A stretch of DNA of 64,000 nt from NCBI GenBank assembly GCA_963789955.1, contig CAWBMV010000034.1:32001-96000 (forward strand), read 5' to 3'. Position numbers and translations under genes: made by a program. This DNA is from an uncultured Candidatus Rokubacteria bacterium (GTDB taxonomy: Bacteria; Methylomirabilota; Methylomirabilia; Rokubacteriales; CSP1-6). The notes beneath the pieces were generated by a model. It saw only the letters and a program-made list of their open reading frames with translations. It was not told the origin of the DNA and did not search any database. Below, one piece after another: positions 1 to 64,000 of this stretch (its first letter is position 1; each line of letters begins with the position of its first letter).

Positions 1-30
1 TGCTGGGCGGGGTATAATTCGCTCAACCCC

Positions 31-1506
31 ATGTCGACCTTGACGGATTCCAGGAAACGCGATCTCCGGCGCGAGCTGGAGTCGATCGTCGGCCCCGGCG
101 CGGTGCTGTCGGACCCCGACGAGCTGATGGTCTACGAATCCGACGGGCTGACCTTGTTCCGGGCGCTCGCTGACTTCGTCGTCTTCCCGACATCGGCCCA
201 GCACGTCTCGGCAGTCGTGAAGCTCGCGAACCGCGAGAACCTTCCGTTCGTCGCCCGCGGCGCGGGCACCGGGCTCTCGGGCGGATGCCTGCCCACCGAG
301 GGCGGCATCGTGATCTCGATGATGCGGATGAACCGGGTGCTCGAGGTCGACTACGAGAACCAGCTCGCCGTCGTCGAGCCCGGGCTCGTCAACCTGCACC
401 TCTCCTGGAAGGTCGGCCCCCGCGGCTACTACTACGCGCCCGATCCCTCGAGCCAGCAGGCGTGCACGATCGGCGGCAACATCGCCAACAACTCCGGCGG
501 CCCGCACACCTTGAAGTACGGCGTCACCACGAATCACGTGCTCGGCCTCGAAGTGGTCATGCCCGACGGCGAGATCGTGTGGCTCGGCGGCAAGACGCGG
601 GAGGCGTGCGGCTACGACCTGGCCGGCGTTTTCGTCGGCTCCGAGGGCACGTTCGGGATCGCCACGCGGATCGTCGTCCGCATCCTCAAGAAGCCGCAGG
701 CCGTCAAGACCGTGCTCGCGGTGTTCGACGCGATCGATCAGGCGTCGGCCGCCGTGTCGGCCATCATCGCGCGCGGACTCGTGCCGGCGGCGATGGAGAT
801 GATCGACCACCTGACGATCCAGGCGGTCGAGGACGCGTTCAACTGCGGCTACCCGCGCGACGCCGACGCGGCGCTCCTCATCGAGCTGGACGGGCTCGCC
901 GTCGGGATGGACGTTCAGGCCGAGCACATCGTCGAGGCGTGCCGCGAGTCGGGCGCGCGCGAGGTGCGCACGGCGCGGAGCGAGGCCGAGCGGCAGCTCC
1001 TCTGGAAGGGCCGCAAGTCCGCGTTCGGCGCGTACGGCCGCGTGTCGCCGGCCTACATGGTGATGGACGGCGTCATCCCGCGCACGAAGCTTCCGTACGT
1101 GCTCCGCCGGGTGAACGAGATCGTCGCCGCCGCGGGGCTCCGCGTCGGCAACGTGTTCCACGCCGGCGACGGCAACCTGCATCCCAACATCCTCTACGAT
1201 CCGCGCAAGCCGGGCGAGGAGGCGCGCGTCGTGGCGGCCGGCGCCGAGATCATGAAGGTGTGCGCTCAAGTTGGTGGATCGATCTCCGGCGAGCACGGCA
1301 TCGGCCTCGAGAAAGCCGACTTCATGCCGTTCATTTTTTCCGCCGCAGATCTTGCCCTCATGCATCGGCTGAAGAGCGCGTTCAATCCGTCCGGACTGTG
1401 CAACCCGGGCAAGATCTTCCCGACGAAGAAGTCCTGCGGCGAAGTCGGGCCCGTCGCGTATCGGCCGCACGCGATCGAAGAAAAGGGCCTCGCCCAGCGC
1501 TTCTAG
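31..1506 (+). CDS. glcD: FAD-linked oxidase, glycolate oxidase subunit GlcD
   Basis: RGAGTGLSGG, PDPSS, TIGGN, GSEGTFG, HAGDGNLHP and SGEHGIG motifs; first gene of a glcD-E-F order. Confidence 0.9.
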   Translation: MSTLTDSRKRDLRRELESIVGPGAVLSDPDELMVYESDGLTLFRALADFVVFPTSAQHVSAVVKLANRENLPFVARGAGTGLSGGCLPTEGGIVISMMRMNRVLEVDYENQLAVVEPGLVNLHLSWKVGPRGYYYAPDPSSQQACTIGGNIANNSGGPHTLKYGVTTNHVLGLEVVMPDGEIVWLGGKTREACGYDLAGVFVGSEGTFGIATRIVVRILKKPQAVKTVLAVFDAIDQASAAVSAIIARGLVPAAMEMIDHLTIQAVEDAFNCGYPRDADAALLIELDGLAVGMDVQAEHIVEACRESGAREVRTARSEAERQLLWKGRKSAFGAYGRVSPAYMVMDGVIPRTKLPYVLRRVNEIVAAAGLRVGNVFHAGDGNLHPNILYDPRKPGEEARVVAAGAEIMKVCAQVGGSISGEHGIGLEKADFMPFIFSAADLALMHRLKSAFNPSGLCNPGKIFPTKKSCGEVGPVAYRPHAIEEKGLAQRF

Positions 1507-1526
1507 CGCGGGCCGTCGCAGCATCC

Positions 1527-2858
1527 GTGCCCGACGCGCTGCTCCAAAAGCTCCGCACGACCGTCGGCGCCGCCAACGTCCTGACCGGCGTCGAGCTCTC
1601 GCCGTATGTCGTCGAGGGCCGCACGCCCGAGGTGGCGGTCTTTCCCGGCTCGGTCGAGGAGGTCGCCGCCGTGATGGCACTGGCCTCGGAGGTCGGCACG
1701 CCCGTCACGCCGTGGGGTGGCGGGACCGCCGCCAGCGTCGGTATGCCGGCCGGTCGCACCGGGCTCGTCCTCGGGCTGCGCCGGCTCGGCCGGCTTCTCG
1801 ATCATGAGCCCGGCGACCTGACCGCGACGGTCGAGGCGGGCATGACGGTCCGGGCGTTTCAGACGGCGCTGGGGAGCCGCGGCCAGTGGCTGTCGCTCGA
1901 TCCCGCCGACGCCGAACGCGCGACGGTCGGCGGCGTGCTCGCGACGAACGCGTGCGGGCCGCGGCGCCACCTCTACGGCACGGCGCGGGACGTCCTGATC
2001 GGCGTGACCGTCGTGACGGCCGATGGCTCCATCGTGAAGGGCGGCGGCAAGGTCGTGAAGAACGTCGCCGGCTACGATCTGCCGAAGCTCTTCATCGGCT
2101 CGTACGGCACCCTGGGCGTGATCGTCGAGGCGACCGTCAAGCTTCGACCGTTGCCCGAGCAGGAAGAGCTCGTGTCGGTCCGCTTCGATCGTCTCAAGGA
2201 CGCGGGCTCGGCGGTGAAAGCCGTCGCGGCCAGCGACCTGATCCCGAACGCGGTCGAGCTCCTCGACAGCGCCGGCGCGAGCGGCGCCGGACTCGCGGCA
2301 GGCTCTCCGACGCCGGGTGGTGTATTGGTCGTCGGATTCGACGGGGTCCGCGAGCAGGTCGACTGGCAGCGCGCCGAGCTCGCGCGCCTGACCGGACCGC
2401 TCGGAGGGCGCGACCCGAGGCTCCTCGACGCGGCCGCATGGACCCGGCTGCCGACGGCCGCGCGCGCGGCATTCTCGACGACGGCGGCCGTGATGGCCCT
2501 CGCGGTGTTGCCGAGCCAGGTCGCGGAGATCATGGAGCAGGGCGCGGGCATCGCCCGCGGACGCGGGCTCCAGAGCGCGTGGGCCGCCCACGCGGGGGTC
2601 GGCGTCGTGCGCGGCGCGCTCGCGTCGGAGCCGGCGCCGAAGGACCCCGCGGCGCTCGCCGTCGTCCTCGCCGAGTGGCGCGAGATGGCTCGCGCCGGCG
2701 GCGGTTACGCGAATCTCGAATGGGCGCCGCTCGCGATCAAATCGCAGATCCCGGTGTGGGACGATCCGGGCGCCGCCGGCCGGATCATGGAGCGCATCAA
2801 AGCGCAGCTCGATCCGCGGAACATCCTGAACCCCGGCCGCTTCGTCGCCGGGATCTGA
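1527..2858 (+). CDS. glcE: Glycolate oxidase FAD-binding subunit GlcE-like
   Basis: C-terminal part of ORF 285..2858 from GTG 1527; HEPGDLTATVEAG, GGKVVKNVAGYDL, LDPRNILNPGRF. Confidence 0.85.
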   Translation: MPDALLQKLRTTVGAANVLTGVELSPYVVEGRTPEVAVFPGSVEEVAAVMALASEVGTPVTPWGGGTAASVGMPAGRTGLVLGLRRLGRLLDHEPGDLTATVEAGMTVRAFQTALGSRGQWLSLDPADAERATVGGVLATNACGPRRHLYGTARDVLIGVTVVTADGSIVKGGGKVVKNVAGYDLPKLFIGSYGTLGVIVEATVKLRPLPEQEELVSVRFDRLKDAGSAVKAVAASDLIPNAVELLDSAGASGAGLAAGSPTPGGVLVVGFDGVREQVDWQRAELARLTGPLGGRDPRLLDAAAWTRLPTAARAAFSTTAAVMALAVLPSQVAEIMEQGAGIARGRGLQSAWAAHAGVGVVRGALASEPAPKDPAALAVVLAEWREMARAGGGYANLEWAPLAIKSQIPVWDDPGAAGRIMERIKAQLDPRNILNPGRFVAGI

Positions 2859-2892
2859 GCGCATGATCGCTTCGGAGGTCGACGGCTAGCGC

Positions 2893-4227
2893 ATGGACAC
2901 GACGACTCACACATCACCACCAGCCCCCACCGGGCCGCTCACCCTGCATGGGCTGTCGGTGGACGGCGTCAACCAGTGCGTGCATTGCGGGCTCTGTCTC
3001 GCGTACTGTCCGACGTTCTCGGAGCTCGGGACCGAGATGGACTCGCCGCGCGGACGGATCTTCATCATCAAGTCGCTCGCCGAAGGCCGGATGAGCCTGA
3101 GCGACTCGACGGTGCGCCATCTGTCGCTGTGCCTCGACTGCCGCGCCTGCGAGACCGTGTGTCCCGCCGGCGTGCCGTACGGGCGCCTGATCGAAGCGGC
3201 CAAGGCCGAGATCGAGCGCGACCGGCCGGGTGCGCTCGGGCGCCGGCTCTTTCGCTGGCTCAACTTCGGGCTCTTGCTCGGACATCCGCGCCTGCTCGGC
3301 CTCGCCGCCTCCGGCGCGCGCTTCTATCAGGCGAGCGGGCTGCAGCGTTTGGTCCGTAAGTCGGGCCTCGTGCGGCTCCTGCCCGGGACCCTGCCGGCGT
3401 GGGAGGCGCTCCTGCCGCCGGTGCCGGCGAGGAGTGAACGGACGGCGCCGCCGGCCGTGACGCGCGCCGAGGGAACCCGCCGCGCGCGCGTCGCGCTGCT
3501 GACCGGATGCGTCCAGTCCGTCATCTTCGCGGCGCACAACCGCGCGACCGCGCGCGTGCTCGCGAAGAACGGCTGCGAGGTGGTGGTGCCCGCCGGACAG
3601 GGCTGCTGCGGGGCGCTGAATGCGCACGGCGGCGATCACGAGCGTGCCCTGACGATGGCGCGCCAGACGATCGATGCGTTCGAGGCCGCGCGTGCCGACG
3701 CGGTCGTCGTGAACACGTCGGGCTGCGGCGCCCACATGAAGGCGTACGGCCACCTGCTCGCCGACGATCGCGCGTACGCCGAGCGCGCCAGGCGATTCGC
3801 CGCCTCCGTCCGCGATCTCGCCGAGTTTCTCGCGCAGGAGCCGCTGCGCGGCCCGCTCTCGCCGGTTCCGCTGACGTGCACGTATCACGATCCGTGTCAC
3901 GTGGTGCACGGCCAGAAGATCAAGAGCGAGCCCCGCAAGCTCCTGGCGCAGATTCCAGGGCTGCGGGTCGTGGAGCTCACCGAGTCGGACTGGTGCTGCG
4001 GCTCCGCGGGCATCTACAACCTCACCGAGCCCGAGATGGCCACGCGTCTGCTGCATCGAAAGGTCAGCCACGTGCTCGCGACGGGCGCCGAGGCGGTCGT
4101 GACGGCGAATCCGGGCTGCATTCTGCAGATCCAGGCCGGGCTCGGCGCGCACGACACGAGCGTTCGGGTCATGCATCTCGTCGAGATTCTCGATCGCGCC
4201 TACGGGGGTCCCGGAGGCGAGCGATGA
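2893..4227 (+). CDS. glcF: Glycolate oxidase iron-sulfur subunit GlcF
   Basis: Two CxxCxxCxxxCP ferredoxin motifs plus two CCG domains (GCCGA, YHDPCH, WCCGSAG, NPGC). Confidence 0.9.
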   Translation: MDTTTHTSPPAPTGPLTLHGLSVDGVNQCVHCGLCLAYCPTFSELGTEMDSPRGRIFIIKSLAEGRMSLSDSTVRHLSLCLDCRACETVCPAGVPYGRLIEAAKAEIERDRPGALGRRLFRWLNFGLLLGHPRLLGLAASGARFYQASGLQRLVRKSGLVRLLPGTLPAWEALLPPVPARSERTAPPAVTRAEGTRRARVALLTGCVQSVIFAAHNRATARVLAKNGCEVVVPAGQGCCGALNAHGGDHERALTMARQTIDAFEAARADAVVVNTSGCGAHMKAYGHLLADDRAYAERARRFAASVRDLAEFLAQEPLRGPLSPVPLTCTYHDPCHVVHGQKIKSEPRKLLAQIPGLRVVELTESDWCCGSAGIYNLTEPEMATRLLHRKVSHVLATGAEAVVTANPGCILQIQAGLGAHDTSVRVMHLVEILDRAYGGPGGER

Positions 4228-4745
4228 GCCGGCCCGACAGTACGCCCGCTCGAGCACCAGCGCCACCGCACCGCGCTCGATCGGCTGCTGGGTGCTGACC
4301 GTCTCCGACACGAAGACGCCGGAGACGGATACGAGCGGCCAGCTCATCCGAAAGCTCCTGGCGGACGCCGGCCATCGCGTGGTCGGCTCGATCCATCGTT
4401 CGCGACGAGCCGAAGGATGTTCAGCGGGTGATCCGCGAGGCGTGCGCGAACGACGAGGTGCGCGCCGTGCTCGTGACCGGCGGCACGGGAGTCACGTCGC
4501 GCGATTCGACGTACGAAGCGATCGAGGCCTTGCTCGACAAGCGGCTTCCCGGATTCGGCGAGCTGTTCCGGATGCTCTCGTACCAGGAGATCGGGGCCGC
4601 CGCGATGATGTCGCGCGCCCAGCTCGGCGTGCACGCCGGTCGCATCGTCGTCTCGATGCCCGGCTCGCCGAACGCGTGCCGACTCGCGCTCGAGAAGCTC
4701 GTCATTCCGGAGCTTTCCCACCTGATCCGCGAGGTCAGCCGCTAG
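4224..4745 (+). CDS. moaB: Molybdenum cofactor biosynthesis protein MoaB/MogA family (frameshifted, probably sequencing indels)
   Basis: ATG overlaps the glcF stop; VLTVSDT..DTSG in one frame and TGGTG..RDSTYEA, PGFGELFR, SRA, PGSPNA in another. Confidence 0.8.
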
Positions 4746-4805
4746 TCGGTTGCCCGCCCGGTCCGCCGCCCTCGCGGCGGCGTATACTGCTCGGGGAGGA
4801 TTTCG

Positions 4806-5975
4806 ATGTCCGCGTCGCCCGTCCGCGCGCTGGTCGTCCTGCTGGCTCTCGTCATCCTGGCAAGTGGATGCGCCGGTCCGTCGACCGCGGCCGGGCCCAA
4901 GCCCTGGCGAGAGAGCCCGGACACCGCCGCCGCGCCGGAGCTCGGCCGGGTCAACGACCTGCTCGCGGATCTCGCGGAGCGCCTGAGGCCCGGGCTCGTC
5001 TACGTCCGCGTCCAGCGCGCGACGACGGCGCCGAAGGACGAGCCGCCGATCCGTGAAGAGCCGGGCGAGCCGCGCCGGGCCACCGGGTCCGGGTTCATCA
5101 TCGACCCGAGCGGGCTGATCGTCACCAACGCCCACGTGATCGAAAGCGCGGGACAGATTCAGGTGCGTCTGGAAGACGGGCGGCGATTCCCGGCGACCGT
5201 CGTCGGTCGCGACAACCGCGTCGATCTGGCCCTGCTCAAGATCGACGGCGCCACCAAGCTGACGGTGCTCCCGCTCGGCGACTCGAACCGCCTGCGCGTC
5301 GGCGAGCTCGTGCTGGCGCTCGGCAACCCATTCGGGCTCGAGCAGAGCGTGTCGATGGGGATCGTGAGCCGCAAGGGCGCTCCGCTGACGGTGGCGGCAC
5401 CGGGGTTCGACTTCATCCAGACCGACGCGGCGATCAATCCAGGCAACTCGGGCGGGCCGCTCGTGAACATGTCGGGCCAAGTCATCGGCGTCAACAGCAT
5501 GGTGGCGCGGAACATGTCGATCGGCTTCGCGATTCCCTCGAACCTCGTCAAGCTGCTCCTGCCGCAGCTCGCCTCGAAGGGCCGCGTCGACTGGGGCTGG
5601 CTCGGTGTCGCCATCGCCGAGGTGACGGAAGACGACATCGGCCGACTCAAGCTGCGCGAGCCCCGCGGCGTGCTGGTCCGCAGCGTGATGCCGGGCGAGC
5701 CGGCGGACAAGGGCGGCGTGCGCGCCGACGACGTGATAGTCGGAATCGACGGAACGCGCCTGGAGAGCCCGCGCGACCTGCAGCGGGTGGTCTCGTCCAC
5801 GCCGGTCGGCAAGAAGGTCCGAGTCGTCCTGTTGCGCGAAGGTCAGGAGACCGAGCTCGAGGTCACGATCGGCCTGTACCAGGAGCGCGAGGCCGTCCCG
5901 GTCGATGCGCCGCGGCGCGGGCCGCGCCCGACCGAACCCCCCAAGGACACACCGCCGAAAGAAGATCCGAAGTAG
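4806..5975 (+). CDS. HtrA/DegP-family trypsin-like serine protease with PDZ domain, probable lipoprotein
   Basis: Intact triad motifs TNAHV, DLALL, GNSGGPL; LASGC lipobox; C-terminal PDZ. Confidence 0.9.
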   Translation: MSASPVRALVVLLALVILASGCAGPSTAAGPKPWRESPDTAAAPELGRVNDLLADLAERLRPGLVYVRVQRATTAPKDEPPIREEPGEPRRATGSGFIIDPSGLIVTNAHVIESAGQIQVRLEDGRRFPATVVGRDNRVDLALLKIDGATKLTVLPLGDSNRLRVGELVLALGNPFGLEQSVSMGIVSRKGAPLTVAAPGFDFIQTDAAINPGNSGGPLVNMSGQVIGVNSMVARNMSIGFAIPSNLVKLLLPQLASKGRVDWGWLGVAIAEVTEDDIGRLKLREPRGVLVRSVMPGEPADKGGVRADDVIVGIDGTRLESPRDLQRVVSSTPVGKKVRVVLLREGQETELEVTIGLYQEREAVPVDAPRRGPRPTEPPKDTPPKEDPK

Positions 5976-6476
5976 TCAGGCGCGCGCGCGCGGCTCTGCG
6001 AGCGCGGCCAGGGTGGCGCGCGCCCAGGGCTCGTCGAGCGTCGGCGCCGGCGCGTAGCGCAGACCGCTCGTGATCCGCATGCCGCCTTCCCAATCCGCCG
6101 CGGCGTCCTCGAGCACCTCGTCGACCTCCAGCAGGAAATAGCCCAGCCCGTACTCGCCCGCGTCGGCGACCGGCAAGGGCCCGTCGACCGCGCGCAGCTT
6201 CACGTACACGGTCACGTCCGGCTCGATCACCAGCAAGGTTGCCGCGCCGCGCTCGGCCAGATTGCTCGCGCTGCGCGTGCGCGCGCCGATCACGAGGCCG
6301 ACCGTTCTCGTGTCGTAGGCGCGGATCTCGAGATACGAGAGCAGCATGGGGTGCGGCCGCCCGTCCGCATCGATCGTGACGAACGGCAGCGCGGCCCCGA
6401 GCCGGCGGGCGAGATCTCGCTGAGCGAAGCGTTCGACGAGGGGCTGCGAAAGGGATCGTCCGAGCGATCGAGTCAT
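5976..6476 (-). CDS. Pyridoxamine 5'-phosphate oxidase-like (split-barrel flavin-binding) protein
   Basis: FVTIDADGRPH and RSASNL..G.ATL patterns. Confidence 0.65.
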   Translation of the reverse strand: MTRSLGRSLSQPLVERFAQRDLARRLGAALPFVTIDADGRPHPMLLSYLEIRAYDTRTVGLVIGARTRSASNLAERGAATLLVIEPDVTVYVKLRAVDGPLPVADAGEYGLGYFLLEVDEVLEDAAADWEGGMRITSGLRYAPAPTLDEPWARATLAALAEPRARA

Positions 6477-6495
6477 GGCTCGTAGTTTCTGGAAG

Positions 6496-6522
6496 TGTCA
6501 TGGCACTGACAAGGGCTTGTCA
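6496..6522. promoter_or_regulatory. Overlapping palindromes TGTCA-N6-TGACA and TGACAAG-N2-CTTGTCA covering a minus-strand TTGACA -35 box; candidate operator
   Basis: Sequence tgtcatggcactgacaagggcttgtca in the divergent intergenic region. Confidence 0.5.
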
Positions 6523-6623
6523 ATCTGCGCCGGCGCGCGCGGTCAAGTTCGCAATTCGATGTGAATCCTCAACGTGGTGTTCGCCTTGCACCCAAGCGAG
6601 TGGTGAAGGGGAAAAACGACCTG

Positions 6624-7187
6624 ATGGGTTCCGCGAATCTCCGGCTCCTGCTGCTCGCCAGTGCCCTCCTCGCGACGGCGGCCTGCTCCACGGGCGGTGA
6701 AGCCCCCGGCCTGTCGCCGCGGTCGGCCGGGTACGTTCCGGCCGAGCGCCACCGGACGGCGATGACGACGCGGGTCGCCCTGTCGCTGCCGCTGGAATCC
6801 AGCGAGCCCGCGGTCGACAAGGACGGGCTGTTGCCCGACGAGCCCGCGGTGCCCGACATTGCCGGACGCTGGACCGGAATGTGGAGCGGGGTGGGCGTGA
6901 TGAACCGGCGCGTGAGCGTGGCGCGAGCCGAGTTCACGCAGGCGGGTCGATGGGGCTGGGGCACGATCGTGCTCTCCGACACCCTCGCGGCCGACGTGCC
7001 GGCGGTCGTGACCTATCGCGGAGCGCTGGGCGTGCCGGTCGTGTTCGACGTGTTTCAGACGCGCATCATCATGAAGCACGAATCGGGAGGCAACCACCTC
7101 TCGGCGGTGTTCCGGGTCGACGGCGATCGCATGCTCGGCGCGCTGCGCGGCCACGACACGCTCATCGTGCTCTCTCGCGAACGATGA
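6624..7187 (+). CDS. Hypothetical lipoprotein
   Basis: Hydrophobic N-terminus ending ATAAC (lipobox-like); GRWTGMWSG beta-rich domain; start uncertain (6561 or 6624). Confidence 0.55.
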
Positions 7188-7378
7188 GCCGCCGACTCGG
7201 TCTTCGACTCGTTCCCGATCGCGTCGTCGACGAGCGCGACGACCCGCCGAGCGACGCGGAAGAGCTCAGCCTCGAACAGCTGGACCAGATCGCACGCCGG
7301 GCGCCACGCGACGAGCCGGAGATCCGCGATCAGCCGCCCGCTTTGGGAGCGACCCCCGCCGCCACGCCCTCGCGGTGA
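7184..7378 (+). CDS. Possible small hypothetical protein ([13 protein letters not shown]...)
   Basis: ATGA overlap with the upstream stop; 3' end overlaps the moeB 3' end on the opposite strand. Confidence 0.25.
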
Positions 7379-8559
7379 CCGTCGGTCGTCGACACTTCGC
7401 AGGCGGCGCCCGCGCCGTTTCGGTGGACCGCAAGATCGGTGATCGTGGGCGAGGTCCCGCAGAGCGGGCACTTCGGATCGCGGCGCAGCCTGACCTCGCG
7501 GAAGCGCATCCCGAGCGCGTCGTAGGTGAGGAGCCGGCCGATCAGCGGCTCGCCGATGCCGAGCAGGAGCTTCACGGCCTCCGTCGCCTGAATCGTTCCA
7601 ACCACTCCTGGGAGCACGCCCAGGACGCCAGCCTCGCTTCAGGAGGGGACGAGACCCGGCGGCGGCGGCGTCGGATAGAGGCACCGATAGCAGGGCCCCT
7701 GATTCGGCGCGAACACCGTCGCCATGCCCTCGAACTGGAAGATCGACCCGTGGACGTTGGTCTTGCCGGCCAGGTAGCAGGCGTCGTTCACCAGATAGCG
7801 CGTCTCGAAGTTGTCCGAGCCGTCGACGATCAGGTCGTAGTCCTTGATGATGTCCATCACGTTGTCGACGGTGATGCGCGTCGGCAGCGCGACGATGTTG
7901 ACGTCCGGGTTGAGGGCCTTCAGGGTGCGCGTCGCGGACTCGACCTTCGGCTTGCCGACGTCGGCGGTCGTGTGAAGGATCTGGCGCTGAAGATTCGTGA
8001 TGTCGACGGTGTCGCCGTCCATCAGCCCGAGCGTCCCCACGCCGGCCGCCGCCAGATAGAAGGCCGTCGGCGAGCCCAGACCGCCGGCGCCGATCAGGAG
8101 GACCTTGGAGCGCAGGAGCTTGCGCTGCCCCTTGTCTCCGACCTGAGGCAGGAGGAAGTGACGGCTGTAGCGCTGGATCTGGTCCTGAGTCATCGGGACG
8201 TCGCGGACGGTCGGCATGCCCGACTGCACCCACTTCTGGTACCCGCCCTGAAGGTTGATGACCGTCGAGTAGCCCAAATCTTTCAGAGCCTTCGCGGCGA
8301 GCATGGACCGAAGCCCGGTCTGGCAGTAGAGCACGACCGGGGTCGAGGGGTCGCTCACGGCGGTCCCGACCCGGAACTCGAGGAATCCGCGGCTGATGTT
8401 GGTCGCCGCCTCGAGATGGCCGTCGCGGAACTCGTCGGGATCCCGTACGTCAATGACCACGATCTTTTCGCCCGCGGCGAGACGGCGGGCGACCTCGGCC
8501 GGCCCCTCCTCGGGAACGACCTGCCGCGCTTCACCGAGCATGTCCTTCAGGGTCTTCAT
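7330..8559 (-). CDS. moeB: Rhodanese-MoeB (ThiF-family adenylyltransferase) fusion, probable selenoprotein (Sec307)
   Basis: N-terminal rhodanese ([15 protein letters not shown]); RYSRH, GAGGLG, DGSDNF, CYRC, C-terminal CPLC; ORFs 7639..8613 and 7330..7617 are in one frame, separated by TGA in PGLVPS*SEAGVLG. Confidence 0.85.
7606..7625 (-). promoter_or_regulatory. Candidate bacterial SECIS hairpin
   Basis: UCCUGGG-CGUGCU-CCCAGGA 7-bp stem starting 13 nt after the in-frame UGA (7641-7639). Confidence 0.6.
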
Positions 8560-8664
8560 GGTGTCGATTTTACCATTACCGTCATTCCCGGTCGGTTCGA
8601 GGGTGATCCGCAATCCAGGACCCTTCGCTCCGGCCGAACGCGGCTGCTATACTCACAGAATTCC

Positions 8665-9549
8665 ATGACGAATTCCATCAAGGGAATCATCCTCGCAGGT
8701 GGATCGGGAACGCGACTTTACCCGCTGACCCACGCCGTGAGCAAGCAGCTGGTCCCGATCTACAACAAGCCGATGATCTACTACCCCCTCTCCACCTTGA
8801 TGCTCGCGGGCATCTCGAAGGTTCTCGTGATCACGACCCCGCAAGATCAGGACGCCTTCCGGAGGCTGCTCGGCGACGGAAGGCACCTGGGGCTCAGCAT
8901 CGAGTACGCCGCGCAGCCCAAGCCCGAGGGCCTGGCCCAGGCGTTCATCATCGGCCGGCGCTTCGTGGGGAATGACCGAGTGGCCCTGGCCCTGGGCGAC
9001 AACGTCTTCTACGGCCACGGCTTGCCGGAGTATCTCAAGCACGCCGCCGACCGCCCGGCCGGCGCGACGGTGTTCGCCTACTGGGTCCGCGATCCCGAGC
9101 GCTACGGGGTCGTCGAGTTCGGCGCCGACGGCCGCGCGGTCGGGCTCGAGGAAAAGCCGGTCAAGCCGCGTTCCTCGTACGCCGTCACCGGGCTCTACTT
9201 CTACGACAACCAGGTGCTCGACATCGCGGCGGGTCTCAAGCCGTCGGCGCGCGGCGAGCTCGAGATCACCGACGTGAACGCCGCCTATCTGCGGCGCGGG
9301 CAGCTCCAGGTCGAGAAGCTCGGCCGCGGGATCGCGTGGCTCGACACCGGGACCCATGAGGCACTCCTGGACGCGTCGACCTTCATCCGCACGATCGAGG
9401 AGCGGCAGGGGCTGATGGTCGCGTGCGTGGAGGAGATCGCGTTCCGCATGGGCTACATCACGAGCGACGACGTGCTCCGCATCGGGCGTTCGATGAAGGA
9501 CAACTCGTACGGGCAGTATCTGTTGCGCCTGTTCGAGTCCGAGCCGTAA
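8665..9549 (+). CDS. rfbA: Glucose-1-phosphate thymidylyltransferase
   Basis: [48 protein letters not shown]. Confidence 0.95.
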
Positions 9550-9562
9550 GATCGGGACCTCG

Positions 9563-10099
9563 ATGGATCTCACGCCCGCCGCCAAGCGCGCCTACCAGGT
9601 CCAGTCGTACGGCCCCGCTCCGACGATCGAAGGCGTCCAGATCGTCGAGCTCAAGCGCTTCTCGGACGACGGTGGGAGCATGACCGAGCTGGCGCGTCTG
9701 ACCGACGGACATCCCCAGGCGTTCGACGGCTTCTCCGTTCGCCAGATCAACTACAGCGAGGTCGAGCCCGGCGCGATCAAGGCGTTTCATCTCCACCAGC
9801 GCCAGACGGATATCTGGTACGTGCCCCCGTCCGACCGGATGCTCGTCGTGCTGGTCGACGTGCGGGTGGGCTCGAAGACCGAGGGGACGCGCATGCGTCT
9901 CACCCTGGGCGCGGGGGGCTCTCGCATGGTGCGCATCCCGCCCGGCGTCGCGCACGGCGTGTGCAATCTCTCGTCCGCGCCGGGCCGCATCATCTACTTC
10001 ACCGACGTCCATTTCTCGCCCGAGCCCGCGATGTGCGACGAGGGCCGGTTGCCGTGGGACTATGCCGGCGCAGAGATCTGGGACGTGACGCGAGGGTAG
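9563..10099 (+). CDS. rfbC: dTDP-4-dehydrorhamnose 3,5-epimerase family protein
   Basis: D.GG...E, Q.NYS, KAFHLH, IPPGVAHG; lies between rfbA and rfbB. Confidence 0.8.
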   Translation: MDLTPAAKRAYQVQSYGPAPTIEGVQIVELKRFSDDGGSMTELARLTDGHPQAFDGFSVRQINYSEVEPGAIKAFHLHQRQTDIWYVPPSDRMLVVLVDVRVGSKTEGTRMRLTLGAGGSRMVRIPPGVAHGVCNLSSAPGRIIYFTDVHFSPEPAMCDEGRLPWDYAGAEIWDVTRG

Positions 10100-10103
10100 G
10101 GCG

Positions 10104-11102
10104 GTGAAGCTGCTGGTCACCGGCGGAAGCGGCTTCATCGGCTCCAACTTCATCCGGCACGTCCTCACGACGCACCCGGACGACCGCGTCGTCAATCTCG
10201 ACAAGCTGACCTACGCGGGGAATCCCGCCAACCTGGCCGATCTCGAGCACGACCCGCGCTACGCGTTTCTCCAGGGCGACGTCTGTGACGGCAAGATCGT
10301 GCGCGACGCCTGCCGCGGGGTCGACGCCGTCGTCAATTTCGCCGCGGAGTCCCACGTCGACCGCTCGCTGATGGAGCCCGACGCGTTCCTCAAGACCGAC
10401 GTGTTCGGCGTCTTCACCCTGCTCGAGGCGGTGCGCGAGCTCAAGATTCCGCGCTTCCTGCACGTCAGCACCGACGAGGTGTACGGCTCGGTCGAGCGCG
10501 GCTCCTCGCGCGAGAGCGATCCGGTGCGGCCGTCCAATCCGTACTCGGCCTCCAAGGCGGGCGGCGACCTGCTCGCGCTGGCCTACTGGCACACCCATCG
10601 CGTGCCCGTCGTGATCACGCGGTCGTCCAACAACTTCGGGCCCAACCAGTACCCGGAGAAGGTCATCCCGCTGTTCGTGACGAACGCGCTCGACGACCAG
10701 GCGCTGCCGCTCTACGGCGACGGACGGAACGTGCGCGACTGGCTCTACGTCCTGGACAATTGCGCGGGCATCGACCTGGTGCTGCGCCGCGGCGCCGACG
10801 GCGAGGTCTACAACATCGGTGGCGGCCACGAGGTCGAGAACATCGTCCTCACGCGCCAGATCTTGCAGCTCACCGGCAAGCCCGAGACCTTGATCCAGCC
10901 CGTGAAGGATCGCCCGGGTCATGACCGGCGCTACTCGGTCGACTCGAAAAAAGTCCACCAGCTCGGCTGGACGCCGCGGCACCGGTTCGGCGACGCCCTG
11001 CGGGCGACCGTCGAGTGGTATCGTGAGCACGAATCCTGGTGGCGCCCGCTCAAGTCCGGCGAGTTTCGCGCGTACTACGAGCGACAGTACGGCCGCCGCT
11101 GA
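10104..11102 (+). CDS. rfbB: dTDP-glucose 4,6-dehydratase
   Basis: TGGSGFIG, DKLTYAG, AAESHVDRS, STDEVYG, YSASK, DRPGHDRRY. Confidence 0.95.
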   Translation: MKLLVTGGSGFIGSNFIRHVLTTHPDDRVVNLDKLTYAGNPANLADLEHDPRYAFLQGDVCDGKIVRDACRGVDAVVNFAAESHVDRSLMEPDAFLKTDVFGVFTLLEAVRELKIPRFLHVSTDEVYGSVERGSSRESDPVRPSNPYSASKAGGDLLALAYWHTHRVPVVITRSSNNFGPNQYPEKVIPLFVTNALDDQALPLYGDGRNVRDWLYVLDNCAGIDLVLRRGADGEVYNIGGGHEVENIVLTRQILQLTGKPETLIQPVKDRPGHDRRYSVDSKKVHQLGWTPRHRFGDALRATVEWYREHESWWRPLKSGEFRAYYERQYGRR

Positions 11103-11109
11103 TTGTGGT

Positions 11110-11160
11110 GTGCGCGCTGCAGGCCGTCGCGGGGCTGGGGCCCCGCCGGCCGAGGCGAGC
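11110..11160 (+). repeat. Palindromic intergenic repeat, copy 1
   Basis: gtgcgcgctgcaggccgtcgcggggctggggccccgccggccgaggcgagc; near-identical to 13654 and 63754. Confidence 0.85.
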
Positions 11161-11190
11161 CGGTAGATTGGTAATTACTGGAGACGTTTC

Positions 11191-12204
11191 ATGAGGCGAG
11201 TCCTGACCTTGGTCCTGGCGACTCTTCTGGTCGTTCCGTCCATCGCGCCCGGCGCGCCGACCTCGGCCCCGGATCGACGTCTCAACCCCGATGAGATCTC
11301 GGCGTTCCCCTCGTTCGTGCGGCGCGTCGAGCCGGCGATCGTCGGGCTCCGCGTGCGCAACGCCGAGAACGCCGCATCGTCGGCGCGGCTCGGCAGCCGC
11401 CGCTTCGGCAGCGCCGTGATCTTCGACGCCCGCGGCTACGCGCTCACGGTGAGCTATCTGCTCCTGGACTCGATCGAGCTCGAGGCGCGCGGCCGTGACG
11501 GGCGCGCCGTGCCGGCGCAGGTGGTCGGCGTCGATCTCGACACCGGGCTCGGCGTCGTCAAGCTCGAGGGGGACGGCCCGTGGCCGATCGCGACGCTCGG
11601 CGATTCGCGCGCGGTCGTCGCCGGCGCCCGAACGGGCACGGTCGGCGTCGACGAGGACAATGACCTCATCCAGGTGACGGGCGCTGTGAACGCGGTCAAA
11701 CGGTTCTCGGCCTACTGGGAATACATGCTCGACCGCGCGATCATCGTGGCGCCGGCGAGCCCGCAGTGGGGCGGCAGCGCCGTCGTCAACGACCGGGGCG
11801 AGCTGATCGGGATCGCGTCGCTCCGGCTCGGCGAGCCGCCGCACGTGAACCTCGCGATCCCCATCGAGAAGTTCGTGGCGGTGAAGGACGAGCTGATCGA
11901 GTCAGGTCGCATCGCGAGCCGGCCGCCGCGGCCGTGGCTGGGCCTCTACACCGTGGCCCTGCCCGCGGGCCTCTTCGTCAGCGAGCTCTCTCCCGTGGGC
12001 CCGGCGTCGCGCGCCGGGTTCCGGCAGGGCGACCGCATCTTGAAGATCAACGGCGTCGCGGTCGCCTCCCAGGAAGAGTTCTACGAGCAGCTCTGGTCCC
12101 GGCGCGCCGGCGACCTCATCGAGCTCAGCGTCCAGCGCGACAATCAGGTTCGGACCATCTCGGTGCCCTCGGTCGACCGGCACGGCCTCTTTCAGGTCCG
12201 TTAG
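11191..12204 (+). CDS. Secreted S1C trypsin-like/PDZ protein with degenerate catalytic motifs
   Basis: Signal peptide; GSAVIFD, LTVSYLL, D..TGLGVVK, WGGSAVVN..GELIGI, RPWLG, PDZ. Confidence 0.8.
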   Translation: MRRVLTLVLATLLVVPSIAPGAPTSAPDRRLNPDEISAFPSFVRRVEPAIVGLRVRNAENAASSARLGSRRFGSAVIFDARGYALTVSYLLLDSIELEARGRDGRAVPAQVVGVDLDTGLGVVKLEGDGPWPIATLGDSRAVVAGARTGTVGVDEDNDLIQVTGAVNAVKRFSAYWEYMLDRAIIVAPASPQWGGSAVVNDRGELIGIASLRLGEPPHVNLAIPIEKFVAVKDELIESGRIASRPPRPWLGLYTVALPAGLFVSELSPVGPASRAGFRQGDRILKINGVAVASQEEFYEQLWSRRAGDLIELSVQRDNQVRTISVPSVDRHGLFQVR

Positions 12205-12233
12205 CCCCGCTCCGTCGGGGTAGACTCTGTTCG

Positions 12234-13637
12234 ATGAAGGACGCCGAGGGACCCTATCAGGGGCGCGGTCTCATCGCCGACCCCATCCATCAGTACATCC
12301 TCTATACGCGTCCCGGCGGCATCCCCGGCGAGGCGACCGAGCAGGATCTGATCGACACCTCGTGGATGCAGCGGCTGCGTCGCGTGCCGCAGCTGCAATC
12401 GGCGCGCTGGGTATACCCGGCGGCCGAGCATAGCCGCTTCCAGCACTCCCTCGGCGCGATGCATCTGGCCGGGCGGCTGGCCCAGCAGCTCTATCCGTCG
12501 CTGCGCTCGGTGTTCCCCGACGCGCCGTCGGCGCCGCTGATCGAGGAGCTTCTGCGCACCGCGGGCCTGATCCACGACATCGGCCACGGCCCGTTCGGCC
12601 ACTTCTTCGACGACAACTTCCTGGTCGACTACGACCTGACCCACGAGCTGGTCGGCCAGCGCATCATCCGCGAGGAGCTCGCGGACTTGCTCCGCGGTCT
12701 GCGCCGGAGCCCGAGCGGCGCGTTCGACGCCGGCGAGGTCATCGACCCGGAGTGGATCTGCTACCTGATGGGGAAGAGCTACACGCAGCCGCTCACGTCG
12801 CACCCGAAGTGGCTCCCGCACCTGAAGCCGCTGCTCTCGGGCGTGTTCACCGCGGACAACATGGACTACGTGCTGCGTGACGCCTACATGTGCGGGGTCG
12901 CGATCGGGCCGATCGACATCGACCGCATCATCTATTACTCGTTCTTCTCGGAGAAGGGCCTCACGCTCGATCGCGCCGGCCTGCAGGCCTTCACGATGTT
13001 CCTGAACGCCCGCTTCTACATGTACACGAACGTCTACTACCACCGCACCACGCGCGGGATCGACCTGCACCTCAAGGAGATCTTCCGCGACACGATGCGG
13101 ATCGCGTTCCCGTACGACCTCCGTAAAGAGCTTCAGCCGTATCTGCATCTCACCGAGTGGACCTTGCTGGAGGACGTCGGACGGTGGCACGACGACGGCG
13201 ATCCGGACAAGCGGCGCCTCGGCGCCGAATGGCGCTACATCCTCGACCGCAAGCTCAAGTGGCGGATGTCGAGCGAAGAGGTGCTCGATCAGTTCGAGGC
13301 GCGCAAGGGCCAGGGATTCCTCGACGTCGACACCGTGAAGAAGCGCGTGCGCACCTTCCTGCCCTCGGCGCTGCGCGATCTGCCGTTCGAGATCGACATG
13401 GCGCTGCAGGATCCACGGCCGCTGAATCCGCTCAAGATGGGCGACCGCCAGATCTACGTGTACGACTCCTCGAAGCGTGTCTCGGAGGAGCCGCTGACCG
13501 AGATCTTGAAATACTTGCCGGGCAAGGTCGCGCAGTGCCGCATCTTCGCGATGTCCCACGAGCACGACCTCGAGCTGGCGCGGGCGCTGCGGCGCGCGCT
13601 GAGCGAGGAACCGCCCTCCATTTCCACGAACGTCTGA
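12234..13637 (+). CDS. HD-domain phosphohydrolase (SAMHD1/COG1078-like)
   Basis: DPIH, QRLR..QL, HSRFQHSLG, LIHDIGHGPFGH, ADNMDY..RD, VYYHRT. Confidence 0.85.
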   Translation: MKDAEGPYQGRGLIADPIHQYILYTRPGGIPGEATEQDLIDTSWMQRLRRVPQLQSARWVYPAAEHSRFQHSLGAMHLAGRLAQQLYPSLRSVFPDAPSAPLIEELLRTAGLIHDIGHGPFGHFFDDNFLVDYDLTHELVGQRIIREELADLLRGLRRSPSGAFDAGEVIDPEWICYLMGKSYTQPLTSHPKWLPHLKPLLSGVFTADNMDYVLRDAYMCGVAIGPIDIDRIIYYSFFSEKGLTLDRAGLQAFTMFLNARFYMYTNVYYHRTTRGIDLHLKEIFRDTMRIAFPYDLRKELQPYLHLTEWTLLEDVGRWHDDGDPDKRRLGAEWRYILDRKLKWRMSSEEVLDQFEARKGQGFLDVDTVKKRVRTFLPSALRDLPFEIDMALQDPRPLNPLKMGDRQIYVYDSSKRVSEEPLTEILKYLPGKVAQCRIFAMSHEHDLELARALRRALSEEPPSISTNV

Positions 13638-13653
13638 CGTATGATCGGACGCG

Positions 13654-13703
13654 GTGCGCGCCGCAGGCCGTCGCAGGGCTGGGCCCCGCCGGCCGGGGCG
13701 CGC
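13654..13703 (+). repeat. Palindromic intergenic repeat, copy 2
   Basis: gtgcgcgccgcaggccgtcgcagggctgggccccgccggccggggcgcgc. Confidence 0.85.
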
Positions 13704-13818
13704 CTCTAAACGGATGAGCGTGACGGTCCATCACCCGCGCCGGACCGGACGACGCGGCATCGCCGTCGAGACCGGGCTACCCCCGGCGTGACCGACCGCC
13801 TGTACTGGCCGAGCTGGG

Positions 13819-14295
13819 TTGTTTGCGGCCTTCCTGACCGGGATCGTCGGCGGCTTCATGCTCGGCCACGCGCTCATCACGGCGCGGTTCCTGGACTGGC
13901 TGCTGCTCTCGGGCGCGCCGGCGCTGAGCCAGGCGTATCCGACCTTTCGCGGGTCAGCCGGGCGGTCGGGGCTCACGGCCTACTACGCGGTGGCCGGGCT
14001 CCAGGTGATCGGGACCAGCGCGTTCCTGCTCGTGTCGCTGGTGGCCCGACGTCATCGGAGCGCGGCGCTGGTGGCGGGTGTCGCGGGAGCGCTCTGGATC
14101 GCGGTCCACTATGCGTCGGGATTCGGGGCGCTCGAGGGGCGCGTGCTCCAGAGCACGGCGCCGGTGGCCCCGGACGTGGCCCGTCGATTCGTCGACTGGA
14201 ACGTGCCGATTCACTGCGCGCACGCAGTAACCTTGGCGGTGGCGCTGGGCGCGCTGCTCTCGGTGCCCCTGGCGCCGCTGCGGCGGAGAGGCTGA
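13819..14295 (+). CDS. Hypothetical membrane protein (about 4 TM segments)
   Basis: Four hydrophobic segments; true start probably further upstream (near 13714) behind an indel. Confidence 0.5.
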   Translation: MFAAFLTGIVGGFMLGHALITARFLDWLLLSGAPALSQAYPTFRGSAGRSGLTAYYAVAGLQVIGTSAFLLVSLVARRHRSAALVAGVAGALWIAVHYASGFGALEGRVLQSTAPVAPDVARRFVDWNVPIHCAHAVTLAVALGALLSVPLAPLRRRG

Positions 14296-14329
14296 GGGAA
14301 GCGGTCGAGGGAGGAGAGGGAGAAGCGGG

Positions 14330-15503
14330 ATGGAGAAGTTTCGGGGCGTCGACTACTACGCGATCGAAGGCTTGCTGTCGGAAGAAGAGCGGATGATCCG
14401 CGACGCGGTCCGCGACTGGGTCGAGGCCGAGTTCCTGCCGCTCGATCACGGACCATCATCGCGCCGGCACGTTTCCGGTCGAGCTCATCCCGAAGCTCGG
14501 CGAGCTCGGCGTCTTCGGCGCCACGCTCAAGGGCTACGGCTGCGCCGGGCTCAACAACGTCGCCTACGGCCTGATCATGCAGGAGCTCGAGCGCGGCGAC
14601 TCCGGCCTGCGCTCGGCGGCGTCGGTGCAGAGCGGGCTCGTGATGTACCCGATCTACACCTATGGCTCCGAGGCGCAAAAGGACACGTGGCTGCCCGCGA
14701 TGGCCCGTGGCGAGAAGGTCGGCTGCTTCGGGCTCACCGAGCCCGACCACGGCTCCGACCCGGGCGGCATGAAGACGCGCGCGAAGCGCCAGGGCGACAG
14801 CTACGTCCTGAACGGCACGAAGCTCTGGATCACCAACGGCTCGATCGCCGACGTCGCGGTGGTGTGGGCGAAGGAGGACGACGGCGAGATCTACGGCTAT
14901 CTGGTCGAGCGCGGGACGCCGGGATTCGGGACGCTCGACATCCACGGCAAGTTCTCGATGCGCGCCTCGATCACGTCCGAGCTCTCGTTCCAGGACTGTC
15001 GCATCCCGCTCGCCAACAAGCTCCCGAACGTGAAGGGGCTGCGCGGGCCGCTCGGCTGTCTCAACCAGGCGCGCTACGGCATCGCGTGGGGCGCCGTCGG
15101 CGCGGCGATGGGCTGCTACGACTGGGCGCTCCAGTACTCGCAGCAACGCATCCAGTTCGGCAAGCCGATCGGGACCTTCCAGCTCGTGCAGCAGAAGCTC
15201 GTCACGATGATCACGGAGATCACCAAGGCGCAGCTCCTGTGTCTGCAGCTCGGCCGGCTGAAGGACGCGGGCCAGGCTCGCCCGCAGCAGGTCTCGATGG
15301 CCAAGATGAACAACGTGCAGATCGCGCTCGACACGGCGCGGCTCGCGCGCGACATCCTGGGCGCGGCCGGCATCGTCGACGAGCATCCGGTGATCCGGCA
15401 CATGATGAATCTGGAGACCGTCAACACGTACGAAGGGACGCACGACATCCACACCCTCATCATCGGCCGTGACATCACGGGCCTCGATGCGTTCGGGATG
15501 TGA
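14330..15503 (+). CDS. Acyl-CoA dehydrogenase, glutaryl-CoA dehydrogenase-like (frameshift near 14440)
   Basis: LLSEEERMIRD in one frame; ELERGDSG.RS..SVQ, FGLTEPDHGSDP, QFGKPI, NLETVNTYEGTHDIH in another. Confidence 0.85.
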
Positions 15504-15561
15504 GCATGCGCGCCAGACGGGATCGACGAGCCGCGGCCTGTAACACGTACAGGGGGATCTC

Positions 15562-16377
15562 ATGCGGGTGCTGATTGCGGACGACGACGCGGATGTCCGA
15601 GAGGTGCTCGTCGAGTCCTTTCGGGACGCCGGCTTCGACGTCCTCCAGGCGGCGAACGGGCTCGAGGCTCTGCTCTGCGTCAAGCGCGACCGGCCGGACG
15701 CCGTCGTGCTCGACCTGATGATGCCGCGGCTCGGCGGGGTCGAGGCCCTCAAGCGGATTCACGCGTTCAATCCGGGCATCCGGGCGCTCGTGGTCACCGG
15801 GGCCATCGACAGCGAGCTCCATCGTCAGGCCACCCTGGCCGGCGCCGCCGGCGTCTTCGCGAAGCCGGTGTCGGCGGCGACCCTGGTCGCCGCGCTCGCC
15901 GGCCCCTCGCGGGCGCCCGCTCCGCAGCCGGCGGCGCCCTCGCCGCCGGCTCCCGCGGCGACGGGCGGCGCGCGGCCGACCGGTCGCGTCCTCGTGGTGG
16001 ACGACAACCCCGAGGTCCGGGCGATGCTCGAGGACGTGCTGACCTCGCTCGGGTACGCGACGCGCTCCGCGGCCGACGGCGCCACCGCGGTGCGCTCGGT
16101 GCTCACCGAGGCGCCCGACATCGTGCTGCTCGACGTCTACATGCCCGGGCTCAGCGGCGTCGGCGCGCTGCCGACGATCGTCGCGCTCGCGCCCAACGCG
16201 AAGGTCATCATGATCAGCGGCGCGGCGAACGAAGACGTGCTGAAGCGCTCGCTCGCCTTCGGCGCGCACGACTACGTCACCAAACCGTTCGAGATCTCGA
16301 GCCTCTCCCGAGCGCTCGAGACGGCTCTCGCGATGCGTCGTCTCGAGACCGGCCCCGAGACCACGAGCGGCGGCTAG
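15562..16377 (+). CDS. Response regulator with two tandem receiver domains
   Basis: VLIADDD..VVLDLMMP..KP, Pro/Ala linker, VLVVDDN..LLDVYMP..KPF. Confidence 0.85.
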   Translation: MRVLIADDDADVREVLVESFRDAGFDVLQAANGLEALLCVKRDRPDAVVLDLMMPRLGGVEALKRIHAFNPGIRALVVTGAIDSELHRQATLAGAAGVFAKPVSAATLVAALAGPSRAPAPQPAAPSPPAPAATGGARPTGRVLVVDDNPEVRAMLEDVLTSLGYATRSAADGATAVRSVLTEAPDIVLLDVYMPGLSGVGALPTIVALAPNAKVIMISGAANEDVLKRSLAFGAHDYVTKPFEISSLSRALETALAMRRLETGPETTSGG

Positions 16378-16430
16378 CTCGGCGCGTGGTGGTCGGCGGG
16401 CATCGGGGAGTGGTGTAACATTGGAAGGCC

Positions 16431-17660
16431 ATGGCTGATTCCGAGCCCGCCGTCTACAGCGCGCCCGTCTCGTCGGGCCTTCTCGCGTCGGCGGCGCAGG
16501 TCGTTCGACCGAACACGAAGCTGATCGCGCTCCTGTCGATCGGCCACTTCGTCGTCGATCTGAACCAGGGCTCGCTCCCGGCCTTGTTGCCGTTCTTGAA
16601 GTCGGCCCATCAGCTCTCGTACGCGGCGGTGGCGACGATCGTGCTCGCCGGGAACGTGGCCTCGTCGATCGTGCAGCCGCTGTTCGGCTACTTCGCCGAT
16701 CAGACGGCGCGCCGCTGGATGCTGCCGGCCTCGGTGCTGCTGACCGGTGTGGGCTTCGCGCTGCTCGGGATGGCGCCGAGCTATGCCGCGCTGCTCGCCC
16801 TGGTGGTGGCCATGGGCCTCGGCGTCGCCGCCTATCATCCCGAAGCCTACAAAACGGCGACCAGCGTGGCGGGCGAGCGGAAGGCCACCGCGCTCTCCTG
16901 GTTCTCACTCGGCGGCAACGTCGGCATCGCGCTCGGGCCGCCGGTCATCACGGCGCTGGTGACCGTCGTCGGCCTGACCGGGAGCCTCGGTCTGCTCGTG
17001 CCGACCCTCATCGCGTCGCTGCTGCTGCTCACGGTGCTGCCCGCGTTCTCGCAGAGCGCCGCGCCCCGGGCGGCCGCCGCGGCCGCGGCCCGCGGCGTCA
17101 ACATGCCGCGCGCCATGGCGCTGCTGATCCTGGTCGTCACGATTCGCTCGTGGACGACGCTCGGCTTCACGACGTTCGTGCCGTTCTACTACATCGACAC
17201 ACTCGGAGCCGATCCGCGACTCGTCGGGCCGCTGCTCTTCGTCTTTCTGGGCGCGGGCGCGGTCGGGACCGTCATCGCGGGGCCGTTCGCCGACCGCTGG
17301 GGCCCGCGCGCCTTCATGCAATGGGTGCTGCTCGCCGCGCTGCCGTTCGGCGCGCTCTTCTTGCTGACGCGCGGCGTGCTCGCGTTCGTCATGCTCGGCA
17401 TCTTCGGCGCGCTCCTGACCTCGAGCTTCACGGTATCCGTGGTCCTGGGCCAGGCGTACCTGCCGCGCAACGCGGGCATGGCCTCGGGCCTGATCGTCGG
17501 GTTCGCGATCGGCGCGGGCGGGCTCGGCGTGACCGCGCTCGGCTGGGTCGCCGACCGCTACGGGTTGCCGGCGGCGCTCTGGATCAGCGCCCTGACGCCG
17601 TTGCTGGCGGTCGCGGCGACGCGGCTCCTGCCGGCTCCGAGAGTCCAAGAAGCCCGGTGA
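16431..17660 (+). CDS. MFS transporter, Fsr (fosmidomycin resistance)-like
   Basis: GHFVVDLNQG.LP, QPLFG..AD, YHPEA, GGNVGIALGP; about 12 TM. Confidence 0.85.
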   Translation: MADSEPAVYSAPVSSGLLASAAQVVRPNTKLIALLSIGHFVVDLNQGSLPALLPFLKSAHQLSYAAVATIVLAGNVASSIVQPLFGYFADQTARRWMLPASVLLTGVGFALLGMAPSYAALLALVVAMGLGVAAYHPEAYKTATSVAGERKATALSWFSLGGNVGIALGPPVITALVTVVGLTGSLGLLVPTLIASLLLLTVLPAFSQSAAPRAAAAAAARGVNMPRAMALLILVVTIRSWTTLGFTTFVPFYYIDTLGADPRLVGPLLFVFLGAGAVGTVIAGPFADRWGPRAFMQWVLLAALPFGALFLLTRGVLAFVMLGIFGALLTSSFTVSVVLGQAYLPRNAGMASGLIVGFAIGAGGLGVTALGWVADRYGLPAALWISALTPLLAVAATRLLPAPRVQEAR

Positions 17661-18505
17661 ACGACGGCCTTCCGTTCCAGGACGGCGAGCAAGTCTTGCT
17701 CACCGATCAGCGTGGCAAGCGACACCTGATCTTTCTGCGCAAGTCGGAGACCTTTCACTCCGACCGCGGGTGGGTGCCGCACGACGCGATCATCGGCCAG
17801 CCCGAGGGCAGCTGGGTGCGCAGCTCGATGGGGTTGCGCTATCTCGCGCTGCGCCCGACGCTCGCCGAGTACGTCCTGGAGATGCCGCGCGGCGCCCAGG
17901 TCATCTATCCCAAGGACCTGGCGATGATCCTGTTCTGGGCCGACGTCTACCCGGGCTGCCGCGTGCTCGAGGCCGGCACCGGCTCGGGTGCCCTGACGTT
18001 GGCGCTCCTGCGCGCCGTCGGCCCTGAAGGCCGCGTCATCACCTACGAGCAGCGCGACGAGTTCGCGCGCCGGGCGCTGGCCAACATCCACATGCGGCTC
18101 GGCGAGGTCGCGAACCTGATGGTCCGCCTCCGGCCCGTCGAGGACGGGCTCGCCGAGGAGGATCCGGTCGACCGGATCGTGCTCGATCTGCCCGAGCCGT
18201 GGAAGCTGACCGCGCTCATGGCGAAGACGCTCCGGCCCGGCGGGATCTTCCTCTGTTACGTGCCGACGATCGTGCAGTCGCAGCAGATCGCCGAGACCCT
18301 GCAACGCGAGCGGAACTGGGCGCTCGTCGAGACGTTCGAGACGCTGTACCGGCCGTGGAACATCGAGGGCCAGTCGGTCCGGCCGTTCCATCGCATGGTC
18401 GCCCACACCGGATTCATCACCGTCGCGCGACGGGTCGTTCCCGAGGAGCCCGGCGCGCCCGACGCGCGACTCAGCCGTCACCAGCCGGACGTCGGAGACC
18501 GCTGA
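17657..18505 (+). CDS. trmI: tRNA (adenine-N1)-methyltransferase, TrmI/Gcd14 family
   Basis: MPRGAQVIYPKD, LEAGTGSGALT, LDLPEPW, HRMVAHTGF; GTG overlaps the upstream stop. Confidence 0.9.
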   Translation: MNDGLPFQDGEQVLLTDQRGKRHLIFLRKSETFHSDRGWVPHDAIIGQPEGSWVRSSMGLRYLALRPTLAEYVLEMPRGAQVIYPKDLAMILFWADVYPGCRVLEAGTGSGALTLALLRAVGPEGRVITYEQRDEFARRALANIHMRLGEVANLMVRLRPVEDGLAEEDPVDRIVLDLPEPWKLTALMAKTLRPGGIFLCYVPTIVQSQQIAETLQRERNWALVETFETLYRPWNIEGQSVRPFHRMVAHTGFITVARRVVPEEPGAPDARLSRHQPDVGDR

Positions 18506-20406
18506 TGATCACGCTGATGCGGCGCTTCCGCAAATCGCTCCAGATCGGCCTGCTCGTGATCATCGCGGCGTTCGTCGCCTCGCTGTTCGTGTTCGGCGCG
18601 ACCGGGTCCCGCTCCGGCGGCGGGGGCGAGCCGCGCGATTCGGTGGCGACGGTCAATGGCGAGACGATTCCCATCGAGCGGTTCCAGCGGCGCTATCAGT
18701 CGTACCTCGAGGCGTACGCGCAGATGTATCGCGACCGCTTCTCGACGGAGCTGGCCGAGCGAATGGGCCTGCCGCAGCAGGTCCTCGGCGATCTCGTGCA
18801 GGAGGCGCTGATCGTCCAGCGGGCGAACGCCGAGGGGCTCTCGGTCAGCGACGAGGAGCTGAACGCGCGGATCAACGCGATCCCCCTGTTCCAGGAAAAC
18901 GGCCGCTTCGCGATCAAGCGATACCAGGAGGTCCTCAAGCGGCGCGGGTACACCGCCGCCGCGTTCGAGGCCGAGATCCGACGCGAGCTGACACGCGCCA
19001 AGGTCGAAGCGGCGATCCGGAGCGGCGTCAAGGTCTCGGAGACCGAGCTCGAAGAGGCGTTCCGCCTGCGGCGCGAGGAAGTGCGCGCGTCGTGGGCGCT
19101 CGTGGAGCTCGCGCCGCTGCTCGCCGGCGCCAACGCCACCGACGAGGAGCTCACGGCCTATCTCACGCAGCATCCCGACGAGTTCCGGCAGCCCGACCGC
19201 CGTCGCGTGCAGTACGTGACCTTGAACCCGAAGGACTTCGCGGGCACGGTGACCGACGCCGACGTCGAGAAGTTCTACACCGAGCACGCCAGCGAGTTCG
19301 AGACGCCGCGCCAAGTGCGCGCGGCCCACGTGCTCGTTCGCGTGCCGGAGACCGGCGGCAGCGCGGGGGAGGACAAGGCGCGCGCGAAGGTCGCCGACGT
19401 CATCCGCCGCGCAAAGGCCGGAGCGGACTTCGGCAAGCTCGCGCAGGAAGTCTCCGAGGATACGGCGACGGCGCCGCGCGGCGGCGATCTGGGGCTGGTG
19501 GGCAAAGGTGAGATCGTGCCGGAGTTCGAGAAGGCGCTCTTCGCGCTGAAGAAGGGCGAGGTGTCGCCCGAGCCGGTTCGCACCCCGTTCGGCTTCCACG
19601 CGATCAAGGTGCTCGAGATCCAGGAAGGCGGCCGCAAGCCCGTGAAAGAAGTCGCGGCGCAGATCCGGAGCCGGCTCGCGGCCGAGGCCGGCGATCGCGC
19701 GATCAAGGCGAAGGCGGAGGAGATCCGGCCGCCGCTCCAGGCCGCGCAGGACTTCAAGACCGAAGCGCGCAAGCTCGGGCTCCAGCCGATCGAGACGACG
19801 ATGGCCAAGATCGACCGGACGACCGGGCTCGCCGGGCCCGATCCGCTCGAGGAGGCGGCGTTCTCGCTCGCGGTGGGCGGGGTGTCCGCGCCGGTGCAGA
19901 CACCGGTCGGGCTCGTCTTACTGAAGACGACCGCCGTCATTCCCGCCGGGGTGCCGCCGCTCACCGAGATCAGGGACAAGGTCGCCGCCGCGGTGCGACG
20001 CCAGAAGGCGGAGATGGTCGCCCTCGAGCGGGCGAAGCAGCTCGCCGCCGACGCCCAGGCCGGCGATTTTGCCGCCGCCGCCAAGAAGGCCGGGGCGGTC
20101 ACCGGAGAGACCGCGCGCTTCTCGCGCGCGAAGCCGGCCGAGAAGCTACCGGGAGATGCGATGCTGTCCGCGCTGCAGACGCCGGCCGGCCAGCTGAGCG
20201 CGCCGATCAAGGCGCAGCAGGGGTACTACGTGGTGAAGGTCCTGGAGCGGGTGCCGCCCGACATGGGCGGACTCGCAGCGGAGCGCGAAAAGATCCAGAA
20301 GGAGGTCCTCGTGCAGAAGCAGAGCCTCGCGTGGGAGTCCTGGATCAACGGTGCGCGCGCGAACTCGAAGATCGAGACCCACTTGCCCGCCTCGCGGCGC
20401 GGCTGA
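18505..20406 (+). CDS. ppiD: PpiD/SurA-family peptidyl-prolyl isomerase
   Basis: N-terminal anchor, VATVNGE.I, parvulin domain (AAHVLV, SED..T..RGGDLG, PEFEKA, TPFGFH). Confidence 0.85.
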   Translation: MITLMRRFRKSLQIGLLVIIAAFVASLFVFGATGSRSGGGGEPRDSVATVNGETIPIERFQRRYQSYLEAYAQMYRDRFSTELAERMGLPQQVLGDLVQEALIVQRANAEGLSVSDEELNARINAIPLFQENGRFAIKRYQEVLKRRGYTAAAFEAEIRRELTRAKVEAAIRSGVKVSETELEEAFRLRREEVRASWALVELAPLLAGANATDEELTAYLTQHPDEFRQPDRRRVQYVTLNPKDFAGTVTDADVEKFYTEHASEFETPRQVRAAHVLVRVPETGGSAGEDKARAKVADVIRRAKAGADFGKLAQEVSEDTATAPRGGDLGLVGKGEIVPEFEKALFALKKGEVSPEPVRTPFGFHAIKVLEIQEGGRKPVKEVAAQIRSRLAAEAGDRAIKAKAEEIRPPLQAAQDFKTEARKLGLQPIETTMAKIDRTTGLAGPDPLEEAAFSLAVGGVSAPVQTPVGLVLLKTTAVIPAGVPPLTEIRDKVAAAVRRQKAEMVALERAKQLAADAQAGDFAAAAKKAGAVTGETARFSRAKPAEKLPGDAMLSALQTPAGQLSAPIKAQQGYYVVKVLERVPPDMGGLAAEREKIQKEVLVQKQSLAWESWINGARANSKIETHLPASRRG

Positions 20407-20414
20407 GCCCATCC

Positions 20415-20636
20415 ATGGCGAGCCTGACTCGAGCGAAGGTCGAAGTCATGGACAATCAGGTCGAAGCCGCGCTGAAGACGCTCAAGAAGGTCATGATCAA
20501 GGGTGGTCTCTATCAAGAGATGAAGCGGCGCGTGTACTACGAGAAGCCCTCGGTCAAACGCAAGAGGAAGCAAGCCCAGGCCCGCAAGAAGCGCCGGCGC
20601 GCGCTGAAACGCTCGCGGGTCGATGACGAGGAATAG
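20415..20636 (+). CDS. rpsU: 30S ribosomal protein S21
   Basis: VEAALKTLKK...GL..EMKRR.YYEKPSVKRKRK. Confidence 0.9.
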   Translation: MASLTRAKVEVMDNQVEAALKTLKKVMIKGGLYQEMKRRVYYEKPSVKRKRKQAQARKKRRRALKRSRVDDEE

Positions 20637-20671
20637 CGACCGGGCGGCCCGCGTGATAAGTTAAGAGCGCC

Positions 20672-21154
20672 ATGTCGATCCAGCGCACGCCGATGACGCG
20701 CCCGGGGTTCGAGCGCCTGCGCGACGAGCTCGACCGCTTGAAGCACGTCGATCGGCACGCCATCATCAAGGCCATCGCCGAGGCGCGGGCGCACGGCGAC
20801 CTCTCCGAGAACGCGGAGTACCACGCGGCGCGCGAGAAGCAGTCGTTCATCGAGGGCCGCATCGCCGAGCTCGAGGGCAAGGTCGGCGCCGCCGAGGTCA
20901 TCGATCCGCCCACCTCGGGCGACCGCATCACCTTCGCCTCGACGGTCCTGCTCGAGGACGAGAACGGCAAGGAGATCCGCTACCAGATCGTGGGCTCGGA
21001 CGAGGCGGACCCCGCCAAGGGACGGATCTCGATCATGTCGCCGCTGGCGCGCACGCTCATCGGCAAGAACGTCGGCGATCACGTGACCGCGCAGCTTCCG
21101 GCCGGCAAGAAGACGTTCGACATCGTCAAAGCCAACTTCCCCTGGACGGACTGA
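20672..21154 (+). CDS. greA: Transcription elongation factor GreA
   Basis: [34 protein letters not shown]. Confidence 0.95.
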
Positions 21155-21164
21155 GGCCAGAGCC

Positions 21165-22052
21165 ATGCCCACCGTGCGAGTCGACGGCGTCAACATCCAC
21201 TACGAGGAGTCGGGGCAGGGCCTGCCGCTGGTCTTCGTGCACGAGTTCGCCGGCGACCACCGGAGCTGGCACCTCCAGATGCGCTTCTTCTCGCGCCGCT
21301 ATCGCGCGATCGCGTTCAACGCGCGCGGCTATCCGCCCTCGGACGTTCCCGACGACGTGAAGGCGTACTCGCAGGAGCGCGCGGCCGAGGACATCCGCGG
21401 CGTGCTCGACGGCCTGAAGATCCAGAAGGCCCACGTGTGCGGCCTCTCGATGGGCGGCTTCTCGACGCTCCACTTCGGCCTGCGGCATCCGGACCGGGCG
21501 CTCTCGCTCGTGGTCGCCGGCGCCGGCTACGGCAGCGTGCCCGGCGAGCGCGACAAATTCCGCAAGGACACCGAGGTCGTCGCGCGCCGCTTCGAAGAAG
21601 ACGGCATGGTGAAGACCGCCGAGATGTACTCGAAGGGGCCGACGCGCGTGCAGTTCATGGACAAGGATCCCTTCGGCTGGCGCGAGTTCCACGCCCAGCT
21701 CGCCGAGGGCTCCGCGAAGGGCCACGCGCTCACCCAGCGGGGCGTACAGATGCAGCGGCCGTCGATCCTCGACCTCGGGCCCCAGCTCGAGAAGCTCGAC
21801 GTCCCGACCCTGATCATGACCGGTGACGAGGACGATCCGTGCCTCGAGCCGGGCATCTTCATGAAGCGCAAGATCCCGACGTCAGGGCTCGTCGTCCTGC
21901 CGAAGTCGGGGCACACGATCAACCTGGAAGAGCCCGAGGCGTTCAATCGCGCCGTGCTCGACTTCCTCACGGCGGTGGATGCCGGAAAATGGACGCGACG
22001 CAATCCCGCCTCGCAGACGGGGTCGGCCGTCCTTCCCGCGGAGACACGCTGA
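21165..22052 (+). CDS. Alpha/beta hydrolase
   Basis: VFVHEF, GLSMGG nucleophile elbow, G.ED, GHTINLEEP. Confidence 0.9.
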   Translation: MPTVRVDGVNIHYEESGQGLPLVFVHEFAGDHRSWHLQMRFFSRRYRAIAFNARGYPPSDVPDDVKAYSQERAAEDIRGVLDGLKIQKAHVCGLSMGGFSTLHFGLRHPDRALSLVVAGAGYGSVPGERDKFRKDTEVVARRFEEDGMVKTAEMYSKGPTRVQFMDKDPFGWREFHAQLAEGSAKGHALTQRGVQMQRPSILDLGPQLEKLDVPTLIMTGDEDDPCLEPGIFMKRKIPTSGLVVLPKSGHTINLEEPEAFNRAVLDFLTAVDAGKWTRRNPASQTGSAVLPAETR

Positions 22053-23218
22053 TGCCACTACCACTCGAAGGCTACACGGTCCTCGATCTCACCCGCGCGC
22101 GCTCGGGCCCGACCGCGGTGCGCCAGCTCGCCGACATGGGCGCCAACGTCATCAAGATCGAGCAGCGCGAGGAGATGGAAGGCGACTCGACCGCGCTCGG
22201 CTTCGACTTCCTGAACCTGCACCGGAACAAGCGCTCGATGACGCTCGACCTCAAGCATCCGCGCGGGGTCGAGATCATCAAGAAGATCGCCGCGCGCGCC
22301 GACGTCGTCGTCGAGAACTTCCGGCCCGACGTCAAGAAGCGGCTCGGCATCGACTACGAGGCGCTGTCCAAGGTGAACCCGCGGCTCGTCTACGGCTCGA
22401 TCTCGGGCTTCGGCCAGACCGGTCCGTACGCGGAGCGTCCGGGCTACGACCAGATCGCGCAGGGGATGGGCGGGCTCATGTCGATCACCGGCCTTCCGGG
22501 CCAGGGGCCCGTGCGCGTGGGAATCCCGGTCGCCGATCTCACCTCCGGGCTGTTCCTGGCGCAGGGAATCCTGGTCGCGCTGCTCGAGCGCGAGAAGTCC
22601 GGGAAGGGGCAGTGGGTGCACACCTCGCTCCTGCAGGCGATGGTCACCATGCTCGATTTCCAGGCCGCGCGCTGGCTGATCGATAGCGAGATTCCGCCCC
22701 AGGCGGGCAACGATCACCCGACCGGCATTCCGACGGGCGTCTTCACGACGGCGGACGGACACATCAACATCGCCGCGTCGGGCCAGACGATGTACCGGCG
22801 GCTCTGCACCGCCATCGGCGCGCCCGAGCTGATCGACGATCCGCGCTTCAAGACCCTGGCCGACCGCTCGAAGAACCGCAAGCAGATGAACGCCGAGATC
22901 GATCGCGTGCTCGTGAAGAAGCCGAGCGCCGAGTGGATCGAGACGCTCAATCGCGCCGGCGTGCCGTCGGGGCCGATCTTCAACGTGAAAGAGGTCTACG
23001 AGAACGAGCAGATCAAGCACCTCGGGATGGCGCAGCGGGTCCGGCATCCCGAGCGCGGCGAGATGCTGGTGCAGGGGCTCCCGGCGACGCTCTCGCGCAC
23101 GCCCGGCGCGATTCGCCGCGCCGCCCCGACGCACGGCGAGCACACCGACGAGATTCTTCGCGAGCTCGGCTACGGCACCGAGGAGATCGCCACCCTCCGG
23201 AAGGACGCCGTCGTCTAG
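22052..23218 (+). CDS. CaiB/BaiF family III CoA-transferase
   Basis: VLDLT..RSGP, LADMGA.VIKIE, NKRS..LDLK, ENFRP, RPGYD. Confidence 0.9.
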   Translation: MPLPLEGYTVLDLTRARSGPTAVRQLADMGANVIKIEQREEMEGDSTALGFDFLNLHRNKRSMTLDLKHPRGVEIIKKIAARADVVVENFRPDVKKRLGIDYEALSKVNPRLVYGSISGFGQTGPYAERPGYDQIAQGMGGLMSITGLPGQGPVRVGIPVADLTSGLFLAQGILVALLEREKSGKGQWVHTSLLQAMVTMLDFQAARWLIDSEIPPQAGNDHPTGIPTGVFTTADGHINIAASGQTMYRRLCTAIGAPELIDDPRFKTLADRSKNRKQMNAEIDRVLVKKPSAEWIETLNRAGVPSGPIFNVKEVYENEQIKHLGMAQRVRHPERGEMLVQGLPATLSRTPGAIRRAAPTHGEHTDEILRELGYGTEEIATLRKDAVV

Positions 23219-23278
23219 CTGCGGAAGCGGTCGCTGACCCTCCCGGCCGAGCCTGATCCTCTCACGGAGGAACCTGAT

Positions 23279-24839
23279 ATGCAGTACGAGCCGCACCGGT
23301 CGCCGCGCGCTGTCGTGGTGCGCCGTGACCATCGTGCTTCTGTTGCGGTCTCGTCGGCGGGGCGGAGGCGCAGGCAAAGCCCGAAGGCGAGATGCGCTGG
23401 GCCCTGTACGTGACGGTCGCCCCGGCCTGGCTCGATCCGGGCGAGGTGCAGGGCTTCATCACGCCGTTCTGGATCCAGTACGCGCTCCACGATGCGCTCG
23501 TGAAGCCCATGCCCGGCAACATCATGACGCCGAGCCTGGCCGAGTCGTGGACGCTCAGCCCCGACCAGAAGACCTACGAGTTCAAGCTGCGCCAGGGCCT
23601 CAAGTTCCACAACGGCGATCCGTTCACCGCCGAGGACGTGAAGTTCAGCTTCAAGCGCGCCAAGAGCTCCCGGATCCTCAAGGAGAAGGTGCGCGAGGTC
23701 GAGATCGTCGATCCCTACCGCGTGCGCTTCCATCTCCACGAGCCGTTCCCCGACTTCATGGCCTTCTACGGCACGCTCGCGACCGCGTCGAGCTGGATCG
23801 TGCCCAAGAAGTACGTCGAGAAGGTCGGCGACGACGGGTTCAAGAAGCAGCCGGTCGGGCTCGGGCCGTACAAGTTCGTGAGCAACACGCCCGGGCATCG
23901 AGATCGTCATGGAGGCCAACGAGAGCTACTGGCGCAAGATGCCCTCGGTGAAGCGCCTCGTCTTCAAGAGCGTGCCGGAGCCGACCACGCGGGCGGCGAT
24001 GCTGAAGAAGGGCGAAGTGGACATCGCCTATCTGCTGGACGCGCCGACCGCCGCTGGAGCTGAAGCGTGATCCGAACCTCAAGCTGGCGTTTTCCGGGGC
24101 GATCGGGATCCACTTCCTCGACTTCTTCGATCAGTGGGACCCAAAGTCGCCGTGGCACGACCGGCGAGTGCGGCTCGCCGCCAACTATGCGATCGACCGC
24201 CGGTCGTTGAACGAGGCCGAGAACCTGGGCGCCTCCCGCCTCACGGGCGGCATGGTCCCGCGCAAGTTCGAGTTCGCGCTTGCCCTCGAGCCCTATCCCT
24301 ACGATCCGGCGAAGGCGAAGCAGCTGCTGGCCGAGGCCGGCTATCCCGAACGGCTTCGACGCCGGGGATCTCTATCCGTATCCGCCGTACTTCTCGATGG
24401 GGGAGGCGGTCGGCGACCAATCTCGCGCGCGGTCGGCATCAAGACGCAGGATCATCACGATGGAGCGCGCGGCCTTCCAGACGGCGTGGCTGACGAAGAA
24501 GCTGCAAGGGACTCTGCGTCTGCATCCACGCGCTCTACGGCAACGCCGCCTCACGGATGGCGCAGTTCGTGCCGAGCGACGGGCGACTTCGCGCGCGGCG
24601 CCGATCCCGACGTCGACGCGCTCTTCAAGCAGCAGGCGCGGGAGACGGACCGGAAGAAGCGCGAGGCGATGCTCCACCAGATCCAGCAGCTGCTCTACGA
24701 GCGCGTGCGGTTCGGCCCGATCTGGGAGTACATCTGGCCGAGCGGGATCGGCCCGCGCGTCGGCGGACGCCGGCCCTGCTGAAGATCGACCCGTACCCCT
24801 GGTCGGCGCCCTACGAGGACGTGACGTCTCAAGAAGTAG
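23279..24839 (+). CDS. ABC peptide/nickel substrate-binding protein, family 5 (many frameshifts)
   Basis: LHDALVKPMPG..PSLAESW, FHNGDPFTAEDVKFS, G.GPYKF, YDPAKAKQLLAEAGYP and IDPYPWSAPYED spread over several frames. Confidence 0.75.
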
Positions 24840-24858
24840 CGCGCGCGTTCGGACCGGT

Positions 24859-25989
24859 CTAGCGGAGCGCGTCGCGCAGCTCGCGCGTGAGGACCTCGAC
24901 GGTCCCGCGCGTGCCGCCGGCGAGCTTCAGCTTCCACTCGCCCTCGGTCTCGAAGCGCCGGTCGCGCAGCCGCTCGCTCCACGGCTTGATCGCCTCGCGG
25001 ATCGCGTTCAGGTCGAACGGATCGCGGCGCAGCTCGCGGGCGCGCGCCATGACGTCGGGCGCCGCCCGGATGAAGGCGCGTAGCGCGGCGCCGGTCTTGA
25101 TCGAGTACTTCCGGCCGGCCCAGGCGGCCGGGAACGTGGTCGAGAGCGCCTTGATGTAGTTCAGGAAGAAGCGCTTGGCGCCGCCCCGCAGCTCCTGGAG
25201 CTTGCCGCCGCTGCCGACCTTCTCGACCGTCTCGAAGAAGTCGACGATCTCCTCGGCGAGCGGCGCCTGGCTCACGCGTCCGCGCCCGGTGCCGAGCATC
25301 TTGATCTCGCCGTGGAGCGGCGAGGTGTCGTCTTCGTTGAGCGAGCGGATCACGTCGTGGGCGAGCGCCTGGTTCGCGTCGGGATAGAGCTTGCGACCGG
25401 CCAGGCTGATGATGTGCGACGGGTTCAGGCGCGTGTGCTTGGCGTTGATCGTGACGAAGAGCTCGACGATCTGCCGGGCGTCGAGCGAGTCGAACAGCAC
25501 CGCCGGGACCTCGATCGTCATGTTCTCGCCCGCCTGCGACAAGGCGTGCAGGGCGAGGAGACGATGCTGGCCGTCGAGCACGCGCAGGACGCCGTGCTCC
25601 TCCGGAATCTGGAGCAGTCCGAGGTCGTGCTGGCCCGCGACCGGGGTGAAGGTGAACCGTCGCTCGGAGGTGATGATGACGGCACCGGGGATCGCGGGCA
25701 GGGTCGCCGCGTCCTTGCACTCCCGGTAATAGGCCACGAGCTCGTCGATCTTCCGACGGATGACCGGCCGCTGGTAGGCGGCCTCGCTCTCGCCGATCCG
25801 CTTCTCGAGGCTGTCCCAGTTGACGCGCGATCGGTTCATCCGCGTCTTCTTGGGGGGCTCGTTGGCGGGGCCGCCCGAATAGCCCAGGACCTCGAACTTT
25901 ACTAACCGGTCGATATCCTTGGCCGAAAGGCCGGCCTGATAGAACTCAACGCCGAACTGCTTCACACGGCGCGCCGGGACGGTAATCAT
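24859..25989 (-). CDS. DGQHR-domain (DndB/ParB-like) protein
   Basis: YQRP..R.K, IPGAVII, LRVLDGQHRL, LFVTINAKH. Confidence 0.85.
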   Translation of the reverse strand: MITVPARRVKQFGVEFYQAGLSAKDIDRLVKFEVLGYSGGPANEPPKKTRMNRSRVNWDSLEKRIGESEAAYQRPVIRRKIDELVAYYRECKDAATLPAIPGAVIITSERRFTFTPVAGQHDLGLLQIPEEHGVLRVLDGQHRLLALHALSQAGENMTIEVPAVLFDSLDARQIVELFVTINAKHTRLNPSHIISLAGRKLYPDANQALAHDVIRSLNEDDTSPLHGEIKMLGTGRGRVSQAPLAEEIVDFFETVEKVGSGGKLQELRGGAKRFFLNYIKALSTTFPAAWAGRKYSIKTGAALRAFIRAAPDVMARARELRRDPFDLNAIREAIKPWSERLRDRRFETEGEWKLKLAGGTRGTVEVLTRELRDALR

Positions 25990-25998
25990 GGGGATAGA

Positions 25999-26039
25999 AG
26001 TGTAACTGAGGGGCCAAACCCCTGTCAATAGAGGGGTTT
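25999..26039 (-). promoter_or_regulatory. Sigma70 promoter (TTGACA-18-TACACT) with AAACCCCT-N8-AGGGGTTT inverted repeat over the -35 box
   Basis: -35 at 26023-26028, -10 at 25999-26004, repeat arms at 26016-26023 and 26032-26039. Confidence 0.65.
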
Positions 26040-26078
26040 TCGGACGTACCAGCACCTGAAGTTCGGTAAGATCGTGCG

Positions 26079-26942
26079 GTGAGCGGCCCTGCCCTCGCCC
26101 TCGTCGTGTGCGCCGCTGTTCTTCACGCGACGTGGAACGCGCTGGCCAAGCGCGCCGAGAACCAGTTCGCCTTTCTCTGGTCGTCCGTGTCGCTGGCGAC
26201 CCTGCTCTTGCTGCCGATCGGACTCTTGCGCCTTCCCGCCGAGCCCACGCCCAGCGCCGGTCTGCCGTTCGTTGCCGCGAGCATAGGCATTCACGCGGTC
26301 TATTTCTGGGCACTCGGCCGCTCCTATCGCTTCGGAGACTTCTCCCGCGTCTACCCGATGGCGCGCGGGCTCGGCGTGGCGCTGGTCCCGCTGATCGCGC
26401 TGCCCGTGTTCGGCGAGCGGCTGTCATGGCTCGGCTCGCTCGGAATCGGCCTCGTCGTCCTCGGGATCGTCTCGCTCAGCCGGAGTCCATCGGCCGCGCG
26501 CGGATCGACCGGGATCGGAATCGGCGCGGGAACGGTCTGGGCCGTCGTGACTGGAGTGACCATCGCGGCCTATTCGCTGGTGGACAAGGCAGGTGTCGCT
26601 CGCCTGCACCCGATGCCCTACATCGCGCTGATGGGCCTCGGCCTCAGCGCCATCCTGAGCCCGATCGTCCTCGCGGATCGCCGGACGCTCGTCAACGAGT
26701 GGCGCCGGCGCTGGCCGACGATCCTCGTCGCCTCGGCGATGAATCTGACGAGCTATCTGCTCGTGCTCTTCGCCTTCAGGCTCTCGAAGGTCGGCTACGT
26801 GGTGGCGTCGCGCGAGCTGTCGATCCTGTTCTCGGCGTTCATCGGAAGCCTGTGGCTCGGCGAAGGGCGGCTGGCCCCGCGGCTCGCCGGCGCCTCGGTC
26901 GTGCTCGCCGGGGTGATCTGCGTGGCCTTCGCGCGCGACTAG
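26079..26942 (+). CDS. EamA/DMT family transporter
   Basis: HATWNALAK, GDFSRVYPMARG, YSLVDK, RELSILF; about 10 TM. Confidence 0.85.
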   Translation: MSGPALALVVCAAVLHATWNALAKRAENQFAFLWSSVSLATLLLLPIGLLRLPAEPTPSAGLPFVAASIGIHAVYFWALGRSYRFGDFSRVYPMARGLGVALVPLIALPVFGERLSWLGSLGIGLVVLGIVSLSRSPSAARGSTGIGIGAGTVWAVVTGVTIAAYSLVDKAGVARLHPMPYIALMGLGLSAILSPIVLADRRTLVNEWRRRWPTILVASAMNLTSYLLVLFAFRLSKVGYVVASRELSILFSAFIGSLWLGEGRLAPRLAGASVVLAGVICVAFARD

Positions 26943-26952
26943 TCGCGCCGCG

Positions 26953-28161
26953 CTACTTCAGGCCGAAGTTCTCGACGGCAAGCCCCGCGATGTGACGCCC
27001 GATCGCGATCGAGGCCGTGGCGCCGGGCGAGGGCGCGTTGAGCACGTGGATCGCGTCCGCCTCGGCGAGGATCCGAAAGTCGTCGACGAGCGAGCCGTCG
27101 GGGCTCACCGCCTGGGCGCGAACGCCGGCGCCGCCGCGCGTGACGTCCTCGGGACGCAGCGCGGGGACGAGCCGCTGGAGCGCCTGGACGAACGCGTTCT
27201 TGCTGAGCGAGCGGTACATCTCGTAGCTTCCCGTTTGCCAGTACTTCCGGGCCATCCGCCAGAAGCCGCTGTAGGTCAAGGTGCCCGCGAGCTCGCTCGG
27301 GCTCACCGTGGCGAAGCGGTAGCCCTCGCGCGCGAACGCCAGCACCGCATTGGGACCGGCCTCGACCTCGCCGTGCACGGTGCGCGTGAGGTGGACGCCG
27401 AGGAACGGGAACTCGGGATCCGGCACCGGATAGATGAGCCCGCGGACGATGTCCTGACGCTCCGGCCGGATCATGTAGTACTCGCCGCGGAACGGGATGA
27501 TCCGGAGATCGACCTTCGCGCCCGCCATCCGCGCCACCACGTCCGAGTAGAGGCCGGCGCAGTTCACGATCCGCGTGGTCCGCACGACGGCGCGGGGCGT
27601 GACCAGCTCGATGGCGCCGGCGCCGCGCCGAATCGACGTCACGCCGGCGCCGGTCTCGATCGCGACACCGCGGGCGGTCAGCTCGCGCGTCATCGCGGCG
27701 CAGACTTCCTTGTAATCGACGATCGCGGTCGAGGGCGACCGGATCGCCCGGAGCGCGTTCGCGTGCGGCTCGATCTCCCGGAGCTGCGCCGGCTCGATCA
27801 TCTCCACCGGGACGCCGTTGGCGACGCCGCGCTCGTAGAGCGTCTGCAGGCGCGGCAGCTCGGCCTTCTCGGTCGCGACGATCACCTTGCCGACGTGATC
27901 GACGCGGATCCCGTGCTTCTGACAGAAGTCGAGCATCAGCCCCTTGCCCTCGACGCAGAGCTTGGCCTTGTAGGAGCCGGGCTTGTAGTAGATGCCGGAG
28001 TGGATGACGCCCGAGTTGTTGCCGGTCTGGTGGGTGGCGAGCTTGGCTTCCTTCTCGAGGATGACGAGCCGCGCTCTCGGGACGCGCTCGCCCAGGGCCC
28101 GCGCGGTGGCGAGGCCCACGATGCCGCCGCCGATGATCGCGATGTCGTAAGAGTTTTCCAT
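26953..28161 (-). CDS. lhgO: L-2-hydroxyglutarate oxidase
   Basis: [50 protein letters not shown]. Confidence 0.9.
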
Positions 28162-28232
28162 GGCGCATCATTGATAGAATCTGGCACGACCGCTGTCAAG
28201 CGCGGAACCCGAACGACATCCGGAGGCCCGAC

Positions 28233-28685
28233 GTGGCAGGAAAGTACTTCGACGAGCTCGAGATCGGCCAGACCTTCCGGCATCAGCCCGGACGGACGGT
28301 GACCGAGGCGGACAACGTGTGGTTCTCCTGCCTCACGATGAACCCCCAGTCGCTCCACGTCGACTTTCACGCGGCGGCGAAAGCCGAGTTCGGCAAGCCG
28401 CTGGTGAACAGTCTCTTCACGCTCGGCGTGGCCGTCGGGCTCTCGGTCGGCGAGACGACGCTCGGCACGACCGTGGGGAACCTCGGCTTCGAGAAGGTCG
28501 AGTTCCCGAAGCCCGTCTTCCACGGCGACACGATCTATTCCGAGACCGAGGTCGTCGAGAAGCGCGAGTCGCGCTCGCGTCCGCAGTGGGGCATCGTGAC
28601 GTTCGTGCACCGCGCGCTCAACCAGCACGGCGAGGTCGTGATGGTGGCGCGGCGCAACGCGATGATGCGCAAGAAGGGCGCCTGA
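28233..28685 (+). CDS. MaoC family dehydratase
   Basis: [29 protein letters not shown]. Confidence 0.9.
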
Positions 28686-28686
28686 G

Positions 28687-29568
28687 ATGGCGCGCCGGCG
28701 CCGATCGCTCCACTTCGTGCCGGGCGGCAACGATCGCATGCTCGCCAAGGCCCTGACCATTCCGGCGGACGGCTTGATCCTCGATCTCGAGGACGCGGTC
28801 GCGCCGGATCGCAAGGCGGCCACCCGCGGCGTGGTCCGGGAGTGGCTCACCCGCGAGTTCGGCGGCCGCGAGCGATGGGTGAGGATGAATCCGATCGCCA
28901 CCGGGCTCGGACAGGCGGACCTCGAGGAGACGATCGCGTCGCGCCCCGACGGCTACGTGGTACCGAAGCCCGGCAGCGCCGCCGACATCCGTGCGATCGT
29001 CCGGATCCTCGACCGGCTCGAGCAGCACCACGGGATTCCGAACGGCGCGACCCGGCTCACGTTGATCGCGACGGAGACGCCGGAAGGGCTGCTGAACATC
29101 CGCGAGATCGCCGCGGCCACGCCGCGGACGGTCGCGATCTCCTGGGGCGTCGAGGACCTGGGCGCCGCGATGGGACTCGGCCGGGTGCGCGACGCTCAGG
29201 GGCAGTACATGGACATCCCGCGCTACGCGCGCGTCATGTGCGCGGTGGTCGCCGCCGCGGCCGGGCTCGAGGCGATCGACACGGTGTTCACCGACATCGC
29301 GGATCTCGACGGCCTGCGGCGCGAGTGCGAGGACGGAGTGGCGATGGGCTTCACCGGCAAGATCTCGATCCATCCCAACCAGGTTCCCGTGATCAACGAA
29401 GTCTTCACGCCGTCGAAGGAATCGGTCGAGGAGGCGCGCCAGCTGATCGCGCTGTTCGACGAGCATGCCCGGCGCGGCGTGTACGCGTTCACGTTCAAAG
29501 GCCAGATGGTCGACGCCCCGCACCTCGCGCGCGCGAAGAAGCTCGTGGCGAGAGCGGGCGGGGAGTGA
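28687..29568 (+). CDS. CitE/HpcH-type CoA-ester lyase
   Basis: RS.HFVPG, LDLEDAV, VRMN, ET..G, GFTGK..IHP.Q, MVDAPH. Confidence 0.9.
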   Translation: MARRRRSLHFVPGGNDRMLAKALTIPADGLILDLEDAVAPDRKAATRGVVREWLTREFGGRERWVRMNPIATGLGQADLEETIASRPDGYVVPKPGSAADIRAIVRILDRLEQHHGIPNGATRLTLIATETPEGLLNIREIAAATPRTVAISWGVEDLGAAMGLGRVRDAQGQYMDIPRYARVMCAVVAAAAGLEAIDTVFTDIADLDGLRRECEDGVAMGFTGKISIHPNQVPVINEVFTPSKESVEEARQLIALFDEHARRGVYAFTFKGQMVDAPHLARAKKLVARAGGE

Positions 29569-30592
29569 GCCCGGGCCGGGCGCTCGTCCTCGCACGCCGC
29601 GGCGCCGATCGAAACCTCGCCGCTGCGTCTCGAAGCTCGCCCGACTCCGGTGCCCGGGCCCGGGGAAATCCTGGTCCGCGTCAGCGCCTGCGGAGTCTGT
29701 CGAACGGATCTGCACATCGTCGAGGGCGAGCTTCCGCTCGTCCGCGCGTCGGTCGTGCCCGGCCATCAAGTCGTCGGCCGTGTCGTGGGCGCCGGAGCGA
29801 ACGCGCGCCGGTTCGAGACCGGTGATCGCGTCGGGATCGCGTGGCTCCGCGGGACGTGCGGAGAGTGCGAGGCGTGCCGGCAGCGGCCGCGAGAATCTCT
29901 GCGAGAGCGCCGTGTTCACCGGCTATCACGCCGACGGCGGGTTCGCCGACTATGCCGTGGTGTCCGAGGCCTTCGCCTACGCGATCCCGCCCGTCTTCGG
30001 CGATGCCGAGGCGGCGCCGCTTCTCTGCGCGGGCATCATCGGCTACCGGGCGCTCAAGCTGAGCGAGGTGAGGCCGGGCGGCCGGCTCGGCATCTACGGA
30101 TTCGGAGCCTCCGCGCACGTGACGCTTCAGGTCGCCCGCGCCCGCGGGTGCGAGGTGTTCGTCTGCACGCGCGAGGAATCGCACCGGGCGCTCGCGCGCC
30201 GGCTGGGCGCGACGTGGGTGGGCGGCATCGGCGACACGATGCCCGCGAAAATGCACGGCACGATCCTCTTCGCGCCGGCCGGCGAGCTCGTGCCGGTCGC
30301 GCTGCGCAATCTCGACCGCGGCGGCACCCTGGCGCTGGCCGGCATCTACATGAGCCCGGTGCCGCCGCTCGACTACGAGCGCGATCTGTTCTAGGAGCGG
30401 AGCGTTCGGAGCGTGACCGCCAACACCCGGGCCGACGGCGAGGAGCTCCTGGCCGAAGCGAGCCGGATTCCGATCCGGCCGGCCACCACGACCTTCGCGC
30501 TCGAGGACGCCAACCGCGCGCTGGCGCTGCTCAAGCGGGGTGGTTTCGCCGGGGCCGGAGTGCTCTTGACCGGTGAGGGTTCTCGCGTATGA
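29565..30592 (+). CDS. Zinc-binding alcohol dehydrogenase family protein (frameshifts plus in-frame TAG at 30392; pseudogene or sequencing error)
   Basis: CGVCRTDLH, PGHQVVG, C..C..C, APLLCAG.IGYRAL, G.YGFGASA; homology continues past the TAG (ERSVRSVTANTR). Confidence 0.75.
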
Positions 30593-30622
30593 TCACCGAA
30601 CAGTTTTGACGGAGGCTCACCG

Positions 30623-31909
30623 ATGAGCGATCAAGACAATCTTCTGCGCCGCGCGGAGCAGGTCCTTCCCGGAGGCGTCCTGGGCAGTCATCGCAGCGGA
30701 CCCGGCCTCGAATTCGTCGTCAAGGAAGGCCGGGGCGCGTACCTGTACGACATGGCCGGGCAGCGGTATCTGGACTACCTCCTCGGCTCCGGCCCGATGC
30801 TGCTCGGCCACGCGCATCCGGCCGTCGTCGCGGCGGTCGAGCGGCAGATGGCCCGCGGCACCTCGTATTTCCTCCTGAACGAGCCGGCGATCCAGCTCGC
30901 CGAAGAGATCGTCAAGGCCGTCCCGTGCGCCGAGCAGGTGCGCTACACGTCGAGCGGCTCGGAGGCGACGTTCTTCGCGCTCCGCGTCGCGCGCGCGTTT
31001 CGCAAGCGGGACAAGATCATGAAGTTCGAGGGCGGCTTTCACGGCACGCACGACTACGCGCTGATGAGCGTGGTGCCCCGCTCGCCGAAGGCGTTCCCGG
31101 CGCCGATGATGGACTCGGCCGGCGTGCCGCACGCGATCGAGGCCGAGGTGCTGATCGCCCCGTACAACGATCTGGCCACGGCCGAGGCGCTGATCGCCGC
31201 GCACCACGACGAGCTGGCCGCGGTGCTGATCGAGCCCTACCAGCGGACGATCGTCCCCGCGCCGGGCTTCCTGGCGGGGCTGCGCGCCGCGACGCGCCGG
31301 TACGGCGTGCCGCTGATCTTCGACGAGATCGTGACCGGATTCCGGTTCGCCTACGGCGGCGCCCAGGAATATTACGGCGTCGTGCCGGATCTGGCGGCGT
31401 ACGGCAAGGTCGTGGCCGGCGGCTTTCCGCTCGCGTGCATCGCCGGGCCGAAGGAGATCATGCGCCACTTCGACGCGGCCCTCGAGGGCACCGCGGACTA
31501 CGTCTGGCAGGCCGGAACCTTCAACGGCAACGCCATCGCGTGCGCGGCCGGCCTCGCGACCCTGGCCGAGCTACGGAAGCCCGGCATGTACGATCGGCTC
31601 TTCAAGACCGGCACGCGGCTGCGCGAGGGGCTGGCCGCCGCCGCGCGCAAGCACGGCCTGCCCGCGCAGGTCAGCGGCGAGCCGCCGGTATTCGACATCT
31701 TCTTCACCGACCGCGAGGTCGTCGACTATCGCGCGACCCTCACGGCCGACCGCGACCGGATCAAGCGCTTCAACCAGGAGCTGGTGCGCCGCAAGGTCGT
31801 CAAGGCCGTGAACAAGATCTACGTGTCGCTCGCCCACACCGACAAGGACGTCGAGGAAACGATCGAGATCTTCGACCAGGCGCTCGCGGTCATCGCCGCC
31901 GGCGCGTGA
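30623..31909 (+). CDS. Class III aminotransferase, glutamate-1-semialdehyde aminomutase-like
   Basis: PGGV, GP.LLGH, SGSEAT, KFEGGFHG, FDEIVTGFR, YGKVVAGGFP, GTFNGN. Confidence 0.85.
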   Translation: MSDQDNLLRRAEQVLPGGVLGSHRSGPGLEFVVKEGRGAYLYDMAGQRYLDYLLGSGPMLLGHAHPAVVAAVERQMARGTSYFLLNEPAIQLAEEIVKAVPCAEQVRYTSSGSEATFFALRVARAFRKRDKIMKFEGGFHGTHDYALMSVVPRSPKAFPAPMMDSAGVPHAIEAEVLIAPYNDLATAEALIAAHHDELAAVLIEPYQRTIVPAPGFLAGLRAATRRYGVPLIFDEIVTGFRFAYGGAQEYYGVVPDLAAYGKVVAGGFPLACIAGPKEIMRHFDAALEGTADYVWQAGTFNGNAIACAAGLATLAELRKPGMYDRLFKTGTRLREGLAAAARKHGLPAQVSGEPPVFDIFFTDREVVDYRATLTADRDRIKRFNQELVRRKVVKAVNKIYVSLAHTDKDVEETIEIFDQALAVIAAGA

Positions 31910-31925
31910 GGTCGCGGAGGAGTCC

Positions 31926-33556
31926 ATGAATCTCAGCCGACGGCACCTGCTGAAGCTGGGCGGCGCCGCGCTGGCCGGAGCGTCGATCGCACCGGCCGTC
32001 GCGCGGGCCCAGACACCAAAGCGCGGCGGCACCCTGGCCATCCGGACCTGGGATCCACCGCACTTCGACCCGTTCCAGACGATCTCGTACAAGACGCACA
32101 TCGCGCTCAGCTTCACCCACAGCCGGCTGCTCCGGCACAAGGCGGGGCCGAGCGTCGTTCCCGGGACGTTCCCGATCGAGGGTGACCTGGCCGAGTCGTG
32201 GACCCAGCCGAACGAGACGACGTACGTCTTCAAGCTGCGCAAGGGCGTCCGCTGGCACAACAAGCCGCCGGTCAATGGACGTGAGCTGACGGCCGACGAC
32301 ATCGTCTTCAGCCTGAACCACTTCCTGACCGTCAAGGGCAACGCCAACGCTTACATGCTCAAGTCGGTCGACAAGGTCGAGGCGCTCGACAAGTACACGG
32401 TGAAGTTCACGCTCAAGGAACCGTTCGTCTGGTTCCTCGACATGCTCGCGAACCCTCATGCGGTCGCGATCGTGGCCAAGGAAGTCGTCGAGAAGCACAG
32501 CGGCGACCTCAAGAAGTGGGAATCGGTCATCGGCACCGGCCCCTGGATGCTCGACTCGTACCGCCCGAACGTCGGGCTCACGCTACGTGCGCAATCCGAG
32601 CTACTTCCTGCCGGGCCTCCCGTACATCGAGCGCATCGAGGCGACGGTGGACGAGGACAACGCGTCGCGAATGGCGGCGTTTCTCAGCGGCAAGTACGAC
32701 CTCGGCTGGGAATTTCCGGGCACGATCAATCGGGTCGATTGGGTGCAGATCAAGGACAAGCTCAAGCAAAGTAGACCGAAGCTCCAGACGGTCGAGTACC
32801 CGTCGCCGGTGATGAGCCACATCTCGATGCGCACCGACCAGAAGCCGTTCAGTGACGAGCGAGTCCGCCAGGCCATGTCGTTGGCCATCGATCGCCAGGC
32901 GATCATCGAATCGGTGTTCGAAGGTGTCGGCGCGGTCAACCCGGCGGTCCCGGCCGCGCTCCGGGAGTGGTCGATTCCGCTCGACAAGCTCGGCGAGGGC
33001 GCCAAGTACTACAAGTACGACCCGGCCGAGGCCAAGCGGCTGCTGGCCGCCGCCGGCTACCCGAACGGGTTTCCGGGAACGATGTGCTTCACGACGTACG
33101 GCTCCACGATCCTGGTCGACTCCATGCAGCTCGTGCAAAAGGATCTCAAGGCCGTCGGTATCGACGTCAAGATCGACCAGAAGGAGTACGGCGCCTACAT
33201 CGCGACCTGCTTCTACGGCAAGTTCGACTCGATGACATACGGACCGCAGACGGGCTTCCTCGAGCCCGACAACTTCCTGTTCGGCCAGTACTACCCGGAG
33301 GAGCTGAAGAACCAGAGCCACATCAACGACCCGGTGGTGGCCGACATGCTCGTGCGCCAGCGGCGGACGTTCGACGTGGCCAAGCGGCGCGAAATCATTT
33401 ACGACATCCAGCGCCACCTGGCCAAGAAGCAGTACTACGTGCAGATGCCGTCGGGCATCTACATCGGCGGTGTGGGAAGGCGCGCTCAAGAACTACGGGC
33501 CGAACATGGGCTACGACTACGGCGGGCGGCTCATGGCCGCGTGGCTCGATCGCTAG
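31926..33556 (+). CDS. ABC substrate-binding protein, family 5, Tat-exported (frameshifts near 32585 and 33470)
   Basis: SRRHLLK Tat motif, PKRGGTL, DLAESW, IGTGPW, YDPAEAKRLLAAAGYPNG. Confidence 0.85.
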
Positions 33557-33574
33557 CCGGATGTTCACCCGCTC

Positions 33575-34519
33575 GTGCTGAGGCGGTACCTCGCCAAGCG
33601 GCTGCTGGTCGCGATCCCGTCGCTGCTGATCGCGTCGCTGATCGTTTTCACGCTCCCGCGGCTGATCCCGGGCGACGTCGTGGTGCTCATGCTGGCCGAG
33701 AAGGCGTACGCGAAGGACCTCGACGAGCTCCGCGCCAAGCTCGGCCTCGACCGGCCCCTGCCGGTGCAGTACGTCGAGTGGCTGGGCCGGGTCGCGCGCG
33801 GTGATCTCGGCGAGTCGCTCTGGACCAAGCGGCCGGTGCTCGAGGAGATCGGCCAGCGCCTCCCCATCACGTTCGAGCTCGCCATGTTCGGGTTGTTCTT
33901 CGCGCTGCTGATCGCGATACCGGTCGGCCTCATTTCCGCCGCGCGCCAGGACACGATCCAGGACTACGTCGCCCGGAGCGCCGCGATCCTCGGGCTCTCG
34001 GTGCCCGGATTCTGGCTCGCGACGCTCTTGATCGTGCTGCCCGCGATCTGGTGGGGCTGGCGGCCCGTCTCCGGCTTCGTCGAGTTCTCGCGCGATCCGG
34101 TGGGCCACGTGACCCAGCTCCTGCTGCCGGCGCTGATCCTCGGGATCGCGACGGGCGCCGCGCTGATGCGCCTGACCCGGGGGATGCTGCTCGAAGTGCT
34201 GCGGCAGGACTACGTGCGCACGGCATGGGCGAAGGGGCTCTCCGAGCGCGTGATCGTCATGAAGCACGGCCTGCGGAACGCGATCATCCCGGTCGTGACT
34301 CTGCTCGGCACTCAGCTGCCGCAGGTGATCGGCGGCACCGTCATCATCGAGACCGTATTCGGGTTGCCCGGCATGAGCCGCTTCCTGTTCGACGCGATCA
34401 ACCAGCGCGACTATCCGGTGATTCAAGGCGTCAACCTCGTCGTCATCTCGCTGATCGTGCTGATCAACCTCACGATCGACGCGCTCTATGCGGTCCTCGA
34501 TCCGCGGATCCGGTATTAG
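33575..34519 (+). CDS. ABC transporter permease, DppB/OppB-like
   Basis: PGD, LGLDRPL.VQY, GDLG.S, QDYVRTA.AKGL, RDYPVIQ, LDPRI. Confidence 0.9.
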   Translation: MLRRYLAKRLLVAIPSLLIASLIVFTLPRLIPGDVVVLMLAEKAYAKDLDELRAKLGLDRPLPVQYVEWLGRVARGDLGESLWTKRPVLEEIGQRLPITFELAMFGLFFALLIAIPVGLISAARQDTIQDYVARSAAILGLSVPGFWLATLLIVLPAIWWGWRPVSGFVEFSRDPVGHVTQLLLPALILGIATGAALMRLTRGMLLEVLRQDYVRTAWAKGLSERVIVMKHGLRNAIIPVVTLLGTQLPQVIGGTVIIETVFGLPGMSRFLFDAINQRDYPVIQGVNLVVISLIVLINLTIDALYAVLDPRIRY

Positions 34520-34540
34520 TCGAGTGGGGCGGGCCAGAAC

Positions 34541-35474
34541 GTGAGCACGCGCGTCGAGATCCCGCAGCAGGTCGCGCCGGCGAACGCGTCGCACGCGCGC
34601 GCGGCCGTTCGTGGCGGGGCAGCGTCGACACCTGCGAATGCTCGGAAGATTCGCACGACGCAAGCCGCTCGGCGCGATCGGCGCCGCCATCGTCGTCGCG
34701 CTGCTGGTCATGGCGGTGTTCGCCGAGCAGATCGCGCCGTACGGGTACGACGAGACGATTCGCGGCGCCCGCATGCAGTCGCCCTCGGCGACGTACTGGC
34801 TCGGCACCGACAACCTGTCCCGGGACATCTGGAGCCGCATCGTCTACGGCGCGCGCGTCTCGGTCACGGTCGGCTTCGCCACCGTCGGCCTGGCCGTCGT
34901 CCTCGCCACCACGGTCGGGGTCTCGAGCGGCTATTTCGGCGGAATGTACGACCTGGTGGTGCAGCGCGTCGTCGACGCGTGGCTCTCGTTTCCGTACCTC
35001 GTCATCGTCTTGTCGGTGATGGCGGTCCTGGGCCCCGGGCTCTTCAACGTCGTGCTCTCACTCGCGATCATCATCGCCGCCGTCAACTCGCGCGTGATCC
35101 GCGGCGCGACGATCACGGTCGCTCACGGGACGTACGTCGAGGCCGCGCGGGCGGTGGGCTGCGGGCACGCGCGCATCATCGTGCGCCACATCCTGCCGAA
35201 CGTCATCGCGACGATCATCATCCTGGCGACGATCGGCCTCGGCACCGCGATCCTGGCCGAGTCGGCGCTCTCGTTCCTCGGCTTCGGCGTGCCGCCGCCG
35301 TATCCGGCGTGGGGCGCGATGCTCTCGGGCTCCGGCCGGACGTACATGTTCCGCGCTCCGTGGATGGCCATCTGGCCCGGCGTCGCGATCTCGCTCGCCG
35401 TCTTCGGCTTCAACATGCTCGGCGACGCCCTACGCGACGTGCTCGATCCGCGGTTGCGTGGCAGTGCGAGGTGA
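34541..35474 (+). CDS. ABC transporter permease, DppC/OppC-like (N-terminal frameshift)
   Basis: LGTDNL.RD..SRIVYGAR.S, YVEAARA.G, HILPN, ESALSFLG, GDALRDVLDPR. Confidence 0.85.
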
Positions 35475-35544
35475 GCGCCGTCGAGGCGCGAGCCGAGCCC
35501 AATGATAAAAATGGAAATCACGGCTGCGCGTATCAACCATGAAC

Positions 35545-35573
35545 TTGACGTCCCTCCACCTCGGGAGTAGACA
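35545..35573 (+). promoter_or_regulatory. Sigma70-type promoter TTGACG-17-TAGACA
   Basis: Direct match with 17-nt spacer in an intergenic region with an AT-rich upstream tract. Confidence 0.6.
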
Positions 35574-35579
35574 GGAACT

Positions 35580-35768
35580 ACGGTGACGCGATCGGATGTC
35601 GCGCGCCGTCGTGGGCCCACGCGAATCCAGGAGGTGTTGTATGGAGCAGACACCACCGGACTTGTTAGCCGCGCCCCACGGAGCCTGCTAGCGGCTCCGA
35701 GCGGCGCCCGCGAGTTGCAGTAATCCACTCCCGACGCAAGTTGGGACGCGCAGCCCGGTCTGCGCAAC
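35580..35768 (+). ncRNA. Candidate structured RNA or leader (six hairpins) containing a 16-codon small ORF (35641-35691)
   Basis: Hairpins at 35580-35609, 35610-35621, 35626-35660, 35668-35705, 35729-35746 (GCAA loop) and 35748-35765; no known family recognised. Confidence 0.4.
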
Positions 35769-36866
35769 ATGAAAAGGGGAGTCCGTGGGCGAGCACGTCT
35801 CGCCCACGCCCCCGATACTCCCCGGTGCCTCGAGAAAGAACGCGGCCGCTTGCCCACTGACCTGTTCCTCGTCTCCTCGGCGTGGCCGTCGGATTCGCTC
35901 GCTCAGGTCGTGCCGCCCTCGTGCGCCCGCGGTGTTCTCCCGGCTCCTGCCATCACGCCGGACCGGGATGACCTGCTCGTGACGTTTCCAGAGTGGCGAC
36001 CCCGGCAGCCCGCTCACCGCCTGGTGCCGTCGCTCAGCGCGCTTGGCACGAGCCCGCTCGGCTTTCGCTTCGAGCTCTCGGCGTTCGCGGCCGGCGCTTG
36101 GTCGCCCTGGATCGCCGGCGCCACGGTGGGGCGAGCGGGATTCGCCGCGGGCACCGCGCGTTCGGCGACCCTCGTGTGCGAGATCGATGAGTTCATCGCG
36201 CACCCGCCGGCCGAGCGCGTCCGGATGGTCCTGCGCGCGAACGCCGACGGGCCGGCCGCCTCGCTATCCCCGTGGTGCGCGTCGTTGTCCTCGTGGAGTC
36301 CCGGAGGCGAAGAGTCGCTCGGCGCCGGCGGCGCCCGCCTGGTCGTTCCGGCGCTCAGCCAGATGGAGGAGGCCGCCACGATCCGACATCGCGTCTGCTC
36401 GCCGACGTGCGTGGCGATGGTGCTCGGGTACTACGGTCGTCGCGTGGCGGTCGCGGACCTCGCCCGCGAGATGTTCCAGCCTGAGCTGGATATTTATGGT
36501 GTGTGGCCGGCGGCGATACGGGCCGCGGGTCGCCTCGGGATCGGTGGCTACCTCCTGCGCTTTCCCGACTGGGGCGCCGCGGCGTGGTGTCTCGAGCGTG
36601 GCATGCCGGTGATCGCGTCGGTTCGCTACGGCCCGGGCGAGCTGAGCGATGCGGCGATCGCGGAAACGACGGGACATCTGCTCGTGCTGACGGGCTATGC
36701 CGGAGACGACGTGTTCGTCAACGACCCTGCCGCGCCCCGGGCCTCGGAGGTCGTGCGCCGCTATCGGCTCGACGAGCTCCGCCGGGTCTGGCTCACGCGC
36801 TCGGGCATCGGCTATGTGCTGTTCGGCGCGACCGCGCCACCGCGGGACGCCGCGCCCGGGCGTTGA
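35769..36866 (+). CDS. Peptidase C39-like family protein
   Basis: VPALSQM..CSPTCVAMVL.YYG, GHLLVLTGY, VFVNDPA (Gln/Cys/His/Asp papain-like set); start uncertain. Confidence 0.8.
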   Translation: MKRGVRGRARLAHAPDTPRCLEKERGRLPTDLFLVSSAWPSDSLAQVVPPSCARGVLPAPAITPDRDDLLVTFPEWRPRQPAHRLVPSLSALGTSPLGFRFELSAFAAGAWSPWIAGATVGRAGFAAGTARSATLVCEIDEFIAHPPAERVRMVLRANADGPAASLSPWCASLSSWSPGGEESLGAGGARLVVPALSQMEEAATIRHRVCSPTCVAMVLGYYGRRVAVADLAREMFQPELDIYGVWPAAIRAAGRLGIGGYLLRFPDWGAAAWCLERGMPVIASVRYGPGELSDAAIAETTGHLLVLTGYAGDDVFVNDPAAPRASEVVRRYRLDELRRVWLTRSGIGYVLFGATAPPRDAAPGR

Positions 36867-36904
36867 GTGGTCCCACGTTCTGGGTGCGATACAATGCGAC
36901 GAGT

Positions 36905-37168
36905 ATGCGCAACAAGCTGACATACGGTGTCTTGCTCGTGGCGCTCGCGACGAGCGCGTGCGGCGCCGACAGCCGCGAGTGGATGAAGCTCGATTCAGCG
37001 TACACGACGGCGGAGTTCCGGCGTGACTTCCAGGAATGCACGGTCAAGGGCAAGCTCGACGACGACTGTATGAAGTCACGCGGCTGGGTCGCCGTCACTC
37101 CGCCCAAGGGCGAGCAGAAGAAGGAAGATCCGCTCTCGATGCCGGCCGGCCGCAGTCCTCGCCGCTAG
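36905..37168 (+). CDS. Small lipoprotein with a Cys pair (FQEC...CMKSRGW)
   Basis: Signal peptide ending ATSAC; TACAAT 9 nt upstream of the ATG. Confidence 0.7.
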   Translation: MRNKLTYGVLLVALATSACGADSREWMKLDSAYTTAEFRRDFQECTVKGKLDDDCMKSRGWVAVTPPKGEQKKEDPLSMPAGRSPRR

Positions 37169-37638
37169 ACGGCGCCGCTCTGCTCCTCCATCGGCATGTG
37201 ATCGGCCAGCCGCGAGGCGATGACGCGCACGCGGTCCAGCTCTTCCGAGTCGCCGGCACGTGAGGCGAGCCCTTCGGCGACGCGCATGCACTGCTCCACG
37301 GTCGAGCGATCGCCGAGCATCCCGAATGCCTCCGCTGCGTGCAGCACGCCGTTCAGTGAACGCTGCTGGCGAGCCCGGAAGAACGCGATCCAGTACGTCT
37401 CGCGCGCGCGCGCCGCGGCATCACGCGCGAGCCCGGGGAAGGCGGCGAGACGGAGCGAAGCGCTGGCGACGGTGAGGAGGCCGAGCCACCCGGGGTGGCT
37501 GAGCGCGGCCGAATACGCCTGTCGCCACGCGCGCACCGACTCGCCGGGGTCGCCGCTCAGCAGCGCCTGGTCCATGGCCTGAATGTGGGCTGTCCAGGGG
37601 CCGAGCGTCTCGACCTTGCCGAACATGGGTCGCGCCAT
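37165..37638 (-). CDS. Hypothetical alpha-helical (TPR-like) protein, paralog 1
   Basis: GGAGGT RBS before GTG-ATG; shares WR.AY.AAL, FRAR..SL.GVL and LGDR..V.QC.RVA with the next gene; alternative start at 37698. Confidence 0.7.
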   Translation of the reverse strand: MARPMFGKVETLGPWTAHIQAMDQALLSGDPGESVRAWRQAYSAALSHPGWLGLLTVASASLRLAAFPGLARDAAARARETYWIAFFRARQQRSLNGVLHAAEAFGMLGDRSTVEQCMRVAEGLASRAGDSEELDRVRVIASRLADHMPMEEQSGAV

Positions 37639-37735
37639 CACTGCACCTCCGTCACGCCGTCCGCGTCGCGCGGCGCCTACCGTTTGTAAGAGCTCCATCG
37701 AATCATCCTCTGTGTGAAGTGAAGTGGGCACTGCA

Positions 37736-38308
37736 CTATGGGGTCAGATCCCCGTTTTCGATTCCCGCGGCGCTGGCAGCCCAGCGCTCCGTGAAGGCGC
37801 GGAGGTGCTCCGCGGCGTACGGATCTCTGGACTGGGCGACGACCCTCTGCGCGACGCGAATGCATTGCGCGACGACCTCACGGTCTCCGAGCTCGGCGAA
37901 GCGGTCGGCGGTGATCAGCACACCCGCGAGCGATCCTTCGCTCCGCGCCCGGAACAACGCCGTGAGATAGGCCTGGCGGGCCTTCGCGACCGAGGCTGCC
38001 CGGAATCCCGCCCGGGCCCCCAGGGCTCGATAGGTGTCCGCGACCGCCACCATGCCTTCCCAGTGACGGCTCTTCAGCGCGGCCGCGTAGGCGTCGCGCC
38101 ACAGCAGCTCGGCTCTAGTGAACTCATTTGCAGCCATGGCCTGCTCGACCTTGAGGAGCCGGGCCTGCCAGGCGAGCTGGGCCTCGGTCCCGATGGCGTG
38201 ATCGGCGAGGACATCTTTGACCGTCGCCGCCAACACCATCGGTCCGAGCGTCGAGACGATCGCTGGTAGAAACAAGCAGAGCCAGCGGCTCGACCAGAGG
38301 TCCTTCAT
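37736..38308 (-). CDS. Hypothetical alpha-helical (TPR-like) protein, paralog 2, with hydrophobic N-terminus
   Basis: GGAGG RBS; clear paralogy with 37165..37638. Confidence 0.7.
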   Translation of the reverse strand: MKDLWSSRWLCLFLPAIVSTLGPMVLAATVKDVLADHAIGTEAQLAWQARLLKVEQAMAANEFTRAELLWRDAYAAALKSRHWEGMVAVADTYRALGARAGFRAASVAKARQAYLTALFRARSEGSLAGVLITADRFAELGDREVVAQCIRVAQRVVAQSRDPYAAEHLRAFTERWAASAAGIENGDLTP

Positions 38309-38335
38309 AACGTCCTCCATGAACGCGGTGATAAC

Positions 38336-38350
38336 GCAAGGCCGATACCA
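38336..38350 (-). promoter_or_regulatory. Sigma54 -24/-12 promoter
   Basis: TGGTATCGGCCTTGC (GG-N10-GC, TTGC) just upstream of the paralog pair and divergent from a sigma54 activator. Confidence 0.7.
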
Positions 38351-38461
38351 TCCGGAAATCATCGTTAAAACAGAGTGTTATGAGCAACCGTTCGAACGGG
38401 ACGGACTTCCGCTGGTCAAGAGTTGAACACCGTACTGACCGGCGAGTAAGATGCGGGAACC

Positions 38462-41400
38462 ATGAAGCACCTGGCGGACCTGCTCGGTGAAAGTCCGGGC
38501 ATCCAGGCGATTCGTGATCAGATCGCGAGGCTCCTGACCCGGCAGCAGGATGCGCGCAGGCTGCCGCCGGTGCTCATCGAGGGCGAGACGGGGACCGGCA
38601 AGGGGCTCCTGGCCCGTGCGATTCATCGCGCGGGACCGCGACCCGACGGTCCTTTCGTCGACGTCAACTGCGCCGCAATTCCGGAAACTCTGCTCGAGGC
38701 CGAGATGTTTGGCTTCGAGAAAGGCGCGTTCACCGACGCCCGGCGCTCGAAGCCGGGCCTGCTTCAGACGGCCCATCGGGGGACGATCTTCCTCGACGAG
38801 GTCGGGCTTCTGTCCGAAGGGCTCCAGGCGAAGCTCCTCAAGGTACTCGAGGAGCGGAGCGTGCGCCGGCTCGGCAGCACGCGCGACGAGCCGATCGACG
38901 TCTGGATCCTCACCGCGACGAACGAGAATCTGAAGTCGGCGATCCAGGGGCGCCGCTTCCGGGAGGACCTCTACCACCGTCTCGCCGTGCTGACGCTCTC
39001 GCTGCCGCCGCTCCGCGAGCGCGGCGACGACATCCTCATGCTCGCCGAGCACTATCTCGGTCGAGCCTGCAACGACTACGGCGTGTCGGCGAAGACCCTG
39101 GCCGCCGACGCGCGGGCGGCGCTGCGCGCGTACCCGTGGCCGGGCAACGTCCGCGAGGTCGCCAACCTGATGGAGCGAGTCGCGCTGCTCTCGTCGGATC
39201 CGACCGTGACCGCGGACGCGCTCGGGCTGACGGCGGTCGCGCCGACGAAGGCTGCCGCCGCGGTCACGACACCAGCGGGATCGCCGAGCTCGCTCGACGA
39301 CGCGGTTCGCGACCGGGTGTCCGATGTGCTGAGTCAGACCGGCTGGAACATCTCGCGTACCGCGGCGCTGCTCGGAATCTCGCGAAACACCCTGAGGGCT
39401 CGCATCGACAAGTATGGGCTCCGCGTGGGCGAGGCACCGGCGCCGCCGCCACCAGCGCCGCGCCCCGAGCGGCGGCCGGCCCGCCGCGCTGAGCCGACTC
39501 AGGTCGCTCCCGATGAGGCGGCTGCTCCCGCGGTGGCTGCGCCGCCGCCCGCGCCGGCAGCGCTCGAGTGGGAGCGCCGCCGCGTCACGATGCTGCGCGC
39601 GTCGCTGCTCGCCCCGTCGGCGCCGGAAGCGCTCCTCCAGACCAATCGCGCGCTCGAGCTGTTGCTCGACAAGGTCCGCAGTTTCGGCGGCACGATCGAG
39701 GGTCGCGGACCGACCGGAATCGCCGCCGCGTTCGGCCTCGACCCGACGGAGGACGCGCCGAGCCGCGCGGCGCACGCCGCGATGGCCATCGTCAATGCCG
39801 TCACGCGCGCCCGGCAGGACGCCGGAACGGGTGCCGCCATCAAGGTCGGTGTCCATACGAGTCCGATTCTCGTCGGCCGGGGCACGGGCGTGCCCGAGCT
39901 CGATCTCGAAGGCAAGCAGGCCGCGCTGAGCGTGCTGAACACCTTGATCGGGCGCGGCGACGTCGACAGCGTGATGGTGAGCGAGGCGACGGCGCCGTTT
40001 CTCACGCGCGGATTCGAGTTGCGTGAGCTGGACGGCGAGGAGTACGGGCGCGGGCGCGTGTACACCCTCGTGGGGCGCGGGCGAATGGGCCCCGGTCAGG
40101 CCGGACGCGCCTCCACGTTCGTCGGGCGCAATCGCGAGCTCGAGCTCCTGTCGAGCCGCCTCGAGTCCGCGATGCGCGGCCGCGGGCAGATCGTCGGGAT
40201 CAGCGGCGAGGCGGGGATCGGCAAGTCGCGCTTGATCTTCGAGTTCCGCGAGAGCCTGACGGGCAAGGGGGTGACGTGTCTCGAAGGCCAGTGCCACTCG
40301 CACGGCACCGCGGTGCCCTATCTTCCGATCCTCGACCTGATCCGCGCGGCCTGCGGCATCGAAGAAGGCGACGCGCCCGGGGTCATGGCCGACAAGGCAC
40401 GCTCCACCCTCCTCGAGGCCGGCATGGACCTCCTGGAGACCGCGCCCTATGTTCTGCATCTCCTCGACATCGAACAGGACCCGGAGCGCTTTGCGGCAAT
40501 GACCCCCGACGTGACGAAGGCGCGGATCTTCGACACGCTCCGCCAGCTGACGTTGCGGAAGAGCCGGCAGGCGCCGCTGGTCATCGTGGTCGAGGACCTG
40601 CACTGGATCGACGGCACGTCCGAGGAGTACCTTGCGTCGCTCGCGGAGATTATCCAGGGAGCCCGCGTGCTCATGGTGTGCACGCACCGCGGCGGGTTCC
40701 GACCCTCCTGGATCGAGAAGTCGTATACGACGCAGGTCGCGCTCCAGCCGCTCGCCCCCGAGGAAAGCCTCCACATCGTGAGGTCGGTACTCGGCCCGGA
40801 CGAGCCGGCGGATGCCCTCTACGAGCTGATCGTGGTCAAGGCCGAAGGCAATCCGTTCTTCGTCGAAGAGCTCGCGCGGACCGTCCGCGAGCAGATCGGC
40901 GGCGCGACGCCGATGACGGTGCCCGACACGGTCGAGGAGGTCCTCGGCGGCCGTATCGATCGGCTCGCCCCTGAGGAACGGCGACTGCTCGAGGTCGCGG
41001 CGGTCGTCGGCAAGGACGTGCCGTTCGCGGTGGTCCACGCGGTGGCCGGGCTGACCGAAGACAAGGTCCGACGGATATTCGAGCGTCTCAAGAGCGCCGA
41101 ATTTCTCTACGAGACGAGCCCGGGGCCGGACACCGAGTACACGTTCAAGCACACCCTGACCCACGAGGTCGCGTACGAGCGACTCCTCCCGCAAGCGCGG
41201 CGCGCTCTGCACGCGCGGATCGTCCAGGCGATCGAACGCCTCTATGAGAATCGGCTGGTCGAACAGGTCGACCAGCTCGCCGATCATGCGCTGCGCGGCC
41301 ACGTGTGGGCCAAGGCCGTCGACTATCTGCGCCAGGCAGGGGCGCGCGCGGCGGCCCGCTCGGCGCACCGGGACGCGGTCACGCATCTCGAGCAAGCGCT

Positions 41401-42586
41401 CGTGGCGCTCGGACACTTACCCAAGGACCGCGCATGGACGGAGCAGGCGATCGACATCCGTCTGGATCTCCGGCTGGCGCTGCTCCCGATCGGCGAGCTC
41501 GAGCCGATTCTGGCGCATCTCCGGGAGGCCGAAGCCTTCGCCGACGAGCTGCAGGACCAGCACCGAATCGGCCGAGTGTCGGTCTACATGACCGGCCAGT
41601 ACTATCAGATGGGGCTGCACGAGCGCGCCATCGAGTATGGCAAGCGCACCCAGGCCATCAGCGAGTCCCTGCGCGACTTCAGTCTAGAAGTCGCGACGAA
41701 TGCGTACGTCGGACAGATCCATCTCGGACTCGGCGAGTACCGCTCGGCGACAGCGCTGTTCAGGAAGAACGTCGAAGCCATCGTGGGCGATCTGACGTAC
41801 GAGCGCTTCGGCCTGCCGCAGCTCCCTGCCGTGCATTCGCGGTACTGCCTCGTGCTGTGCTTGGCGGAGATGGGCGAGTTCGCTGAGGGCATCGTGCGCG
41901 GCCAGGAATCCATCCGGATCGCCGAGTCCATCGAGCAGCCGCTGAACCTCACCGCGGCCACCTCCGGACTTGGCAGGCTGTACTACCGCAAGGGCGACCT
42001 CGAGCGCGCCGTCCCCGTTCTCAGGCGGGCATTGGAGCTCAGCCGTACGTGGAATCTCCGGATCTGGTTCCCGCAGGTCGCGACCGCGCTCGGGTCGTGC
42101 TACTCCGCGATGGGACGGCTGACCGATGCGCTGCCCTTGCTGGAGGAAGCGGTCGGGGTTGGTGGCGCGATGCGGCTGTTGAGCGCCCAGGCGCCGGCCC
42201 TGACGGCCCTCGGCGAGGCGCACTTGCTCGCGGGCAAGCTCGCGCAGTCGTCCGAAACGGCTCAGTCCGCGCTGCTCGTGGCGCAGCAGAATGGCCGCCG
42301 CGGCCACGAGGCCTGGGCGCTGCGGCTTCTGGGCGAGCTCGCCCTGTGCCGGCCGGACGCGCCGCTTGCACGGGACCAGTTCACCCGGGCCCTCGCGCTC
42401 ACGACCGCGCTCGACATGCGACCTCTCAGCGCGCACTGCTACTTCGGACTCGGCCGCGCCCTTCGGATGGCGAACGACCACCAAGCCGCCGAACGGCACC
42501 TGGCGACGGCGGTCGATCTATTCCGCGAAATGGACATGGGCTTTTGGCTCGCCCAGGCTTCCACGGAGAAGGACAAGCGAATCTGA
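38462..42586 (+). CDS. Sigma54-dependent activator (AAA+ and Fis HTH) fused to a degenerate class III cyclase, STAND-type ATPase and TPRs
   Basis: GETGTGK, VNCAA, GAFTDA, FLDEV, FREDLYHRL, WPGNVRE, NISRTA.LLGISRNTL; RRVTML..AFG..EDAPSRA..GVHT; GEAGIGKS, EDLHWID, GNPFF, Y.FKH.L; C-terminal helical repeats. Confidence 0.85.
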   Translation: MKHLADLLGESPGIQAIRDQIARLLTRQQDARRLPPVLIEGETGTGKGLLARAIHRAGPRPDGPFVDVNCAAIPETLLEAEMFGFEKGAFTDARRSKPGLLQTAHRGTIFLDEVGLLSEGLQAKLLKVLEERSVRRLGSTRDEPIDVWILTATNENLKSAIQGRRFREDLYHRLAVLTLSLPPLRERGDDILMLAEHYLGRACNDYGVSAKTLAADARAALRAYPWPGNVREVANLMERVALLSSDPTVTADALGLTAVAPTKAAAAVTTPAGSPSSLDDAVRDRVSDVLSQTGWNISRTAALLGISRNTLRARIDKYGLRVGEAPAPPPPAPRPERRPARRAEPTQVAPDEAAAPAVAAPPPAPAALEWERRRVTMLRASLLAPSAPEALLQTNRALELLLDKVRSFGGTIEGRGPTGIAAAFGLDPTEDAPSRAAHAAMAIVNAVTRARQDAGTGAAIKVGVHTSPILVGRGTGVPELDLEGKQAALSVLNTLIGRGDVDSVMVSEATAPFLTRGFELRELDGEEYGRGRVYTLVGRGRMGPGQAGRASTFVGRNRELELLSSRLESAMRGRGQIVGISGEAGIGKSRLIFEFRESLTGKGVTCLEGQCHSHGTAVPYLPILDLIRAACGIEEGDAPGVMADKARSTLLEAGMDLLETAPYVLHLLDIEQDPERFAAMTPDVTKARIFDTLRQLTLRKSRQAPLVIVVEDLHWIDGTSEEYLASLAEIIQGARVLMVCTHRGGFRPSWIEKSYTTQVALQPLAPEESLHIVRSVLGPDEPADALYELIVVKAEGNPFFVEELARTVREQIGGATPMTVPDTVEEVLGGRIDRLAPEERRLLEVAAVVGKDVPFAVVHAVAGLTEDKVRRIFERLKSAEFLYETSPGPDTEYTFKHTLTHEVAYERLLPQARRALHARIVQAIERLYENRLVEQVDQLADHALRGHVWAKAVDYLRQAGARAAARSAHRDAVTHLEQALVALGHLPKDRAWTEQAIDIRLDLRLALLPIGELEPILAHLREAEAFADELQDQHRIGRVSVYMTGQYYQMGLHERAIEYGKRTQAISESLRDFSLEVATNAYVGQIHLGLGEYRSATALFRKNVEAIVGDLTYERFGLPQLPAVHSRYCLVLCLAEMGEFAEGIVRGQESIRIAESIEQPLNLTAATSGLGRLYYRKGDLERAVPVLRRALELSRTWNLRIWFPQVATALGSCYSAMGRLTDALPLLEEAVGVGGAMRLLSAQAPALTALGEAHLLAGKLAQSSETAQSALLVAQQNGRRGHEAWALRLLGELALCRPDAPLARDQFTRALALTTALDMRPLSAHCYFGLGRALRMANDHQAAERHLATAVDLFREMDMGFWLAQASTEKDKRI

Positions 42587-42615
42587 GCGCGTCTCGCGCG
42601 CGCTCGAGCGTCCCG

Positions 42616-42765
42616 CTACTTCGAGGGCTTGCGCACCTTCCCGCCGTATCGGCGCACGACCTTCTCCATCGCTCGCCGTAGCCTCTCGAGACCGGGCTTG
42701 CTCATCGGCCGCTTCACGTTGAAGGACACTCGGACTAGCTTGCCTCTCGGTTGAAGTCTCGGCAT
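42616..42765 (-). CDS. Small basic protein B, 49 aa (MPRLQPRGKLVRVSFNVKRPMSKPGLERLRRAMEKVVRRYGGKVRKPSK)
   Basis: Hand-translated; AGGAGG RBS; 21/49 ungapped identities with 43017..43172. Confidence 0.75.
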   Translation of the reverse strand: MPRLQPRGKLVRVSFNVKRPMSKPGLERLRRAMEKVVRRYGGKVRKPSK

Positions 42766-42767
42766 CG

Positions 42768-42956
42768 TCACGTCCTCCTGGTCTTTCGGAGGGTGGGTCG
42801 CCGGCCGGCGACAGGTTCGACGACGAAGTCCTCGAGCTCGAAGCCGTGACGCCGTGCGAGCCAGACGAGCTCGAGCCGCAGCGCCTCGGCCTCGCGCGCG
42901 TCGAGCTCGCCCTGAATCTGGTATCGCTCACGACGCTCGGTGGATTTCGTCGTCAT
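42768..42956 (-). CDS. Small protein C, 62 aa, acidic core
   Basis: GAGGT RBS; stop codon 2 nt before the start of protein B; same L-x8-RR[H/Y]G register as B. Confidence 0.65.
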   Translation of the reverse strand: MTTKSTERRERYQIQGELDAREAEALRLELVWLARRHGFELEDFVVEPVAGRRPTLRKTRRT

Positions 42957-43016
42957 CGCACTACCTCGCCGCGGCCGCCTCCCGACGGAGCATGGGAGAC
43001 GGCCGCGCACTGGGCT

Positions 43017-43172
43017 CTAACGGGTTTTCTTCTTCTTCTTGATCTTGCCACCGTGCTTCTTCACGAACTTCTCGACTTCCGCCTGCAGCTTGGCCTTTGC
43101 TTTGGCGGTCTTCGGGCGCCTGACCGAAAACGACACCCGGACCTTCTGCCCCGACGGCTTGCTGGTAGGCAT
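43017..43172 (-). CDS. Small Lys-rich protein A, 51 aa (MPTSKPSGQKVRVSFSVRRPKTAKAKAKLQAEVEKFVKKHGGKIKKKKKTR)
   Basis: Hand-translated; AAGGAG RBS; paralog of 42616..42765. Confidence 0.75.
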   Translation of the reverse strand: MPTSKPSGQKVRVSFSVRRPKTAKAKAKLQAEVEKFVKKHGGKIKKKKKTR

Positions 43173-43220
43173 TCAGCGATCTCCTTCGCATAACACATAA
43201 AATGTTCACGGCGTCCGCGG

Positions 43221-44285
43221 CTACGGCCGCGCGTCCTCGATTCCGTCGCCGAGATCGTCGGCATGAAAGATCCCCGCCAAGGTGTCGAGGTTACGGACCA
43301 TATAATAGTCCTCCGTCGCCTCATATTCGCCCCGGACATTCACGGGCCGGCCGAGCGCCAGCCGCACGTAGCTCGATGCCATGTTGTGGCGACCGACGAG
43401 GTCGTACAGGTTGGTGCTCATGCTGAAACGGCCCGCGTTGATCTCCGTCACGCACGGAACGCCGCGTGCGTCCTCCCGGACGTCGAAGCAGTAGATCCCG
43501 CACGCGCGCCGGTCCACGGCGCGCACGGCCGCCTCGCACACCGCCGCCACCCGAGGCTCGTTGACCGTCTTCGCGAGCGCCGCGACCGACGAGGTCCCCG
43601 GCTCACCGTCGAACGGGACGAGGCGCTCGAACGTTTTCGTGAGAACGAGAGTTCCCTCGTGCCACAGGCTCTGGCAGCTGAAATCGCGCCCGGGCAGATA
43701 CTCCGACAAGGTGAACTCGGCCGCGCGCACTCCGCGCATGCGTTCCCAGTACGCGATCCAGCTCCGCGCCTGCGCCGGCGTCTCCACCAGGAGGGCTCCG
43801 AGGCCCCCCTGCCCAGATCGGATCCGGCACCATATCTGTCGCGCGGGCGCCAGACGCCGGAAGAGTCGGGGAATATCGGCGAGCCGCCTCACTGCGTGCG
43901 TGACGGGCGTGGGCACACCGCGGGCCCGCAGGACCATCGCCAGCGCATACTTGTCCTGACACAGCTCGATGACCGACGTCCGCGGCAGGAACACGCGGCG
44001 TCCGAAGGCGAGTCGCGCGCGCCCGATCTGCTTGACGTCGGCGTCCGACGTCGGGATCAGCAGGTCGATCTTTTCGCGTCGAACGAGCGCCCGTAGCGCT
44101 CGAGCACGATCGCGATGCCGGCTCGGCGGGAGCAGATGCTTCGTGTCGGCGGCGGAGGCGCGCAGGGCGAAGCGATCGTCGTGGCAGCCGACGATCCTCG
44201 CCGCCGGCTCGCCGGCTCGCAAACTCCGGATCAGGTTCTCGGCCGGACCGGTTCCCGCGCCGGTCACGAGCAGGCGCGCGGTCAC
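43221..44285 (-). CDS. ATP-grasp ligase (CarB-like/PylC-like N-domain type)
   Basis: LVTGAG, IDLLIPTSD, CQDK, P.T, G.GG.G, SEYLPG, FDVRED..G...TEINAGRF. Confidence 0.85.
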   Translation of the reverse strand: MTARLLVTGAGTGPAENLIRSLRAGEPAARIVGCHDDRFALRASAADTKHLLPPSRHRDRARALRALVRREKIDLLIPTSDADVKQIGRARLAFGRRVFLPRTSVIELCQDKYALAMVLRARGVPTPVTHAVRRLADIPRLFRRLAPARQIWCRIRSGQGGLGALLVETPAQARSWIAYWERMRGVRAAEFTLSEYLPGRDFSCQSLWHEGTLVLTKTFERLVPFDGEPGTSSVAALAKTVNEPRVAAVCEAAVRAVDRRACGIYCFDVREDARGVPCVTEINAGRFSMSTNLYDLVGRHNMASSYVRLALGRPVNVRGEYEATEDYYMVRNLDTLAGIFHADDLGDGIEDARP

Positions 44286-45664
44286 GAGCGTCCTGGCCGG
44301 GGCGAGATTCCGCGCCGGCGGAACGCGGCGAGGATGATCGCCCCATAGCGGCCGCCGAGGACGCGATCGGCGGCGATCATGTTCGCGACGACGCTAGAGT
44401 AAGGGAGACGCTCGTTGCCGCGCGGGCGGTCTCGGCCGGGAAAGTCGTCGACGGAAGTCCGCGCCCACGTCTTCGCGAGGAGACGACCGAAATCGTCGCG
44501 CGCGTCGAGCAGGGCCAGCCGGAATTCCTCCGGGGCCTTCGCGTAGTGGACGGCGAAGCTCCGGCGGAGCTGCCGGAATCGGCGATGGGTCACGGCCGGC
44601 GAGGCTCGATCGATGGCGATCGCGATGGCGCTCTTCGATTCCCTGGCCAATCCGGCCGGAATCGCGCCGCGCCGCACCAGGTACTGCTCGTAGATCTCGA
44701 CGAGGACGTCGAACGCGCCGCCGGTGAAGAGCTTGGAGAACGCGTGCGTGTCGTATTTCGCCTCGGCCGTTGCGACCGATGGCGACCAGATCGTGTCGGA
44801 GTTGAACGCGCTCCGGATCTGGGCACCGCGGCTCGCCTCTCCGAACCGCGAGAGCATGTTTCGTGAGAAGAGACGTCCGCGCGTGTTCGCGAGGAGGCGT
44901 CCGACGACGTGGTCGAAGTGCAGGCACGCGATCAACGCCACGAGGTCGGCGGCGCCTTCCTCGTGGGCGCGATACTCCAGCGTCTTCTTCGAGGCGGTCG
45001 GGTTACCGATGATGGATTTGAGGATCAGGTGTCCCGTCTCGTGCGCGACGACGTCGAAGTTCTCGCACAACCACGCCGGAGCGCTGCGCCGCCGGCCGCG
45101 GCGTCTCGGAAGGGAATAGCCGAACTCGAGAAAGCCCTCACCCGACCACGCGTTGTCGGTCTCGGCGCGCGGAATGAGCTCGAGGTGTCGGTGCTCGCGA
45201 TCTCGGAAGAACCAGACGATCCGGTGGCCGAGGTAGTGCTCCCAGATCTCGAGCACGCACCGGACGGTCGCGAACGCGTTGGCGGCCGAGAACGCCCGCG
45301 TGCCCACTCTGACGTGATCGAAGTGCCCGCGATGGGCCTTGACCGGCGGGTGACGCGGGTCTCCGGGCGGATAGGGCGGACGCCAGCGCGGATCGCCGAC
45401 GGCTGAATCCGAGTAGGGCAGCTTCCATTTGTACGGGCGGCGCCCATTGGTGTCGATCACGCGGATTCTCGAGTCCGACGGTCCTGGACCGATGGTACCC
45501 GGGCGCGAGGCGACGTGGACGGTCAGCGGCGCGGCGAAGCCCTCGACGCTGCTTGCCTGCTGATAGATTCGAAAACGGGTGCCCCGCGGATCGAAGCGGA
45601 ATCGAGCCGAGGGCTCCCCGTGTGGGCGTACCGAGCCTCGTCGAGACGATGATCGTCGTGCCAT
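44282..45664 (-). CDS. Cytosolic zinc metallopeptidase, gluzincin (M4/M36-like)
   Basis: DNAWSG...LEFGY, DVVAHETGH, downstream HEEGAAD, and DTH; no signal peptide; stop overlaps the ATP-grasp start. Confidence 0.75.
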   Translation of the reverse strand: MARRSSSRRGSVRPHGEPSARFRFDPRGTRFRIYQQASSVEGFAAPLTVHVASRPGTIGPGPSDSRIRVIDTNGRRPYKWKLPYSDSAVGDPRWRPPYPPGDPRHPPVKAHRGHFDHVRVGTRAFSAANAFATVRCVLEIWEHYLGHRIVWFFRDREHRHLELIPRAETDNAWSGEGFLEFGYSLPRRRGRRRSAPAWLCENFDVVAHETGHLILKSIIGNPTASKKTLEYRAHEEGAADLVALIACLHFDHVVGRLLANTRGRLFSRNMLSRFGEASRGAQIRSAFNSDTIWSPSVATAEAKYDTHAFSKLFTGGAFDVLVEIYEQYLVRRGAIPAGLARESKSAIAIAIDRASPAVTHRRFRQLRRSFAVHYAKAPEEFRLALLDARDDFGRLLAKTWARTSVDDFPGRDRPRGNERLPYSSVVANMIAADRVLGGRYGAIILAAFRRRGISPRPGRS

Positions 45665-45676
45665 GGCATCAATGCG

Positions 45677-45692
45677 GCGAACGTGGTGCCAA
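45677..45692 (-). promoter_or_regulatory. Candidate sigma54 -24/-12 promoter
   Basis: TTGGCACCACGTTCGC (TGGCAC, GG-N10-GC); predicted start near 45665, adjacent to the ATG at 45664. Confidence 0.55.
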
Positions 45693-45729
45693 GCACGAAT
45701 CTAAGACAAAACGCCGCCCGCGTGCTACC

Positions 45730-46782
45730 TCATCGTGCGCGCAGCTGCAGGGCGTGACCGTCGAGATCGTGCAGCGCGATCGCCCGACGGAAACTGGGAG
45801 CCGCGTCGAAGATCGATATGATGGCCGGTCGGTCGGACATTTCGGAGGCCGCGGCCAGCTTGATCGCGGCTGCGTCGGCGTCGGTTATGACCAGGAGCGT
45901 GTGCCACCGGACGAGATCCTCGCCCATCGTGTCCCGCGGGTACGGCCGCCCATCGCGCGGCGCCAGATATTCGAGAAGCTCGAGCGCCGGGCCCTCGGCG
46001 GCGCGGAGCGTCGTGATCCTGAGCCGGGCGCCCGGCACGCTGCTCAGGCGTTCCTGCTCGGGCCCGGAGCTCTCGCTTCCGCCGGCAATCCGGAGGCCGA
46101 GCGTGTCGCGGTAGAGCTTCAGGCTCTTCTCGGTATCGCTCACGACGATCGCCGTGTGATCGATCCCGAGGAAGACGCGATCGCTCGGCCGCTGCCAGCG
46201 GGCGTCGCCCTTCCCGGCCGGAAACTGGAGAATCTCGAGCGCGTGGCCGTCCGGGTCCTTGAAGGAGAACGCGCGGATGCCGCCGGTGTTCGGATTCCAG
46301 TCCGGGAGCCGCTGGGGCTCCGGCGAGGTTTGTTCGACGCGATGGCGCCGAAGCCAGAGGTATGCCTGGTCCATGTCGTTGACGACGATCGCGATGTGCT
46401 GGAAGGACCGATCGTTGCTCTGCGCGTCGTCGGGAACAGGGCGCCCGTTGCGGCCGAGATACTCGACGAGCTCGATTCGCTCGGCGCCGAGCCGCATGGT
46501 GACGACTCGAACCCGGGCGCCGGTCACCCCGAGCAGCCGGTCGATCGACGGCCCGGACGTCTGGACGTCAGATACCGTGTCGAAGAAGAGTACGGTCGAA
46601 TAGAACGCGACCGATCGGTCCATGTCCGCAACCGGGATCGCCACGCCACCCACGGCGCTCACGGGGCTCGTGGGCGCGGGGTTGACCGTCGATCCCGCGC
46701 CCGACGGCGACATGTGAAGCGCCAGCGCCACGCCGAGCAAGGTGACCAGGAGTGCCGGCGCCAGCCGCAGTCGTGCGCTCAT
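45730..46782 (-). CDS. VOC/glyoxalase family protein with two domains, secreted
   Basis: Signal peptide; V.DMDRSVAFY, FQHIAIVV.DMD, F.DPDGH.LE, IDHTAIVVSDT..SL..Y. Confidence 0.85.
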   Translation of the reverse strand: MSARLRLAPALLVTLLGVALALHMSPSGAGSTVNPAPTSPVSAVGGVAIPVADMDRSVAFYSTVLFFDTVSDVQTSGPSIDRLLGVTGARVRVVTMRLGAERIELVEYLGRNGRPVPDDAQSNDRSFQHIAIVVNDMDQAYLWLRRHRVEQTSPEPQRLPDWNPNTGGIRAFSFKDPDGHALEILQFPAGKGDARWQRPSDRVFLGIDHTAIVVSDTEKSLKLYRDTLGLRIAGGSESSGPEQERLSSVPGARLRITTLRAAEGPALELLEYLAPRDGRPYPRDTMGEDLVRWHTLLVITDADAAAIKLAAASEMSDRPAIISIFDAAPSFRRAIALHDLDGHALQLRAR

Positions 46783-46938
46783 CGCGCGAGCCTCGGCGCG
46801 TTCGAGACGGCGAGGACGAGCGACATGAGCCGAGCCGAAGAAGGCCGCCGGCCGACATCATGAAGATGCCGGGGCCGGCGGCCGCCGCGAAGCTCCACCG
46901 ATGGGATGCTCACGATCTGGATCTCGGTTTCCACGCGA

Positions 46939-47281
46939 TCAGGCCGCGTGCTGCAGCGGCGGCTCTTCCACGTGAGCCGGCTTCACGACCAGGTCGTAGT
47001 CGAAGGGCATGCGCCGCGCGACGTCACGCCATACCGCGTCGGTCAGGTCCTCGTAGCCCGCGGGCGTTCTCAGAACGATCCGTCCGGGATGCCAGAGGGT
47101 CTTTCGGGACGACCTCGACTGCGAGAAGTGACTCGCCGTGGAGCCGTCGATTGACCGCATTGCGAATGTCGGCGCGCAGAGCATCGGCGCTGTCGCGCTG
47201 CCGGTCGGCGCGGATCCGCCAGACCAGCGGGACGGCCACCAGGGCCACCAGCACGATGATCGGAAACAGTGTGTTCAGCAT
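46939..47281 (-). CDS. Hypothetical membrane-anchored protein (frameshift near 47100)
   Basis: GGAGG RBS and N-terminal TM; ORFs 47024..47281 and 46939..47184 join with one indel. Confidence 0.5.
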
Positions 47282-47686
47282 GGTTCATCGCCTCCGCGCC
47301 TTCAGACGAGGAAAGGGCCCCCGGGATTCGTGAATCTTTCGCGACGCTCGCGGGATCTAAACTGGACGGGAGAGTCTGTCCGACTACGGAATCCGCTCGA
47401 TCGCCGAGATTTTCGACGGCGATCCGCCCTTCACACCGAACGGGTGCATCGCCCAGTCCTGGAGCGTCGCCGAGACCCGCAAGGATGGCACGAGCTGTCT
47501 CGGGCCTGAGGCGAGATCGTCGCGAGTTGACATCGTTGTAACATCCGACCGAACGCGGTAACCGACAATCCGTGTCCACAGTGCTGGCGCCTGGCCCGGA
47601 CTACCGCGGGCTCGACTGGGACGGGCGCCAGCGGACAGCACCGCGCCGGAACGACCGCAAAGCCCGCAGAGAAGGGGAGACTCGAC

Positions 47687-47962
47687 GTGAAGAAGTCCAA
47701 TCTGATCATCGCCTCGGCGGTGGCGGCGGCCTTCGCCCTGCCGCTCATCTCGGATGCCCAGGGCGGTCCCGCGCCGAAGCCGACGTTCGAATCCGAGAAG
47801 TGCTACGGCATCGCGAAAGCGGGCAAGAACGACTGCCAGACCGCCAACTCGTCCTGCGCCGGCACCTCGAAGCGCGACAGCCAGGGTGACGCGTGGATCT
47901 ACATGCCGGCGGGTGCCTGCGGCAAGGTCGTCGGCGGCAGCCTCATGCCCAAGCGGGCCTGA
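47687..47962 (+). CDS. DUF2282 bufferin-type RiPP precursor (BufA1-like)
   Basis: Signal peptide; EKCYGIAKAGKNDC..SCAG..W...PAG.C.K..GGSL, four Cys. Confidence 0.85.
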   Translation: MKKSNLIIASAVAAAFALPLISDAQGGPAPKPTFESEKCYGIAKAGKNDCQTANSSCAGTSKRDSQGDAWIYMPAGACGKVVGGSLMPKRA

Positions 47963-47994
47963 TCGATCTCGATGAACGGCGGGCGACAGGTGCC

Positions 47995-48870
47995 ATGATC
48001 GCGCGCGACGATCGCTTGGCAACGATTCCGGCTCGTGCCGGGATCGGCCTGCGGGCGCCGCACGTCGCCGAGGTCATGGCGACCCGGCCTGCCATCGCGT
48101 TCCTCGAAGTGCACACGGAGAACTATCTGGGCGGCGGACCGGCCGTTGCCGCGCTCGAGCGGCTGCGGCACGATTATCCGGTCTCGCTGCACGGAGTCGG
48201 CCTCTCGCTCGCAGGCGCCGATCCGCTGGACGATCGTCATCTGCTCCGCGTGAAAGGGCTGGTCGACCGGATCCAGCCCGCGCTCGTCTCGGAGCATCTC
48301 GCGTGGAGCGTCGGCGGCGGCGCCTATCTCAATCATCTGCTGCCGCTGCCGTACGACGCCGTTCGCCTCGAGGCGACGAGCCGGCGCATCGAGCGGATCC
48401 AGGAGACGCTCGGCCGCAGGATCCTCGTCGAGAACCCGGCACGCTATCTGCGCTTCCGCGGGTCACCCATTCCCGAGCCCGGGTTCCTCCTCGAGCTCAG
48501 TCGCCGGACCGGATGCGGCCTTTTGCTGGACATCAACAACGTCTACGTCAGCGCCCGCAACTTCGACGAGGATCCCGGCGAATACCTCGATGCCATGAAG
48601 GCCGGCGCGATCGGCGAGATTCATCTGGCCGGCCACGCCACGAACGACGCTGACGGCCGCGCGATCCTGATCGACGACCACGGCTCGCGCGTCGCCGAGG
48701 CGGTGTGGGGCCTCTATCGCGCCGCGCTCACGCAGCTCGGTCCGGTACCGACCTTGGTCGAGTGGGATACGAATCTGCCGGAGCTCGCCGTGCTGCTCGC
48801 CGAGGCGGAGCAGGCGGAGCGATCCTTGCGGCCAACCCAGAGTGGCGAAGACCGTGTCGTCGCCGCGTGA
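47995..48870 (+). CDS. DUF692 multinuclear non-heme iron oxidase (MNIO, BufB-like)
   Basis: GIGLR.PH, EVH.EN, HGVGLS, SEHLAW, EN, LLDINNVYV, EIHLAGH, IDDHG, EWD. Confidence 0.9.
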   Translation: MIARDDRLATIPARAGIGLRAPHVAEVMATRPAIAFLEVHTENYLGGGPAVAALERLRHDYPVSLHGVGLSLAGADPLDDRHLLRVKGLVDRIQPALVSEHLAWSVGGGAYLNHLLPLPYDAVRLEATSRRIERIQETLGRRILVENPARYLRFRGSPIPEPGFLLELSRRTGCGLLLDINNVYVSARNFDEDPGEYLDAMKAGAIGEIHLAGHATNDADGRAILIDDHGSRVAEAVWGLYRAALTQLGPVPTLVEWDTNLPELAVLLAEAEQAERSLRPTQSGEDRVVAA

Positions 48871-49642
48871 GCTCGAGCGTGACTTCGCGGCCGCATTGCT
48901 CGGCGGCCCCGAGGATCCGGTCGTCGCCGAGATCCAGGGCGACGGGCTCGATCCGGCGGCGCGACTCGCGATCTATCGCCACCACGTCTCGGCGAGCCTG
49001 ACCGAGGCGCTCGAGGCGACGTACCCGGTCGTCGTCCGGCTCGTCGACCGCCGCTTCTTCGCGTACGCGGCCGACCAGTTCATCCGCCGCCACCCGCCGG
49101 CGGGGCCGTGCCTCTTCGAGTACGGAGAGGCGCTCGCCGATTTTCTGGCGACGTTCCCGGCATCGCGGCACCTGGCCTATCTCCCCGACGTCGCCCGGCT
49201 CGAGTGGGCGCTCAATCGCGCGCTCCACGCCGAAGACGCCGTCGCGCTCGACCCGAGATGGTTGGCCGCGCTCCCGCCGGACGAGGTCGGCGGGGTGCGA
49301 CTGCGGCTCCATCCGTCTGTGTCGCTTCTGGAGTCGCCCTGGCCGATCGACCGAATCTGGCACGCGAATCAGCCGGACGCCGATCCGGACGCGACGGTGA
49401 GCCTCGACCAGGGCGGGGCGCGTCTCGAGGTCTATCGTCTCGAGGACGGCGTGGTGTTCCGGACGATCGCGGCGGATGCGTACGCCTTCCGGATCGCGCT
49501 GGCGTCCGATCTCGATCTGCAGAGCGCGGTAGGTGCGGCGCGGCGCGCCGACCCGAGCTTCAACCTGACCGATGCGCTGCGTGAGCTGCTGGACGACGGG
49601 CTCATCGTCGACGCGGTTTCGCCGACCAAGCGTCCATGCTGA
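48854..49642 (+). CDS. DUF2063 MNIO partner protein (BufC-like)
   Basis: RLAIYR....L..AL..TYPVV..LV...FF, YL.DVARLEWA, LHPS. Confidence 0.85.
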   Translation: MSSPRELERDFAAALLGGPEDPVVAEIQGDGLDPAARLAIYRHHVSASLTEALEATYPVVVRLVDRRFFAYAADQFIRRHPPAGPCLFEYGEALADFLATFPASRHLAYLPDVARLEWALNRALHAEDAVALDPRWLAALPPDEVGGVRLRLHPSVSLLESPWPIDRIWHANQPDADPDATVSLDQGGARLEVYRLEDGVVFRTIAADAYAFRIALASDLDLQSAVGAARRADPSFNLTDALRELLDDGLIVDAVSPTKRPC

Positions 49643-50090
49643 GCGCCACACGGGGACGGCGTCGTATCGCCGCGCTGATCGAGCTCCTCGGCCGCTTTCC
49701 GATCGCGATCGTTCAGTGTATGTTTCGTCTGGCGATCGCGGCGTCTTCCTGAGAGCCGGCCTGAACAAGATCGCCAGCTGGGAGCTGACGGTGCAGCTCT
49801 TCGCCGACGAGTACAAGGTGCCGGTCCTGGCGCCCGAGATTGCGGCTCGCATGGCGGCGACGTTCGAGATCGGCTGCTCGCTCCTCCTCATCGCCGGCCT
49901 GGCGACGCGGCTGGCGACGCTGCCGCTCCTCGGCATGATCATGACGATCCAGCTCTTCGTCTACCCGAGCGCCTACGCCGAGCATCTCACCTGGGCGTCG
50001 ATCCTGATCTTCCTGCTCACACAGGGAGCGGGCCCGTGGTCGCTCGATCGGCTGGTCGGGCTCGAGTCTGAAGAGACCGGGAGGGAATGA
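49636..50090 (+). CDS. DoxX family membrane protein (BufD-like; frameshift near 49740)
   Basis: F..AG..K..SW..T..LF..EY.VP, GLATRLA.LPL, IQ.FVYP..Y.EHL.W, GAG..SLD. Confidence 0.8.
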
Positions 50091-51942
50091 CGGTAGAGCC
50101 GGGACGTAATGTCGGCGCATCGGAAAAACTCACGGCGCCGGCGCTCCGTCCCTGGCAACGCCTCGGCGTCAAGCTCGCGTTGGCCTTTGCACTGCTGGCC
50201 CTGGTCACGGTCGGCCTGGTCGGCGCGCTGGTCTACGAGCGCCAGAAGCGCGAGGTCGAGGACACGGTCGGCACCCAGCTTCTCAACATCGCGAGGACCG
50301 CCGTCCTCCTCGTCGATCCGGCGGTTCACGCGGACGCCCAGGCGGCCATGTCGCGCGACTCGCCCGCGTACGCGCGCATCAAGAAGGCGCTGGTCGCGGT
50401 CGCAGACCGAGACGTTGCTCACCACTCCCATCAGGACCTTGACCGACTTCGATCCCGCGCGACGCTCGGCCAAGCTCGTCGTCGTGGGCGACGACTCGGC
50501 TTCGCCGGGCGAGATGGTGGCGGTCGCGCCGGAGATGATCGAGCCGCTCGGCTGGACGTTCGAGGACGGTGTGGCACGCTACACGCGTATCTACCGCAAC
50601 GCGAGCGGCGCGTGGATCACCGCGATCGCCCCGATCGTGGACAAGAAGGGCCGCACGACCGCCGTGCTCAGCATGGACTACCCGGTCGATCTCTACTTCG
50701 AGCGGCTGCGCGAGCTCCAGATCACGATCGTGCAGGCCTCGGTCGCCGGGGCCATCGCCGCACTGATCCTGGGTTTGCTCGTCGCTCGCCGCCTGACGCG
50801 CCCGATCAGCGCGCTCACCGACGGCGTCGCGCGCGTCGCCGCGGGCGATCTCGAGCCAGGAGCTTGCCGTGCGCTCACGCGACGAGATCGGTCAGCTGAC
50901 GCGCGCGTTCAACGAGATGGTCGGCGGGCTGCGGCAGCGCGATTTCATCCGGAACGCGTTCGGTCGGTACGTCTCGCCGGAAGTCGCGAAGACCTTGCTC
51001 GAGTCGCCGGAGGGGCTTCGGCTCGGCGGCCACAAGCGCGAGGTCACCGTGCTCATGTCCGACCTGCGCGGCTACACCCGGTTCGCGGAGCAGGGCGACC
51101 CGACGCGCGTCATGGAGGTGCTGAACGGCTACCTGGCGCGCATGGCTGATCTCGTCATCGCCCATGGGGGAACGATCAACGAGTTCATCGGCGACGCGAT
51201 CTTCGCGGTGTTCGGCGCGCCGCTGGACCAGCCCGATCACGCCGAGCGCGCGGCCGCCGCGGCGCTCGCGATGCAGGGCGCGATGGACGAGCTCAACCGC
51301 GGGCACGCGGCCCGTGGCTGGCCGCGCTTCGAGATGGGGATCGGCGTCAATACCGGCGAGGCGGTCGTCGGCAACATCGGCTCCGAGCAGCGCGCGAAAT
51401 ACGCCGTGGTCGGCGCCGCGGTGAACCTCGCGGCGCGGGTCGAGGGGTGCACCGTGGGCGGTCAGATCTTCGTGACCACCTCGACCCTCGAGCGCATCCG
51501 CGATCTCGCCGAGGTCGGCGAGCCGGTTCGCGTCGAGCTCAAGGGCATTGCCGAGCCGGTGCTGCTCTACGAGTTGCGGGCGATCGGCGGACGGTTCGCG
51601 CAGCGCCTCGCCGCCGCGGACATCGCCGGCGATCCGCTCGTCGACGCGCGGCTACCGCTCCAGGGCTGGATCGTCGAGGGCAAGCAGCTCGGCGGCGAGT
51701 TCTCGGGCACGGTGACCCGTCTCGGCCGCCGCTCGCTCGACGCGCTCCTCGCGGCCGATCTGGCGCCGCTCACGAACGTGAAGGTTCGCGTCAGCGCGCC
51801 CGACCTCGGCCAGGAGTCCGGCGATCTGTACGGCAAGGTCGTCGGCGTCACCGGAGAGTCCGCCACGCGCGTCACGAGCATCAGGCTGACGTCGGTGGAC
51901 CCGGCCGACCAGCAGCTTCTCGAGAAGCTCTGTTTGCCTTAG
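50087..51942 (+). CDS. Membrane HAMP-domain adenylate/guanylate cyclase (frameshifts near 50400 and 50860)
   Basis: Two TMs with periplasmic domain; HAMP (RPI..L..G..RVA.GDL / DEIGQL..AFN.M); VLMSDLRGYT, FIGDAIFA.FG, GIGVNTG..VVGNIG, VNLAAR. Confidence 0.8.
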
Positions 51943-51975
51943 CGGTATCCTTGTTGGCGGGCGCGTGCCCGCACT

Positions 51976-52659
51976 ATGGCGACGACCAGCGATCCTCTCG
52001 CGACACTCGCGGCGCACGCCCTCGGCTTCGTCAGGGCCGGTGACGTCGTCGGCCTCGGCTCCGGCCGCGCGGCCGGCGCCTTTGTCCGCGCCCTGGCGGC
52101 GCGAGTGCGCGACGGTCTCAGGGTCCGGGGCGTGGCGACATCCGAGCAGACGGCGGGGCTCGCCCGCGAGCTCGGGATCGAGCTCGTCGGCCTCGAGGCC
52201 GAGATCGAGCTGACCGTCGACGGCGCCGACGAGGTCGACGGCCGGCTGGATCTCATCAAGGGCCACGGTGGAGCGCTGGTGCGGGAGCGGATCGTGGCCG
52301 CGGCGTCGCGGCGCCAGATCATCCTCGTCACATCGGAGAAGCTGGTCGAAACGCTCGGGACCCGCGGCGCGCTTCCGGTCGAGGTCATGCCGTTCGCGGT
52401 CCCCTTCTGCCGGCGACGCCTGGAGGATCTCGAGTTGAAGCCGACCTTGCGGATGCAGGACGAGCGCCCGTTCGTGACCGACAACTTCAACGTGATCTTC
52501 GACTGCGACACGGGTCCGATCGCCGATCCGGCCACGCTCGAGCAGAAGATCCGCGCCATCCCTGGTGTCATCGATACCGGGCTCTTCCTCGGCACCGCCC
52601 ACCTGGTCGTCGTCGCCGACGGCGACTCGATTCGTGAGCTCGTCAGGCGAGCACCGTGA
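51976..52659 (+). CDS. rpiA: Ribose-5-phosphate isomerase A
   Basis: GLGSG, VATS, DGADEVD..L.LIKG.GGAL.RE, PVEV, TDN, IPGV...GLF. Confidence 0.95.
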   Translation: MATTSDPLATLAAHALGFVRAGDVVGLGSGRAAGAFVRALAARVRDGLRVRGVATSEQTAGLARELGIELVGLEAEIELTVDGADEVDGRLDLIKGHGGALVRERIVAAASRRQIILVTSEKLVETLGTRGALPVEVMPFAVPFCRRRLEDLELKPTLRMQDERPFVTDNFNVIFDCDTGPIADPATLEQKIRAIPGVIDTGLFLGTAHLVVVADGDSIRELVRRAP

Positions 52660-52913
52660 CCGCCGACACGTCGTTCAAGCTCCCCGGCGCCCTCGACACG
52701 GCCGTGCGCGCCGAGGTCGAAGCGTAGCGCGCCGGCGACAAGGTGCGACGGCTCTGGGCGCGGGACGCCAGCCTGTGGACGGGAGCGGACGAGGCTGCCT
52801 GGCTGGTCCAGGTGCTCCGCGAGCGTGGACGCCGTGTGCTCCGCGTGCATCTCGGGAGCGACGTGAAAGCCGGCCTGGCGCTGCTGCGCCGGGCCGTCGA
52901 GGCAAGTAGATAG
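52656..52913 (+). pseudogene. Internally deleted remnant of a glucose-6-phosphate isomerase domain (tal-pgi type) with a TAG at 52725
   Basis: A*RAGDKVRRLWARDASLWTGADEAAWL joined directly to QVLRERGRRVLRVHLG.DVKAGL. Confidence 0.65.
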
Positions 52914-52922
52914 GAGGACCGC

Positions 52923-53903
52923 ATGCAGCTCGGGATAGTGGGGCTCGGCCGGATGGGCGGGAACATGGCGCGTCGCCTGATGAAGGGCGGCCACGAGATC
53001 GTCGGCTACGCCGCGGACCCGGCCGGGGTCAAGGAGATCGGGCGCGAGGGCGGAACCGGCACGACCACGCTCGACGATTTCGTGCGCGCGCTCCGGCCGC
53101 CGCGCGTCGCATGGGTGATGGTGCCGGCCGGCGCCGCCACCGAGCAAGTCGTGACGGATCTCGCCAAGCGCATGGCGCCGGGCGACACGATCGTCGACGG
53201 CGGCAACTCGTTCTACAAGGACGACGTGCGGCGGATGAAGATGCTGCGACCGCAGCAGATCCACTACGTCGACGTCGGGACGAGCGGCGGCGTCTGGGGG
53301 CTCGAGCGCGGTTACTGCTTGATGATCGGCGGTGAGCGCGACGTCGTCGAGCGTCTGGCGCCGATCTTCAAGACGCTCTCGCCCGGGACCGGCAGCATTC
53401 CGCGTACTCCCGGGCGCGAGACGATGAGCGGCTCGGCCGAGCAGGGTTATCTCTACTGCGGCCCGTCGGGCGCCGGCCACTTCGTGAAGATGATCCACAA
53501 CGGCATCGAGTACGGCCTGATGCAGGCGTACGCCGAAGGGCTCGACATTCTAAAGAATGCGAGTGCGAAGACGCTCGATCCCGATCTGCGGTACGACCTG
53601 AACATCGCGGACGTCACCGAGGTCTGGCGCCGCGGCTCCGTCGTGAGCTCCTGGCTCCTGGACCTGACCGCGCAGGCGCTCGCCGAGAACCCGACCCTGT
53701 CGAACTACGAGGGTGTGGTCGCCGACTCGGGCGAGGGCCGGTGGACCGTGATGGCCGCGGTCGAGGAGGGTGTGCCGGCCGACGTGCTCTCGGCGTCGCT
53801 CTACGCGCGATTCCGCTCGCGTCAGGATCACACCTTCGCCGAAAAGGTGCTCTCGGCCATGCGGCAGAAGTTCGGCGGCCACGTCGAGCAAAAGTCCGGG
53901 TGA
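52923..53903 (+). CDS. gnd: 6-phosphogluconate dehydrogenase, decarboxylating (short type)
   Basis: [46 protein letters not shown]. Confidence 0.95.
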
Positions 53904-54919
53904 TTCTCGCCGGCGACGTCGGCGGCACGAAGACGGCGCTGGCGCTCTTCGACGTACGGCGGCGCGGGCTGGCGGTCGTTCGCGAAGGCGTCTTGCCGAG
54001 CCAGGGCTACGCCGCCCTCCAGGACGCGATCCGGCAGTTCCTCCTCGAAGGCCCGCGGGCCTCGATCGACGCGGCGTGCGTTGGCGTCGCCGGCCCGGTG
54101 ATCGACGGGCGCTGCGCGGCGACGAACCTGCCGTGGGTGGTCGACGAAGCCTCGCTGGCGGCATGCGTGTCGACGACTCGAGTCAAGCTCATCAACGATC
54201 TCGAGGCGGCCGGACACGGCGTGCTCGGACTCAAGCGCACGTCGCTGGCGACGCTCCAGGCCGGCCAGCCGCGCAAGGGCACGATGGCGCTGATCGCGGC
54301 CGGCACGGGGCTGGGTGAAGTTCTCCTCGTCTGGGACGGCCGGCGCCACCATGTGGTCAGCTCGGAAGGCGGCCACGCCGACTTCGCGCCGCGCACCGAC
54401 CTCGAGATCGACCTCTTCCGGTTTCTGCGCAAAGAGTTCGGGCGGGTCAGCTACGAGCGCGTCGTCTCCGGGCCCGGGCTCTACAACATCTATCGGTTCC
54501 TGCTCTCCATCGGCGGGGCCCCGGAGGCCGACTGGCTCCACTCGCGCATGGAGACCGGCGATCCGAGCGCGGTGATCGCCGAGGCGGCGCTCGACCATCG
54601 CGACCCCCGAGCCGTCCAGGCGCTCGACATGTTCGTGTCGATCTACGGCGCCGAGGCCGGCAATCTCGCCCTCAAGGCGCTCGCCGTCGAAGGCGTTCTG
54701 ATCGGCGGGGGGATCGCGCCGAAGATCCGGCCCAAGCTCGAAGACGGCACGTTCATGAGCGCCTTCCGCGACAAGGGAAGGCTCAGCGAGATGATGGCCG
54801 CGATCCCCGTGCACCTGGTGCTCGAGCCCCGCGCGGCCCTCCTCGGGGCGGCGGCCGTGGCCAGATCGCTCCTGTCCGGTCCGGCCCCGAGGCCCCGTGC
54901 CGGGCGGCGCACCTCCTAG
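53900..54919 (+). CDS. glk: Glucokinase
   Basis: AGDVGGT, GVAGPV, TNLPW, LIND.EA, GTGLG, SEGGH, SGPGL, GGIAPK. Confidence 0.9.
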
Positions 54920-54977
54920 CCCCCGGCGCTCCTGCCGGGCTCGACGGCGTGTCCAGGCCTTGAGCACACGGAAAACC

Positions 54978-57620
<2,643 letters not shown>

Positions 57621-57808
57621 GCGACTCCGGATCTCACGGTAATATCTCCGGGACGGGCCTGCCGTGTCGCTCCCGGGGCGACGGGTGAAGCGTGGGGCCG
57701 CGGCCAGCGCCACAAGGCGGGGATTTCGGCCTCCGCGCCGGCTCCACGGATAGCCGCCGGTGTAACGCCCGGCCGGCAGGCCGAATTCGACCGGGGCGAG
57801 AGGCTCTC

Positions 57809-58426
57809 ATGACCCGACGCGTGGAGACGGCGCTCGTCGTCGGCGCCCCGCTGTTGCTCGCGATCCTCGAGATCTTCCATCCGCACCCTCACGACCTCTT
57901 CCGGCTCGATTTGAGCGCGTGGATGGCCGTGCACTATCTGCAGCTCTTGTTGTTCCCGCTGTCGGCGCTGGCCCTGATGCGGCTCGTCAGCGGCCGGCGA
58001 GGATTCGCGGCGGGCCTGTGCCGCGGCGCCGCGTTCGTCTTTGGCGTGACGTGGATTGCGTTCGACAGCGTCGCCGGCGTCGCGACCGGGATCTTGCTCC
58101 AGGCCGCCCAGGCCAGCGGCTCACCGGAGGCCTGGCGCGCCCCGGTGACGGCCATCTGGGCTCACCCGACCGTCGGCGGGGGCGCGACGCCGGATTCGGC
58201 GCCCCCGCTGCTGGCGGTCGCCGGGTCCCTGGCATGGGGGATCGGATGTCTGGCGGCGGCCTACACGCTTCGCCGCGCCGGCAGCTCGTGGATACCGGTC
58301 GGTCTGCTGGTGATCTCCTCGATGAGCTTCACCGTGTTCAAGACTCACGCGCCGCCCGGCGGTCCGATCGCGTTCGGCGCGCTCGCCGCCGCGGCCGCCT
58401 GGGTCCGCTGGAAGTCGCCCGACTAG
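57809..58426 (+). CDS. Hypothetical membrane protein
   Basis: Several hydrophobic segments; FHP, VHY.QL, FD..AG.ATG, H.PP.GP. Confidence 0.6.
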   Translation: MTRRVETALVVGAPLLLAILEIFHPHPHDLFRLDLSAWMAVHYLQLLLFPLSALALMRLVSGRRGFAAGLCRGAAFVFGVTWIAFDSVAGVATGILLQAAQASGSPEAWRAPVTAIWAHPTVGGGATPDSAPPLLAVAGSLAWGIGCLAAAYTLRRAGSSWIPVGLLVISSMSFTVFKTHAPPGGPIAFGALAAAAAWVRWKSPD

Positions 58427-58435
58427 ATTTTCGCG

Positions 58436-59443
58436 TCAGACCTTGCCGTCGAGCGCGCGCTTGAGCTGATCGAGATGGTTGTCGTCGTGCCACGCCATCA
58501 ACGTGACGAAGTCGTTGATGGTGATCGGGCCGCGCGTGGCGTGGATGCCGGCGCGCTTCCATTGCTCTTGTGTGAGCGTGCGGAGCAGGGCGAGCGCCTC
58601 GTCGCGCCGTGCGCGGAACGCGGCCAGCGCGAGCTGCGCGTCGTTCCGGAGATACTGCCGCTCCTCGGCCCAGCGATCCGGTATGGTGGGATCGAACGCG
58701 AGCTTCGGATTGTCCATCGCCAGGATCATCCCGAACCGGCCGGTGAACATCTCCTCGACGTCGCGCAGGTGACAGATCGCTTCCTTCGCCGCCCAGTTCT
58801 TGCCGTCCGGCCGGCGCGACAGGATCGCGTCGTCGCGGCCGCGGATCGCCGCGGCGAGCTCGTCGGCGGTGCGGGCGAGTCGCCGCATCCGTTCGTCGGC
58901 CGGTAGCTTCGCGTATTCCTCCATCGTCGGCATCGTGACTCTCCCCCTGGTCTCGGGCACCAGCTGATGGAACAGGCTCGACTCGCGCTTGTAGAACCCC
59001 TGCGTATGATACGACTCCGGCAATCGCAGCCCGGTGTAGTCCACGTGATGCCCGACCTCGTGCAGCAAGGTCCGCAGATAGGATCGGAACGCGACGACGC
59101 GCTTCTTCTTGGCCGTGCGCATCCACAGCTGGATCTTCGGCTTGCGGCCCCGCTCCAAGGTGTAGAGGCCGTGGAGCTCGCCCCAGCGCGAGTGAGGACG
59201 CGCCGCGAGGACCTCGACGCGCACGTCCGGCAGCCCCATCGCCTCGGTGAGACCGGCGACCAGCTCGTGGCTCGCCCGCTCCGTCGCCGCCCGCTCCTCG
59301 GTGTTGAGCGCGGCTTCGAGCGCCGCGACGCGCGGATGGAGTGAGGTCGGGTCTTCGAGGCGGATCTCGATGAGGGCGTCGCTCTTGCGGTAGACGGCCT
59401 GCTGCGAGCGCGTGAGCCGTCCGTAGTAGGCGAACGGCGCCAC
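58436..59443 (-). CDS. HExxH (SprT-like) domain fused in frame to a DinB-family domain
   Basis: GTG overlapping the upstream stop; LLHEVGHH..H..GF; then RPDGKNWAAKE.ICHLRD..WHD.NHL.Q; internal RBS and ATG at 58933. Confidence 0.7.
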   Translation of the reverse strand: MAPFAYYGRLTRSQQAVYRKSDALIEIRLEDPTSLHPRVAALEAALNTEERAATERASHELVAGLTEAMGLPDVRVEVLAARPHSRWGELHGLYTLERGRKPKIQLWMRTAKKKRVVAFRSYLRTLLHEVGHHVDYTGLRLPESYHTQGFYKRESSLFHQLVPETRGRVTMPTMEEYAKLPADERMRRLARTADELAAAIRGRDDAILSRRPDGKNWAAKEAICHLRDVEEMFTGRFGMILAMDNPKLAFDPTIPDRWAEERQYLRNDAQLALAAFRARRDEALALLRTLTQEQWKRAGIHATRGPITINDFVTLMAWHDDNHLDQLKRALDGKV

Positions 59444-60225
59444 TACTGGCCGGTGAAGCGGGGCTTTCTCTTTTCGAGAAACGCCTTCGCGCCCTCGATG
59501 CGGTCCTCGGTCGTCCTGAGGAGCGTCGCCAGATCGTTCTCGAGTCGAAGGCCGTCCTCGAGGGGCAGGCCGAGGCCCTTCACGACCGCTTCCTTGGCGT
59601 AGCGGAGCGCCACCGGCGCCTTCTCGGCGAGCGTCCGCGCCAGCGCCTGCGCGGCCGAATGCGCCTCGCCCGCCGGGACCACGCGCTCGACGAGCCCGAT
59701 CCGGAGCGCCTCGCGCGCGTCGATGCGCGCGCCGGTCAGGATCATCTCGAGCGCCTTGCCGCGGCCCACGAGCCGCGGTAACCGCTGCGTGCCGCCGCCG
59801 CCCGGGATGATCGCGAGGTTCACCTCGGTGAGCCCGAGCTGGGAGTCCTCGCTGGCGATCCGGATGTCGCACGCGAGCGCCAGCTCGAGGCCGCCCCCCA
59901 GCGCGAACCCGCGAATCGCGGCGATGATCGGCTGGCCGCAGCGATCCATCGCGGCGCGGAAGTCGACGCGCCGCCGGGCGTCCCTGAACTTGACGGGCAC
60001 CTGCGGCGCGACGAACTCGCGGATGTCGGCGCCCGCCGAAAACGCCCGGTCGCCCGCGCCGGTGACCACGACGACGCGCGCGTCACCGCCCTGCGCGATC
60101 TCGCCGAAGCAGGCGGTGAGCTCCTCGCGCATGCGCTCGTTCATCGCGTTGTGCACGTTGGGCCGGTTGAGCGTGATCGTCGCGATGCCGTCGGTCAGCT
60201 CGTAGCGAATCGCCTCGTAGGTCAC
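59443..60225 (-). CDS. Enoyl-CoA hydratase/isomerase
   Basis: ITLNRP..NA, AFSAGADI, GFALGGGLELALACD.R, E..L.IIPGGGGTQRL. Confidence 0.9.
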   Translation of the reverse strand: MTYEAIRYELTDGIATITLNRPNVHNAMNERMREELTACFGEIAQGGDARVVVVTGAGDRAFSAGADIREFVAPQVPVKFRDARRRVDFRAAMDRCGQPIIAAIRGFALGGGLELALACDIRIASEDSQLGLTEVNLAIIPGGGGTQRLPRLVGRGKALEMILTGARIDAREALRIGLVERVVPAGEAHSAAQALARTLAEKAPVALRYAKEAVVKGLGLPLEDGLRLENDLATLLRTTEDRIEGAKAFLEKRKPRFTGQ

Positions 60226-61388
60226 TTGGCGCCTCCCGCCCGGCGGCACACGCCGCGCGCGGCGAGCCCGGCGATCTCGTCGTCGGTGTAGCCGAGCTCG
60301 TGGAGCACGGCGTCGGTGTGCTGGCCCAAGGTCGGCGCCGGGCCGGGATCTTGCGTGGGCGTCCCTCGAAAGGCGATCGGCTGTCCCATCATGCGCAGGC
60401 GCCCGACCTCGGGATGCTCGTACTCGCGGACCATGTCGTGGTGACGCACCGCCGGGTGATCGAGGAAGTCCAGCACGGTCTGGACCGGCGCCGCCGGGAT
60501 GTCGTGCTTGCCGAGCAGCTCGAGCCAGTACTCGCGCGGCTTCGACTTGAACTTGGCCTCGATCAGCGGCAAGAGCGCCTGGTTGTTCTCGAGCCGCGCG
60601 ATCCACGAGGCGAAGCGCGGATCGTCGGCCAGATGGTCGAGCTCGAGCGCCTTGCAGAGCTTCACCCAGAACGCCTGGTTGCCGACCGCGAGGAAGAACC
60701 AGGCGTCGTCGCCCGCCTGATAGAGGCGATAGGTCGGGTTGTCGCGGATCAACGTGGGCTTGCTCGGATAGTCGATGGCCACGCCCGCCTGGAGCGCCAG
60801 CACCCCGCGCAGCAGCGAGGTCTCCACGCGCTGGCCCCGCCCCGTCCGCTCGCGCGCGAAGAGCGCCGACAGGATGCCCTGGGTCGCCAGCGCCGCCGTG
60901 TAGTAGTCGGCCGGAGCGGTCCGCAGATAGACCGGCGGACCGCCGAAGCCCTGCAAGGTCATCAGGCCGCCCAGCGCCTGAAAGACCGGATCGAAGCCGG
61001 GCCGGTCGGAGTCGGGTCCGCTGGAGCCGAACGCCGTGACCGAGGAATAGATGAGCCGCGGATTGATCACGCTCAGCCGGTCGTAGCCGACCCCCAGACG
61101 CTCGGCGACACCGGGCCGCATGTTCTCCATGACGACGTCGGAGCGCTCGGCGAGCTGGTGGACGATCTGGCGGCCTTCGGGTGTCTTGAGGTTGACGGCG
61201 AGCGAGCGTTTGCCGCGATTCCAGCCGAAGAAGCCGGGCAGCTCGCGGAACGAATCGCCCTCGAGCGCCTCGACCTTGATGACCGCCGCCCCGAGGTCGG
61301 CCAGCTGCATCGCGGCGTAGGAGCCGGCGATGTAGCTGGTCAGGTCGACGATCTTGACACCGTCGAGCGGCGGCGGGGGCGTGGACAC
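60222..61388 (-). CDS. CaiB/BaiF family III CoA-transferase
   Basis: LADLGA.VIKVE, NRGKRS, ENMRPG, RPGFD, PTLGQHT. Confidence 0.9.
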   Translation of the reverse strand: MSTPPPPLDGVKIVDLTSYIAGSYAAMQLADLGAAVIKVEALEGDSFRELPGFFGWNRGKRSLAVNLKTPEGRQIVHQLAERSDVVMENMRPGVAERLGVGYDRLSVINPRLIYSSVTAFGSSGPDSDRPGFDPVFQALGGLMTLQGFGGPPVYLRTAPADYYTAALATQGILSALFARERTGRGQRVETSLLRGVLALQAGVAIDYPSKPTLIRDNPTYRLYQAGDDAWFFLAVGNQAFWVKLCKALELDHLADDPRFASWIARLENNQALLPLIEAKFKSKPREYWLELLGKHDIPAAPVQTVLDFLDHPAVRHHDMVREYEHPEVGRLRMMGQPIAFRGTPTQDPGPAPTLGQHTDAVLHELGYTDDEIAGLAARGVCRRAGGAK

Positions 61389-61407
61389 TGGACGGTTCTC
61401 GCCCCGG

Positions 61408-62526
61408 CTACCTCGCGGCGCGCCGGACGATCTGCTCGCGGTGGTAGTCGACGTCGCCGTACATCGCTTCGAGCGCCTTGGCGCGCTTGAAGTAGATGTG
61501 CAGGTCGTACTCCCAGGTGAAGCCGATGCCGCCGTGCACCTGGATCGCCTCGCCGCAGACCTTGCGCGACGCGTCGGCGACGTAGGCCTTCGCGACGGAC
61601 GCCGCGAGCTCGTGATCTTCCGCCTTCGCGTCGAGCGCCCAGGCCGCGTAGTACACGGCCGAGTAGGAGTTCTCGACCTCGAGGAGCATCTCGGAGCACT
61701 TGTGGCGGATCGCCTGGAAGGAGCCGATCGGCTGGCCGAACTGCTCGCGCACCTTGGCGTAGCCGACCGCCATGTCCAGGCACCGGCGCGCGGCGCCCAG
61801 CATCTCCGCCGCCGCGCCGACCGCGCCGCGACGCAGCAGGCCGCTCAGGAGCGACGCGGCCTGACCGGGAGCGCCGAGCACGGCGTCGCCGGCCACCGGC
61901 ACCTTGTCCAGCTCGAGATGAACCCAGCGCGTCGCCAGATCCATGCCCTGCACCGGCGAGAGCTTGAGCCCGGCCGCCGACGGATCGACGAGGAACAGCG
62001 ACGGGCCTTCGGGAGCGCGCGCCGGGATCAGCAGCACGTTGGCCACGTGGGCCCACGGCACGAAGCGCTTCGTCCCGGACAGGGTCCAGCCCTTCGACGA
62101 CTTCTCGGCCCGCGTCGTCACCGCCGCCGGATCCCAGTCGAGATCGCTGTCGAGGAACGCCAGGGTCGCGCGCGCGTCGCCGGTGGCGATCGCCGAGAGC
62201 CAGCGCTTCTTCTGCGCGTCGGTGCCGGCGGCCTCGACGGCGGCGGCCGCCAGGACGGTCGGGAAGTACGGGCCGGGATAGGCAGCGCGGCCGAGCTCCT
62301 CGAGCAGGATCGCGGTCTCGACCATGCCGAGCCCGCTGCCGCCGTACGCCTCGGGCAGGGAGAGCCCGAGCCAGCCGAGCTGGGCCATCTCCTTCCACAT
62401 CGACTCGCTCTCGCCGCGCGGATCGTCCCACAGCAGGCGAACGGTCGCCGGCTTGCAGTGCTCGTCGAGGAACGCACGCGCCGAGTTCTTCAGAAGCTGC
62501 TGGTCGGAGCTGAATGAGAAGTCCAT
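61408..62526 (-). CDS. Acyl-CoA dehydrogenase family protein
   Basis: LGW..L.LPE.YGG, EELGR, R.QFG.PIGSFQAI.H, Q.HGGIGFTWE. Confidence 0.9.
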   Translation of the reverse strand: MDFSFSSDQQLLKNSARAFLDEHCKPATVRLLWDDPRGESESMWKEMAQLGWLGLSLPEAYGGSGLGMVETAILLEELGRAAYPGPYFPTVLAAAAVEAAGTDAQKKRWLSAIATGDARATLAFLDSDLDWDPAAVTTRAEKSSKGWTLSGTKRFVPWAHVANVLLIPARAPEGPSLFLVDPSAAGLKLSPVQGMDLATRWVHLELDKVPVAGDAVLGAPGQAASLLSGLLRRGAVGAAAEMLGAARRCLDMAVGYAKVREQFGQPIGSFQAIRHKCSEMLLEVENSYSAVYYAAWALDAKAEDHELAASVAKAYVADASRKVCGEAIQVHGGIGFTWEYDLHIYFKRAKALEAMYGDVDYHREQIVRRAAR

Positions 62527-62530
62527 GGCG

Positions 62531-63737
62531 TCAGGCCTTCATCCGGTCGGCGCGCACTTCTTTGGGCAGGCCGAGCACGCGCTCTCCGATGATGTTCTTC
62601 TGGATCTCGGACGAGCCCGAGTAGATCGTTCCCGCGCGCGACCAGAGAAACGCGGTCGCGAAGGTGCCGGGCTCGCCGGAGGAGGTATCGACCTCCTCGA
62701 ACTCCTCGCGCGCGACCATGAGCTGGCCGAACGGGCCGAGGATCTCGAGCGCGAGCTCGTAGTAGCGCTTCTCGAACTCGGTATACGACAGCTTCGTGAT
62801 CGACGACGCGGCGCCCGGCGTGTCACCTTTCTGCAGCGCCGAGAGCACGCGCAGCGCCGCGTAGCGCTGCACCTCGAGGTCGGCGTAGATGCGTCCCATC
62901 CGGGCGCGCACCGCCGGGTCCTCGATCAGCGGCTTGCCGCCGCGCTTGAGCTCCTTCGTGGCCTTCACGAGCTGGGCGAACGCGGTGACGTACCGCGTGA
63001 CCCGCCCCAGCGCGTTGCCGCCGCGCTCGAAGCCGAGCGTCGTCTGCGCGATCGCCCAGCCCTCGTTGATGTTCGCCGATCAGATCGGACTTGTCGGCGC
63101 GCGCGTTGGTCATGAAGACTTCGGAGAAGAGCGAGCTGCCGGTGATCTGCTTCAGCGGCCGCACCTCGACGCCGGGCTGGCGCATGTTGAGGAGCACGCA
63201 CGAGATGCCGTGGTGCTTGGCCACCTTCGCGTCGGTGCGGCAGAGCAGGATGCCCCAGTCGGCGATCGGGCCGCTCGAGGTCCAGATCTTCTGGCCGTTG
63301 ACGACGAAGTGATCGCCCTGGTCCTCGGCGCGCGTCTTGAGGCTCGCCAGGTCCGAGCCAGCGTTCGGCTCCGAGTAGAGCTGGCACCAGATCTCCTCGG
63401 CGGTCAGCATCTTCTTCAGATAGCGCTTCTTCTGCGCCTCGGTGCCGTGGACGATGATCGTCGGGCCGATGAAGCCGATGCCGAGGCCGTTGATGGCCGG
63501 CGGCGAGCTCACGCGCGCCATCTCGTCCTGGACGATCGCCTGCTGCATCGGCGTGGCGCCCCAGCCCCCGTACTCCTTGGGCCACAGCATCCCGACGTAG
63601 CCGGCTTCGTAGAGCTTGCGGTGCCACGCCTTCCGATCGTCGAGAGTCTTCAGCTCCTGCTTCGGGATGTTGCTCTCGAGCCAGCGACGGGTCGTGGCGC
63701 GGAATTCGCGATCTTCAGGCGAGTAGTTCAGATCCAT
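62531..63737 (-). CDS. Acyl-CoA dehydrogenase family protein (frameshift near 63075)
   Basis: WPKEYGG, WCQLYSEP.AGSDLASL, NGQKIWTS; TIYSGSSEIQKNII.ER.LGLP in a second frame. Confidence 0.85.
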
Positions 63738-63753
63738 CGGGTCGGCCTCCGCA

Positions 63754-63803
63754 GTGCGCGCTGCAGGCCGTCGCGGGGCTGGGCCCCGCCGGCCGAGGCG
63801 CGC
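63754..63803 (+). repeat. Palindromic intergenic repeat, copy 3
   Basis: gtgcgcgctgcaggccgtcgcggggctgggccccgccggccgaggcgcgc. Confidence 0.85.
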
Positions 63804-63866
63804 TTTATACATTCGAACGCGGGTTCACGAACGAATGCACGTTTCTAGCACGCCGGCCCATGCGAA

Positions 63867-64000
63867 TCAACGCGCGGGGGCCGGCAGCCGGTAGATCGCG
63901 GTGTGGAGCACGTGGGCGATCGGGCGTCGCTCGCCGGCGACCAGGACCAGGTCGGCCTCGACGAACTGTTTGCCCTTCTTCTCGAAGAGCGAGCGCACCT
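63867..64000 (-). CDS. 3' end of a gene truncated by the window edge, possibly hotdog-fold
   Basis: VRSLFEKKGKQFVEADLVLVAGERRPIAHVLHTAIYRLPAPAR*. Confidence 0.45.
   Translation of the reverse strand, partial: VRSLFEKKGKQFVEADLVLVAGERRPIAHVLHTAIYRLPAPAR

Follow-up and report, generated by a model that had tools for sequence, protein, structure and literature searches.

Results

Gene content of the locus

The window, a stretch of 64,000 nucleotides from an uncultured soil-dwelling Candidatus Rokubacteria bacterium (GCA_963789955.1 CAWBMV010000034.1:32001-96000), contains a compact minus-strand unit encoding a peptidase, an ATP-grasp ligase and three mini-proteins (A, C and B), which converges on a large regulator gene encoded on the plus strand. 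The features are as follows.

45677-45691, minus strand: uncertain sigma-54-promoter-like motif, TGGCAC-N5-TCGC, 13 nt upstream of the peptidase ATG
44282-45664, minus strand: peptidase open reading frame, 460 aa
43221-44285, minus strand: ATP-grasp ligase open reading frame, 354 aa; core enzyme of the cassette
43017-43172, minus strand: mini-protein A, 51 aa, pI 11.7, 15 Lys
42768-42956, minus strand: mini-protein C, 62 aa counted from the ATG; the frame extends to a GTG at 43010
42616-42765, minus strand: mini-protein B, 49 aa counted from the ATG, pI 12.0
38462-42586, plus strand: regulator, 1374 aa, convergent to the mini-protein genes

A first-pass annotation had placed five open reading frames in the minus-strand unit, and our ORF map agrees with it at every coordinate. 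The peptidase stop and the ligase start do overlap, in the 4 nt GTGA, and each mini-protein gene has the ribosome-binding site claimed for it, a Shine-Dalgarno sequence 5-9 nt upstream of the start (GAAGGAG for A, GGCGAGG for C, AGGAGG for B). The counts of basic residues, 15 Lys in A and 17 Lys+Arg in B, are likewise correct, and the motifs HETGH...EEGAAD in the peptidase and TEINAGRF in the ligase are both present. The operon contains no transporter according to the ORF map and Pfam, and a PADLOC search with the peptidase, the ligase, A, B and C returned 0 families at E<=0.01.

RNA libraries that separate studies made from soil and sediment contain contigs of near-identical sequence. One contig (X20 record 24) covers the region from the 3' end of the ligase gene through A and C to B (42691-43247) with 1 mismatch, while records 17 and 18 of X18 cover B and C with 0 mismatches, C being in record 18. 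Since DNA may be present in such libraries, these contigs are not proof of transcription.

The ATP-grasp ligase

By its modelled fold and its Mg/ATP-site residues (E-x-N ... R), the ligase is a member of the ATP-grasp superfamily. The AF2 model (pLDDT 88.8) has three domains and resembles PurD, biotin carboxylase, L-amino-acid ligases and PylC, and residues T280, N283, G285 and R286 of the TEINAGRF motif are invariant among the 20 ligases aligned. Sequence matches in Pfam and NCBIfam are weak and point to PylC-like_N, ATP-grasp_4 and PRK12767; PylC-like_N (PF21360) scores 17.1 bits, below its Pfam cut-off of 27. The RimK family model TIGR00768 reaches 17.5 bits against a cut-off of 143.4 and the LysX model TIGR02144 19.3 bits against 275.6, and none of the NCBIfam matches at E<=0.1 is a graspetide-type ATP-grasp model.

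In structure comparison, the VIA-align Z of the model is 29.3 to 2pn1, 27.9 to the L-amino-acid ligase 3vot, 27.0 to BacD and 27.9 to PylC, the last tied with biotin carboxylases and PurD, so that Z does not give a specific assignment. Residues 1-354 align at Z 26-29 to many ATP-grasp enzymes, and the alignment to PylC extends over 300 residues at 2.6 A with 13% identity. The nearest structures are those of enzymes acting on small molecules (2pn1, PurD, biotin carboxylase, L-amino-acid ligases and PylC), and the fold has no preference for RimK or LysX. The ligase is present as one copy in its own genome, and the ORF map around it contains no pyl genes.

The peptidase and its replacements

The peptidase retains the residues of an HExxH + E(x3)D zinc site, with H208, E209, H212, E236 and D240 invariant among 14 homologues; a downstream Glu as third zinc ligand after HExxH is the mark of the thermolysin clan. 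Sequence searches return no Pfam or NCBIfam family for the protein at E<=0.1, not even the M4 and M36 models, and no PDB sequence at E<=10. The top 27 Foldseek matches of its AF2 model (pLDDT 82) are nonetheless all M36 or M4 proteases, the best at E 1.9e-6 with TM 0.50/0.57, at an identity to M36/M4 of 10-12%, and its neighbours in the protein atlas are clusters named 'Peptidase M4 C-terminal domain'. On the strength of the model, then, we regard the peptidase as a divergent thermolysin-like zinc peptidase of the M4/M36 fold. Within the cassette it is an accessory component. It has the HExxH...E(x3)D site and, as predicted, the overall fold in common with thermolysin (M4) and fungalysin (M36), from which it differs in having no evident signal peptide or propeptide and in being only 10-12% identical. 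The first-pass description of the enzyme as cytosolic holds to the extent that its N-terminus is not hydrophobic, a judgement made by eye and not by a signal-peptide predictor.

The earlier view of the peptidase as a fixed partner of the ligase has to be given up. A thermolysin-like peptidase occurs in 43 of the 251 genomes of the phylum, and 39 of these also carry the ligase, immediately downstream of the peptidase in 37; those 39 are only part of the 94 ligase genomes, and elsewhere unrelated peptidases take its place. An S8 protease lies beside the ligase in 13 genomes (10 by Pfam above cut-off, 3 by tblastn), a metzincin-like protein with a signal-peptide-like N-terminus lies between the ligase and A in 7, and an HExxH-DinB_2 protein is found beside the ligase in 5. 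Around a third of ligase genomes have no peptidase-like gene within 3.5 kb, and the M4-like peptidase is wholly missing from 4 of the 5 good-quality ligase genomes tested. The peptidase's own clade, which is unnamed, is found in many phyla and mostly as a stand-alone gene; among 80 peptidase-anchored loci from all species, the ligase appears only in records labelled Rokuibacteriota or Methylomirabilota and in one labelled Acidobacteria.

Two related families of mini-proteins

A-type proteins begin with a Pro-rich segment, followed by what our reading of the sequence predicts to be a beta-alpha-beta unit and then by a basic tail, although some end at the second strand with no tail. They are strongly cationic (median pI 12.0) and evolve fast: in alignment A4, which includes A and B, mean identity is 26% and Met1 alone is invariant. 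Residue 2 is Pro in 30 of 52 distinct sequences. B is likewise of A type and shares 43% identity with A; both have 0 Asp and 2 Glu. A search of the whole genome with the A-type profile finds A and B only, and a duplicated A-type gene is otherwise seen only in locus L119. In related loci, A-type ORFs with GGAGG-like sites lie immediately downstream of the ligase.

The C-type family has a core of the form R-I-E-I-x-G-x-L-D-x-H-x-A-E-A-L-x-L-E-I-R-R-L-A-x-R-x-G, then a variable tail. In alignment A3, D19 and E24 are invariant and L26, L28, E29, R32 and L33 nearly so. The family comprises 458 representative clusters, the best 150 of which are at most 157 aa long. Those 150 representatives end in A (36), G (27), P (14), R (14), S (13), E (12) or other residues. 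C had been called acidic, which is wrong for the window's own protein (pI 10.2) and right for its helix and for most of the wider family, where 90 of 150 representatives have a pI below 7. Variable, charged tails are common to both mini-protein families, and C termini are not conserved. With Met1 as the only invariant residue of A and with unconserved C termini, there is no obvious fixed modification site.

The proposed kinship of the small proteins is supported: an HMM iterated from A picks up C, and hhalign of the two family alignments gives a probability of 86% at E 4.9e-6. From these profile comparisons we conclude that A/B, cationic and fast-evolving, and C, with its conserved acidic core, are remote paralogues, each with a predicted beta-alpha-beta unit. 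The A-C complex prediction scores 0.33 against 0.02 for the best control, with runs agreeing in at least 84% of contacts and partner pLDDT of at least 62. The mark used for such predictions is passed by 116 of 157 solved complexes and by 2 of 215 mismatched pairs, and since a score of 0.60 or less at the mark is seen in only 18 of the 157 solved complexes, plus both passing mismatches, the prediction lends weak support to A and C pairing with each other.

Databases offer little on either family. No Pfam or NCBIfam family covers the mini-proteins, and the protein atlas returns for C unnamed clusters only, with scores of 0.83 and below. Against the PDB, the C profile matches SpoIIAA (STAS) at E 0.023 over 20 residues only, and otherwise the A and C profiles match designed beta-alpha-beta and repeat proteins, which is uninformative. 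We also considered and rejected a tautomerase identity for A, B and C: there is no Pfam match, Pfam Tautomerase (PF01361) being found in this genome in another, unrelated gene only, and hhalign gives probabilities of 0.5% (A) and 0.06% (C) with a tautomerase alignment that is shallow (6 sequences). Moreover, the catalytic Pro1 of tautomerases stands at the start of the first strand, whereas the Pro of A sits ~10 residues ahead of it.

Recurrence of the cassette

The ligase is present in 94 of the 251 genomes of the phylum (Methylomirabilota), about 37%, and C-type proteins in 91; when the two tables were compared by hand, 90 genomes had both and 1 had C alone. Of the C matches listed, about nine in ten share a contig with a ligase match and are no more than 1.5 kb away from it, usually downstream. 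In the 107 fetched ligase loci, a C-type ORF was found in 89 and an A-type ORF in 65 (E<=1e-4). This set counts some genomes twice and includes at least 4 loci that stop at the ligase, and the strong divergence of A makes the profile overlook copies that can be recognised by eye, as in L086. Gene order can change while content does not, as in L119, which reads peptidase, A, A, C, ligase. The ligase and the mini-proteins therefore form a recurring cassette, far beyond chance. That the small ORFs are real genes is borne out by gene-called families, by the 458 C-type clusters and by the cover from RNA-library contigs. The first-pass annotation had held that no known system fits, and we find no matching family, defence system or polysaccharide context; of the refuting outcomes it listed that could be checked here, none was seen: the ligase is linked to the small ORFs, the small ORFs are conserved and the loci are not polysaccharide loci. 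Pfam matches around the ligase reveal no further conserved biosynthetic genes, and the sole ABC transporter adjoining a ligase, in L141, has no C39 peptidase domain at E<=0.05.

The regulator and a candidate sigma-54 promoter

The regulator combines a sigma-54 AAA+ activator domain (PF00158, Sigma54_activat, 198.5 bits against a cut-off of 20.2) and a Fis-type HTH (HTH_8, 41.7 against 22) with a cyclase-like region, an AAA_16 (STAND) ATPase and TPR. Judged by its AAA+ domain and Fis-type HTH, it is a sigma-54 enhancer-binding protein. TIGR03903 (TOMM system kinase/cyclase fusion protein) scores 292.6 bits, below its cut-off of 705.75, and aligns only to the cyclase-like, AAA_16 and TPR part. 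The regulator recurs with the cassette: its C-terminal part lies convergent, just past the mini-proteins, in 27 of the 30 loci L081-L110, and there is a strong match in 51 of the 58 loci L121-L178.

A conserved sigma-54 promoter, on the other hand, was sought and rejected, the strict pattern occurring in 2 of 41 loci only. A weighted scan gives a mean best score of 10.5 upstream versus 9.0 within the ligase gene. The window's TGGCAC-N5-TCGC is the top-scoring site among the 41 loci scanned and is not kept in relatives.

Discussion

Our analysis identifies a cassette whose core consists of an ATP-grasp ligase, a paralogous mini-protein pair and a large STAND-type sigma-54 activator. How might these parts work together? 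We tentatively propose a lineage-specific peptide- or protein-modification pathway of Methylomirabilota (Rokubacteria), in which the ATP-grasp ligase acts on the mini-protein pair and proteolytic processing follows, a reading we find plausible if short of probable. The activator would first turn the operon on. A and C would then pair via their common domain, A being the cationic and hypervariable partner that is duplicated in some loci (here as A and B) and C contributing the conserved acidic core. The ligase would activate a carboxylate as an acyl-phosphate and form an amide bond on the pair, A being the likelier substrate and C the likelier presenting partner or carboxylate donor. Finally the peptidase, here a cytosolic thermolysin-like enzyme and elsewhere an S8 subtilase, a secreted metzincin-like enzyme or another HExxH protein, would trim or release the product. 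The substrate role of the mini-proteins, the atoms that would be joined and the function of any product are inferences. The scheme is favoured by the shared occurrence of ligase and mini-proteins, the homology of A and C, the conserved catalytic residues of both enzymes, the unrelated peptidase families found beside the ligase and the RimK-RimB precedent discussed below. Against it count the want of a fixed modification site, the structural leaning of the ligase towards small-molecule enzymes, the many ligase genomes with no peptidase-like gene nearby, the weakness of the A-C pairing prediction and the poor conservation of sigma-54 sites upstream. Adjacency of ligase and mini-proteins is, by itself, no proof of a substrate role.

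A related and very doubtful version of this scheme has the ligase covalently join C, through an invariant Asp/Glu or its C-terminal carboxylate, to a Lys or the N-terminal Pro of A, with lineage-specific peptidases processing or reversing the link. We know of no such acyl-phosphate route to protein-protein conjugation in bacteria.

Could the cassette instead be a reversible intracellular tagging system? The precedent is the ribosomal protein RpsF (S6) of Pseudomonas, whose tail RimK extends with glutamates and from which RimB, a protease encoded with RimK, removes them again (PMC11957791). The cassette likewise combines an ATP-grasp ligase and a co-encoded protease, and its ligase might extend a flexible end of C or A by one amino acid or several, which a cytosolic peptidase would remove, tuning the charge or binding of small basic nucleic-acid- or ribosome-binding proteins. 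The non-hydrophobic N-terminus of the window's peptidase, the operon without a transporter, the variable, charged tails of both mini-protein families and the 4-nt overlap of the two enzyme genes are all consistent with such a cycle. However, the ligase lies outside the RimK family, well below both the RimK and the LysX cut-offs; its protease partners are thermolysin-like or S8/metzincin-like where RimB is retropepsin-like; and its putative substrates are two operon-encoded mini-proteins rather than a ribosomal protein, with no conserved Glu-rich end. Tail ends are unconserved, some A-type proteins lack a tail past the second strand, and the signal-peptide-like N-termini of the metzincin-like partners clash with a purely cytosolic cycle. 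On balance we consider tail tagging of this kind unlikely.

A small-molecule product also seems to us rather improbable, namely an L-amino-acid-ligase-type dipeptide or a PylC-type N-epsilon-acyl-lysine that the peptidases would degrade or recycle, with A and C as regulatory or scaffolding subunits whose two beta-alpha-beta halves would form an ACT-like ligand-binding module. The best structural matches of the ligase are indeed small-molecule ligases (2pn1, PylC, 3vot, BacD), A has no conserved candidate acceptor residue, and many genomes dispense with the peptidase. Yet a fast-evolving, extremely basic and sometimes duplicated A would be an odd ligand-binding regulatory subunit, endopeptidase families such as S8, M4-like and metzincin-like fit polypeptides better than a dipeptide, and the ligase neighbourhood is devoid of other conserved biosynthetic genes. 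The PylC/PRK12767/2pn1 group is closest to the ligase in size and fold. PylC acylates the N-epsilon amine of lysine, a chemistry that would also suit the Lys-rich A.

We think it very unlikely that A and C are a self-contained pair sharing only neighbourhood and regulator with the ligase, such as a cationic nucleic-acid binder or toxin with an acidic neutraliser, or an enzyme of the tautomerase type, heteromeric and with proline at its N-terminus: the basic A set against the acidic core of C, the frequent Pro at A-type residue 2, the beta-alpha-beta unit predicted in both families (tautomerases likewise have one) and the weak pairing support would fit, but C-type proteins are nearly confined to ligase genomes, the L119 shuffle keeps the content together, the tautomerase tests by Pfam, hhalign and Pro position failed and no PADLOC model matches.

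Returning to modification of the mini-protein pair, two further systems offer partial parallels. LysX and ArgX are ATP-grasp ligases with a dedicated protein of ~55 residues, LysW, that carries the ligated group on its tail. As there, a small dedicated protein is encoded with the ligase; in contrast, the cassette has two paralogous small proteins rather than one, has no conserved downstream pathway enzymes, and its C-type proteins have unconserved tails in place of the conserved acidic C-terminal end of a LysX carrier. Graspetides (microviridin-type RiPPs) also combine an ATP-grasp enzyme with short, variable, sometimes multi-copy peptides and with varied peptidase families. The cassette's peptides, however, resemble folded mini-domains and not a leader plus core; a core with acceptor Thr/Ser/Lys and donor Asp/Glu is absent from A and B, and the 0 Asp and 2 Glu of A make a lactone or lactam within the molecule unlikely. 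The main text of the graspetide survey PMC8939145 does not contain Rokubacteria, Methylomirabil*, thermolysin, sigma-54 or PylC, and we found no description of the cassette in the literature searched. Fosfazinomycin was rejected as a parallel since its ATP-grasp protein works as a kinase (preprint PMC13622209).

More generally, the cassette appears to stand apart from its precedents in its different ligase clade, its two paralogous mini-proteins, a peptidase that has been swapped several times and a giant STAND/sigma-54 sensor. Few ATP-grasp ligases work on ribosomal products, and those few have been studied closely: RimK opened the field of ribosome tuning, LysX that of carrier-protein metabolism and the graspetide synthetases that of RiPP chemistry. 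To our knowledge Methylomirabilota have no cultured soil representatives; at ~3 kb plus the regulator, the cassette is small enough for reconstitution in E. coli. It would also provide a first functional context for a widespread, unnamed clade of cytosolic thermolysin-like peptidases.

Results

Organization of the cassette

Five ORFs, all in the same direction, occupy positions 42616-45664 of the minus strand on the ORF map, and the five-ORF arrangement, motifs and counts of the first-pass annotation were right in every detail that could be checked.

Features of the cassette and the convergent regulator
44282-45664, minus strand: peptidase, 460 aa, HETGH...EEGAAD
43221-44285, minus strand: ATP-grasp ligase, 354 aa, GTG start; peptidase stop and ligase start overlap in GTGA
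43017-43172, minus strand: mini-protein A, 51 aa, 15 Lys, pI 11.7
42768-42956, minus strand: mini-protein C, 62 aa counted from ATG, pI 10.2
42616-42765, minus strand: mini-protein B (second A-type copy), 49 aa, 17 Lys+Arg, pI 12.0
38462-42586, plus strand: regulator, 1374 aa, tail-to-tail with B, with Pfam/NCBIfam matches

Each short ORF (A, C and B) is preceded by a Shine-Dalgarno-like site. The G+C content of the window is 65-72% throughout, and the named relatives of the cassette proteins are Candidatus Rokuibacteriota/Methylomirabilota MAGs. By Pfam and NCBIfam, the regulator combines a sigma-54 activator AAA+ module, a Fis-type HTH, a cyclase-like stretch, an AAA_16 STAND ATPase and TPR repeats; its residues 398-1200 match the NCBIfam 'TOMM system kinase/cyclase fusion protein' below cut-off (292.6 bits vs 705.75), with the sigma-54 activator module taking the place of the kinase part. 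A sigma-54-promoter-like site, TGGCACCACGTTCGC (45677-45691, minus strand), ends 13 nt before the peptidase ATG, so that the mRNA would be nearly leaderless if the site is used; relatives show no conserved counterpart. The next gene upstream of the peptidase, reading the same way, encodes a two-domain glyoxalase/VOC protein (350 aa, 45730-46782, minus strand), kept in only a few close relatives (L007, L040, L102, L103, L108).

Parts of the 3.3-kb cassette stretch occur in 20 public sequencing runs, six of them RNA libraries, and we aligned contigs from four RNA libraries of four studies (X15, X16, X18, X20). X20 yields a 557-nt contig (42691-43247, one mismatch) spanning part of B, the whole of C and A and the 3' end of the ligase; X18 yields contigs 42527-42735 and 42739-42961 with zero mismatches; X16 has exact contigs within the ligase and peptidase genes; and in X15 a relative with about 2-4% mismatches spans almost all of the stretch. 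These contigs show presence and a bridge over the small ORFs; they carry no strand, level or ends, and DNA carry-over is possible.

Co-occurrence and gene order

Among 251 genomes of the phylum Methylomirabilota, the window's own included, the ligase is present in 94, C-type proteins in 91 and the M4-like peptidase (the window's enzyme and its homologues) in 43, tallies that include the unpublished genomes G217 (ligase, C-type, peptidase) and G076 (ligase, C-type), without which each count shifts by at most 2. Ligase and C-type occur together in 90 genomes (tables compared by hand); four have a ligase and no C-type match (G099, G147, G210, G222) and one, G156, has the reverse. The G099 ligase lies at a contig end, and the G147 locus has a small match in a locus-level scan. 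About nine tenths of the listed C-type matches are on the same contig as the ligase and at most 1.5 kb away. Among 107 ligase-bearing loci fetched, where several genomes appear twice and at least four sequences break off at the ligase, a C-type ORF is found in 89 and an A-type ORF in 65 (E<=1e-4), the A-type profile overlooking divergent copies seen by eye, for example in L086. Two A-type copies occur at only two of these loci, L119 and the window; the genome that contains the window has a single ligase gene, a single C-type gene and two A-type genes, all at the cassette locus.

On the 3' side of the ligase, related loci that were inspected always show the same two short ORFs, first a basic one with a strong GGAGG-type site and then a C-type. 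The C-terminal part of the regulator is convergent beyond the mini-proteins in 27 of 30 loci (L081-L110), and a strong regulator match is found in 51 of 58 (L121-L178). At L119 (G186:C84:27500-31500) the genes run peptidase, A, A, C, ligase and then the convergent regulator; the content of the cassette is thus kept while its order is shuffled. One genus has a second C-type match 4.6-5.8 kb upstream of the ligase, beyond an S8 protease of about 1000 aa, with the downstream C-type also present (L120 from G075, L122 from G073, L123 from G074).

The mini-proteins

An HMM iterated from A picks up both A-type and C-type proteins, and hhalign matches the two family alignments with a probability of 86% (E 4.9e-6), which makes A/B and C remote paralogues, in keeping with the earlier claim that the small proteins are related. 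Going by sequence pattern, we read each as a putative strand-helix-strand unit. Any likeness to STAS proteins is faint, and a tautomerase identity was rejected with Pfam Tautomerase and hhalign against a shallow tautomerase alignment.

The C-type is the conserved member, with a mean identity of 45%, invariant D19 and E24 and the core R-I-E-I-x-G-x-L-D-x-H-x-A-E-A-L-x-L-E-I-R-R-L-A-x-R-x-G. Searched against 1.84 billion proteins, its profile hits 458 representative clusters, of which 131 reach E<=1e-10; the best 150 of the 458 measure 42 to 157 aa, which leaves no fused form among them. A second search gave 491 clusters at 90% identity, the named ones labelled Rokubacteria or Binatia, and no Pfam domains among the 120 listed. 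C-type tails are variable (last residue Ala in 36, Gly in 27, Pro in 14, Arg in 14, Ser in 13 and Glu in 12 of 150), and the pI is below 7 in 90 of 150 representatives, against 10.2 for the window's C.

The A-type evolves fast (mean identity 26%, median pI 12.0), with Met1 the sole invariant residue. Of 52 distinct sequences, 30 have Pro as residue 2 (MPF in 16) and a further 21 have Gly, Ser or Ala there; under the usual rules of methionine removal the mature N-terminus would be a small residue, usually proline.

A predicted A+C complex scores 0.33, against 0.02 for the best control, with contact agreement of at least 84% between runs and partner pLDDT of at least 62. Of 157 solved complexes, 116 pass the mark for this score, as do 2 of 215 mismatched pairs; only 18 of the 157, and both passing mismatches, do so with scores of 0.60 or less. 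The modelling lends weak support to a pairing of A with C.

The ligase

Enzymes of the ATP-grasp superfamily activate a carboxylate by phosphorylation and then transfer the acyl group to an amine, a hydroxyl or a thiol. The ligase has sub-threshold matches only, to PylC-like_N, ATP-grasp_4 and PRK12767 (the last over its N-terminal third); it scores far under the cut-offs of the RimK and LysX models, fails that of PylC and has no match to the graspetide models. Its predicted structure (pLDDT 88.8) aligns over the full length to many ATP-grasp enzymes with tied scores, namely 2pn1 (Z 29.3), PurD (28.7), biotin carboxylases (about 28), PylC (27.9) and L-amino-acid ligases (27-27.9), and the E-I-N-x-G-R motif is invariant. 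The modelled fold says an active carboxylate-amine ligase; it does not name the substrate.

The peptidase and its replacements

The peptidase has no sequence match in Pfam, NCBIfam or PDB. All 14 homologues aligned share H208, E209, H212, E236 and D240, and the AlphaFold2 model (pLDDT 82) is most like M36 and M4 proteases (best match E 1.9e-6, TM 0.50/0.57, identity 10-12%). In a protein atlas it neighbours 'Peptidase M4 C-terminal domain' clusters. As modelled, it is a divergent zinc peptidase of thermolysin fold; neither a signal peptide nor a propeptide is evident (N-terminus judged by eye, not by predictor).

Outside the phylum the family is common, stand-alone and in varied contexts; in the four loci mapped, the gene is alone among unrelated neighbours. 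This family without a Pfam model extends to Paenibacillus, Clostridium hydrogeniformans, Scytonema, Actinoplanes, Actinomycetospora, Azospirillum, Geminicoccaceae and others (L005, L012-L015, L019-L047). Within the phylum, 39 of the 94 ligase-bearing genomes encode the M4-like peptidase, and in 37 its gene immediately precedes that of the ligase; in G241 and G106 the two are on different contigs, and four genomes carry the peptidase but no ligase. At E<=1e-5 no homologue was found in four of five good-quality ligase genomes tested (93-100% complete), and the fifth, G240, has weak partial matches on other contigs (E 4e-10, 5e-6).

We scanned 150 neighbouring ORFs at 58 loci (ligase with up to 3.5 kb on either side) from 54 of the 55 genomes without an M4-like peptidase, plus the unlinked ligase of G241; G076 and G141 were not fetched, and G075 is L120. 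An S8 subtilase adjoins the ligase in 13 genomes (10 with Pfam PF00082 above cut-off, 3 on tblastn evidence only). In 7 genomes, ligase and A are separated by a protein of about 300 aa that has a HExxHxxGxxH-type motif and a signal-peptide-like N-terminus; Reprolysin models score below cut-off, and the motif alone makes it metzincin-like. Inserts between ligase and A-type at L114:1159-2046, L116:1109-2077, L118:1111-2028 and L166:2264-3595 (about 300-440 aa) show a HEvGHFlgLcH-type metzincin motif and a signal-peptide or lipoprotein-like N-terminus, as of a secreted peptidase within an otherwise cytosolic-looking operon. A HExxH protein fused to DinB_2 occurs in 5 genomes and a 467-aa HECGH protein with no family name in 2; a Rce1-like protease, a gamma-glutamyltranspeptidase, a beta-lactamase-like protein and an ABC exporter are single cases. 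Near the cassette, a HEVGHH N-terminal region with C-terminal DinB_2 is seen at L099:17-943, L125:954-1949, L139:1732-2943 and L166:6409-7413, and DinB-only proteins lie upstream of the ligase at L082, L090 and L177.

In all, a peptidase-like gene neighbours the ligase in roughly 57-59 of the 94 genomes that have it, and in about a third none lies within 3.5 kb. That unrelated peptidases have joined one and the same core speaks for proteolysis as part of the function in many lineages. Proteolysis is not obligatory, and the peptidase is an exchangeable accessory.

A POR/DUF6537 oxidoreductase (about 915 aa) and a Cu/Zn superoxide dismutase immediately precede the ligase, on the same strand, in one group of genera (L143, L145-L150, L152-L154, L158-L160, L164). 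The pair may reflect local synteny or an oxidative-stress link; with the enoyl-CoA hydratase and CoA-transferase neighbours, which also recur, it looks like local synteny.

Discussion

The first-pass annotation had proposed ligase, metallopeptidase and three small proteins as one candidate peptide-modification system, an interpretation that is supported in part. The link between ligase and mini-proteins emerges strong from the co-occurrence, with C-type proteins in 90 of 94 ligase genomes. No polysaccharide genes recur among the ligase neighbours. The peptidase, missing from most ligase genomes and stand-alone outside the phylum, is not a fixed partner of the ligase.

The tight, order-independent linkage of the ligase to two mini-proteins of its own, the repeated addition of peptidases and the precedent of RimK-RimB-RpsF (PMC11957791) make a peptide- or protein-modification pathway the best-supported reading, which we hold tentatively. 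How could such a pathway work? We favour the A-type as the modified substrate, since it is hypervariable, cationic, sometimes duplicated and, judging from its ribosome-binding sites, strongly translated. The C-type would be the conserved partner, pairing with A via the shared domain, and might present A or give the carboxylate (from the invariant Asp19/Glu24 or its C-terminus); a peptidase would then trim or release the product. Each of these steps is inferred. Counting against modification, A has no conserved acceptor residue, neither A-type nor C-type has a conserved terminus, the closest fold to the ligase is that of small-molecule enzymes, and many genomes have no peptidase.

That closeness of fold would suit a small-molecule ligase with A and C as regulatory subunits, which we consider unlikely, set beside the peptidases gathered repeatedly around the core. 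Reversible tail tagging of the RimK kind, to which the same precedent would lend itself, seems to us similarly improbable, with the RimK score far under cut-off and the termini variable. An A/C pair independent of the ligase is very improbable beside the tight linkage of the two.

On the modification reading, the cassette works like known ATP-grasp systems on ribosomal products but is a member of none: RimK, LysX and PylC models stay under their cut-offs, no graspetide model matches, and A does not have the acidic residues required of a graspetide core. PADLOC has no match for the cassette enzymes or mini-proteins, and a literature search, with most subscription journals outside its coverage, found no description of the cassette. 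The main text of a graspetide survey (PMC8939145) makes no mention of the phylum or the cassette partners, and its supplements could list such ligases. We rate the cassette as an ATP-grasp system with small-protein partners of its own.

Follow-up and report, generated by a model that had tools for sequence, protein, structure and literature searches.

Two undescribed small-protein families at the core of a mobile ATP-grasp ligase-sensor cassette

Results

Overview of the cassette

Two families of small proteins, designated X and Y, were found to form the core of a mobile ligase-sensor cassette. Both families are undescribed, i.e., they are absent from Pfam, NCBIfam, PADLOC and the PDB. The window, i.e., the whole stretch of 64,000 nucleotides that was analyzed, is from an uncultured Candidatus Rokubacteria bacterium. 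The cassette consists of an optional peptidase gene, the gene of an ATP-grasp ligase (G), X and Y, and it faces a large sensor gene (R) tail to tail. In the window family X comprises A and B, and family Y is represented by C. The features are as follows:

38462-42586, plus strand: R, sigma54-activator AAA+ / HTH / degenerate class III cyclase / STAND (AAA_16) / TPR protein, transcribed toward the operon
42616-42765, minus strand: B, second copy of family X, 49 aa, located between Y and R
42768-42956, minus strand: C, family Y, 62 aa, predicted beta-alpha-beta, with nearly invariant E24, L28 and E29 on the helix
42774-42779, minus strand: Shine-Dalgarno-like site of B, within the final codons of C
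42964-42967, minus strand: Shine-Dalgarno-like site of C, read from the sequence
43017-43172, minus strand: A, first copy of family X, 51 aa, basic, predicted beta-alpha-beta, Lys-rich at its tail and preceded by a strong ribosome-binding site
43181-43186, minus strand: Shine-Dalgarno-like site of A, read from the sequence
43221-44285, minus strand: G, ATP-grasp amide ligase of the PRK12767 / PylC-like / ATPgrasp_Ter neighborhood, E-x-N-x-G-R motif intact
44282-45664, minus strand: M, thermolysin/M36-like zinc peptidase with HExxH and a downstream Glu, optional, start codon uncertain

Coding evidence for the three small genes

The three small open reading frames of the first-pass annotation are all present, and they lie on the minus strand. 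Each ATG is preceded by a GGAG or GAGG word at a distance of 7-9 nt. The dN/dS analysis of homologues, which had been proposed as a check, yielded pooled values against the six closest loci of 0.21 for A, 0.27 for C and 0.22 for B, compared with 0.17 for the neighboring enzyme. Both results back the coding status, and the range of 0.21-0.27 indicates purifying selection. A and B align without gaps and are identical at 21 of 49 positions, as had been noted, and none of 5000 shuffles reached this alignment score. The same codon was used at just 10 of the 21 identical residues, and pS was 0.71 versus a pN of 0.42, which bears out the protein-level selection that had been deduced from the codon divergence. 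For B, 14 close homologues were found. By these comparisons A, B and C were shown to evolve as translated genes under purifying selection.

Parts of the window are contained in 20 RNA runs, and in one of the four that were examined as contigs a 557-nt contig spans 42691-43247. The coverage was spread across all genes, and, thus, the RNA contigs do not establish transcription or its level. Searches of Pfam, NCBIfam and PADLOC yielded no meaningful match for A, B or C, and the best match of an atlas search with C (score 0.83) carries no name. The proposal of a new small-protein family therefore held, in the form of an X/Y pair.

Families X and Y

In pairwise comparisons the similarity of C to A and to B was not significant (p 0.05 and 0.16, respectively). 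The family profiles matched across the strand-helix-strand region with an hhalign probability of 88-94%, and the score of 32 compares with at most 9.5 in 60 column-shuffled controls. The earlier claim that C is a relative of A and B thus stood for the family profiles, but not for the single sequences. A common ancestry of X and Y is likely, with the reservation that the shared pattern by itself could also yield the profile match. The register that had been pointed out, L26-G38 versus L29-G41, is present in the sequence.

The search with the Y profile led to 458 clusters at 50% identity. The best 150 matches comprised 149 stand-alone proteins of 43-100 aa and one repeat protein of 4665 aa, which was dropped as spurious. 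Fused forms of Y were not found among 8000 longer candidates, which is weak evidence. Within the 150 profile-selected sequences, E24 was conserved in 99%, L28 in 99% and E29 in 100%. In the paired X/Y loci the respective numbers were 92, 94 and 95 of 98, and both Glu residues were kept also in the most divergent Bradyrhizobium copies, which the Y profile had missed. Family X is much more variable. The median identity among 84 distinct sequences was 22%, and the hydrophobic pattern alone was conserved. X proteins contain a median of 10 Lys residues and have a median net charge of +15.5, but 4 of the 84 are at or below zero (lowest value -9), and invariant basic residues are lacking. A strong ribosome-binding site precedes X in most loci. 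C had been described as acidic. This applies to its core, with a charge of about -5 across residues 10-47 (counted from the sequence), but not to the whole protein, which has a net charge of +3, nor to the Y family, which is about neutral (median -1, 150 sequences).

The predicted beta-alpha-beta shape was supported for both families. The best PDB sequence matches of X were designed ferredoxin-fold proteins (E 0.002), and the AlphaFold model of Y (pLDDT 81.7) has a confident helix at residues 20-37 with extended, unpaired flanks. In a structural search the Y model matched ferredoxin-like and ribosomal proteins weakly and over one half only (Z at most 3.8). These sequence and structure-search results would be consistent with a half fold that depends on a partner. 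X and Y have the beta-alpha-beta pattern in common with ferredoxin-like half folds (designed ferredoxins, S6, MinE, ACT) and with the N-terminal strand-helix of STAS domains, and all these matches were weak and partial. Covariation between X and Y over 98 pairs had a maximal z of 5.4, compared with values up to 5.9 in permutations, in a shallow alignment (Neff 55). The net charges of X and Y were uncorrelated (rho 0.07, p 0.56, 75 pairs), and thus the idea that basic and acidic partners pair by charge complementarity was not upheld as a rule for the two families.

Several identities were rejected. Kinship with ribosomal protein S6, about which the first-pass annotation had speculated, was not supported: no S6 match in Pfam or PDB sequences was obtained with 21 X and 150 Y members, and the structural Z of 2.9 was generic, i.e., on par with unrelated folds. 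The STAS domain has about 110 aa and a conserved phospho-Ser region. Y matched it in 3 of 150 members, weakly and over the first strand-helix alone; the PDB match to SpoIIAA covered a strand-helix stretch of about 20 residues (E 0.03). The ACT domain has a ferredoxin-like fold, and an ACT match was obtained for none of the 21 X and 150 Y members. The catalytic residue of 4-oxalocrotonate tautomerase is Pro1, and a Pro at position 2 is present in just 58% of X.

Gene order, linkage and spread

In total 107 G loci were gathered, which were not deduplicated; two distant loci were left out. Among the 84 loci with a whole G and at least 800 nt downstream, X was present in 81, Y in 79 and both in 76, while 5 lacked Y and 3 lacked X. 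In most loci X is the gene right after G. Two copies of X were found in just 10 of the 84, so the X-Y-X order, to which the first-pass annotation had drawn attention, is not the norm but a local variant. Where at least 1500 nt follow G (68 loci), R was convergent in 66 and lacking in 2. As Y, X or R are missing in some loci (including R in L213), neither pairing is obligate.

The analysis of 251 genomes of the host class revealed G in 94 and Y in 92 of them. The two occurred together in 91, while 3 had just G, 1 had just Y and 156 had neither. No test statistic is given, because the genomes are related and incomplete. These tallies include two genomes that are flagged as unpublished and require the depositors' permission (G076, G217), and no other claim rests on them. 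G was also found in 11 of 201 sampled Bradyrhizobium genomes. The order G-X-Y was present in all 10 loci examined there, together with R in 9 of 10, between unrelated flanking genes and at different chromosomal sites. All four genes were retained in two rearranged loci (L179, L187). X next to R without G was found once (L006), and Y next to R without G also once (L180), which ties the small genes to R; these G-less cases are 2 genomes versus 91 with both G and Y. By the sequence comparisons A, B and C were shown to be homologous to each other and to be inherited and transferred together with G and R, and the distribution indicates that the cassette crosses phyla, i.e., that it is mobile.

No other gene recurred as a constant neighbor in the 107 loci, and this includes biosynthetic enzymes and transporters. 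X, Y, G and M had no match to a defense system in PADLOC, and the neighbors of the cassette are metabolic or housekeeping genes.

Some single loci deviate from the general picture. Two contigs labeled Nitrospirae and Acidobacteria (L013, L016) carry cassettes identical or very close to those of Rokubacteria; they are probably mis-binned and were not counted as transfer. In L042:2485-2748 a single open reading frame joins the first 35 X residues in frame to Y, which is either a natural deletion or an assembly error. In L092:1550-6386 the X-Y pair is present twice, and each pair faces an R tail to tail; of one R just a C-terminal remnant is left. The window itself also contains, at 47687-49642 on the plus strand, genes for a DUF2282 small protein, an MbnB/TglH/ChrH (DUF692) enzyme and a DUF2063 protein in a row, i.e., a RiPP cluster of known type; the gene that follows is presumably DoxX-like.

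The Y/R junction and the origin of B

Y and R overlap in antiparallel orientation by exactly 9 nt, and in codon register, at 38 of 67 distinct junctions. The second-last codon of R is CTA, TTA or TCA, i.e., a reversed stop codon, in 42 of 70 distinct tails, compared with 0.5% elsewhere in R. The Y stop is thus preserved inside R, which is further evidence for the translation of Y. Three relatives that carry B (L040, L043, L052) have a relic of the 9 nt at the end of R, behind B, and a close relative without B (L045) has the plain Y/R overlap. Therefore B is best explained by a late duplication of A in this lineage, with probable insertion between Y and R.

The ligase G

G matched PRK12767 (E 4e-21) and the PDB entries 2pn1 and 3vpd, and it conserves K112, E195, D268, E281, N283 and R286. 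By fold homology and by these metal- and ATP-binding residues G is assigned to the ATP-grasp superfamily, the members of which activate a carboxylate and then join it to an amine. The closest named families, and the nearest neighbors in sequence and features, are PylC-like and ATPgrasp_Ter (PF21360 and PF15632, which we take to be the PylC and Ter-cluster ATP-grasp ligases). In contrast to these, P0004 falls below the PF21360 cut-off, and no pyrrolysine or Ter genes are nearby. The known or predicted substrates of PylC and Ter enzymes are small molecules. The PDB relatives of G also include an enzyme of S6 modification and LysX (1uc8/1uc9). Assignments to RimK (TIGR00768, 17.5 bits versus a cut-off of 143.4) and to the LysX type (TIGR02144, 19 bits versus 276) were rejected, and no match of G to a graspetide-ligase family was obtained in family searches. 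The uncharacterized ATP-grasp clade of G comprises 2166 proteins at E<=1e-30 among 8000 scored.

Distant relatives of G were found on viral contigs (seven, at most 35% identity) and on plasmids (one match). X, Y, M and R were absent around the four viral relatives that were checked out of the seven. In a sample of Burkholderiales, G was present in 2 of 301, and the cassette was not readable there. On one phage contig (L222:2764-3810) a G relative with 35% identity lies, by eye, between terminase-like and portal-like genes, a hint that the clade of G can act on proteins. In one Bradyrhizobium locus (L215:8133-9245) an internal TAA splits G, and X, Y and R look intact.

The peptidase M and the interchangeable peptidase slot

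The motifs of M, HExxH and the downstream Glu, were present in all 41 sequences listed. Foldseek matched M to 7qp3 (E 8e-6) and to M4 enzymes, with an identity of only 10-13%. By motifs and predicted fold M is assigned to the thermolysin/M36-like gluzincins. A signal peptide was not seen by eye. M was found in 43 of the 251 genomes of the host class, 39 of which have G. Viewed from the ligase, 39 of the 94 genomes with G have M, and M lies upstream of G in 42 of 72 loci.

Four unrelated peptidase types alternate next to G, and many loci have no adjacent peptidase. In addition to M, these are S8 subtilases (L024, L178), PF00144 hydrolases (L026, L218, L220, L221) and, located between G and X, a protein with HExxH and an N-terminus that resembles a signal peptide (L037, L185, L186, L187; by eye, no Pfam match). 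M and S8 have endopeptidase folds, and PF00144 hydrolases often act on small peptides. At one of the loci with a subtilase (L178:6815-12866, genus g3) a second, Glu-poor Y lies upstream of G at a distance of about 4.5 kb and is followed by an amidohydrolase-like gene and the S8 peptidase.

The sensor R and its regulation

R occurs in two architectures, a sigma54-activator type, to which the R of the window belongs, and a zinc-ribbon/cyclase type. The metal-binding Asp of the cyclase domain is absent in the sigma54 type (4 of 4 readable sequences) and kept in the zinc-ribbon/cyclase type (6 of 6). The host genome encodes sigma54, and it contains 15 related cyclase/STAND/TPR open reading frames. 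Cassette-linked R proteins do not form an exclusive clade, as four unlinked paralogues from the same genome nest among them. In PADLOC R matched generic AAA, TPR and cyclase models alone. To our knowledge, few inputs of cyclase/STAND/TPR proteins have been described.

A sigma54-promoter-like site with 9 of 11 matches is located just 5' of M (about 45677-45691, minus strand). It was rejected as a conserved site, because none of the 20 loci with a sigma54-type R scored at least 9, compared with 39 of 1500 background windows. In the promoter and terminator scan a sigma70 promoter was not found, and terminator-like sites were no more frequent than expected by chance. No operator or promoter conserved for the cassette was found. 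Between the stops of R and B a 7-bp G+C hairpin without a T run (42585-42605) was seen by eye, which is absent from the terminator scan. Upstream of R the region 36794-38362 contains two related minus-strand open reading frames without a Pfam match (37165-37731 and 37736-38362), and a small plus-strand open reading frame ends at 37168. A sequence like this region recurs behind R in 19 loci (cluster 6), and the open reading frames in 36794-38362 are possible targets of R.

Discussion

Building on the linkage, homology and selection described above, we infer that X and Y pair, that the pair is modified, and that R reads its state. X and Y would each form one half of a ferredoxin-like fold and complete it by pairing. 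G would use ATP to activate a carboxylate of the X/Y unit, most simply that of a conserved Y Glu, and convert it to an amide, with a free amino acid or a Lys of X as the amine partner. A peptidase, cassette-borne or from elsewhere in the cell, would strip the tag or degrade the X/Y unit. The STAND/TPR part of R would sense tagged versus untagged X/Y and switch the N-terminal output, i.e., cAMP production in the zinc-ribbon/cyclase type and sigma54-dependent transcription in the type present in the window. B, as a recent additional X, could serve as a second partner for Y. Such a writer-eraser-reader switch is our preferred reading, and it is held tentatively. It is favored because no pathway surrounds G, whose neighbors are instead a sensor, two small proteins and a peptidase that can be replaced, and because one small protein has fixed Glu residues while the other has many Lys residues. 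Counted against it are the presence of M in less than half of the genomes with G, the many loci with no peptidase beside G, the absence of X or Y from 8 of 84 loci, the non-exclusive R clade, the uncorrelated charges of X and Y, an X-Y covariation within the range of the permutations, and the small-molecule substrates of the named families closest to G. In addition, the frozen 9-nt overlap could keep Y and R together without a functional contact.

Among known systems the cassette would work most like RimABK of Pseudomonas, in which, according to the accessible text of the source, the tagging of S6/RpsF is controlled by an ATP-grasp ligase together with a protease that is co-transcribed with it and an enzyme of cyclic-nucleotide metabolism (PMC7343187). 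The likeness, as far as that text describes RimABK, comprises the ligase as writer, the protease as eraser, the cyclic-nucleotide link and the reversible logic of tagging and removal. The differences are that G lies far below the RimK cut-off, that the candidate substrates are dedicated proteins of 50-60 aa inside the operon instead of S6, that RimA and RimB are lacking and the peptidase is M4/M36-like, S8, PF00144 or absent, and that the partner is a cyclase/STAND/TPR sensor instead of a phosphodiesterase.

A second comparison concerns LysX/ArgX and LysW, an ATP-grasp ligase and a Zn-ribbon carrier with a conserved C-terminal Glu, from which a peptidase releases the cargo. Also in this case a ligase stands beside a small protein with a conserved Glu, plus a peptidase. 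In contrast to LysW, Y has no conserved Cys or Zn-ribbon and no C-terminal Glu; its C-termini are variable and often end in Ser-Ala, and no biosynthetic enzyme recurs in the neighborhood. The acceptor Glu residues of S6 and LysW are C-terminal, whereas the conserved Glu of Y is in the middle of the helix, and thus it may be part of a binding surface.

It is also conceivable, though doubtful, that R is an NLR-like sensor with its own encoded guardee. G would join a Lys of X to a Glu of Y, or tag X/Y, and the conjugate would hold R off or on, until cleavage by a protease of the cassette, of an invader or of a stress response flips the cAMP or sigma54 output. If true, a STAND sensor would here be switched by a protein conjugation that relies on an ATP-grasp enzyme and does without ubiquitin.

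The families closest to G, PylC-like and ATPgrasp_Ter, as well as the PF00144 hydrolases as one of its partner classes, would also suit a switch based on a small molecule. G would make a dipeptide-like ligand for the TPR part of R, the peptidase would clear it, and X/Y would be an unmodified, split ACT-like domain that modulates G or R upon binding of an amino acid or the product; the ferredoxin-like half fold of X/Y would be in line with the ACT fold. We consider this possible, with considerable doubt, as the X and Y members searched yielded no ACT match, no ligand-binding residue is conserved in X, and M and S8 have endopeptidase folds.

That X and Y act directly and unmodified on R, as regulators or chaperones, is unlikely. 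MalT is a STAND protein that is regulated by partner proteins, and R resembles MalT and Avs/NLR-like STAND-TPR proteins in its STAND switch, TPR sensor and N-terminal output domain. It differs in that a class III cyclase or sigma54 activator serves as the output, and we know of no ligase or small-protein pair for this group. G would in this case modify R or an outside target, e.g., a ribosomal protein. The loci with X-R and Y-R without G would be explained, the conserved helix face of Y would suit a protein-binding epitope, and the divergence of X tracks R (rho 0.45) slightly more than G (0.35), in 40 related, non-independent loci. The two G-less genomes stand against 91 with G and Y, however, and X directly follows G in most loci.

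A role of X/Y in DNA or RNA binding, in which they would act in a nucleoid-like manner or regulate translation and G would alter their charge, would suit the high median charge of X and the weak structural resemblance to halves of S6- and S10-type ribosomal proteins (Z at most 3.5), but it is improbable in view of the neutral or acidic X members, the lack of an invariant basic residue and the absence of a conserved operator or promoter from the loci searched.

Least probable of all is that X (or Y) is a RiPP precursor that is cross-linked by G and cut by the peptidase to a secreted or antimicrobial peptide, although X has a strong ribosome-binding site, adjoins the ligase, varies fast and is sometimes duplicated, and although ATP-grasp branches linked to unrelated peptidases are described in the accessible text of a graspetide survey (PMC8939145); by column conservation in 84 X and 150 Y sequences, no leader, double-Gly site or core of Ser/Thr/Lys plus Asp/Glu, as these motifs are defined in that text, was found, X has the hydrophobic pattern of a folded domain along its whole length, no transporter is a constant neighbor, and G matches no graspetide-ligase family. 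The same text reports no precursors and no such sensor for its peptidase-linked branches 7 and 8 (PMC8939145). As far as it goes, the cassette shares with graspetide clusters an ATP-grasp gene with adjoining small open reading frames and interchangeable peptidases, and it differs by X and Y, which are predicted to be folded, paired small proteins without leader and core motifs, and by the fixed STAND partner.

A search of the accessible literature, chiefly main texts from non-subscription journals, brought up no description of the cassette; the accessible main text of PMC7159879 does not mention ATP-grasp.

Conclusions

Taken together, the results suggest a hitherto undescribed on/off switch for bacterial sensors of a class that is common but poorly understood. 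The cassette is a candidate input for cyclase/STAND/TPR sensors, which are common in soil bacteria, and a ligase and two proteins of 50-60 residues move with the sensor between phyla. With X and Y, candidate substrates would be named for the ATP-grasp clade of G for the first time. In Bradyrhizobium the cassette occurs in a form of four genes, about 5.5 kb long, with a cyclase read-out, and, thus, the proposed switch would be directly testable in cya-minus E. coli.
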